Assembly (NCBI RefSeq): GCF_000150275.1
Contig: NW_002060953.1
Location: 1,714,465 to 1,778,464, forward strand
Length of the DNA stretch: 64,000 nt
Direction: 5' to 3'
Source: Trichoplax adhaerens
Taxonomy: Eukaryota; Animalia; Placozoa
This document shows, piece after piece, positions 1 to 64,000 of the stretch. How positions within the stretch are numbered: position 1 is the first letter of the stretch; every line of letters starts with the position of its first letter. The notes beneath the pieces were generated by a model. The model made no database searches. It was not told where the DNA came from and saw nothing but the letters and a program-made list of their open reading frames with translations. Made by a program: the position numbers and the translations under genes.

Positions 1-13571: not shown

Positions 13572-14928
13572 TAAGACGTATTTGGTAGCATGGACGGTAA
13601 TGGTAGATTCTATGCTATAGTACAGCTGACTATATATAGTAAGGTTTTGAGTTACTATTAAGGTTAGAGGTAAAAATAAAACTGTAATTCATATATTAGA
13701 ATATGCTTAGTTTACCTTACTTTGGCTGCTAAGAATAATATTCAGGGCAATACTGTAGTTGTTTCCACATCGGGTTAATGATGATCTGCTGTAACTTCAA
13801 CTTCTAGATTGTAATTCAAGCCTATACAAAGCTTTAATTTCCTCAGATGACTATCGATTTTCGCCCTTTCGAGGAACTTGTGCCAAATTAGCTATAGCAT
13901 TATTTAATACATAACTTTATTAATGAATCTACTATACAAATGAATCTCAATTCTAGGGATTACTAAGCCTTAGCTTAGAAAAGTGAATTAACGTCACAAT
14001 CCACATTTTACTTTTTAAAAATTCGTATAAGCTGTTATGGTAAATTGATCCACTTAATAACGTAATCATGGCCCTTTTACGCATAACGGAGGTCGGAACA
14101 ACCTTAACTTAAACAGAATTAAATGGCCAAAAAGCTTGAAATACCCTAGGATATTAATTTTTATAAACCGTGTCGTAGAATTTAAAGTCGCTTTACTGAA
14201 TTCTACCGAACAAAATCGTCATTTTGGATTAATGATATTTATGACTCGAAAAAATCCTTGTTTGGCTCTTTCTTAAACTGTAAATTCTTACGTTGCAATA
14301 TTTTACATTATTTGATTTATTTGTACTTAGCCAACTCATGCTAGAAATCATCCAAATCTAAATCTTTGAAAGAGATGGTTGGTGATATACGAGAAGTATC
14401 ATGTTTATAAGAAATAATATTAGCCAATCTATTGGAAATCTGAATCTTATACGATTAATATTAGTAAATATGATAATTCAAACCAATTATACTGGCTACA
14501 TTTTAATACATCTAATAAGTAATATAATACTTGATTTTGTATACAATGGTCTTATAAGTATTTGACGACTGTCCTAAGTTACCCTGAGTTACCAGCTTAG
14601 AGTTGCAATATGATATGATTAGGTATTTGTAATGTAACTAGTATTGTTATTGTAGACTGCTAGTCATGTTTAGTATAATGTACGGTAGATATTATCCTAA
14701 GATATATTTGGTAGCTAGAACTATAGACTGTAGTGGTAGAGACTCTATGCTAGAGTACAGATGACTATATACAGTAAGCTGTTGAGTTACTAATATAGCT
14801 ATAGGTAAAAATAGAACTGTAAATCATATATTAGGATATGGTTAATTCATTATACTTTGGCTGGTGTGAATAATATCTACGTAAGTACTGTAGTCGTATC
14901 CATATTGGATTAATGATGGTCCGCAGTA
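13572..14928. repeat. Diverged direct repeat pair of about 220-230 bp (13572-13793 and 14698-14928)
   Basis: Shared blocks such as tatttggtagc, tctatgcta..gtacag.tgactatat, aggtaaaaata.aactgtaa.tcatatattag and tactttggctg. Confidence 0.75.
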
Positions 14929-15993
14929 GAATAATCTTACTAAGAATAATTTAACTAAGTGTAAAATAAGGTAAAAGGTGCCATGCGGATTGTAGCTGCG
15001 AATGCTACGAAAAGTATAAAAGCATGCAACTTTAGATTATTCTGTTAGTTCGTTCTAGAAGTCTTTAGTAGTAGTAATCGGCTAGAGTAGAGCTGTGTGT
15101 AGTTAATCTTTGTATAAGATTCAATAAAGTCCTTATTTTTCTAAATTTTGGAATTTCGTGATTGGGATATATCACAGTATTAAACTATATTTTATATCCA
15201 TTCCAAATATCAACAATACAATTATGAGTAGATTCATTTTATTACTACAGCAGAACAGAACCAAAGGATAATATTTGTCACTCAACCAATATAAGAACGA
15301 TAGCTAGAGTATTCTTCAAGGATTTTAAGGTAGTATTATCAAATATTTGTATGGGATAAACATAAACCATTAGCGCATTAAAACTTAAAATATATTATAA
15401 TTTAGAAGTCTTAAAATTATTTTAGTGATAGTGTTATTTAATCATTACAATTTAGAAAATAAAAAATTGCAATCAAGTTCGAACTAAGGGGTAATCCTTA
15501 AAAATTAATTTACAGCCAAAAATTAAAAGTAATACGAAAATAACTAAATTTGTTTCTTGAATGTCGTCATTTTATTTTGCTCAAGCTATTTCCCGTCTGA
15601 GTAGATCTTGCTTGCAAAACTTGACGTATTGAATGATCTAATCGATTTATTACTTCGATAAAACCAATTAGAAATACTCCCGGATACAGAGTTCCTTTGA
15701 TTTTATCAGTTTCTATTCGCTGATTGATTGTCCTTGGTTCCATTATTTGCCCCGAAAGAGAAATTTTCATTGATAATTTACCTAAACTAATGAATAACAT
15801 TTAAGAATATTTAAATCTACCAAGATGATTCTGTTGGTGTACTAAAAATCAATATAATGTCAAATTTTTATTCTTAATTTACAAAAATCTACTAGCACTT
15901 AAGTGGCCGTAACTTTCTTCAAAGTATGAAACTCAACTATTGCATTACAAGGAAGCGAATGTAAGGAAGGTAATTAGAAAACTAGAAAATAAA

Positions 15994-17398
15994 TTACTTA
16001 ACACTCACGAAATCTTTCACAATATCTTTCCTGTCAATTGCAATAAGCACTTTTACTAAAGCTTCAGTGGTTGCTTCATTACCGGACATGTTATACCATT
16101 TGCTCAAGACCGCTTTTGCTCGATTGAAAACCACACTTTGCTCCTCTGCAATAACACCTACATCTATATTTTCGTTAAGCTTGCCCGCTAATCTAGTCCA
16201 GTCATTACCAATTTTGTCGGCGACAGTGTAAAAGTAGCCCTTCACATTAGCTAAAATTTCCATGAAATCATTTTGAAATAAGATTGGGTAAGATTAATTT
16301 CAATTAGATACTTTAGCGGTATTTCTAGAAGCAAGATTGAACAAATGTAGCTATCCCTTAAACTTGTCTAATTATATTATCAATCCTTATATGTCTTGAA
16401 TTTGCATGATTTCAGTGATAGAAGCTTAATACAGTAATTAATATTAAACATCGATACCAAAATCACTCAGATGTACTTGTTATCGTAATCTAACCTGACA
16501 ATGTTGATTCTACTTCCATCGGTGAGTCAACTGTATGAATAGAGATCATATTAAATTTAGATCACTTACTTGGAATTCATGTATGAACTGAACATTTTAC
16601 GTTGTATATTGCTTAAATTTATAGTAGCGCTATAACTTAATTTCCTTGAAAGAAATACTAACCAACATCTTGTCCATTAGGATCTATGATTAGTGAGATC
16701 GTTGATAGATTTTAATCCATATTTAACAAATCAGATCAGTATTAATAAATAGCTCATAGTATTTCTTTAGTAATTAGTATAATCTAGTATTATCAGGGCT
16801 ACAATAATCATTATACTTTCTATCAGTAGCTATCTCTAATATTACTTCCTTGCTTGCAAACAAGAAGGACAAGCTAGATTCAATAAATTAACTTACTTGT
16901 TCGGTGATCTTTCCGTACTAGCTTGATAGGCGTTCCTGCAATTATGAAATCAATTAGTTTAGGTATAGACCACTAATATATAAAATTGGCAATTCTAGTA
17001 ATAAATATAGATCAATTTAATTAGGAAGGGTTAGAGTTCACTTATCAATATAGCACTATTATATTATTCATGCAATAATATTCACTTCAATTGAAAGATT
17101 GTTTACCTTTAGCATCATCCTGTAGTTTAGCACCGAAAGATTTCACAACATTAACACCATTGCTTTTAAGTAAGTCACAAAACGTATAAAAATCCTCTTC
17201 TGCACGTTCTTCCATTAAGATTTCTAATAGCCTTCCATTCATATCTTCTGTGTGGGTTAAAGCTTTGATATCCGTCACTTGTCTTGTACTCAATATCTTT
17301 TTCATTTTGAGCCTAGTAAACAATTCTTGGATAGGAACAATTTTAAGGAATTGATCACTATTTTTATCCAATGCAGCCTGAATGTCTGGATTGTCCAT
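15994..17398 (-). CDS. CARD-Death domain two-domain adaptor (RAIDD/CRADD-like architecture)
   Basis: CARD exon 17398-17107 (MDNPDIQAALDKNSDQF...). Phase-1 linker micro-exons at 16935-16897, 16683-16663 and 16530-16495. DD exon 16250-15994 (YFYTVADKIGNDWTRLAGKL...LSKWYNMSGNEATTEALVKVLIAIDRKDIV). The 3' end is uncertain: an alternative donor gtgagt lies at 16008. Confidence 0.8.
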
Positions 17399-17584
17399 GC
17401 TGGATCTATAACGATTACGTTTACTCCACGAAATTTTATCTGAGGTGAATGAAATAGAATTATTAACCACGATCAATATCAGTATGTCGAAAGCAAGATA
17501 AAGTTCTACATCTTTTCACTTTATTTTAAACGATAGAATCTTGACTTACTTAACTATTATTCGTTTCATTAGAGAATATGATCA

Positions 17585-18120
17585 GATAAACTAGGGTTAA
17601 CTAAGTTGCTAACGCCATTCTTATTTTGTTTTGTGCAACAGGTTAATGATTCACTGCGATGCTTATGATGATGCCTAACATTGATTTTTATTTTAAATCA
17701 TTGAATCTTTATTTAATAAATGACTATTTGTTACTTTGAAATAATTTGATTCGATAAATTAGGGTATGATAAGTTACTAATGCTGTTGTTACTTCTCCTT
17801 GTACAACAGATTAATTTTTCGCTTCGATGCTTATTGGGCACTTACTTTACTTTAAACCACTGAATCTTTATTTATTAACTTAAACAATTGCATATTGCAA
17901 TGAGAAGGTTACTCGATAAATTACGGTACTATAAGTTACTGATGAAGTTCTTGTATCTTTTTACGTTATTGCAAATCAATGAATCTTGATTTAATTAACG
18001 GCCATCCCCACTATTACGAATGTGATTAGATAAACTAAGGTAAACTCTGCTGTTAATGTAGTTCTTACTTCTCTTTGCAATATAGATTGATGGTTCATTT
18101 CAATGCCTAAAACGATAGCC
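17585..18120. repeat. Degenerate tandem repeat (about 115-170 bp units, about 4 copies) upstream of the CARD exon
   Basis: A gataaa(c/t)ta..gt start recurs at about 17585, 17753, 17915 and 18029; the first three units also carry taagtt.ct and a tgaatctt..tt block. Confidence 0.6.
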
Positions 18121-18464
18121 ATTATCATACTCATCGTAGTTAAACGTTGACTAAACATGCAGAAGATTAGCTTGAATATTTCCTAAAGGTTCATCATGCA
18201 TCTTTCATAACTAGAATGATCATCGAGTAACGAAAAATATAATTTTGATCGAAATGCTTGCACTGCATTCAAGCAATAATCCAACCGAAAGTAAGCATAA
18301 AATTAGATCACTTCCAAAATTAGTTTACTAGCCCACCGAACCGCTAAAAAGGCATGACCATTTATGAAAGCCTTTCTAGCCCAACGAGAACATCTTTGGT
18401 GATTGATTAGGATGAGTTCATGTTAGAAACAAGAAATAAAATCGCAATTCTGAATGATACTTAC

Positions 18465-18632
18465 TGAATGCAAATCTCGATATCTCTTCCGGTTTGGCAA
18501 CAAGATCAATGTGCGTCTTGCATCCACTGCTATTTTTAATGGAGTTTGCGTAGTCTTTATTAACGATGGCTTCCAGAGGCCTTTTTGACGCGATAAAATG
18601 TCCTCTCTACTCTTTTTATAGCTAGTTACTAC
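18465..18632 (-). other. Probable non-coding 5' exon of the CARD-DD gene
   Basis: Acceptor atacag (18633-18634) and donor gtaagt (18464); partial similarity to 1563-1714. Confidence 0.45.
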
Positions 18633-20360
18633 CTGTATGAAGCAATAGAGTAATGGAAACAAATGATTATTGAATAGAGATGAAGGAGGATCTGCTCATA
18701 AATTATTCATGAAGGATTGACATAAGCAAGGGTGGTATAAACTTTCTATAGATTATTGATTCGCTGGACTAAAAAAAAGTTCAGGTAGATCTTTATTCAA
18801 AGGCTAAGCAAAGAATTTCTTAGATACTTCACCTATCAATGCTAAAATTCTGGTGGATTCGATGATATTGCCTTCGAATGTGTAATATTGAAAACTGAAT
18901 TTTGTAATGCTTATAACTACAGTAGATCTTAAAAGGCATGCTTATTCAAATATTATAATTTATGTACTGAAAATGCTCGTTCGCACTTTGCTAATTAAAA
19001 TTTGAGCAAAGCATTTATGAAATTCGATCAGAACTCTTCCGTTACCTCTCATCTGCTATCTGAGAATCTGTTGTAACTGAGTTAGGCTCGGTAATTATTT
19101 CTTCTTAACATTTATCTAGAAAAAGCTAGTTTCATTCAATGAATAAACAGCCGTCACTAAACTATTTATTCCTTCTATTCCATAATTATGCTGCATAATA
19201 ATTCTTACAGTTTCCCGTATAATAACAGTTTGGTCTAATAGTAATATTTAAAGTACTCAATCTTAATAATCAATAAGTTTTTAAGCTAAGATTGTCTATC
19301 TTAAAATATCCCACTTCTGTTAAAATGGTAATTTAGCATGGACAGTATCTTTACGATCCTTGAATGTTATGGAATAAATTCAAGTTAACCGAATAATTTA
19401 CGGATAATCAAATAAAGAAATAGCTCTGGTTTGACTATGAAGTCTCTCTATTTTTTAAAAGTTAAAATTTAAATTTATAAGTGTGACAATATATATATAT
19501 TGTACGTTGTCGTAGGCAATATAATATATATTATCGGCATCGTAAGCTAACAAACTGAGGGGTACGAAAGTACAACAGAAGTATTACACAACTATTCTAT
19601 TTGATGTTATTCCCATAAAATAATTGTCTCAGGTAGAGAGAATTTTTTAATGGCTTTTTTAGTAGAGTTTAAAAATATTAAAGCCATAATCAATTAGAAG
19701 AAAAATCTAGTTTAAAGAATCCTGAGCTCAGAAAAAGTAAAGCCTGGTCTCCAAGTACATCTTTGCAGTCTTAAATCCATGTTGTTAAATCTATTTGCGG
19801 AAAAAAGTTACCTACAATCAGACTTGAGCTATCAAACATAGGACGTCTCCTCAAACGGATGATCAATCTGTTTCATAGTGTGAATCAACTAGCTTAAAAT
19901 ATCATTTACTCTTCTATTAATGTACAACACTATAAAGGTACAGGGCATCTTCGCCGTGACAGTACATTAATTTATATCGATTTATTTACCATACTTAGAG
20001 AACTGGTTAATGTTGGTAATTAACAAGTTCTAATGCAGTAATTAAAAATTAGTTAATATTAGCATCACGATAATATCTATTTTTAGAAATCTAATATTAT
20101 CAAATGTAACTATTAATAATGCAATCAAATATGGAATGTATTACTATAGAAAGTTTTGAGACAAAGTCTTCTAAGTGTTAGGTTAGTGGTGTGTGATAGC
20201 TACATCTAAATTAATTAGTTTGTTTGATATAGTGCGCTTTATTATACTGTCACCAACTTTTATGAAAAGATCATGGACGCGACCTTTGTTAACGACATAT
20301 TTTATGATTAAAAGAATTATAGCAGGGGAAGAAGTCAGAGTTATCTAAGTGCCTTGCTAC

Positions 20361-21457
20361 TGTAGAAAAGGACTAAAAGTAGAGTCCTTTATACCTTTAA
20401 AATGTAACTAGTATTATTTTACTGTAGAAAATACCTAGACAGTGATAGTGTCCTTAAGTTTTACCCTGCCAAATCATCATGTCGCCATCTTTTCTTCTTC
20501 ATTATTTTACAATAGATTACTATAGTAATAGCCCAAAGTAATCGCCTAATCTAAAGTAAGGGCATTTGATAGCCTATTCAAATTGTAAATGAATTTGACA
20601 TAGTAACAAAACCCCATCCACAGAGAAAGGGGATTAATAACATGACGGTAAAGTACTGTAATAATGTAGTCTATAATCGTACAGTTACCGTACAACTTGA
20701 CGTTAAAACATCAACTGTTAATTCTAAGCGATACTAATGTCAGAAAAGTAGTCGTAGCAGTCACATAAAATTTCTTGATAAGCGATTACTATGATCTGTA
20801 TCATGTCCGGATTTTTGGGATTCGGATTCCGGAACCGGTCGGATTTATGTCCGATATAATTTTTCTGTATTAATTTATCTGTTATAATTTTTCTGTATTA
20901 ATTTATCTGTTTTAATTTTTTGTTTTAATTTTAGGATTTAGTTTACAGAATCCGAAAACTATATCGGACACAAATCCGGAAAAATTCGCTTTTTATGAAG
21001 ATCACAGTAATCGCTTATCAAAAAAAATTTATATGACTACTACGACTACTTTTCTGACATTAATATCGCTTAGTATTCGCGAGTATTGACAGTTGATGTT
21101 TTAGCGTCAGATTGTACTGTAACTGTACGAGTATAGACTACATTACAGTACTTTATCGTCATGTTATAAATCCCCTTTCTCCAAGGATAGGGTTTTGCTA
21201 CTAAGTCAAATTTCTTTACAATTTGAATAGACGATCAAACGCCCTTTCTTTAGATTAGGCATTTGCTCTATAGGGCTACTTCTATAGTAATCTATATAAT
21301 ACCTTGCAAAATAATGAAGAAGAAAAGATGGCGACATGATGATTTGGCAGGGGAAAACTTAAAGACACTATCACTTTCTAGGTATTTTCTATAGTAAAAT
21401 AATACTAATTACATACTAAAAACTACAAAGGACTCTACTTTTAGTCCTTTTACTACA
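20361..21457. mobile_element. About 1.1-kb foldback/palindromic element with long inverted arms, TGTAG...CTACA ends
   Basis: 20361-20797 is the diverged reverse complement of 20999-21457, with further inner pairing. A single-arm copy lies at 60504-61071. No ORF and no clear TSD. Confidence 0.85.
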
Positions 21458-21469
21458 CTGGTAATGGTG

Positions 21470-23660
21470 CAACAACCCGATCCTTTGGAAAGTAATTTTT
21501 ATATCTGCCAATTAACCATAATTGTAGCAGTGCTAATCTAATAATTAAATAAAACTTTATTTATGACTTTACATAGATAATAAATTGAAATTTCTTAGAT
21601 TCATATGAATTAGCGATAAATTCATGCAATAAATTTAACACATTTCATTGGATATTATTAATAGTGAAATCGTATACAATAACTCCCGATCGATTTATTA
21701 TTAAAAACAAATATAATCAGCAAGTTTTTCTAGGTATAGAAGGTAAATAGCTAGATCTTAATCTAATATATATTATAAAGCTGTTGATAAAGTGAACAAT
21801 CCTTTTGATTGCTACCGTAATCATGAAAGAAAATCTAATTACTGAAAGTAATTATTAATTTTCCAAATTTATAACAATTTATAGAGGGTGAACCTAGGCA
21901 AGCATTAGAATTTTTTAAGCCTATAACGTTGAGGGCTTATGATGGAATCGGGCGGGAAGTATTTAAAGTCCATCGTGGTCCATTACCAGCACACTTATGT
22001 TGTTATTGCTTGTCAACATCTGCGCGTATGCGGATGCAACTTACCTTCGAATCGCCATCCGGTACTCCGCTCTATTTACTTCGGCCGTAAGTAGTAAAGC
22101 CAAATTCTAACCCTTCCTAATATTTGTATTTCTACTTCTGCATGATATGTTATGAATAATCTCCGCTAACATCGAACTAAGTATAAAACTTAACTAAACA
22201 GGAGATAGCGAGACTTCTTGTCATGAATCATAAGTACTTATTAAGTAATTTAAAAATTCTGTTCTTGTACGTAACGTTCGAACTAGCTATAACGCTCATT
22301 ACTTATAACCGACATGAATGAAAAAAATTATTTAAAAGTTATATATAAAGATAAAGGGAATGTCTTCGTGAAGCCCCCTCCTACGGAAGCTTATTTTGAG
22401 GCAAGACAAATAATAATGATCGCTCATCTTTGCTGCAAACATACGCACACACTCCAATAAAAACTTAAACTTATTTAATTCTTTAGCGTATCTAACGTAT
22501 TTAGGTCACCATTAGATGAAAATCATCAATTTAGATAGGAATTTTAATCCAAGTTAATAATTTTGTTAACTTTATTCCATTGATATTCCATAGATATTCG
22601 ATTGCATAAAGAATACTAAAATTGGTATGATGACGAAAGAGTGGTTTGGTTATGAAGCCTTGTCTCATGAGCATAATCTTGAAATTAATTGTAAGTTGCT
22701 TACAACAAGTAATTCTTTGTATGACAATAAATTGAATTCTGAGATATAAAATTAGAAATTAACTGTAAGCAGCTTTCAACAAGTGATTCCTTGTATAACA
22801 ATAAATTGAATTCTGAGATATCAATATTACATCTGTAACACATTTAAATGTTATGTTCAGTTAATCAAATGAGATAGACAATTGAGGAGTCAATCAATTT
22901 TATAGCAATTAGTGCCGGGAACATGATTAGTTGTGAAAGACACGAGTGCATGTAGAAAGATTGCAATAGAACTGAATTCTTAACAGTCGATGATACTGCT
23001 TATATAGCTTCAAAGCTACAGTATTAAAAATATACTATACAAGGAATGGCAATACAAGTAAAAGGATTAATGTACCATAACAGAAAATGTTTGATATACC
23101 ATACGCTACTTCTCAGTTAAGGCGAAGTGAACGTTAGCGAAAGCTAATACTAAAATGCTATATTTACCGATTAAGCGAGGAATATTGTATCTATTTTTTA
23201 AGTTAGAGTTGCTAATCGTGTAATTTTCAACTGGTAAAACCTCTGATAGCATGAATTCAATTATTATATATCAAAACCATAAATAAATTACAATATTTTA
23301 GTTCCTATCGACTTGGCCCCAGTACTGAAAGCTTGTATTATTGCAATTGGCATGCTTTATGCAAGTTTGTAATATTTAATACCCCAGTCAGTACTGCAAT
23401 AACGATTTTTTAATATCATTACTAAATTATTCGGAACAAGACCCAGTTAAGCAGAGTAATTATTTTCTATAGAAGTCCTAATATTCCCGTCTCACTATAA
23501 ATATTGATTTAAGAGTCTTCATAGAATTGCTAGAATTTAAGTGATAGATTATATCATTCTTTACCTTTTTGTCATTTTCTTTTAGGATATTTATTATTTT
23601 GATTGCGTGTCCGAACACCGAAACCGTATAGTAGCACGTAAATTGGGTAAGAAAATTTAA
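21470..23660 (+). pseudogene. Phospholipid scramblase paralog A, 5'-truncated and frameshifted
   Basis: Exon remnants QQPDPLE, RFIIKNKYNQQVFLGIE, FESPSGTPLYLL, IGMMTKEWFGYEALSHEHNLEIN, LAPVLKACIIAIGMLY and DIYYFD. 1-nt deletions near 21878 and 22302; starts just after the foldback element. Confidence 0.8.
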
Positions 23661-25858
23661 ATTCGGTTCATTATAATTATAATTATCAAAGGTCGTTAGG
23701 AAGTATCACGATATATATCAATGTCTGCAATTTCTAGTTTGGGCCATATAATGAGAATCTATTTTACTTAATAGACATAAAGTATAAATAGTTGCTTAAC
23801 GATATCTTTCATAATAATAGAACCAAGATAAAATTTCGAATAATAATCTATTTTTGTAAAGCAATTCAAGTGCCAGGGTTAGTAAAAAAATAATGACTGT
23901 AATCCTAGAATCAATTTTTAATTGCTGCTATGCTTTGTAGTTTATGGTTTGTGCCTGTGAATAAATATTGCGTAGAGAATTTATCTAAACTGGTACGGCA
24001 TCTTCTCATGCGATAGTTTATCTGCAATAAAATCAAGAAAATTTAACATAAATAAATGAATAAGTAAAATAGCAATACTGTTTCAAACGATATACACATA
24101 CAACAGAATGATTTGTAAATCAGGGAGACATATCTTGTAAAGCCCAAAAAAATGTAAATATGACGTACTAGATGATCTATTTAATCCAGGTAGCACTCTC
24201 TATATGACATTATTTTTAATATTTGTACAGTATATGTAGCTAGCGTAGCATAGCCATTGAAATAAAATGTAAAATTCCATTTTATGCTTTGTTATTTCAG
24301 ACTATCAGTTTTCTTTGCTCTACATTATTTCTTTCTTTAAACCTACGCTCTAAACTAAATTGCTTTCTATTTTCTACGTTACACAATATTCAGTATTTAT
24401 TTCCGATTGTCTTAGTGAAATAAACGTTTATACACCATAAGCAAGAACTTAGTTAAGTAGAATAGCGATAAGAATATGGTAAATGTTACGATAAATTGCA
24501 GTATTTACAGCCAACCAATTTAAATAGACTAAGTAAAATACAACGACGATATAAAGGGTTAGTTGTAATAATTAATTAACGCAAAATTCTTTGATACTGA
24601 AGTAATGATGAGTATCATTCTGTACCTTAATATATTAGTAAGACTTTACTGTTCTCTGTTCATTATCACTACATGGTAGAAGGGGATAAGTGATGCTGGA
24701 GGTCGGTTAAGAAAATATTAGTTAAAAAGGAACTTTAGTGCAGTGTATGAATGGAACTTTAGTTAGAGTACCTAAAACAATCATTAAATACTGCTTATAG
24801 ACCGCCAGATCTAGGCATTTACTGACTCATAAATCATGTAAAAACAAGATTTCAAACAAAATAAACGCATTGTAGTTGACTAAATATTGTACAGAATCAT
24901 CAAATGATCATTTCTACAAGGGATTAGGCTAACTCGAACAAAAAATTCATTTAGCTCTTAGATATACTGTATTATATATACATGGCATAATTCTGCAATA
25001 TTAAGAATTAGGTTGTAGTTTTCGCAATTGTTCATTGCTACTGGAACCCAACATGAATAGCTGCTGGGATGCTAATGCCCTGTTAGCCCATCTTTCTGAT
25101 AGCGTGTGAATTCAAACAATTTCAGTCAGTTCGGTTCAGTCCTGTATTGAAAAATACTCTTTACAGATCATTTCTTCTACAGAGTACAGTACAAGTAAAA
25201 AATTTTCGATCATTCTTGTCTCCCTATTGGATAAAAATTAGCCAAAACAAAATTTTACTCAATCGTCACTCTGCTTCCATTAAGGAATAAGTAATTTTCT
25301 TTTAATAATTTCTCCACCTGTATCAACATAAAACTCATTCCACATATTGGAAAATGGGTTATAATAAGTAGGAAGATTCATAGATGTCTTTTAATTTTAA
25401 TTTGAAGATTTCACTGGACTTGTTCTTGATATCGATTGCACTCTACTTATACTGTTCGTAGAACACCTTATAGAACTTAATATTCGATTTAGATTTTGCT
25501 TAAATGATGGAACTTGTACAAGCAGCGACAAGTCTCAGATATTACCATATCACCGATTAAGGTTATTAGTAAGATGATTAGTTGCTATACTGTATATTAT
25601 ATCTTTTTTAACTTATTCGACCCGAATTCTGTCTCAAATAACACTAATCTACTAAAGATTCTTCTGTAGTTTACGCCGTTCTACAGCCTATAGGGCTTCG
25701 ATGATTTAAAACACTAAAGCCATGAGAAATCGTCACTTTAATTTCCATGATTAAATTAACATCAGCCAAAAAGAAAAGTATTTATTGTAGTAACGTAAGG
25801 GTAATTAAGATACTTATAGTGAATAGATTTTATAATAATCATTGTGTTTGTAGAAAAC

Positions 25859-26015
25859 TAGCTGCTGTCACATACCATGTCTTGCCAAGGATCCACACTT
25901 ATGAATCATCTTACAACAGCATTTATGACTATTACTTAGCTGCTGTCACATATCATGCCTTACCAAGGATACACACTTATGAATCATCTTACAACAGCAT
26001 TTATGACTATTACTT
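25859..26015. repeat. 78-bp tandem duplication (diverged counterpart at about 29836-29985)
   Basis: tagctgctgtcacata... begins at 25859 and again at 25937. Confidence 0.9.
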
Positions 26016-26563
26016 ATGCATTAACGGTCCATATTGAAATACATTTTACAGTAATGGTAAAGATAATGCAACGTAATATGCAAGAATGTACACGTAGAAA
26101 CACACTGATGTAATTAAAATTTATTTTGAAGAAATGTATCATAATGAGTTAATGTAAGGTAACTAAATAGATGGCTAGAAGAAAGAATGGTAATTGTTGT
26201 GTTGATACATTGCCAGTTCGCAATTTAATAAAATTATATTTATCGGAATAAAACCGATTTGTATTTCTTTGAATGAATAGATTTTAAGTAATTTAAGGCC
26301 CTATTTATATAATTTTCAAAACAGTATGCTTAATAAACCCTTATGTAGTAGAAAGTACATCTCTGTCGTTTATAACTTAAGGCAATATAGATCTTAACAT
26401 ATTATGTATTTGCTATCGCGCAAAGTGTTAGGTTTGCATTTATTAATTATCAAAGATTGCCATTTAATACTCGCTAATTCATACATAGGTAATAATTATT
26501 TCTTTAAGTAACACCGAAACAGAGTAATAAGCCAATTATTACATTAGCCAGCTAAAGATATTG

Positions 26564-28205
26564 ATGGCAGAAGCTTCTTTAACAGAATAGCCACAACCTT
26601 GTGGAAATAATTTATTACTGGTTGGAAGCAAGCAATCCCCGTCGGGTTCAGAAACTCTCCTACAGTAACCAGTATATGAAGTGCGATATCGCGATCATCA
26701 TACCCAGTTATTATTCCCGTAACTCATCAACCAGGTATTAGAAAACGCATAGCTTACAATCCAGCCATTACTTCAGTTTTTTATCATACAATGATCTACC
26801 ATTATTGATGCTAAAGGATCGGAGCCTACAAATACTGTTTCATGGATGCCTCCAGCTCAACAGACACAGGATAGTCCACCTGGACTAGAATATTTAATAA
26901 ATCTTGATAAAGTCCTAATAAAACAATAACCCGATCTTTTATAAAGTAATTTTTCTATATGTTAATACAGAAATATCTATACAGTGATAATCTGATAAAG
27001 AATTGAAATTTTGTAACAGCTATAAGAAAATGTTGTAGCAAAATGTAGTACATTAAAACTTTAGAGATAGCAATAAATAGCTATGAATTAAACAATTTTT
27101 ACGGAATGTTTTTAACAGTGAAATCTTACACGATAACGCCCGATCGATTCATTATAAAGAATAAATATGATCAGCAAGTTTTTCTAGGCGTAGAAGGTAA
27201 GGCAATAGCTTTTTTTTAACTATGTATATTACTGATAGATAAGATAGTGAACTAAAACATCATTTTGGATCATAATCAAAAATATATAATACTTATATAA
27301 CGTTATTTCGCTCTAGTAAATTGCTTAATCCTGATCGTGATTCTGACCGTCTGAAATTTTATATTTTAAGTAATTGATTATCGTTTAGAAATGCATTCTA
27401 TTATCTACTATTTTTCTGAATTTCACAACAATTTTTAGAGGGCGAACCTCGGAAAACATTAGATATTTACAGGCTAATTAATTTGACGGCTTATGGCCGA
27501 ATCGAACGAGAAGCATTTAAAGTCTATCATGGATCTCTACCAGTATACACGCTTTGTTTATATAGCGAATCAAGTTCTGTAAAGATTCGGCTTACTTTCG
27601 AATCAGCATCGGGCACTCTACTCTATTATCTATGGCCATAGGTAATAAAATTACAATTTACTTTAATATTTGCCATTTTTCTTCTGCTTAGTCTATAAAT
27701 TATGCTGTTAGAAATCAGAATATAAAAGTGAAAGTTAGTAAATAAAAAAAGGCATACAAGGCTTATTGTCATCAACTCTCCTAGTTTACGTCTATGTTTA
27801 TCTTAAAATTTTGTTCCACTTAGCCTGAAATCTAAGAACAGGTTTTAAAGGTCATTACTATATGACTGACATAAACGGAAAATATTACGTAAAGGTTATA
27901 AGTAAAATCAAAAGGAAGCAGTTCTTAGAACCTCCACCTACAGAACTTAATTTTGATATAAGAGAAAGACGACGAATAGCTACTTTAACAGCTGATATAA
28001 ACATCAGCTGTGTAAGTCGGATTACAACCTCAATCCATTTTAATCTATTTCGTATCTAATTCATCTGGGTCTCAATTTGTTATGTATTAATTGTCATTTT
28101 AAGTCAGATTTAATTGCAATTTATTTCGCGAATCTTACTAACATAATTGCAATCGACTTAGCCCCAGAACTGAAAGCTTGCATCATTGCATTGGGCATGC
28201 TGTAT
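26564..28205 (+). pseudogene. Phospholipid scramblase paralog B
   Basis: Homologous to copy C. In-frame TAA at 26927, frameshift near 27435, lost donor near 27958, and the exon-6 region is deleted. Confidence 0.85.
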
Positions 28206-30346
28206 CTAAGTTTATAGATAACAATCTTGATACGATAGTTTTTTTAATATTTGCGCGGTATACTGTATGTAGCATGGCATAGCCATTAAAGTAAATGTGA
28301 AATTCCCATTTATTTGCACCTACGCTCTAAACTAAATTGCTTTCTATTTTCTACATTACACAATATTCAGTATTTATTTCCGATTTACTAGGTGAAATAA
28401 ACGTTTATACGCCATAACTAAGAACTTAGTAAATTATAATAGCAATAAGAATATAGTTAACTGTTACAATAAATAACACTGTTTACAGTTGAAAAATCAA
28501 AATAGACTAAGTCAAACATGATGGCGATATAAAGGGTTAGTTTTAATAATTAATTAACACAAGTATTCTATAACATAGAAATAGTAATATTTAGTCTCAT
28601 TTTGTGTCTTAATATATAAGACTTAGATGTTCTTTGTTCATCATCACTACATGGTAGTAGGGGATAGCTGCTGTTGGAGGTTGGTTAATAAATAGTAATT
28701 AAAAACGAACTTTACTGAAGTATATGATTGGAATCATAGTCGAAGTACCAAAAACAATCAGTAAATACTGCTTATAGATCGACATAGCTAGGCATTTACC
28801 GAGTCATAAATCATGTAAAAGCGAGATTACAAACAAAATAAACGTGTTGTAGTGGACTAAATATTGTAAAGAACCCTTAGATGATCATTTCTACAGGATG
28901 TTAGGCTAACTCAAACCAAATTTAAACTACTTTTTAGATATACAGTATACTGCGTTACATATACATCATAATTCTGCTATATTATGAATTAGCTAGTAGT
29001 ATTCACAACTGTTCATTCCTACTGGTAACCAACATGAATAGCTCCTGGGGTTCGGGTACTTTTTTAGCATCATTTCTGATAGCGTGTGAATTTAACCAAT
29101 TTCAATCAATTTCGATCAGCCCTGCATTGAAAAATACTCGTTATGATCATTTTTCTGCTGCAGAGTATAAGTAATAAAAAATTTCGATTATTCTTGTCTC
29201 CCTATAGGATAACAATTAGCCAGAGCATAATTCTAACTAATGGTCACTCAGCTTTCATCAAGGAATAATTAATTTTCTTTTAATAAATTCTCCACCTGTA
29301 TCAACATAAAATTCATTTTGCATAATGGAAAATAGTCTTAATTAGTAGAAAGAGGCATTGATGTCTTTTAAATTAAATATAAAGATTTAGCTTTATTTGT
29401 CCTTGATATAGATTGCATTCTACATATGCGTATAACACACAATAGAATTTAATATTCGATTTAAATTTTGCTTAAATGATGGAAGTTGTACAAGCAACGA
29501 CAATTCTCAAATATTGCTGCTATATCATCGATTAAGGTTATTGGTAAGGTAGATAGCTTCAATACATTACATCTTTTTTAACCTACTCGACTCGAATTCT
29601 GTCTCTAGTAACATTAACCTACTGAAGATTCTTTAGTCGCTTACACCGTTCTATAGCCTAAAGGCCTTTCCTGATCTAAAGTATGCAATAAAGCCATAAG
29701 AATACGTCGCGTTAATTTCCATCATTAAATTACCATTAGCCGATAAGAAAAGTAATTTTATTGTAGTAATGTAACGGTAATCAAGACAACTATGGTGAAT
29801 AGATTTTACAATAATTGGCGAGCTTGTAGGAAACTAGCTGCAGCCGCATACCAGGTCTTGTCAAGGATCCACACATATGAATCATCTTACAACAGTATCT
29901 ATGACTATTACTTACATGCTGCCACATATCATGCCTTGACAAGGATCTACACTTCTGAATCATGTTACCGTAGCAATTATGACTTCTAGTCGAGTTCCCG
30001 TTCAAATAAACGGGAACGTATACTACACAACACATTATACTGGACAAAATTCAGAGCTAGATTCTTAGACTATGTAAGAATCCCTTCATAATTCAATATC
30101 AAAAATTTTTTTTAATAAACCGTTATGCAGTCGAGAATACATCTCTCGCCGTTTATAACTTAGGGCAATATAGATCTTAACATATTATATATTTGCTATC
30201 GCGTAAGGTATCAAGTTTGTACATATTGATTGTCAAAGATTGCTATTTAATACTCACTAAATCATACATAGGTAATAATCATTTTTGCGAGTGACACCAA
30301 AACAGAGCACTAAGTGGATTATTACCTTAGCCAGCTAAAGTTATTT

Positions 30347-33300
30347 ATGGCAGAAGCTACTTTACCAAATCAGTCACAACCTTGTGGAAATAATTTATTA
30401 CTGGTTGGAAGCAAGCAATCCCCATCAAGTTCAGAAGCTCTCCAACAGCAACAAAGTAGTATTTTTAGTTCGATATCACTATCATCATACCAAGTAATTC
30501 CTCCTGTAACTCATCAACCAGGTATTAGAAAACGCATAGCTTACAATCTATCCATTACTTCAGTTTTTTATCATATACTAATCTACCATTATCAATGCTA
30601 AAGGATCGGAGCCTGAAAATACTGTTGCATGGACACCCCCAGCTCAACAGACACAGGATTGTCCATCTGGACTAGAATATTTAATAAATCTTGATAAAGT
30701 CCTAATAAAACAACAACCCGATCCTTTGGAAAGTAATTTTTTCATACGTCAATACAAAAATATCTCAACAGTGATAATCTGATAAAGAATTGAAAATTCA
30801 CAGTAGCTATAGAAAGATATTGCAACAAAATTATGTAAATTAGAACTTTAGCGATAGCAATAAATAGCTATGAATTAAACAATTTTTTATGTAATGTTGT
30901 TAACAGTGAAATCTTACACGATAACGCCCGATCGATTTATTATAAAGAATAAATATGATCAGCAAGTTTTTCTAGGTGTAGAAGGTAAGCATATGGCTTA
31001 CTTTTAACTATGTATGTATCTGAGAGATAAATTAGTGAAGTAAAAGATCACTTTGGATCATAATCAAAGATATATACTACTTTATATAACGTTATTTCAT
31101 CTCGCGCTAGTAACTTGCTTAATCCTAATTGGGATTCTGACTTTTTGAAATTCAATCTTTTAAGTACGTAACTCTCGTTTGAAATTGCATTCCATTATCT
31201 GCCATTTTTCTGAATTTTGCAACAACTTTTTAGAAGGCGAACCTCGGCAAACGTTAGATATTTACAGGCCAATTATTTTAAAGGCTTATGACCGAAGCGG
31301 GCTAGAAGTATTTAAAGTCTATCGTGGATCTCTACCAGTATACTCGCTTTGTTCATGTAGTGCATCAAGTTCTGTAAAGATTCGACTCACTTTTGAATCA
31401 CCACCGGGCACTCTACTCTATTACCTTTGGCCGTAAGTAGTAAAATCATAATCTTATTTTATATTCGTAATTCTACTTCTGCTTAGTCTATAAATTATGC
31501 TATCAGAAATTAGAATATAAGTATGAAAGTTAGTAGATAAAAAACGTCATACAAGGCTTGTTGTCATCAACTCTCCTGCTTTACGTCGATGTTTATCTTG
31601 GAATTTTGTTCCGCTTTACCTAAAATCTTAGAACTAGTTTTAAAGGTCATTACTACATAAATGACATAAACGGTAAATGCTACGTAAAGGTTATAAACAA
31701 AATCAAAAGGAAGCAGTTCTTGGAATCTCCACCTACAGAATTCAATTTTGATGTAAGAAAAAGAACGATAAATAATAATAGTCACTTTTACAGCTAATAT
31801 AATAAGTAACAAGTAATATAAGATGGTGTCACAAATTTCGTTTGTTACCATGAGTTCTTCTACTATGATAACCTGTGAAACCTTCTACCATATTGTAAAT
31901 CTGCCCTCAAGCGTCACTATTTTCACTACCTTCGTGAAGGACCGTAGTCAACAGTAAGAATCAGTCTAGAAGTTTGCTAGCTAATATAACAAAGTTATAT
32001 TTATTCAACTGTCGTTGCACTCTGTAGCTTAAATTACTCCTCTCTATTTAAGTACAAATGCGCTTCCTTATATATTTGTGCCAAACTCAACTTGTACAAT
32101 CGGTTCATTATTTCCTATACCGTAATATAGTCTTTTTCTATACACATGTAATTATATTAATTATTCCAGAGTATATACATGTACGTACGTTAATTAATAT
32201 ACTATGAGCCAACTTAAATTCGCTTAGTGCCTAACAAATAGCATAAAAGTGTGACAACCGCCATTTTGATTATTACATGTATTTTGCATAGCACTTAACC
32301 TATATTTATACAATCGTTAATGGAAATCCATTATCGGTTGAATATTACAATTTTACCATAATATTTACAGCTGCCCATTTCTAAATCAATTGCATTACCA
32401 CCTTTACTATTTTAAACCATAGCAGATGGATTAGAACCTCAATCCATTTTAATCTATTTCGTATCTAACTCATCTGGGTCCCAATTTGCCACGTATTCAT
32501 TGTCATTCTAAAGTCAGATTTTTCTTGTAAGTTATTGTACGAATCTTACTAACTTCGTTTCTTTTATTAAAAGATATATGATTACATAGAGAATTGCTTA
32601 ATTGGTACTATGAAGAAGAAGTGGTTAGGCCATCAAGCCCTATCTCATGAGCACAGCCTTGAAATTGACTGTAAGAGGCTGGATACGTATTATTGATCAG
32701 CAACCTTAAAATTACTGTTACATTAGTGAATTTAATTTATTTTTCTACTGCAATCTTCACTTTAAAATTTTGTTTTAACCAGTGATTCCTTTCTGTAATA
32801 TACTAGATTCTGAGCCATAGACCAAAGCATATTAAAATTCTATTCTTAATGCTGTAACTTTCGATTAAAGCAAAGTTAGCGCTAGCGAAAACTGAGATAA
32901 AAGTGCTATAATTATGAGCTAAGCTTGGATTACACTACTAGTTTCTTAAAGATAGAGTCATTAAGTTAAATCTATGATTTATAAACTGATAATGGCCAGA
33001 TAAATTAGATCGAACTGAACTGTTTTAAAATCACACGTAATTTTCCAACATTCTAGTTCTAATCGATTCACCTCCAGGACTGAAAGCATGTATTATCGCG
33101 ATCGGTATGCTCTACGTAAGTTTTCTCATATTCCTTTATGCCTCCGTTAATACTTTGATTCAAATTTTACAAAATCAAATTGATCAAAGGATTTCATACG
33201 GGATACAGAGAATCGTGTATTCTTTTCTAAATTAATGCTGTTAGTGATTCATCAGAGTCGATAGAGAAATTTTAAGGATTAAGAAATTGACAGATTTATT

Positions 33301-33425
33301 ATGTCATGCTTTGTCTATTCAATATCTACTTGTAGGATGTCTATTTCTTTGATAACTACACAGAACACCAGAACCGTATAGTGGAGCATAACTGTGGAAG
33401 AAAAAGCTTTGTCAATCGTAAATAA
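30347..33425 (+). CDS. Phospholipid scramblase (PLSCR/Scramblase family), apparently intact copy C, 8 coding exons
   Basis: Exons 30347-30521, 30604-30732, 30907-30984, 31165-31432, 31632-31752, 32574-32670, 33057-33115 and 33336-33425, all GT-AG and phase-compatible. Motifs WTPPAQQTQDCPSGLEYLINLDKVLIKQQ, FIIKNKYDQQVF, FESPPGT, IGTMKKKWLG and LKACIIAIGMLYDVYFFD match remembered PLSCR motifs (CPPGLEYL..IDQILIHQ, KN..GQ.V, IQAPPG, GKISKHW.G, KAVMIGACFLIDFMFFE). Confidence 0.85.
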
Positions 33426-34217
33426 CCAGTAAATTTTCTGTTCAAATCAACGAGTATTTATTCTACATAAAAGCAATACATGAAAAGAAAATTCACAGCT
33501 ACATTATCTTACTATATATATCCTGCAATTTGCCATATAGCAGTACCTCAATTGATGAGAAAAATTGAAGTATTCTCAGCGTTAAATAGCTTGATGCATT
33601 CCAGTTTTATCGTATTGGAAAAGTAAATAGAGAGATACCGTAATGACCAATCATGAAATGTGATTTTCATCGGGTCGTATATAGGTATTACTTTGTTGAA
33701 ATGTATTCGACTTTGATCGAAATTTAAGGTGAAATGGTCTACTCAGCTTTATTTTATGGCTATCAGAACTGCGTGATCTACTAAAGTAAAACAAATTTTC
33801 ATTGATATGCTATGAATTTTCATATGATCTGAGTTCGTGATCAGTATCTAGGCAGTGACGTATAATTTCTAATAAGGCATAGCTCATTAATACATGGATT
33901 GCTGTTAACATTGATCCTTAATTATCATTTCCGATACTGGATGTTATTACTTTGATTTCCAATCTAAGAAGTAGCCTTTATTCTGTCCATTTAAATTCTA
34001 ACTTCATTAATATTTGAAGTGTTTCATGGGATTTGTGTTATAGAATGAAGTACATTATTGATTGGCGACTCGATATGATAATAAATTATACTAGTGACCT
34101 ATGATTTAGCCTAATAACCTGCTTCAAAGATATCACCTTACACATAAGAACTTTAATTTTGCAGGAGAAATGGCCATAAATATGCCTGCATGAATTAGAT
34201 CACTAATAAACTATCAA

Positions 34218-34526
34218 CTATGATGATCCACGCTTAGCATCGTGTTCAAGTTTAGTTCCAAAATCTTTAACCTTGTTATTGCGATTGATTTTTAGTAAGC
34301 CGCAGAATAGATCGAAATCTTTATCTCCGCGTGCCTCCATCAAAATTTCCAATAGATTTCCGTTCATATCTTCTGTGTGAATCAATAATTCAATATCCTT
34401 CACTTGCCAAGGACTTAAGATTTGCTTCTTTATCAGATCTTCAAGTAATTCTAGGATTGGAACAATTGTAATAAATTGTTCACTATTTTTGTCTAATGCA
34501 GCATAAATATCAGGATCTATTTCCAT
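34218..34526 (-). CDS. CARD-only protein (102 aa) or truncated CARD gene duplicate
   Basis: MEIDPDIYAALDKNSEQFITIVPILELL...HTEDMNGNLLEILMEARGDKDFDLFC is a close paralog of the 17398 CARD. The strong g|gtaa donor of its paralogs is replaced by c|gtggat, followed shortly by TAG. Confidence 0.75.
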   Translation of the reverse strand: MEIDPDIYAALDKNSEQFITIVPILELLEDLIKKQILSPWQVKDIELLIHTEDMNGNLLEILMEARGDKDFDLFCGLLKINRNNKVKDFGTKLEHDAKRGSS

Positions 34527-35439
34527 GCTCGATCAGTATAGGTTGAATTAAAACTAGGAAATTCGTCTGAAATAGAACGTGAAGTTGACCGTTAATATCT
34601 ATGTCAATATGATGATGTAACTGCATATTCAATATCAATGTAGGATTAATCAATGGCTTATTTTAAAGGCAATTGTGTCTCCATAAGTTTAATTGACAAT
34701 CCTTAAAGTACGGCTATTTACCTTTTAAAGTACGATTATATACCTTGTTATAGATTTCAGAATTAGACAAAGTTATTAAAGAAATAATCTAAAGATCGGC
34801 GCTCCAAAAGTAAAGCAGTAGATGCATGTAGTTTCTTAGCCAATCTAAGAGTTTAGTAGAAGGTATAGAATTTCAAGTGACTTCCTCTAGTTACTGATCA
34901 CAAATATTAGTGACGATTGAACACAATCAATTTATCTATGAAATGATCGCAAGTTAATATAGGTGCGCTACTTTTATAGCTGCTTATGCTCTTTACTAGT
35001 TATAAAGTAATTTAGCAGTTAGAACAAAACGAAATTAAACGGAAGAAAAAAATTTGTCAACATTCCAAAACTACAGAAATGAACTCTAAACATGATAGAA
35101 ATTGCTTCTTCTCGCTGTAAGGTAGTAAGCACAGACAGTACTCTTATTATTCTATCCTGTGTGTAAGTTCAATGCGCTTGCTACAGTACTATCTTCGATA
35201 GTCTTAGTGTATCTATTAGAGAATATAGAATAAATGCTCGTTTAAATTAAAAAGAATTTAGTTACTAATTGAACTGTAACAATTCTGATAGCTATCGATG
35301 AATTAATATAGAATTCCGCTTATAGAAAGTGGTAAGCAAGCTTAAAAATTGTCGTAATGAGTCCAAATGAAAGCATTGACAAAACTACATTTTCATTAAA
35401 GCATTCATATTTTGGGAAAATATGAAGTATCGGCAGTAT

Positions 35440-35489
35440 NNNNNNNNNNNNNNNNNNNNNNNNNNNNNNNNNNNNNNNNNNNNNNNNNN
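35440..35489. other. Assembly gap (50 N)
   Basis: Run of n characters. Confidence 1.
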
Positions 35490-37099
35490 AAACTGTGATG
35501 AAGCTCAGGATCAATTATATCTAGGATTACTGAAGTATTTCAATAATTCACAGTAATGCAGATTGGAGACTTGCTAGTGAGGAAATGATCGTATTTTCTT
35601 TTCTGATAGATGAATATGCTTCTCATTCGGCCATATTCTCATAATAACTGCATTCAATCTGATCCTGGTATTAAATACGTCTATAAAGAGTTTACCACCA
35701 TAATATTTTGAAAAATATTGTGCATAGGGTTTGTACAAAGACTAATACTCATACCACTCATAAATATTCGCGTAAATACCATTGATCGCCTTTCGTGCTG
35801 TTAAAAATATTTTAAATTTATTTAAATATAGATGTGCTATTCTAATTTTAGTTCCAGTACTTACTTATACGTCCTACCGTAGTGACAATTCTTCTGTTCA
35901 TTCCAAAAATTAAATCATTGCCGAGTTGGCTTTTATATAGAATGCTTATTGTAGTTGTATAAAATTACTCATTATATATATAGTACTGGAATTTTAGTCG
36001 CATGTAATTAGTCTCTATATATGCAAGGATTAAATACTATTCATTTTCATATCTCAGTTACGGTGTTACCTTAAAGCTACTTTGAAAGTATGAACGTTCT
36101 GAGATACCCTATTTTATCAACTTTTCTTGTTTATGGTAGCCATAAATAGTCAAAGATTATAATTATTCACCATTGTATGTCGGGAATATGATTTAATGAA
36201 CTTTTCTTGCATATGACAATTATAATAATCCATTGCATGTCCTTAGTACAATCCGATCAATTTTTCTTGTGTATACTAGTCATAAATGGTCAGAGATTGT
36301 ATATAATTATTCGTCATTGTATAGCTCAAATAGGATTTTATCAACTTTTTGGGGCAACTATAATTTACACGCTAGCCAGGTATGGAAAAATTTTCAAGCA
36401 TTTTCTATTTAGAACACCCGTAAACGATAATTTATCCATTTGTATTACAAATTTAATTTTATCCATCATTAATCAATTCACTATGTCATCAAAATTTTAC
36501 GGCGGCAAAGTAACGACTTCTATATTGGGGATAAGTATCGACATTTTTAGAACAAATTTCATAAACTGCTATGATAAGAACCATGCTTACGAGCGATTTG
36601 AGAGCATCTTGCAATGGAATATAAACCTATGACTGTAAACTAATTAAATGATCAATTATAAAACACTGGCAAAAATCCATTCTGTATTCTGTTCAAGCTA
36701 TCCTCGACAAAATCAATTGGGAACATTGACAATACATATAACCTTTACAGTTTATCCCTGCCTATTTACTGTTTGTTTATTGTCATTTAAGAATTGATCG
36801 CCGATATTGCAGTGAGAAAATGAAATTTAAGTTTTTTAGAGCAATTTTTGGCTTTCGAAAACAAAGGTATTTCTTTAATTATTGCAAGTTATGTTTATTG
36901 CATTAAGATATTGTTTATATTTATAATGAAGAAGCTCACTTGAATGGTATCGCTAATTCGGTTGGTACAATATTCTATCTTAGTAACAAATTCTATATGA
37001 CAATTACTCCTAGATGGATGTTAATCAAATGTTAAAACACATATAGTGCCATCTAGAGCAATATTGTTAAAAAATTTTCATGCCTGATAGTAATATACT

Positions 37100-37393
37100 A
37101 TGCTATATTAAGATTAGTTAATGGTCCAGAGCACATTTTGATAACTAATGTACGGTGATGGACATACCAAGTTAAGATTAGCAGGTACTGTAAGATATCT
37201 ACAGTGCGGTAGAATGTCCTTAGTACTGTGGTCAATTCTATACCAATCATGATAATGTGTCTAAGGATCGCTGTCGTATGCAAGCAAAGCTTGCTCTGTC
37301 GATAACAACCGTTATAAGAAAATGTAACAATCAAAATGGCTGTGTAGAAAACTCTATAAAGATTCTATGTTTATTCAATTTTCATCAGAATAT
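37100..37393. repeat. Inverted copy of the 12806-13099 repeat
   Basis: Reverse-complement match; it abuts scramblase relic D. Confidence 0.9.
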
Positions 37394-37402
37394 GATAATA
37401 TG

Positions 37403-38282
37403 CTAATAAAACAAACAATCGATCCTTTGGAAAGTAATTTCTGTATTTGCCGATATAGAAATATGGTAACAGTGATAGTATGATAATTCAATGAAATTCT
37501 CAATGACCTTACAAATACATTTCAGTCAAAATTTAGTAGATTTTCAGTGTTAACAATAAATAGCCGTAAACTAAACAATGTACTAAATATTTTAACAGTG
37601 TTATCTTGCACGATAATGCCTGACAGAATTAATATTAAAAATAAATAGGATCAGTAAGTTTTTCTACGTAGAAGGTAAGAAGTTAACTTTCTTTTAACTG
37701 CGTATACGTCATATAGATGAGATGGTAGGCTAAAAGATCCTTTTAGAGCATAGTTAAAAATCATGTCAAAGCTATATACTGTAGTAGTTGCTATTTTCTC
37801 CTACGCTAGTCGATCCTTGACTTTTAAAATTTGATCCGTTAATGATTGATTATCGTTTGCAATTGCGTTTCAATGATTAATTTTCTCAGAAGGCTTATCT
37901 TTAGAGGAAAATGTTGGATAGCTACAGGCCAATTACTTTGAAGCTCACTATAGAATCGGACGAGAAATATTTGTAGGCTATCGTGTAGCCTTACTAGCAT
38001 GCTCGCTTTGCTTATGAGGCAAATCAACTTCTGTAAAGATCCAGCTTATTTTGGAATCACTACGGGCACTCCCTTCTATTATCTTTAGCCGTAAGTAGTA
38101 TGATCAGAATCTAATCGATGTATACTCTCAAGCTTTGTTCCGCTATGCATGCATAACCTTAGGACCGCTTTAAGACTCACTATTATGTAACTGGCTTGAA
38201 CGGGAAAGTCATATAAAAGGTCATAAATATTATCAAAGGGAATTTGTTCTTACAATCTCCATTTACGGAATTGTAGCTTGAT
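37403..38282 (+). pseudogene. Phospholipid scramblase paralog D, heavily decayed fragment
   Basis: ctaataaaacaa...gatcctttggaaagtaat, tttaacagtg...aaaaataaataggatcagtaagtttttcta and gaatcactacgggcact match exons 2-5 of copy C, with stops and indels. Confidence 0.8.
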
Positions 38283-38968
38283 ATAAAAGAAAGAACGACG
38301 AATTCTCATCTTTATAGCTGACATAGACTCAAGCTAAGATAGAACAGATTAGTACCTTAATCCATTTTAGTCCATTTCGTATCTGAAGCATCTATGTCGT
38401 TTATGGATATTCTAAGCACAACGAGTGTGAAAACTTTCCCATATCCATCTTTCGTGTAAATCATAATTACCAAGAAAATGAATAAAATTGTATTCGAGAC
38501 ATATTGTGACCAATAATATAATTAAACTTTTGACCATTTATGACTATTATTAATGCACGTACATATGCACGGACTGTTTAGACCAAATTTACTTCACCGT
38601 CAGTCAAATTGGACTGAAAATAATATGCACAATATCAATTTGCAACCCAAACAACTGCCATATTAATTAAAATTAAAAAAAATTGTTGAATTACGGTCAC
38701 TGATATTCACATTAACATTAAAAATATTTTGCTGTTAGAAATAGCATTAATTCAATTTATAAGTGTGAATCCTTGTGCAGATCGAGACGTTTCGAAATTA
38801 TGGAAACCGATCGTATAGGACATGCTACCCGTTATTCGACTCTCTCTTAGCTTAAATGTAGTATAAAAAATACGTAGACCGTTATCGTTAGCAGTTGTTT
38901 CAAGCTGATGAACAACATTTAAACTCTGCAATCGCACAAGAGACGATATTATGCATAATATAACCTTA

Positions 38969-41900
38969 TCAATTTTGACTACATAAATGCTCTTCCACTA
39001 TCTCTGCAGCTAAAACATTTCCAATATTTCGCAGAATGCCAGTAACCTGCCAAATATCAGCCTTTGAACCCAAGTTTTGGTGCCACCTATCTAGCACTTT
39101 GAGAACTTTATCATAAGAGGTGGAGCTGTTCATCGTAATTTCATCAATATCTTTAACTTCCAGCCCTAGTTTCGTTGCAAAACGGAACAAGCATTTCTGA
39201 TCCAGTTTTTCGGCTATTATGTCGAAACACTTGATGAAGTTTACTGTTCAAATCAGCAAACAGTAGGTGTTAGTTTACCGTGGATTACTTGTAATCGTAT
39301 TTAGAATACACACTACACGTAAGTGTGGTCTAAAACAAAATATTAAAGTTATATCGAGCCATTAACGCAGTAAAGTATATCAACAAACAATTAGTAAGGA
39401 TTGCTAATTTTTACATTACATAAAATTAACTAATTTGGGCGATTATGGGGATAGAAAAAAAGTTGAGTATAAGGGCTGTTTAAATTTTGAAGTTTCTACT
39501 ATCTAAATCTGCAGCAGTGACTTTACAAAATTGCGTATTTTTATGTACACACTTTGATAACATCGCGTTACGAATACGTACACTACAATCGTTAAAACTA
39601 TCTTTAGGTCAAAAAGGAAAAAATTAAAGTTTTGATCCATTGCGTTGCAATACGTACCAGCCTTTTCTGAGCTCAGTTCTTCTTTCTTGATAATATCTGT
39701 TATTGATGATAGCGTTTATAAAAACAAAAGAAGAAAAATATGTTAGTCACAGTGTACGCTTTCTTTCCCAAAAGACCGGTATGTTTGCTGTATAGTTAGT
39801 AATTGCAAGGTTTACTAAGGTATCATAGGAATCCTATTAACATCAAAGAATCTTTATTACAGTGATCAACATTGTTTGAATATCTTTCAATTCGACGATG
39901 TTATCGTAAAGAACGTAAACAAATTCTATTATAGCAAAACCATAATGCACAGCAAATTGAGAAAATTCATTACTGCTACATGCTCTCCAAATAATAAAAT
40001 TGTAGTAAATACATCTAAACTTACAAATGCAAAAAGTTTCTTATATTATAAAGTTAACCTTTTGCATTCTTATCTACTGTAAATTCGGTATCAAAATTGT
40101 ATTAAACTAGAAATATCAGCCATGAAATCCTAATGTAACTTCATTATATTTCTGGCAGTTATCCTTGATTGATTTGATAACATTTAAGATAATTCAGACA
40201 AATTCGCAACAGACCTTTCTTTTTCATACCCCATTGATCAAGTGATGGCGAATCAAATATGAAATTACATTTTTGACAGCGGATTCTTCCCTTATGATCT
40301 TGATCTTCATGACTTAACTGACTTGTTAACTTTCCGCACATACAGCAAGTCACATACAGTGAGCAGTCAGCCGCCTGAAATCTAGGCATTCTATCGTTAA
40401 TAATTTTTTTAAAAGTATCCATAATGAAAAATTGTGGACGCTGAACTTCGATTGCTTGTCTAACTTTCAAGTCTTCATTCTCATTTAATATCTGATACGA
40501 GTATTCCAAACTAATGTAAGATTCGCTTTTTTTAATAATCATATAATAGTCGCTTTGACGTATATAATATTTTGCACATTTATAGCACAGTTTGACAAAT
40601 TGATTATTCCACTTTTTCATACAAGCCGCCACGAGGCAATAAAAGATGCCATCCGATATATATGGTATATTTGATTTATTAAATCCCATGAACAGTGCGC
40701 CGGAAACATACTCTTCTTCTTTATTCGTCGTAAAAGTCACATTAGGACGTAGTAAATATGGAACAATAAACTGACGAATGCAATTGCTAGAAGCAACATC
40801 GACCTTAATTTCACAAATAATATTATAGTGCTCCATAATTTTCAAAACACGTTCTTTATCATCATCTATCAAGTTAAAAGGACTTAATGCATTATCAAAT
40901 ACCCTTTTCGACACCTTGCCTGTAGTGTAAGCGATATTATAGTCTTCCAAAGTATCAGCGCTGGTGATAGTTTTACTTCCCTCTAATACAATTAAGGCAC
41001 GAAAAATCTTCACTAGCCATTCCACATTTGTAATGACAATATTTTCTTTTGTGATCTCCTCTCGGTAAAATAATAATTCACCAATATCATGCAAATAGAG
41101 TAACATATCGATTAATTCTTGATCATCTTCTACACTGTCCATATTTCTTTCGTATAGTCCGTAATCGATAGCTACTTCCTTGATTTCACTTGTAGTCATA
41201 ATATTCTTGATGCCATTCTCTTGGCTATGTAATAAAGTAGCCATGAAATACCACTTAGTAGGGATTGGCTTGTTAACGAAGGGCAAGGCTTGGGCAAATG
41301 TTTTTATGATATTGAGTAAATCTTCGCGACGTCGGAGACGCTCCTCAATCTTTGCAGAGGTGTTGTAATTTTCTTCTCCACAATCAAAAATAATTCGAGA
41401 TGAACATATGTTGGCTTTATATGATGGTAACTGCTCGACCAATTTGTGTGTAAATTCATCAAAGGTAGCTATAGGATCTTGCTTTCCTTCAATTTCATCA
41501 CCGTGTGTAGCTACTAAAATAACAACTGGTAACCTATATGTTTCAGCGGCTTGATTATTCCGTTTTACTGATATTTCAGTATTACTATTGCTGCAGCCTA
41601 TAACTGATGTGAGCCATTCCTTAATTCTGTCAAGATAAGTATCTCTAGCTTCTTTTCCTCCTCGAGCTTTCACCTTGTTTCCTATACTTTCGGCAATATT
41701 AAAGACTAGAATATAAAGGCTATTACCCGAAATAAAGGGTTGATGTGTTACATGATATACAGCTTGTCCACCGAAATCCCATAATTTTCCGTACTGATTT
41801 CGATCAATGTTGAATTTTTCCGTCAACCGCAGATGTTGTTTAAAAAATTTACGAATGATTTGACGACGCTGAGCTTTGGTTTCCTTGATATGGTCTGATA

Positions 41901-44040
41901 AATTATCATTATCATCACGGTTTGTTTCATTACGTGGAGAAGATAAAGATTCAATTTCATCAAAATTGGGCATGTCGATTTGTTTTTCTTTGTAATCTTC
42001 AACTGCACCTTGAATTTTTCTTTTTAAAACTTCAAAGTAATCTTGCTGCGTGCCATCATATATTTTAAAAGTAGAAAAGTCGACCATCTTACCTGTATTT
42101 TCTACAACCTGCGTAGCTGCTGAATGATATACTCGTATTTCTTCGATCAAAATTCTCATGATTGTAGTTTTGCCGACATTTTCCGGACCAATAAACATAA
42201 TTCGAATGAAATCACTCTGACATTGACCTCGCTTCAGGGCCTTTACGTAAGTAAAGTAATATTCTTTGATCTGCATAGCTGTAATTGATTAAATGTAAAA
42301 TAAATGCGTCTTATGATAACGTAATTTATTAAGCAAAGTGTTATATCTTTAATGCATTAGGGAATACAGTAGGACACAAGGCGATTACTTTTGCTACTTT
42401 ACGTCAATTCGACATAGTTCTTAACAAAGATTGTTACCTCATTTTTATAATTATCGTAATGATCAACTTTCAACTAAACTCAGGGTACCGAAATATAGCT
42501 GTTGCAATTATGCTCCTACCTTATTAAATTTTGCCGGTTAAAGATAGGCAAGTAATTCTCACAATATACAATTATAAGACTACCTCTGTGAAATTCTACT
42601 ATTCAATTACGATTGTAGCATTTAACGCAATAAAGATATCAGATTGAACTTACTATCTGGTATAGAAATTCTTCGACTGTATCTCGCTGCTGTAGTTTCA
42701 TCTTTTGACGATCCTGTAGTATAGGCATACATATTAAAAAAAACCGTTAACTCATGGTAGTTGATTACATAGGTAGTAATTTAATATTGCCATATTAAGA
42801 TCGTTACTAGCAATCCATCATAATCAAGCATATTGAGTAGGAAAATTGCTCTACCAATTTTTTCAGCAATGTCTTTACGGCCAATTTCATATAAAGCAAC
42901 CTTAAGTTTGTTTACTGTTGCACCTTGGCCATGCTTATCATACCAGCTATTGAGCGCAGCTACAGCTTTATCACACTGTGATTTACATTCAGAATCGATT
43001 AAACGGCTTGGGATTTCGTAGTCCAACGTTCTGCTTAATTTCATCCATTTAATCCCAATCATTTCAGCAACGACTGGAAAATAGGGTCTGGGATCTATAT
43101 TTAAATATATTCATTCATAAGGTGAGTACCATGATTGCTATATAATCTTCTAAATTGCAACTTTTACATCATTATCACTGCAAATAATATTATTATTCAT
43201 CCATCTAGGACAAACTTTAGCCTATTGATTTTGAGAAATATCTTTTATGAAATACTAGTTATCTTCCACAATTTATTAAAAATTGAGTTACTATTGATAT
43301 AAAAGGCAGGAAGACTAGCAATAGTTCTTATTAACTATAAGTATCCTTTAAAGAGGTGGATGTCGATGACCATATCTATTCCAACTATCTCAAATGACAT
43401 AGATTAGGAAAATAATTAGGCCATCGACACTTGTTTATGTTATCGTTAACAGATTTAGAGATATTTAAATTCAATCTGTTCCGTAACTATTTACTTGACT
43501 CCAACTAACCAAATGATGTGCTATAAGCTTAGTACTCACCTCTGTATCCAATCTCACTTTCATTACTGATATTCAAATGAGATGTAGCATCTAAAATAAT
43601 AGAACGGTTATTACAAAATCTTAGATGACATATCGATTTTAGTAAACTGCTTCCTTTTGCAATATCTGTATCATAGGCTTTGAAAAAGTTGTTATTCTAG
43701 GTGATTATGCAAGGTTCAAAATCTTACCAGCTGGCTGTTTGAAAGCTGCGATAGCTTCAGTTTCTAAGCGCTGACCGAATTTTTGAACATTTTTAGATCG
43801 ATGATTCTGTAAGGAAATGTAATACTGACGAAAATCTGCATCGGTCTTTGTTCTGAATAGAACTAGAAACTGGTGATGCCTCTCTCTTAGACTATCACAT
43901 TGTCTTAAGCTGGCAATTTCTTCCTTGGTAAATACGGTACTGGTTCTTAGATCGAATAAAAGTTCAAGCAATGGAGTCTCTTTGGCTATTCTTTGGAAAT
44001 TACTATCTAGGATAGCTCTAATCGTGTTAGATAATACCAT
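38969..44040 (-). CDS. Roco GTPase, about 1013 aa: CARD - DD - Roc - COR - Cys cluster - DD
   Basis: Exons 44040-43728 (CARD), 43590-43540, 43094-42855 (DD), 42713-42654, 42278-40215 (Roc-COR), 39696-39658 and 39243-38969 (DD). All introns are phase 1 GT-AG; total 3042 nt in frame. Roc motifs GPENVGKTT, LWDFGGQAVYHVTHQPF and ILVATHGD; COR start PIPTKW and LLYLHDIGELL; CCMC...CQKC. Confidence 0.9.
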
Positions 44041-44503
44041 TCTATATAATCGTAATATAGGCAACTGTAATAGTAAAAGAACTTGCAGGAATATTCAATA
44101 ACTACGCGTTTTGGTGTTCAATTGCCGTCTAAAAGCACTTTGAGGAAGCTCTGGTCATTTACTTATTTATTCAGTCATGATAATCCTTCCAAAGAGAATC
44201 CATCCATCCAGTTGCATCGATGGGCCCAATTTAGCTACCTATCGATAAAAGTCAAGATTTTGATGCTATTAACGCTTCTATTTTCGCCTTAATCAATCCT
44301 ATTTTCAGCATGGATTGAAATGGATCGATGTTACGATCATGATCAAGAATTCAATAGCGAAGAGTGTATCCTGATTGCATGCCTCCATGACTGTAATTTA
44401 GTCGATCATTGCAATTGTCTAGCTAAGATAGGAGTCTATTTACAGTATCATGCTACAAAATAGATAATCCTTTGATCGAATATGGGCTATAAGTAAAGTT
44501 AGC

Positions 44504-45955
44504 GAGAAATGTTTCGATCTTGTGGTCTCAAGATCTCTCCTGCTGTGGATGATGATGTACTATACGATTGTAAGTTTAAAATAGCATTTAATCGTTCCAT
44601 GCTATAGCATTGAGTCTTTCTTCAACGCATACAGTCAAAGATTTCTCCTGCTCTGAGTGATGATGTACTAAACGATTGTAAGTCTAAAATAGCATTTAAT
44701 CGTTCCATGCTATAGCATCGAGTCTTTCTTCAACGCATACAGTCAAAGATTTCTCCTGCTCTGAGTAATGATGTACTATACGATTGTAAGTTTAAAATAG
44801 CATTTAATCGAGAAATGTTTCGATCTTGTGGTCTCAAGATCTCTCCTGCTATGGATGATGATGTACTATACGATTGTAAGTCTAAAATAGCATTTAATCG
44901 TTCCATGCTATAGCATTGAGTCTTTCTTCAACGCATACAGTCAAAGATTTCTCCTGCTCTGAGTGATAATGCACTAAAGGATTGTAAGTCTAAATTAGCA
45001 TTTAATCGTTCCATGCTATAGCATCGAGTCTTTCTTCAACGCATACAGTCAAAGATTTCTCCTGCTCTGAGTAATGATGTACTATACGATTGTAAGTTTA
45101 AAATAGCATTTAATCGAGAAATGTTTCGATCTTGTGGTCTCAAGATCTCTCCTGCTATGGATGATGATGTACTATACGATTGTAAGTCTAAAATAGCATT
45201 TAATCGTTCCATGCTATAGCATTGAGTCTTTCCTCAACACATACAGTCAAAGATTTCTTCTGCTCCGAGTAATGATGTACTATACGATTGTAAGTTTAAA
45301 ATAGCATTTAATCGTTCCATGCTATAGCATTGAGTCTTTCTTCAACGCATACAGTCAAAGATTTCTCCTGCTCTGAGTGATGATGTACTAAACGATTGTA
45401 AGTCTAGAATAGCATTTAATCGTTCCATGCTATAGCATCGAGTCTTTCTTCAACGCATACAGTCAAAGATTTCTCCTGCTCTGAGTGATGAAGTACTAAA
45501 CGATTGTAAGTCTAAATTAGCATTTAATCTTTCCATGCTATAGCATTGAGTCTTTCTTCAGCATTCCAACGTATACAGTCAAAGATCTCTCCTGCTCTGA
45601 ATGATGATGGACTGCAAGCTTGTAAGTCTAAAATACCATTCAATCGCTCCGTGCTATAGCATCGAGTCTTTCTTCAGCATTCCAACGCATACAGTCAAAG
45701 ATCTCTCCTGCTCTGAATAATGATGGACTGCAAGTTTGTAAGTCTAAAATAGCATTTAATTGCTCCGTGCTATAGCATCGAGCCTTTCTTCAGCATTCCA
45801 ACGCATACATTCAAAGATCTCTCCAGCTCTGAATGATGATGGACTGCAGGTTTATAAGTCTAAAATAGCATTCAAGCGTTCCATACTATTGAATCGAGTC
45901 TTTCTTCAATGCATACAGTCTAAGATTTCTCCTGCTCTGAATGATGATGGACTGT
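44504..45955. repeat. Satellite with 108-bp basic unit and 306-bp higher-order period (90+108+108); 116-bp variants toward the right
   Basis: tagcatttaatcg at 44582 and 44690; gagaaatgtttcgatc at 44504, 44810 and 45116. Confidence 0.95.
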
Positions 45956-46658
45956 ACTATTATATCCTCGTCTACTGTAATATACCCATTAAGAATTAAT
46001 CATTAGTTACCGTAGAGCCGCATCAATTTTCAGATTCCTTCCGTTTTAACTAGCTAAGTAATACTCTAGTTAGAAGTCGTCACTACTATAGAAAGTAATT
46101 TTATCTTGTGAGATAGTGTTTTGCTAATTATAGCCAATTGATGCAATATCAGTGAAGTGAAGTAAGAGCGATCTTACAGATACCAACATTTGTAGCTTAC
46201 CTTCTCTCTTGAATTGTAAAACGTACCAGCAAGAAATAGTGGACGATAATCAATTCAAGCAATCCGTTAGCCGATGCTATTTGTAATATTGAAGAGACGA
46301 TGCTAGACTAAAAGGTGGTCATGACTAATGTACGTTTTTATTTTCCAAGATGAAGATCACTTTTGGATTACTCTTCCGTACAAGCAGAGTAATATCGGCA
46401 AAGATTACCAAAATCGCTTGGGTGAACTTGTTGACAGTTTAGTAGTCTTCCCTCTATCCTTCCTTCTACTCGGAGTATACAAGAAATCGGACATGGACTG
46501 TTCATGCAAGGCACTATAAGATACTATTTATACTGGACTCTGTATAGATACTGTCGATCTCTTTTGATCGTCTAGTGTGCGTATCGAAAAGTAAATTTCT
46601 CAGCACTTTTTCCTTTGTTGTCAATGGCCTTGAAATCCATTTCCTCCAATATCGCCAC

Positions 46659-47105
46659 TGTTGCCGTCATTATTAAAAATCCGTCACTTTACAAAATGTC
46701 TAGTGATTTTGCAAAATGCCTAGTGATTTTACCAAATGCCTAGTGATTTTGCAAAATGCCTAGTGATTTTACCAAATGCCTAGTGATTTTGTAAAATGCC
46801 TAGTGATTTTACCAAATGCCTAGTGATTTTGCAAAATGCCTAGTGATTTTACCAAATGCCTAGTGATTTTGCAAAATGCCTAGTGATTTTACCAAGTGCC
46901 CAATGATTTTGCAAAATGCCTAGTGATTTTACCCAATGCCTAATGATTTTGTAAAATGCCTAGTGATTTTACCAAATGCCTAATGATTTTGTAAAATGCA
47001 AAGTGATTTTACCAAATGCCTAATGATTTTGCAAAATGCCTAGTGATTTTACCAAATGCCTAGTGATTTTGTAAAATGACGGATTTTTGAATAAATTCGG
47101 TAACA
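46659..47105. mobile_element. Non-autonomous TIR element filled with a 20-bp minisatellite (alternating 40-bp dimer)
   Basis: Left end tgttgccg..ttattaaaaatccgtcactttacaaaat pairs with right end attttgtaaaatgacggatttttgaataa..cggtaaca. CCAC occurs on both flanks (46655-46658, 47106-47109). The interior alternates ctagtgattttgcaaaatgc and ctagtgattttaccaaatgc. Confidence 0.8.
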
Positions 47106-49369
47106 CCACTGCTGCTAAAAATTGAACCGTTAAACTATCCAGCAAGCAAGTTCGACATAGTCGATAGAAAGTTTATTTTACATGTTGTTAGAGCATGTAA
47201 AGTAGCCAACGATGCAGCAGATTGGACATTGCAGCAAGCATGATTAATTAGAAAGGTTGTTCAGTGTTTGGCCAACATTTGCTTGCTACTGTATGAAGAT
47301 AGCTGACAAGTAGGCAACGACTAATGTCGCTAAAATTGCTCAGACTGGAGGAAAAGTACAACATGAGCTGGTACTGTTTTTACTGTCCTCTTCTAATGCT
47401 GTATCAATGTCTTGAAATGCTGTGATTCGATTGGATTCAGTTTAGGCAATCGGAATTGGATTGGATTGAATTCGGGAAATCGATATGGAACCCTACCCCA
47501 GACTGTACACATCCACTTTAAACGCAATTTGCGAAAGAATGATACGTCCTACGTGAATTTGAAGGGCAGAATCATGTCAATGAACTCATTTTCTATCCTT
47601 CCGATATCAAATTTGTTCAAAGAAAGCTTCATTTTTGAGTGTTTATACTGTAAAATACTTTTCAAGAGTGCATTCTTGCAGTGTGTTCTTGTTGTGTTTC
47701 ACTTTCTATCGCTGTGCATGCTAACTTGACGGAATAGGAATGGCGGTATCTCGGCCTTCTCTAATAAGAGAAATACTCTTCCAAGTCCATTTCTCAGTTT
47801 ACAAGGCCAAATGGCAGTCGTGCTGTATTCTGGTCAGCGCTATGCTGCAAGATAGACCAGCAATACGATAAGTGGAACGAGAGCGATGACTGAGCAAGGA
47901 TGCTCTGCCGATGCATACAGTAATATATATGATATATATTCTCCCTGTTATATCTTATTTCAGAAGACTGTAGCCGTTGTCAAGTCGAAAACGATTAAGA
48001 TTGACTTCATAATCAACAGGAGTAGCCAGCCACGCCATTTAATGAGGGAATGCCTAGGGATTTGAACGATGGTATACGACAACTTTCATCCTATGAGGTC
48101 TTTAGTGTTTTTCTAAAAAAAAGGCAGCACTGTACAAAGACCATTTCTATATCGACTCTGCAGCATGTTAAATGGCATGCCTATTGCCACTTGGCCGCAA
48201 CGTTAGACATGGATCATGAGCATTGGCCATCGTAGCTAATGTAATTTTACGTACATGTCTTGAAATCAATTTTATGAACTGCAAAGCCACCACTCAACCT
48301 ATTCGATTCAACGCTTATCAGATATATATATACGTAGAAGAGCATGAATATGAAGAGTGGATGACATGGGCCAATAAAAGAAATACAGACAGAAGTTGCA
48401 AGTTGTTTTCTACACTAATCTATTTTGAAATGAAATGATCAACTCTGAAAATGATCGTACCCATCAATTTACTCTTTCAACCTCTACTCGTTGGTTCATA
48501 TAGCTTTCAACATCGGTTAGTAAGAAGGAATTCAACTTTTCATCGGCCCACCGTATTGGTAGAGGCCCCTTGTAGCGCTCAAATTGGACAAGAAGGAAAA
48601 CAATTTGAACTCAGTATAGAAGATAATTTAATAGACAAATCAAAATCGCTCTTAACAACAAATTGAATTCTATCGATTAATTAATCTCACTATCATCAAC
48701 GAGACATCATAACATCAAATTGGAACGGTACTAAAAGAAAAACTTATGTATGCGCTGCATTGATTATGGCCGATAGATAATTAAGAATAATCAATGGCAA
48801 AGGAAGAACATTTGTAAGTTTTTTTCACACAGTTGGCTAAAATCAATGCTATCATATTGAATATTACATGCCTGTCGGCTGTCATTGATTGATGATATAC
48901 GTATAGTATCATAGTAGTTGTAGAACTTGGAAATTGATCTAGTTTGCATCCTATTGGATTGACAGCTTGCAAGCAGTTTTAAACTTCCAGACCACTACTA
49001 CAGCATCATTAGCAGGGCTAGCAGCTAAGTCTTACATGAATATCGATCGTTCTTAATTTCTACTACTCCTTTCACATTTATACCTATCCCGACCTAATAC
49101 TTAACAGCGCTAGAACAGTACAATAACCGATTAGAATACTTAAAGTATACAAAGAGTTTTACGATAAGAGAACAAACTAAAAGACTGTAGTATAGCCTAG
49201 AGCCCTAGACATTGATTTAAAACGCTCATTAAAATAGCATCATGATAGCATGGGACTAAGGTACTCATCAATAGTCTAAACGTTAGAGGATAATATTAAT
49301 AACAGTAGAACAAAACTTGATAAATGCTGAACAAGCTTTTTTTATTTACTGTTGGTAGAATTAATTCGA

Positions 49370-51341
49370 TCACTTCCTCGAATTCTTTGCTTTTCTAATC
49401 GATTCGTATAATTCATTTAATTTCTTTTCTAATTCAGCCGTTGCTTGTTTATTGACGAGGATTTTGATATATAAATCTCCAGTAATATAGATATAGAAAT
49501 CTGTTCCTGTAGATGAGACTAACTCGCCCTGTGGTCTTATATCTTCAATAATGACTGCTACCATATCCTTTTTTTTGTCACTGGCGTAGCTGATTTCCGA
49601 ATAGCAATTCTTTGATTCGATATATTTCTTACTCATAAACGGCACAAACACCTACAGAAGATCATAGTGAAGTAATATCAAATTAGCTGTCAGAATGAAA
49701 CAATTATCCCAAGGTATTAATCTGCTTCTGATTTAGCCTACAAGTTCGGAAATTTAATAACGCTGTATAACACCTATAACTGCATCATATCCGAAGAAAA
49801 CCTAAATACCAAGCATCCATTCTTAAACATAGTGAATGAATATCAGCTTAAAATATTACTGTAAGAATTATCTTTACTTCAGTGTAACTTGAAATGAATA
49901 CTATTCAGCTAGTAAATATTTTCGTTATCATTATACCACCTTCAATTGATGCTATCTCAGAAGATTTATAATTAAAGTTATTCCTTTTACTGCTTCTACT
50001 TGAGAAAACGTAGCTGAAGAATGCAGTAAGTAAAAGTTAACTGAATAAATAAATATGAAGTCTTATTCGATATATCCTTTATTTGGTCATATAGTCGAAT
50101 AATATCTATTCCAATAGCATGGTAGTATGCTAAGTGGTTGCGATATTCAGCCGGTTATCTGCTATTATAGTGAAGCAGCAGATACAACTGCTCAATAAAA
50201 ATAAGTTTTTATACCCTAGACGCTAGGATAGCTTTAGAGATTTCCGGTAAAAGTTTCATTCCCCCACTGAGTTGCTCGTTGTCTATCCAACAGGTAATTC
50301 CTTTACTTTCCAGATATTTTTTTACATGAATGACGTCTTCCTTATTATCCCAGGAGTGGCTAAGAAATACATCTAACAAACAGATAATATCTCTTTTACT
50401 GGATACTCTCAAGCTAACGAAATATCCATATTTCTTAATCTCAGCCTTTATCGAATTCTATCAGTATACCGTAACTATATTTTGTTTGATCATTAACTGC
50501 AGATGCCTGATCAGTGGTATCCTTTCCAGCTAATAGTAAAAGAATGTGATAAGGAATACAGAAAGCATTTATTAAAACGAAAAATGGAAGTAAAAATATG
50601 AGCTAATTATAAGTGATGTACTGTCAATTTCTGGTTGAGTAGGTTAGTAATTTATCCTTGTAGCCAAAATTTGAATAAGAACACGTAGTCAATCGCTACA
50701 TAAGTCGATAATTCTATCACTTTATTCTACTTCCACAAGCTAATGAGAACAAAAAATACCGTAAAAGAAACTAAATTTATAGGTAAACAGATACGGTACA
50801 GTATGCATTCACGCAATAGCTGACAAGATCACTTATATTAACATTTTATATCTGTGTAAATAAATGTAAATTAATTATTGTACTAACCTTCATGAGAAAT
50901 GGGAGCTACTGACGTAACTGGGGTGGTTACAACTATATCAAAAAGAAAATTACCATATTCAGAGGAAATAGGGCTACCAAACGGCCTATTCTGTATCATT
51001 AAGCTTTTCAGAATCATCTTACCAGGACTAGGTTGGACACCTGAAATTGCATTCTTAGCTTGATTTTCCAATAAATTTCCTAATTCTTGGGCATTGTCAG
51101 TATCGTGATTCTTAAGTGCTTCACAAAATTTTAAAAAATCTCTATCTCCTCTTTTCTCCAAAATTTTATATAATTCAAAATTTTTTTCGTTATCATCCTG
51201 GATTCTTCTTAGTTTCGATGCTTCAGAACTGGACATAACACCATCAGCTGCTAGTTCATTAAGGATGTCATTTGTTGGCGTGTCATTACATATTCGCTTC
51301 ATGTTTTTTGTCAATACCTTTTTAATTTCTTTAGACAACAT
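49370..51341 (-). CDS. CARD-TIR protein, about 287 aa (TIR_2/SARM-like TIR)
   Basis: Exons 51341-51023 (CARD), 50932-50888, 50529-50470, 50372-50215 and 49651-49370 join in frame (864 nt). TIR: YDVFLSHSWDNKEDV...GITCWIDNEQLSGG..L.PEISKAILASRVFVPFMSKKYIESKNCYSEISYA. Confidence 0.88.
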
Positions 51342-52269
51342 TTTATTTATTGATTGTTGCTATATGATCTAGAAATAAAGCATGAATTTGAATTGTTACA
51401 GATGTTGAAAGATACCATTTAAAGTTGTTTAAAATCTGCTGGAATATCATTCATTAAATCTATGTCAAACTAGAAAATAAATGATATCGAAATAAAGCAT
51501 GATCGAATGTAACTGAATATATAGTAATGATTAGCAATGCTCATCAGTTTACTCTTTTAAAGAATTAAAATGATGCCAAGCAATATGAATCTGAAGCAAA
51601 ACGGATCAATTATATTTTATTCCAAGAGACATGAGTGAGAGTTTTCTTACAAAAATGAACAAAAATAGAGCCCTCCATGTTCAAGCTGTTAAAATAGCAT
51701 GCTTAATTAATACAATATTATGACCAGTGAGAATATATCCACATCGAGATCAATCTTTGACGCTATGATATCTCTTCTAGCTTCCTCTAATCGGATTGCT
51801 TAGACAGCCATTCTAAAACTAATAATATACAGTTATAATATCTCCTTTCGAACTTACGAAAGTAAATATCTACTTTAAGCTGAATTAGCTAGTGATAATT
51901 ATTGTAGCTTTCTATGAATAAAATAGCAGTGTCTTGGGGTTCTAATTTAGCTACTTTATCGCATTTACAAAGTTTCAGTACTGTACATAATTTAAGTAAA
52001 TTTCACGTTATCAAAGTATCAATCTTAATATTTAACTACAATTTACTCATTCCAAAATAGATGACGCGAAATCTTAGACTTTTAAGTAAAAGCCATTACT
52101 TACTTTAAATGCCAATAAAGTAAGAGGTACAGCTCAAGAATTAAAGACATACTTCATTCAGCAGAATACTGTGATAGCAGTACCTTGAATTCTTCTGACT
52201 TTTATAATAGAGAAGCGCTAATGAAAAACTGTAATAGTTGCTAGTTGTAGCAAGATACTAGACAAGATT

Positions 52270-53532
52270 ACTTTCTATTCTAAGGTTAATTGCTCTTAGA
52301 AAATAATGAACGATATACTAATAACGAAAAAAGAAATATAAAGATTATGAATGCAGTAAAATTATTCTTCTATATGTTTCGCATAGAAGGACAGCTAAGT
52401 GTCGATAATCACTCTAAGGTAAATGTCCAGTAAATTAATCAGAACGCTAAATCGTGGATATTGAAATCTTACATCAAGTTATGTATGAAATGGAAGAGAT
52501 TACCATCTTATTATATTAGATTATATAAGAACTGATGTATAGATGATAGTGAAGTATTATTCAGAATCGTAGCATTACGTGTCCATACTAAGAATATCAC
52601 ACAGCAATTTGTTTACGGTTTTCATAAACAACTACTGAAAATACGTCTCAAAGATAGGCAAAAGCTTAGTGACAGTTGAAGAATGGCCGCAAAAACTTCT
52701 GCTAGATACATAATGATAACTTTGATGCTACTATTAGAGTTGTGTAAGCACATGGAAGATGAACAGACCTAATTCGACAGATATTATAACTTTTCAACGG
52801 GTGTGAAAAAGACAGAATTGAAGTTTATTTAGACTTTGCTCTATCTACTCTGTTGTAGGGTCAGATTGACGTACTTAATTCGGAAACTGCAGTGTATTGA
52901 CTCAATAGCAAGAAGTTGATCACGATCAAACAAGTGTTTACTACCATAACCGAAAGAGATCTACCGAAATAATTAGTCGAATTCAGTTACATTATATGCG
53001 TGCAATAACGTTTCTGGATACGGCAGTTTACTGTAATCGATTTTATTTTACTTAATTAAATTAGCATAAGTGATAATTCAAACGATCAAAGCGTGTAGCC
53101 TACCTGGTGTAAATCTGATGTAAATCTGATGGCAATCTAGGCTAAAGGCATAAAATGATTTTCTTCCTCTAAATTTAGGCTTCTACCACGAATAGTAAAG
53201 CATAATAAAGGCTTCAAATCGCATGATCATTTCTTCAATTGCATAATCCCATTTATCTGCGCAAAATCAGAAAATTTTTATACGGTATAGGCCAAGCAAA
53301 CTGTCTACAATATTTCTACTAACTTTGATAGTAAACATTATTGCTTGAGGAATTGATCTAGAATCAAGTATGCCAAGTGAGAGATGATTGATTACCGTAG
53401 CAACACGCCCACTATTCTTCCCTATCTGCATATCTAATTAGAAAAATTATAATTAGGCTCTCCAGTTGCAATGTTGATCATAATGGATTGGAAGAGAATA
53501 GATTTGTCGCATGCTGTCTACTTCGTGTTATA
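52270..53532. repeat. About 1.26-kb high-identity inverted repeat, left copy
   Basis: Reverse complement of 62741-64000 with few differences. Confidence 0.95.
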
Positions 53533-55646
53533 AAATAATTAGCTACGATTAGATATTTAATTTATTCTAATACTAGGATTGAAATCATTTTATTCCTTTA
53601 ATATCAACTATTAAAAGATGGTTGTGATTAAGAACTGACTGCTCAATGTCTCTACGAGTATATGCTTATACGCTGTAGTAGATAGATTTTACAATTCCTT
53701 AAGCTGATAATCCATTTACAGAAAATTGGAGCTATTAAAATTTCATCACGACAGCCATAACACCGTTAGATCATTAAGTGTAAGAGACTAATCTACTATT
53801 TAATGCTGACGTACTTTGTGTTACTGCTGCAATAAGCTCAAATTACGACATATATGTAATTAGAATGACTACAGTTACTTAATCTGCTAAAAATGCCAAC
53901 ACATGTGACTAATACGAAACTAGATTATAGTAAAAGAGGATATTTTGATGCAGTTAGATAACGATTAGTAACTATTAAGTATTAGCAGTATTGTCGTTCC
54001 AGAATACAAACTTATTTTTATAGCACCAGAATCAAATTTATACAATTATAATGACTAATAGTAACTCTTCTCATGCTCTGCGAGTTACGTGTGATTAATT
54101 ATATAGACACTTAACCTAGCTTTAGAAATTGACTTTAATAACAATAACTTTACGCCAAATATCACGACGGTGACTTGATGCAAATATTTAGTAAGTTACT
54201 CTTTACACGATTACTTAGGAATACCTTGTTTATGGCGTAATATGAGAATGGATCTATCAGATAGCATGATAATCGGCGGCAGAAAAATTAACGATTAGTA
54301 GTTAGTAGACAATATAAGCTTTATAAGCGCGACAGTTATAGAAACAAAAAGAATACGGAATGGATACCTGATACTATACTTGCCATATCACCAATCTCTT
54401 GATTGATATTTTGTCAGTAACGAACAGATTCTACTGCAATCTTTTTTGATGTAATGATTATATATTTTATTGCCGCGCACAAATAATTAGATTCAAGCAA
54501 GAAAAAGACAAATACTGAGCTTTGTAAAAGCCTTAAGTCAAATTAATTCTTTAGTCGAATCTGATTATAGTCATGCTTACGGTGTATGTAAGACGGTTAT
54601 TACAACAGTTGTAAGAATAGTTTGGTCTCAGTTGATAATACAGTATCATTGCAGTTGTAAATAAGGACAAGAAATACTCCATAAGGCATTTTAATATAGC
54701 AGTTCTTAAACGAAAACCTAATCTGAAAAGTACAGTAAAATAAAAGCACCCATTTCTTTTAATACGCAGTATCCAGGTAATTGGCATGTGTTAGAAAACT
54801 ATTACTATTCAAGTTTATAATTTAATTTCTAACAGAAACTTATCCAACATATAAATTATCGTCTTTATAGAAAATACGATATTTTTTATCATTCATACAC
54901 TTTTCTATACTTTCAAGAAATCTTTTGTCCAATAGTTTTGAGAACACTGTCAATATCATCGTATCAATTAAGAAATTTAAAGGATAGTTCATTATAAATT
55001 TATCTTTTATCAAATCTTCGCTTTAGTGTAAGGATTAATAGTTTAAATATGAATCCCAAAAATAATAATTCGTAATAGAACATACTTAGCTTTTGCTTAA
55101 TATTATTTAATAATTAATATGTTCGCTGGCTCATTAACAGCTATTTTAATCAGTAATGTAATCTATATTTTAATGTAAGTAGATGAGAAATCTAAATTTA
55201 GGTTTTTTATCCATAAAAATGAATGCAGCCATAAAAGTATTGTAATCTTCTATCATAATATCAAATTTTATGAAATTTTGTTATGCTACTCAGACCCCTG
55301 GCTATATCGATAAAATGATACAATCTAGTACTTTTGCTGAAATAAGCGAATATACTATTTAGTGTAAATATTTATGATTTAATAATGGTTTTGGTCTTAT
55401 TTATATCGTACCTTAAAATATCTCCAATCATACAATTATAAAAAGCCAGATTCTTGTTTACTATATCTGGATTATTATAATTTGTTAATGAGCCTCTAGC
55501 AATTCAAATAAGCTACCAAAATTTCAATGGGCACACGTCCAGCTGAACAGTGGCGATGATCTTGTAGTATAGACAAGTTCCATAAAAACTACCGGTTTCA
55601 CTTTACGAATCATTATTTAAGATGTAAGTTAATAAAACGATTTCAA

Positions 55647-56678
55647 CTAATAATCTTGGATGATTACTGGTCTATTTTCATCATTAAAAGTAGAGCTAAC
55701 TGTTTCTCGAAATCTTACGCGGCATATTTGTCGAAAAATTTTTAGGATATCTTTCGCCGCTCGATTTACTTAACTATCGAATTTTAACATTATCAGTGGA
55801 TTAATAATTGATACCGCTGCTGTAGTCGCAAACGAATAGTAGATAAATACGTATAATGCGCTATTCCGATTTCTGATTTGACGTTGCGGTTGTTGAGTAA
55901 AAGCCAGAGATAAGGTTGTTGCAAAATAAGGAACTGTAATAAGAAAATCAACCGATGTTGTAATGAGAAATGTTCGCATTAAAGCTCTTCCACCGTCACT
56001 CGCTTCTGTCCATCCTACTGAATTGATTTGCCTCGGTCGAACATATCTAACCACATAATGAATGATCTTCCAGTAAACTGCAATTAAAAATATTGTTGGG
56101 ATAATGTAAATTATGCTAGTATGTATTATTAAATAAACTGATATGTTAAAGCTGACGCGGGGAATATCGAAAAAATCGGGCTCATCTTTATAAATATCAA
56201 TAAAATATAGTAAAGGCAAGGATATGCTCACAGCAATAATGGCCACCGCAATCTGTCCTATAAGTGTGATATAATTTCTAATGATTGAACAACATCGTAC
56301 AGTAGGTGAAGAGATGAGAATATAATGGCTAATAGCTAAAGCATAAGCATAATATTAGTGCCCAAACAGCACTAGAAGTCGAAAGTGTGAAAGTCACAAT
56401 TCTACAAAACCATCAACCCGTCAACAAATTAAATATATTTCCAATGCTATAGGTAGAATACATAACTAATGAAAAATTAGCTACGATATCCGATACAGTA
56501 GCAATAAAAATTAAACGATAAGTACGCTTATAAAAGTATCGGTGATGAAATATTATAATCGGTAAAAATGTATTAATACAAAGGGCCATGCCGCAATTAA
56601 AACTGCGACGCTGGAAACCAAAGCATTTAAATTTTTATCATTTGCATTACTTGAACTATTGACAACAAGAGATTCCAT
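55647..56678 (-). pseudogene. Intronless rhodopsin-family (class A) GPCR pseudogene
   Basis: Starts MESLVVNSSSNANDK; TM5 YIIPTIFLIAVYWKII, TM6 FLITVPYF, TM7 SIINPLI. Frameshifts in the TM1-TM3 part and a premature TAA at 55770 before the helix-8/C-tail. Confidence 0.8.
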
Positions 56679-59138
56679 AAATAATGGATACTTTTAATTT
56701 TTATGCCTGTTAATTACAATAAAAACAATGTTAGGTGTAGAGCTGATAGAATCTATAAATCGATATCTTATTAATATAAAGCTGGTCAATAAATGTAGAT
56801 CGTGACTGATAAATCAAGATCTTATCGATTTAAATCTTTACGTTGGACGGTAAACAAGAACAAATATACTTCTCAATCTCGCCTAAACGATTTGAAGACC
56901 AAAGTATAAGATGACCCGCAATTCGAAATTACTGAATGATAGTAGACTAAGGCAAATATGAAAACTATGTTATCAACTAAAATCTTACTATACCATAAAC
57001 ACTAATTATACATGCTCTGTGTTTAAATAGTGCTGCGATGATATTAATCATTCGGAATAAGATATTTAAACTGCTTAATTGAGAAATAATAACGATAAAT
57101 TCTAACCGTCAACCTTTAATGCAATGAGATAGTGATGATATAAGCAAAGTAAATGAAATATAACTCATAATAACGGAAAAATTGTTATAATAAATTTTTG
57201 TGGATACTTGTATTTAAATGTAACGAGTTTGATTCTTCCTATTTAACCTTTTTGCATTCTGACTCAAATGAATAAACAACCAGCGATCCTTAAAAGTTTG
57301 TGACAATCCTGAATCTGCTAAATAATATCATATTGTATTCGTATTTATTGATAAAAAGTAATAAAATCGTAGACACTATTTAATACTGATTACTATCTAT
57401 ACAAAGAAGAAGTAATCTACGTTTTATAACATAACCTTATACTTTAGACAGTAAATACGTTCGTACAATGGAAGTATAAACTTCTTTTATGTTAATAATG
57501 ATACCACAATTTCTTATTAAGCAAGTCACAAAAAATTATATGCAACAAATGGATTCGTTAATATTTCACATTACCAAATACATCTACCTTAGAGTGCATT
57601 CTGAGGGTAAACTTTTAATAGCTGATACAGTTTAAAACATCTAGAAAGCTGGAAAATGTCATTAAAAACATGATCCAAAGTTAATGTTATAATTTATAGA
57701 CTAAAATCAGCGATTTCGAAGTAAATTACTGATTAGGCTGATAAAAGAGTATTTGTTAAATTTTTTGTAATGTTAATGGATTAACTTATACACTTAGGAG
57801 CATACTTGAAATAGTGTTGTTGTTTCTACACCATATTATATAATTTCTCCTGCTCCACCTCCTGTGGCTTAGAATAATTCATAGAATTTTAAAATATTAA
57901 AAACGTTTAATTTATATAAGGGATGCATCAATTTTATTATTAATTTATTCTAGGTGAATTGTATTTCGCTTAATAATTGCACTAACATTTTTTCCTTAAT
58001 TCCTTGCTCAAGATTCAAAAATAAATAAGCGGTGCCATCAAGAGCACAAAAAACAATATTTTACAGCTCTAGAACAAGCAGTTATCTAAAGCAATCAAAG
58101 GGTTGAGTAGCAAAGAAATGATCAGTAACGACTTTTTTCTACTATGTCTAACTTTGTTATAGTACTATAAAGATCTATAGCCCTTTTATTTGCGTAATTT
58201 TGCTAATAAATCGTCCTATTGGGCATATACAAATGTATCAATATCTCAACAATCGTGCTTTTATGCTATACGTATCCTGAATAAATTTTAGAGCGAGAGA
58301 TTATAGTTACTAACTAAACGGCGACAATTAAATTGTAAAATGTCTTACAATCAATTTAAGTCAAATATGAACTAAGATTATGATATTATTATAGATTTAG
58401 ATGAAAAAAAAGATTTCTAATCGATTGTACTTAATCTTTATGTTGCGTTTATCATACCGTATTTTTATACCATTTACAACCTTTTAAGTAGGATTTTAAG
58501 TCATTGTGAAATCTATTAATCTGCATTAACTATCTTCACGAGAAATTTTGCTGATATTATTTATCAACGTTACTGAACTCTTCTGGGCATATCTTATTTA
58601 AATTGCCAAAATCTTTGTACGTATTTTTTAAAATATCTCTTAGCGAGCCCTAGTTAACAACAACGCATCAATCGTAGAAGTTTTAGTATAACATTCATTG
58701 TTTTTTTATGTCATGGAAATGTTTTCTTTTTCTTCGTGAACATTTACTTTTAGTGATTTATTGTTGTCTATTCATAATTATAATGTTATTCTTGTTCTTG
58801 TTTGTTGTAATTTTATGACGTGACATGAAAGTCACATTCGGAAAGTTTAGTTAGGAAAATAGAAAATAAGGTGGAAATTGGTAAAGGTTGAGTTTATTGT
58901 TAATTAGTTAGACTGTTATTTTTATGACTGAATCTTAATGTTTAAAGGTTAATTTTTAAACTTTTATAATGTATAAATGATAGAAATTATGTTGGAAGTG
59001 AAGTTTGATGTATTTTATAGTAAACTTGCTGGTTTTATGGTGTTTTGTAAGGAAATAGTAGGGTAAATTGTGTCTGAACTTTGAATGATGTAGTAAATGT
59101 TTAGTTTAAGTACCTCTGACGGCTCTACGAAGCGATTC

Positions 59139-59512
59139 GCCTATAAATGATAGTGTAATTAGAAAATTTAGAGGGAGAGTAGAAGAAGATTCTTTTGAAG
59201 AACTTGTTAAATTTAAAAGGCCTTCGGGGTCGAATTGTCGTAAGTTAAAATGGTCTTCTTTATGAAAGGTTGTTTGGTTGTTGACAGTTTTTAAGTCCGT
59301 CACTCATTTTATTAATACTAAAAGTTAAGTGTTTGTAAGGTTGTTCGGTTTATACTTTTCTCCATTTTATTTGTAATAAATTGCTGTTCGATTATTTCCC
59401 CAAATATTATTTGGGGACAAAGTTTCGTTAAGTCGACTGGAGTGCAACGAAAGTAGAATCAAAGTTTATTAAAGTTTTGTAGCTTGATCTTTACACTTTT
59501 CATTTCATTACA
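59139..59512 (-). repeat. About 375-bp repeat, inverted relative to 61154-61532 (TGTAATG terminus)
   Basis: Reverse-complement match; explains the twin MTDLKTVN ORFs. Confidence 0.85.
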
Positions 59513-59639
59513 TCAGAGTAAAATACGTACGAGTATAAGGTAGATAAAAGTTTAACGACCACATATAAGATCCACAATGCCTTTTCTTCTGATCTTGAGC
59601 AGAGCTCACATTAGACGGCTTGTAGTTGCCGCAAAGCCT

Positions 59640-60503
59640 TCTATATTATACCATTTAATCGTGTGTCCCAAATATGACACAATGTTGCATGCGAAATTAC
59701 ACTTTTCTTCTTTAACACTAAATCCATATTGTCGCTATCGATCGAATACCAGTTCCAGGTGCTGCAAATGTTCCTTCCAATTTGCACTATAGAACATAAT
59801 GTCATCCAAGTAGACACTAGCAACTCCCGGCAAATCTTTTAGCACTGCATCCATCAAACGCTGGAAAGTAGCTGGAGCACTGTGTAATCCAATCGGCATA
59901 ACTTTAAATTCGTACAACCCAAACGGCGTTATAAATGCTGTTGTCTTTTGTGAATTCGGAGGTAAGGGAATTTGCCCATACCCCTTCGACTGATCAATAG
60001 TTGATATAAACTTCGCTTGCCGAATACGATCCAAAATTTCTGTTATCTTCGGTATTGGGTAGGCATCCATTTCGGTCACGGCATTCACTCTGCGAAAATC
60101 CACACACGGGCGATAAGTGCCATTCTTCTTCCTAACTAGCATCAATGGAGAAGCCCAAGGACTATTTGAGGGTTGAATCACATTCAGCTGCAACATTTTT
60201 TGGATTTCTTTTCTTACTTGCTCTCTTTTCGCGTAAGATAGCGGGTACGGCTTCATCTAATCGGTTCTGATTTCAGTAGTCGAATATTGTGCTCCACGAT
60301 CTCCGTCCGCCCAAGCTTCTTGGTAAACAATTCTTTAAATTTATTAATTAACTGTTGCAATTGCTTACCCTGGTTTTCACTTAATTGTTGCGGTACCTTT
60401 TCTTCTTTATGGAAATCTTCTAAACTTGCATTCTCATCTTCGATCTGCACGATCTGGACTGTCTGCATCTCGGATGATTTTATCAATTTCTTCAACAAAT
60501 TGA
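59640..60503 (-). mobile_element. Decayed Ty3/Gypsy LTR-retrotransposon pol fragment (reverse transcriptase)
   Basis: PSNSPWASPLMLVRKKNGTYRPCVDFRRVN, DAYPIP, KTTAFITPFGLYEFKVMP.GL..APATFQRLMD, VYLDDI, then after a stop EKC..YLGH. Frameshift at about 60255 and stop at 59735. Confidence 0.93.
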
Positions 60504-61071
60504 TGTAGTAAAGGACTAAGAGTAGAGTCCTTTATAGCTTTTAGTATGTAACTAGTATTATTTTACTATAGAAAATACCTACAAAGTGATAGTGTCTTTA
60601 AGTTTTACCTGCTAAATCATCATGTCGTCATCTTTTCTTATTCATTATTTTACAAGGCATTATATAGATTACTATAGAAGTAGCCCTAGAGCAATTACCT
60701 AATCTAAAGGAAGGGCGTTTGATCGTCTATTTAAATCGTAAGTGAATTTGACTTAGTAACAAAACCCTATCCTTAGAGAAATGGGATTTATAACATAACG
60801 GAAAAGTACTGTAATGTAGTCTATAATCGTACAGTTACCGTACAGTCTGACGCTAAAACATCAACTGTCAATACTCAGCGATACTAATGTCAGAAAACCA
60901 GTCGTAGCAGTCATATAAATTTTTTTGATAAGCGATTACTGTGATCTTTTTAAAAACCGAATTTTTCGGATTCGGATTCCGGAATCGGTCGGATTAATGT
61001 CCGATATAATTTTTCTGTTTTAATTTATGTCTGATATTAATTTTCTGTGGTAATTTTTGGATTTTAGTTTA
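60504..61071 (+). mobile_element. Single-arm copy of the 20361-21457 foldback repeat, truncating the Gypsy pol
   Basis: tgtagtaaaggactaagagtagagtcc... is colinear with 20361-20946. Confidence 0.88.
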
Positions 61072-61153
61072 CGAAAAATATCGTAAGAGTTGATTTTTGA
61101 AATTTAAACTTTTTGTTATGAATTTGAAACTTTAGAATTTTATGACGTGACTT

Positions 61154-61532
61154 TGTAATGAAATGAAAAGTGTAGAGATCAAGCTACAAAACTTTAACAA
61201 ACTTTGATTCTACTTTCGTTGCACTCCGGTCGACTTAACGCTAATACTTTGATACCAAATAAAATTTGGGGAAATAACCGAACAACAATTTATTACAAAA
61301 CAAAAATGGAAAGAAGTATAAACCGAACAACCTTGCAAATACTTAGCTTTAAGTAATATTAAAATAAATGACAGACTTAAAAACTGTCAACGACCAAACA
61401 ACCTTTCAAAAAGAAGAACGTTTTAACTTACGACAATTCGACCCCGAAGGCCTTTTAAATTCAACAAGTTCTTCAAATAAAATCTTCTTCTACTCTCTCT
61501 CTAAATTTTCTAATTGCACTATCATTTATAGG
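61154..61532 (+). repeat. Second copy of the 59139-59512 repeat
   Basis: Begins tgtaatgaaatgaaaagtgta. Confidence 0.85.
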
Positions 61533-61538
61533 CTTCGT

Positions 61539-61825
61539 ATTCCTTTTTAGTTAGTTAGTCGGTTAGATAGTCAACTAGTTTTTCAATTGATATTTAATTG
61601 TAAAGACTATAATCTTGGGTGCCGAGATTTCTTCAGTATTAAATGATAGTAAATCTCTGACTTTCTCGTCTACACTATCTGTGACGCTATAATTATACCA
61701 TAATATTCGGTCGTTGGAACTGAATTATTTGGTGATATAGCTAATCTCGCCTCTTAAGTTAGTAAGTGGCGTTCTCCGCAACGATTGGCGTGTGTAGACT
61801 ACTTTGTCACTAGTGGTGTGTGACA
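61539..61825 (-). mobile_element. Partial copy of the 1923-2257 LTR-like repeat
   Basis: Reverse complement of 1923-2209; terminus ...ggtgtgtgaca. Confidence 0.8.
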
Positions 61826-62740
61826 TCCATATATTATTTTTGATGACTGGAACTAACTTCCTTTAAATAATTGTCCTTACATAGAAGTATTTGATAATGC
61901 AGTATTACCATAAAAGCTTAAAAGAAAACTTCAGCTATCGGTGTTATCTAAGATCGATTACAAATACCCTTTAAACACATATAGCTTCAATAATATAATG
62001 GATCAAGTGATAATTGTACTGTTTATAATGGATCTAAATTCTTGTGTTAATACCTAATCATGTAATATCGCAATTCCTAGCTAGTAACTGCCGAGCTAAA
62101 TTTCAAACGAAGATGGGACAGTTATCAAATACTTAAGTGATCATTGTGATAAAATTAAATACAGTATGGTTTACTAGATACATTAAAATATAGCCTGTTT
62201 CATTGATTATGAATTACTACATTTTAATAATATCAATAGTATAAGATTCCTATTTCGAAAGGACTGGCTAATACTTCTTCTTCTTAAAACTTGACTATGT
62301 ATCATCATTCAGCTCCTTCTAAGGTTAAGATTTTGAAAATTTTCTAGTAAACATATGTAAGCTAAATGTAAAGAAATCAAACAACTGCAAATACGACAAG
62401 ATTATATGAAATTACAGTTTAACAAAGATCCAGACAAGGATTTTTGGAGTCATAAATTACCATCGCTTTAAAATGATGATTAGGTATGGTAGAATTCAGC
62501 ACTATAGCTTTAAATTCTCATATACTGACTGTAAACGTTAATATCCTAGGGTATTTTAAGTCATACTGGCTATATTTAAGATTAAATCAATTTAAATCTA
62601 AATTTCCGTTCTAAATTAAAACTCGCTATCGTTAATATAAAATAAACAACAACTGAGATAATTTAGATGTCGCAAGATACAGTGAAATCTCTTCAATTAG
62701 TTTATTAACAAGCTAATCCAATCGAAAAAATTGCGTAACA

Positions 62741-64000
62741 TATAACACGAAGCAGATATCATGCGACAAATCTATTCTCTTCCAATCCATTATGATCTAC
62801 ATTGCAAGTTAAGCGCCTAATTATAATTTTTCTAATTAGATATGCAGATAGGAAAGAATAGTGGGCGCGTTGCTACGGTAATCAATCATCTCTCACTTGG
62901 CATACTTGATTCTAGATCAATTCCTCAAGCAATAATGTTTACTATCAAAGTTAGTAGAAATATTGTAGACAGTTTGCTAGGCCTATACCGTATAAAAATT
63001 TTCTGATTTTGCGCAGATAAATAGGATTATGGAAATGAAGAAATGATCATGCGATTTGAAGCCTTTATTATGCTTTACTATTCGTGGTAGAAGCCTAAAT
63101 TTAGAGGAAGAAAATCATTTTATGCCTTTAGCCTAGATTGCCATCAGATTTACATCAGATTTACACCAGGTAGGCTACACGCTTTGATCGTTTGAATTAT
63201 CACTTATGCTAATTTAATTAAGTAAAATAAAATCGATTACAGTAAACTGCCATATCCAGAAACGTTATTGCACGCATATAATGTAACTGAATTCGACTAA
63301 TTATTTCGGTAGATCTCTTTCGGTTATGGTAGTAAACACTTGTTTGATCGTGATCAACTTCTTGCTATTGAGTCAATACACTGCAGTTTCCGAATTAAGT
63401 ACGTCAATCTGACCCTACAACAGAGTACATGGAACAAAGCCTAAATTAACTTCAATTCTGTCTTTTTCACACCCGTTGAAAAGTTATAATATCTGTCGAA
63501 TTAGGTCTGTTCATCTTCCATGTGCTTACGTAACTCTAATAGTAGCATCAAAGTTATTATTACGAATCTAGCAGAAGTTGTAGCGGCCATTCTTCAACTG
63601 TCACTAAGCTTTAGCCTATCTTTGAGACGTATTTTCGGTAGTTGTTTATGAAAACCGTAAACAAATTGCTGTGTGATATTCTTAGTATGGACACGTAATG
63701 CTCTGATTCTGATTAATATTTCACTATCATCTATACATCAGTTCTTATATAATCTAATATAATAAGATGGTAATCTCTTCCATTTCATACATAACTTGAT
63801 GTAAGATTTCAATATCCACGATTTAGCGTTCTGATTAATTTACTGGACATTTACCTTAGAGTGATTATCGACACTTAGCTGTCTTTCTATGCGAAACATA
63901 TAGAAGAATAATTTTACTGCATTCATAATCTTTATATTTCTTTTTTCGTTATTAGTATATCGTTCATTATTTTCTAAGAGCAATAACCTAGAAAGAAAGA
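62741..64000. repeat. About 1.26-kb inverted repeat, right copy (runs to the window edge)
   Basis: Reverse complement of 52270-53532. Confidence 0.95.

What the first reader, a model, noticed from the sequence alone, without database searches (positions are those of the whole stretch)
49370..51341. CARD-TIR fusion whose TIR keeps the catalytic-type glutamate
Seen: an in-frame CARD, linker and TIR, with SKNCYSEISYA (Glu codon 49595-49597) in the alphaC position and a WID..QLSGG BB-loop. Known: SARM1, plant and bacterial enzymatic TIRs use a Glu in this (W/C)xxE position and are activated by clustering; the MyD88 adaptor is DD-TIR, not CARD-TIR. Inference: a CARD-polymerisation-activated NADase or signal-producing effector rather than a scaffold adaptor.
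Basis: partly seen in the sequence, partly recalled or inferred. Interest (0 to 1): 0.82.

Follow-up and report, generated by a model that had tools for sequence, protein, structure and literature searches.

The report
Placozoan CARD-TIR gene, already annotated
This is a real five-exon Trichoplax gene that joins a CARD to a TIR domain; it was already annotated and published as "MyD88-like", and its conserved glutamate permits an NAD-cleaving role but does not demonstrate one.

Summary
On the minus strand, 51341-49370, five GT-AG exons encode CARD, a disordered linker and a TIR domain. The gene is Trichoplax adhaerens TRIADDRAFT_59582 (XP_002115656.1, UniProt B3S621). Its Trichoplax sp. H2 ortholog is TrispH2_011522.

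The architecture is not new. Kamm et al. 2019 (PMC6321704) reported two placozoan "MyD88-like" TIR+CARD proteins.

The glutamate (codon 49597-49595) aligns with the catalytic Glu of Cat1, Roq1, L6 and C. elegans TIR-1/SARM1. It is invariant in six paralogs and present in 452 of 478 related TIR domains. However, more than 70% of all TIRs carry this Glu, including non-enzymatic TLR1/2/6/10. The aromatic residue four positions upstream (the W of WxxxE), which cyclase and some NADase activities need, is Asn here and His in H2.

The fold comparison does not separate enzyme from scaffold TIRs. Sequence similarity leans towards bacterial and plant enzyme-type TIRs.

New context: the next gene is CARD-Death-Roc-COR. 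A paralogous TIR is fused in one open frame to the same NTPase type. This places the TIR as an output module of death-fold NTPases.

Enzyme (about 0.42) and scaffold (about 0.40) readings remain nearly tied. Interest is moderate.

The parts
51023..51341 (-). Exon 1: start codon and CARD. The H2 model starts at ATG 51341; the H1 model starts at the in-frame ATG 51302.
   Evidence: Pfam CARD 28.3 bits. Exon mapping, with donor GTAAGA after 51023, phase 1. In-frame stop 9 nt upstream of 51341.
50888..50932 (-). Exon 2: 45-nt linker exon, phase 1 to 1.
   Evidence: Present in the public models P0002 and P0151 and mapped. Predicted disordered, with pLDDT below 50 for residues 88-123.
50470..50529 (-). 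Exon 3: 60-nt linker exon, phase 1 to 1.
   Evidence: Mapped. A homologous mini-exon (68% identity over 19 aa) is kept in the pseudogene paralog L028.
50215..50372 (-). Exon 4: first half of the TIR, covering beta-A, alpha-A, beta-B, BB loop and alpha-B.
   Evidence: TIR_2 40 bits, profile positions 1-52. Best PDB sequence matches are PdTIR, Cat1 and AbTir. Acceptor TGTTAG before 50372 and donor GTATAA after 50215.
49370..49651 (-). Exon 5: second half of the TIR (beta-C to alpha-E), a C-terminal helix, and stop codon TGA at 49372-49370.
   Evidence: TIR_2 22.7 bits, profile positions 54-101. Six further relatives in the genome. Model helix 252-271.
49595..49597 (-). Glu codon (E200 of P0002) in helix alpha-C, the position of the catalytic Glu in enzymatic TIRs.
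   Evidence: Aligned with the Glu of Cat1, AtTIR, Roq1 (E86) and L6 and of C. elegans TIR-1. Invariant in A1 and A3. Present in 452 of 478 related domains.
49607..49609 (-). Asn codon four residues before the Glu, where enzymatic TIRs carry the Trp of WxxxE.
   Evidence: Aligned with Roq1 W82. It is His in the H2 ortholog. Across 478 related domains the position reads Y 285, N 73, F 27, W 13.
49341..49346 (-). AATAAA polyadenylation-type signal 24 nt after the stop codon.
   Evidence: Read directly from the sequence.
40159..44064 (-). Next gene downstream on the same strand and a candidate partner. It has a CARD-like exon (43705-44064), a Death-domain exon (42781-43062) and a Roc-COR NTPase exon (40159-42276).
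   Evidence: Death 45.9 bits and CARD 14.9 bits, the latter weak. Roc 42.2 bits; COR-A 35.1 bits, just under its 35.3 cut-off. The CARD-like exon is related to this gene's CARD at E 2.3e-9. The H2 model of 1016 aa carries Roc, COR-A (weak) and two Death hits in the same synteny.

Best explanation
The locus is a five-exon placozoan gene, Trichoplax adhaerens TRIADDRAFT_59582. It encodes an N-terminal CARD, a disordered linker of about 35 residues and a C-terminal TIR domain.

Proposed mechanism:
1. The CARD docks by CARD-CARD contacts onto oligomerised, death-fold-bearing NTPase sensors. The CARD-Death-Roc-COR gene next door is the first candidate. The many Apaf-1-like paralogs of placozoans are others.
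2. Docking brings the TIR domains together.
3. Once clustered, the TIR most likely hydrolyses NAD+ to ADP-ribose and nicotinamide. The TIR belongs to a bacterial/plant-like clade that keeps the alpha-C Glu. A cyclic ADPR signal is unlikely because the aromatic residue needed for cyclisation is missing.

Shown: the gene structure, the domains, the alignment of the Glu, its conservation, the neighbouring gene, and the TIR-Roc fusion in a paralog.

Inferred: CARD-driven clustering, the identity of the partner, and any catalysis.
For: Gene and domains.

Glu position: it aligns with the catalytic Glu of Cat1, AtTIR, Roq1 and L6 and of C. elegans TIR-1/SARM1.

Glu conservation: it is invariant in six paralogs at 36-47% identity. 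It is one of only two invariant columns among 23 placozoan, amphioxus, chytrid, jellyfish and environmental relatives. It is present in 452 of 478 related TIR domains.

Sequence affinity: a single-sequence search of the PDB finds only bacterial and plant enzyme-type TIRs and no MyD88, TLR or IL-1R at E up to 10. With a profile, Cat1, Roq1 and TIR-1 rank above MyD88, although a TLR15/TLR2 entry ranks second. The BB loop aligns with the Gly-containing loop of Cat1 and PdTIR.

Output-module position: paralog L033/P0003 has this TIR type fused in one open frame to a Roc-type NTPase. That NTPase is 46% identical (E 3e-25) to the NTPase of the neighbouring CARD-Death-Roc-COR gene.

Precedents from the literature:
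- In bacteria, Death-like domains are fused to TIR effectors and paired with Death-like-STAND NTPases (PMC8195603).
- MyD88, MAL, TRIF and TRAM all lack the Glu (PMC11745336).
- No canonical TLR and no transmembrane TIR-only protein was found in Trichoplax (PMC6321704).
Against: - The Glu is present in more than 70% of all TIRs and more than 90% of non-enzymatic TLR1/2/6/10 (PMC7075850).
- Dictyostelium TirB and TirD keep the Glu and were inactive in vitro (10.64898/2026.04.30.722052).
- The residue at -4 is Asn. L6 W131A and ROQ1 W82A lose NADase activity, and SARM1 W638A and AbTir W204A are weakened (10.1101/2022.05.07.491051).
- That position and position -1 differ between H1 and H2. The gene shows 17 nonsynonymous against 3 synonymous differences, giving dN/dS of about 1.4 overall and about 1.0 in the TIR. 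There is no sign of a tightly constrained pocket.
- Fold comparison ties enzyme and scaffold TIRs.
- The profile search also scores a TLR15/TLR2 entry at 53.7 bits and MyD88 at 36 bits, above human SARM1 at 32 bits.
- I have no transcript, interaction or activity data.
Confidence: 0.42

Rival explanations
1. The protein is a scaffold adaptor, the published "MyD88-like" reading. The TIR binds other TIR proteins of the same family, for example the TIR-Roc NTPase. The CARD then recruits CARD-caspases or CARD-Death adaptors. The signal passes by proximity alone, without catalysis.
For: - The protein consists of two homotypic interaction domains and nothing else.
- Kamm et al. read it this way (PMC6321704).
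- A family TIR sits on an NTPase sensor and could serve as the upstream TIR partner.
- The closest CARD paralogs are CARD+Death adaptors resembling CRADD.
- At least 60 related CARD exons exist in the genome.
- The model aligns with MyD88 filament structures at Z 15.9, as well as it does with SARM1.
- The aromatic residue of WxxxE is absent.
- Residues next to the Glu vary between H1 and H2, as expected for a specificity surface.
- The Glu is also kept in scaffold TLR1/2/6/10 (PMC7075850).
Against: - All four human scaffold adaptors lack the Glu (PMC11745336). Here it is invariant over deep paralogy and in bacterial relatives.
- The best sequence matches are enzyme-type TIRs.
- No TLR or IL-1R type receptor is known in placozoans (PMC6321704).
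Confidence: 0.4
2. The TIR is an enzyme but NAD+ is not its main substrate. One possibility is 2',3'-cNMP synthetase or nuclease activity on RNA or DNA, as reported for plant TIRs. Another is a base-exchange or other nucleotide reaction.
For: - The Cys three residues before the Glu is nearly invariant, in 437 of 478 domains.
- The motif resembles the plant S-x-W-C-x-x-E motif.
- In flax L7 the Trp equivalent to L6 W131 contacts 2',3'-cAMP (10.1101/2022.05.07.491051).
- That plant synthetase activity depends on this Cys is my own recollection, not checked here.
Against: The same Cys is present in TLRs. No test was possible. The Trp that contacts the product in L7 is absent here.
Confidence: 0.08
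3. The gene is a young, weakly constrained member of a birth-and-death family, drifting towards loss of function.
For: - dN/dS between H1 and H2 is about 1.4, with 17 nonsynonymous and 3 synonymous differences. Exons diverge at 2.3% and introns at 1.4%.
- The closest paralog, about 27 kb away (67% identity), carries stop codons and a frameshift.
Against: - The reading frame, all eight splice sites and all family-invariant residues are intact in both species.
- With only 20 substitutions, the ratio cannot be told apart from 1 or from positive selection, which is common in immune genes.
- The family as a whole is conserved at 36-47% identity.
Confidence: 0.08

Closest known systems
MyD88 (Death domain + TIR adaptor of TLR/IL-1R signalling)
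   Same: An N-terminal death-fold domain, a linker and a C-terminal TIR, of similar size (274-290 aa). The TIR fold aligns at Z 15.9. Published as "MyD88-like" (PMC6321704).
   Different: The death-fold domain is a CARD, not a Death domain. The alpha-C Glu is present, whereas MyD88 lacks it (PMC11745336, PMC7075850). Single-sequence search finds no MyD88 at E up to 10. No TLR or IL-1R receptors are known in the host.
SARM1 / C. elegans TIR-1 (animal NAD+ hydrolase TIR)
   Same: The Glu aligns with the TIR-1 catalytic Glu in a profile alignment (49.8 bits). The fold matches the SARM1 TIR at Z 16.1. Activation by clustering is the proposed logic in both.
   Different: There are no ARM or SAM domains, and clustering would come from a CARD. 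The Trp four residues before the Glu is Asn. The human SARM1 TIR scores lower (32 bits) than MyD88 (36 bits) with the family profile.
Bacterial and plant enzymatic TIRs (Cat1, PdTIR, AbTir; Roq1, L6, RUN1, RPP1)
   Same: These are the best sequence matches in the PDB. They share the beta-A motif, a Gly-containing BB loop and the S-x-x-C-x-x-E alpha-C motif. A paralog has the TIR fused to an NTPase, as in plant TIR-NLRs.
   Different: The aromatic residue of WxxxE is replaced by Asn. The NTPase is Roc-COR, not NB-ARC. The host is an animal.
Bacterial Death-like-domain systems (effector-associated-domain principle, Kaur et al. 2021, PMC8195603)
   Same: A death-fold domain is fused to a TIR effector, and a second death-fold domain is fused to an NTPase. 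The two are encoded side by side. Effectors are either fused directly or joined through the shared adaptor domain.
   Different: Those systems are prokaryotic, with bDLD3 and STAND NTPases. Here the genes are eukaryotic and spliced, with a canonical CARD and a Roc-COR NTPase. Adjacency in a eukaryote is weaker evidence of coupling.

Membership tests
TIR domain superfamily (Pfam PF13676 / PF01582) | Profile match above the curated cut-off and a flavodoxin-like five-strand TIR fold. | tested here: met
   TIR_2 74.3 bits (cut-off 28) and TIR 43.1 bits (cut-off 21.3) on P0002. The model has pLDDT 85-92 in the TIR, with Z 14-16.6 to about 50 TIR structures.
CARD (Pfam PF00619) | Profile match above the cut-off and a six-helix death fold. 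| tested here: met
   28.3 bits on the exon and 26 bits on P0002, against a cut-off of 23.9. Six helices are predicted in residues 2-87. Weak PDB matches to CED-3 and to the Apaf-1 CARD.
MyD88 orthologs | An N-terminal Death domain (PF00531), not a CARD. | tested here: not met
   The N-terminal domain matches CARD. There is no Death hit.
MyD88 orthologs | A TIR of the animal adaptor type, lacking the alpha-C Glu. | tested here: not met
   The Glu is present and invariant. MyD88 lacks it (PMC11745336; fewer than 10% in the MyD88 group, PMC7075850). There is no MyD88 hit by phmmer.
Enzymatic (NAD+-cleaving) TIRs | A catalytic Glu in helix alpha-C. | tested here: met
   E200 aligns with the Glu of Cat1, Roq1 (E86), L6, AtTIR and TIR-1. 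This feature is necessary but not sufficient (PMC7075850).
Enzymatic (NAD+-cleaving) TIRs | An aromatic residue four positions before the Glu (WxxxE), required for cyclisation and, in L6 and ROQ1, for activity. | tested here: not met
   Asn in H1 and His in H2. The requirement is taken from 10.1101/2022.05.07.491051.
Enzymatic (NAD+-cleaving) TIRs | An intact Gly-containing BB loop. | tested here: met
   The SGG stretch after beta-B aligns with the PGG/PGD loops of Cat1 and PdTIR. This is judged by alignment only, and the model confidence in the loop is low (pLDDT about 59).
Enzymatic (NAD+-cleaving) TIRs | Glu-dependent NAD+ consumption on oligomerisation. | not testable with these tools
   Needs biochemistry.
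SARM1 family | The ARM-SAM-SAM-TIR architecture. | tested here: not met
   Only CARD and TIR are found.

The most novel reading that the evidence does not exclude
Placozoans run a eukaryotic version of the bacterial effector-associated-domain logic. Death-fold-bearing Roc-COR (and Apaf-1-like) NTPase sensors oligomerise and nucleate CARD assemblies. These cluster a CARD-TIR enzyme, which destroys NAD+ or releases ADPR and so kills or alarms the cell. This would be a plant TIR-NLR split into two proteins. It would also be the first animal TIR NADase outside SARM1 to be switched on by a death-fold filament.
Probability: 0.3. Interest if true: 0.75.

Novelty: new member of a known kind. Interest (0 to 1): 0.42.

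Why it matters
If the TIR is catalytic, MyD88-type architecture (death fold + TIR) would have an enzymatic relative in one of the earliest-branching animals. That would link the bacterial and plant mode of immunity, in which a clustered TIR burns NAD+, with animal death-fold signalling. It would also offer a simple system of two or three genes for testing how the scaffold mode arose.

If the TIR is only a scaffold, the gene is one more shuffled adaptor in the large placozoan death-fold repertoire.

In either case the gene and its architecture are already in the databases and the literature. The new elements are the Glu/Asn motif analysis, the neighbouring CARD-Death-Roc-COR gene, and the TIR-Roc fusion paralog.

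Tried and rejected
- The word search with the 152-aa CARD ORF found nothing, because of its length filter. The word search with P0002 residues 120-274 found only P0002 itself.
- phmmer of the TIR-C exon alone against the PDB gave only chance matches. A paralog profile was needed.
- AlphaFold2 without an alignment was useless, with pLDDT 41. With the 23-row alignment A3 it reached 75.
- The fold searches do not discriminate enzyme from scaffold TIRs, so the proposed superposition on SARM1 cannot settle the question.
- I looked for a Trichoplax SARM1 to use as an internal reference. L001 and L002 are other TIR proteins: an ANK/ARM-TIR-SAM protein with Gln at the Glu position, and a TIR with the Glu. 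I dropped this route.
- My first guess for the TIR-N acceptor site (50405) was wrong. The public models use 50372.
- The look-up of encoding contigs found no record for P0002 but did find the H2 contig.
- Literature searches for "CARD-TIR" and for the gene's accession numbers returned nothing.
I rewrote it to work from references only.
Joined-protein steps used only the public model P0002 returned by the search. dN/dS was computed exon by exon on whole codons, skipping split codons.

Full report
**Source of the window.** The window is G000:C1404:1714465-1778464 of a 105.6-Mb assembly in 1414 contigs, with about 31% G+C. Exact look-up of the encoded protein identifies the organism as Trichoplax adhaerens, a placozoan. 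It is not human sequence.

**Observation.** Scanned by reference, exon by exon, they give:
- CARD, 28.3 bits (cut-off 23.9).
- TIR_2, 40 bits, profile positions 1-52.
- TIR_2, 22.7 bits, profile positions 54-101.

A profile of the last exon and its paralogs, searched against 1.84 billion representative proteins, returned P0002 (274 aa). P0002 is the public model of this very gene: TRIADDRAFT_59582, XP_002115656.1, UniProt B3S621. The Trichoplax sp. H2 ortholog is TrispH2_011522 (P0151, 290 aa). P0002 scores TIR_2 74.3, TIR 43.1 and CARD 26 bits.

Mapping both models on the window gives five exons: 51341-51023, 50932-50888, 50529-50470, 50372-50215 and 49651-49370. All have GT-AG borders, in phases 1,1,1,0. 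An in-frame stop lies just upstream of the first ATG, and an AATAAA signal follows the TGA stop.

Every step that needed the joined protein used the public model returned by the search, and all other searches were run exon by exon.

The correction is that two short linker exons lie between CARD and TIR.

**Is the architecture new? No.** Kamm et al. [quoted passage not shown] CARD" in Trichoplax sp. H2 (PMC6321704). In H2 the two models with CARD+TIR are P0151 and P0004 (TrispH2_008615). These are very probably the two proteins meant, although the figure with the locus tags is not held as text.

**The family in this genome.** The TIR-C exon has seven copies:
- This gene.
- A pseudogene about 27 kb away with stop codons and a frameshift. 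It still keeps a homolog of the 60-nt linker exon.
- A second CARD-TIR on C1376, with CARD at 37 bits.
- A third CARD-TIR on C1246/C1398 (P0154).
- A copy on C1398 lying behind CARD and Death exons.
- A copy on C986 (L033).

The CARD exon has at least 60 relatives. Five of them are in this window, all on the minus strand. The nearest CARD paralogs are followed by Death-domain exons, which makes them CARD+Death adaptors.

**The glutamate.** It is invariant in six intact paralogs that are only 36-47% identical to this gene. In a 23-row alignment it is one of only two invariant columns. That alignment includes an amphioxus protein, a chytrid protein, a jellyfish protein and environmental sequences. 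It is present in 452 of 478 TIR domains found in the 155 retrieved proteins, many of which are bacterial multi-TIR/WD40 proteins.

In pairwise HMMER alignments E200 pairs with the Glu of the W-C-x-x-E motif of Cat1, AtTIR, Roq1 (E86) and L6. With the family profile it pairs with the Glu of the H-K-E-L stretch of C. elegans TIR-1, the SARM1 ortholog.

**How much does the glutamate tell us? Little on its own.**
[quoted passage not shown] It occurs in more than 90% of TLR1/2/6/10 and in fewer than 10% of MyD88 and TIRAP. They state that its frequency does not correlate with reported activity (PMC7075850).
- Dictyostelium TirB and TirD keep the Glu, yet only TirC cleaved NAD+ (10.64898/2026.04.30.722052).
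- The same preprint shows that the TIR_2 HMM hits nearly every TIR clade.
- On the other side, all four human scaffold adaptors lack the Glu (PMC11745336). Its strict retention in a MyD88-shaped protein is thus a real difference from MyD88.

**The missing tryptophan.** Four residues before the Glu, enzymatic TIRs carry an aromatic residue: AbTir W204, SARM1 W638, L6 W131 and ROQ1 W82. Manik et al. report the following (10.1101/2022.05.07.491051):
- L6 W131A and ROQ1 W82A lose NADase activity.
- AbTir W204A and SARM1 W638A are weakened.

Here the position is Asn and aligns with ROQ1 W82. In the related domains it is Y 285, N 73, F 27 and W 13. In the H2 ortholog it is His. This speaks against a cADPR-isomer-producing "signal" enzyme. 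It leaves open either a plain hydrolase or no activity at all.

**Sequence and fold affinity.**
- phmmer of P0002 against the PDB finds only bacterial and plant TIRs of the enzymatic kind: Cat1 at 37.9 bits, then AtTIR, Roq1, L6, PdTIR, RPP1, RPV1, RUN1, SNC1 and AbTir. It finds no MyD88, MAL, TLR, IL-1R or SARM1 at E up to 10.
- With the 23-row profile all TIRs appear. The scores are Cat1 66.4, a TLR15/TLR2 entry 53.7, Roq1 53.6, TIR-1 49.8, PdTIR 43.6, AbTir 41.9, TLR6 38.3, MyD88 36.1 and human SARM1 about 32.
- The AlphaFold2 model built on that alignment has a mean pLDDT of 75, reaching 85-92 in the TIR.
- Foldseek ranks SARM1, plant TIRs and AbTir first.
- VIA-align ties Hydra TRR-2, RUN1, SARM1, MyD88, TLR2 and IL-1RAcP at Z 15-16.6.

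The fold is a generic TIR and does not decide between enzyme and scaffold. The sequence leans towards the enzyme-type clades without excluding the animal receptor type.

**Genomic context (new here).** The next gene on the same strand has three recognisable exons:
- A CARD-like exon, 43705-44064.
- A Death-domain exon, 42781-43062, at 45.9 bits.
- A 705-codon Roc/COR NTPase exon, 40159-42276.

The H2 annotation has the same order: a 7tm_1 receptor, the CARD-TIR gene, then a 1016-aa protein with Roc, COR-A and two Death hits.

On contig C986 the TIR-C exon of a family paralog runs on, in one open frame without any stop, into a P-loop NTPase. That NTPase is 46% identical (E 3e-25) to the start of the neighbour's Roc domain. 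This TIR type therefore occurs both fused directly to that NTPase and separately, joined to a CARD, beside an NTPase that carries a CARD.

This is the pattern Kaur et al. described for bacterial Death-like domains. There, effectors including TIR are either fused to the NTPase or linked through a shared adaptor domain, with the pairs encoded side by side (PMC8195603). The pattern places the TIR at the output or relay end of death-fold NTPase switches. It fits both an enzyme effector and a TIR-TIR relay.

**Selection.** Between H1 and H2 the exons differ at 20 of 861 sites, 17 nonsynonymous and 3 synonymous. The introns differ at 15 of 1105 sites. dN/dS is about 1.4 overall, 1.9 in the CARD and 1.0 in the TIR. 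The calculation was done exon by exon on whole codons. Two of the TIR changes lie at -4 and -1 from the Glu. With so few substitutions, neutrality, relaxed constraint and diversifying selection cannot be told apart. Frames and splice sites are intact in both species.

**Verdict.** The gene and its CARD-linker-TIR build are real, but they are already annotated and published. It is not a MyD88 ortholog. The Glu is in the catalytic position and is strictly conserved, but that is the default state of TIR domains. The companion aromatic residue is missing, and the pocket-side residues vary between sister species.

I rate the readings as follows:
- CARD-recruited NAD+ hydrolase (non-cyclising): about 0.42.
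- Pure scaffold adaptor: about 0.40.
- Another catalytic activity: about 0.08.
- Drift towards loss of function: about 0.08.

Biochemistry with a Glu-to-Ala control under forced clustering would decide between them.

Noticed in passing
window 40159-44064 (-): A CARD-like exon, a Death-domain exon and a 705-codon Roc/COR NTPase exon form the gene next to the CARD-TIR. Its H2 ortholog is a 1016-aa protein with Roc, COR-A and two Death hits.
   Followed up: partly
L033:2956-4179 (G000:C986): A TIR of the same family is fused, in a single open frame, to a Roc-type P-loop NTPase. That NTPase is 46% identical to the window's Roc domain. The contig ends inside the gene.
   Followed up: partly
L028:4907-5944 (G000:C1404:1790906-1791943), about 27 kb beyond the window end: The closest paralog of the TIR exons (67% identity) carries stop codons and a frameshift, so it is a pseudogene. 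It still keeps a homolog of the 60-nt linker exon.
   Followed up: partly
window 513-869, 17087-17476, 34218-34526, 43705-44064, 50883-51341 (all -): Five CARD exons lie on the same strand within 64 kb. They are part of a larger CARD-gene cluster on C1404 (about 1.70-1.97 Mb), and the genome holds at least 60 related CARD exons.
   Followed up: partly
L034:8947-9336 + 7502-7786, L034:4503-4892 + 3059-3343, L035:2836-3150 + 1723-2085: The nearest CARD paralogs are each followed, 0.7-1.2 kb downstream, by a Death-domain exon. These are tandem CARD+Death adaptors resembling CRADD/RAIDD. L034 also holds a run of N about 2.3 kb long between two copies.
   Followed up: partly
window 59735-60256 (-): An ORF with a reverse-transcriptase domain (RVT_1, 97 bits), probably a retroelement fragment.
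   Followed up: no
window 55770-56246 (-): A rhodopsin-type GPCR exon (7tm_1, 31.7 bits). A 7tm_1 gene occupies the same position upstream of the CARD-TIR on the H2 contig.
   Followed up: no
L029 (G000:C1246) versus L030 (G000:C1398:118000-127999): The 10.2-kb contig C1246 carries a TIR-N exon whose translation is identical, and a near-identical TIR-C exon, to a region of C1398. This is probably an unmerged haplotype or a very recent duplicate.
   Followed up: no
G000: C1399:924577-926271, C1409:2333754-2335683, C1407:1884243-1886413 and others: About eight loci match LSDAT_euk, the SLOG-type N-terminal domain of TRPM channels. These are possible ADPR-responsive channels if the TIR releases ADPR. 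Whether any of them is TRPM2-like was not checked.
   Followed up: no
P0007, P0008, P0012 (retrieved proteins, not in the window): The strongest non-placozoan matches to the TIR-C profile are 1300-2300-aa proteins with 3-7 tandem TIR_2 domains plus WD40 repeats. One is from a Candidatus Parabeggiatoa MAG. They share the S-x-Y-C-x-x-E motif.
   Followed up: partly
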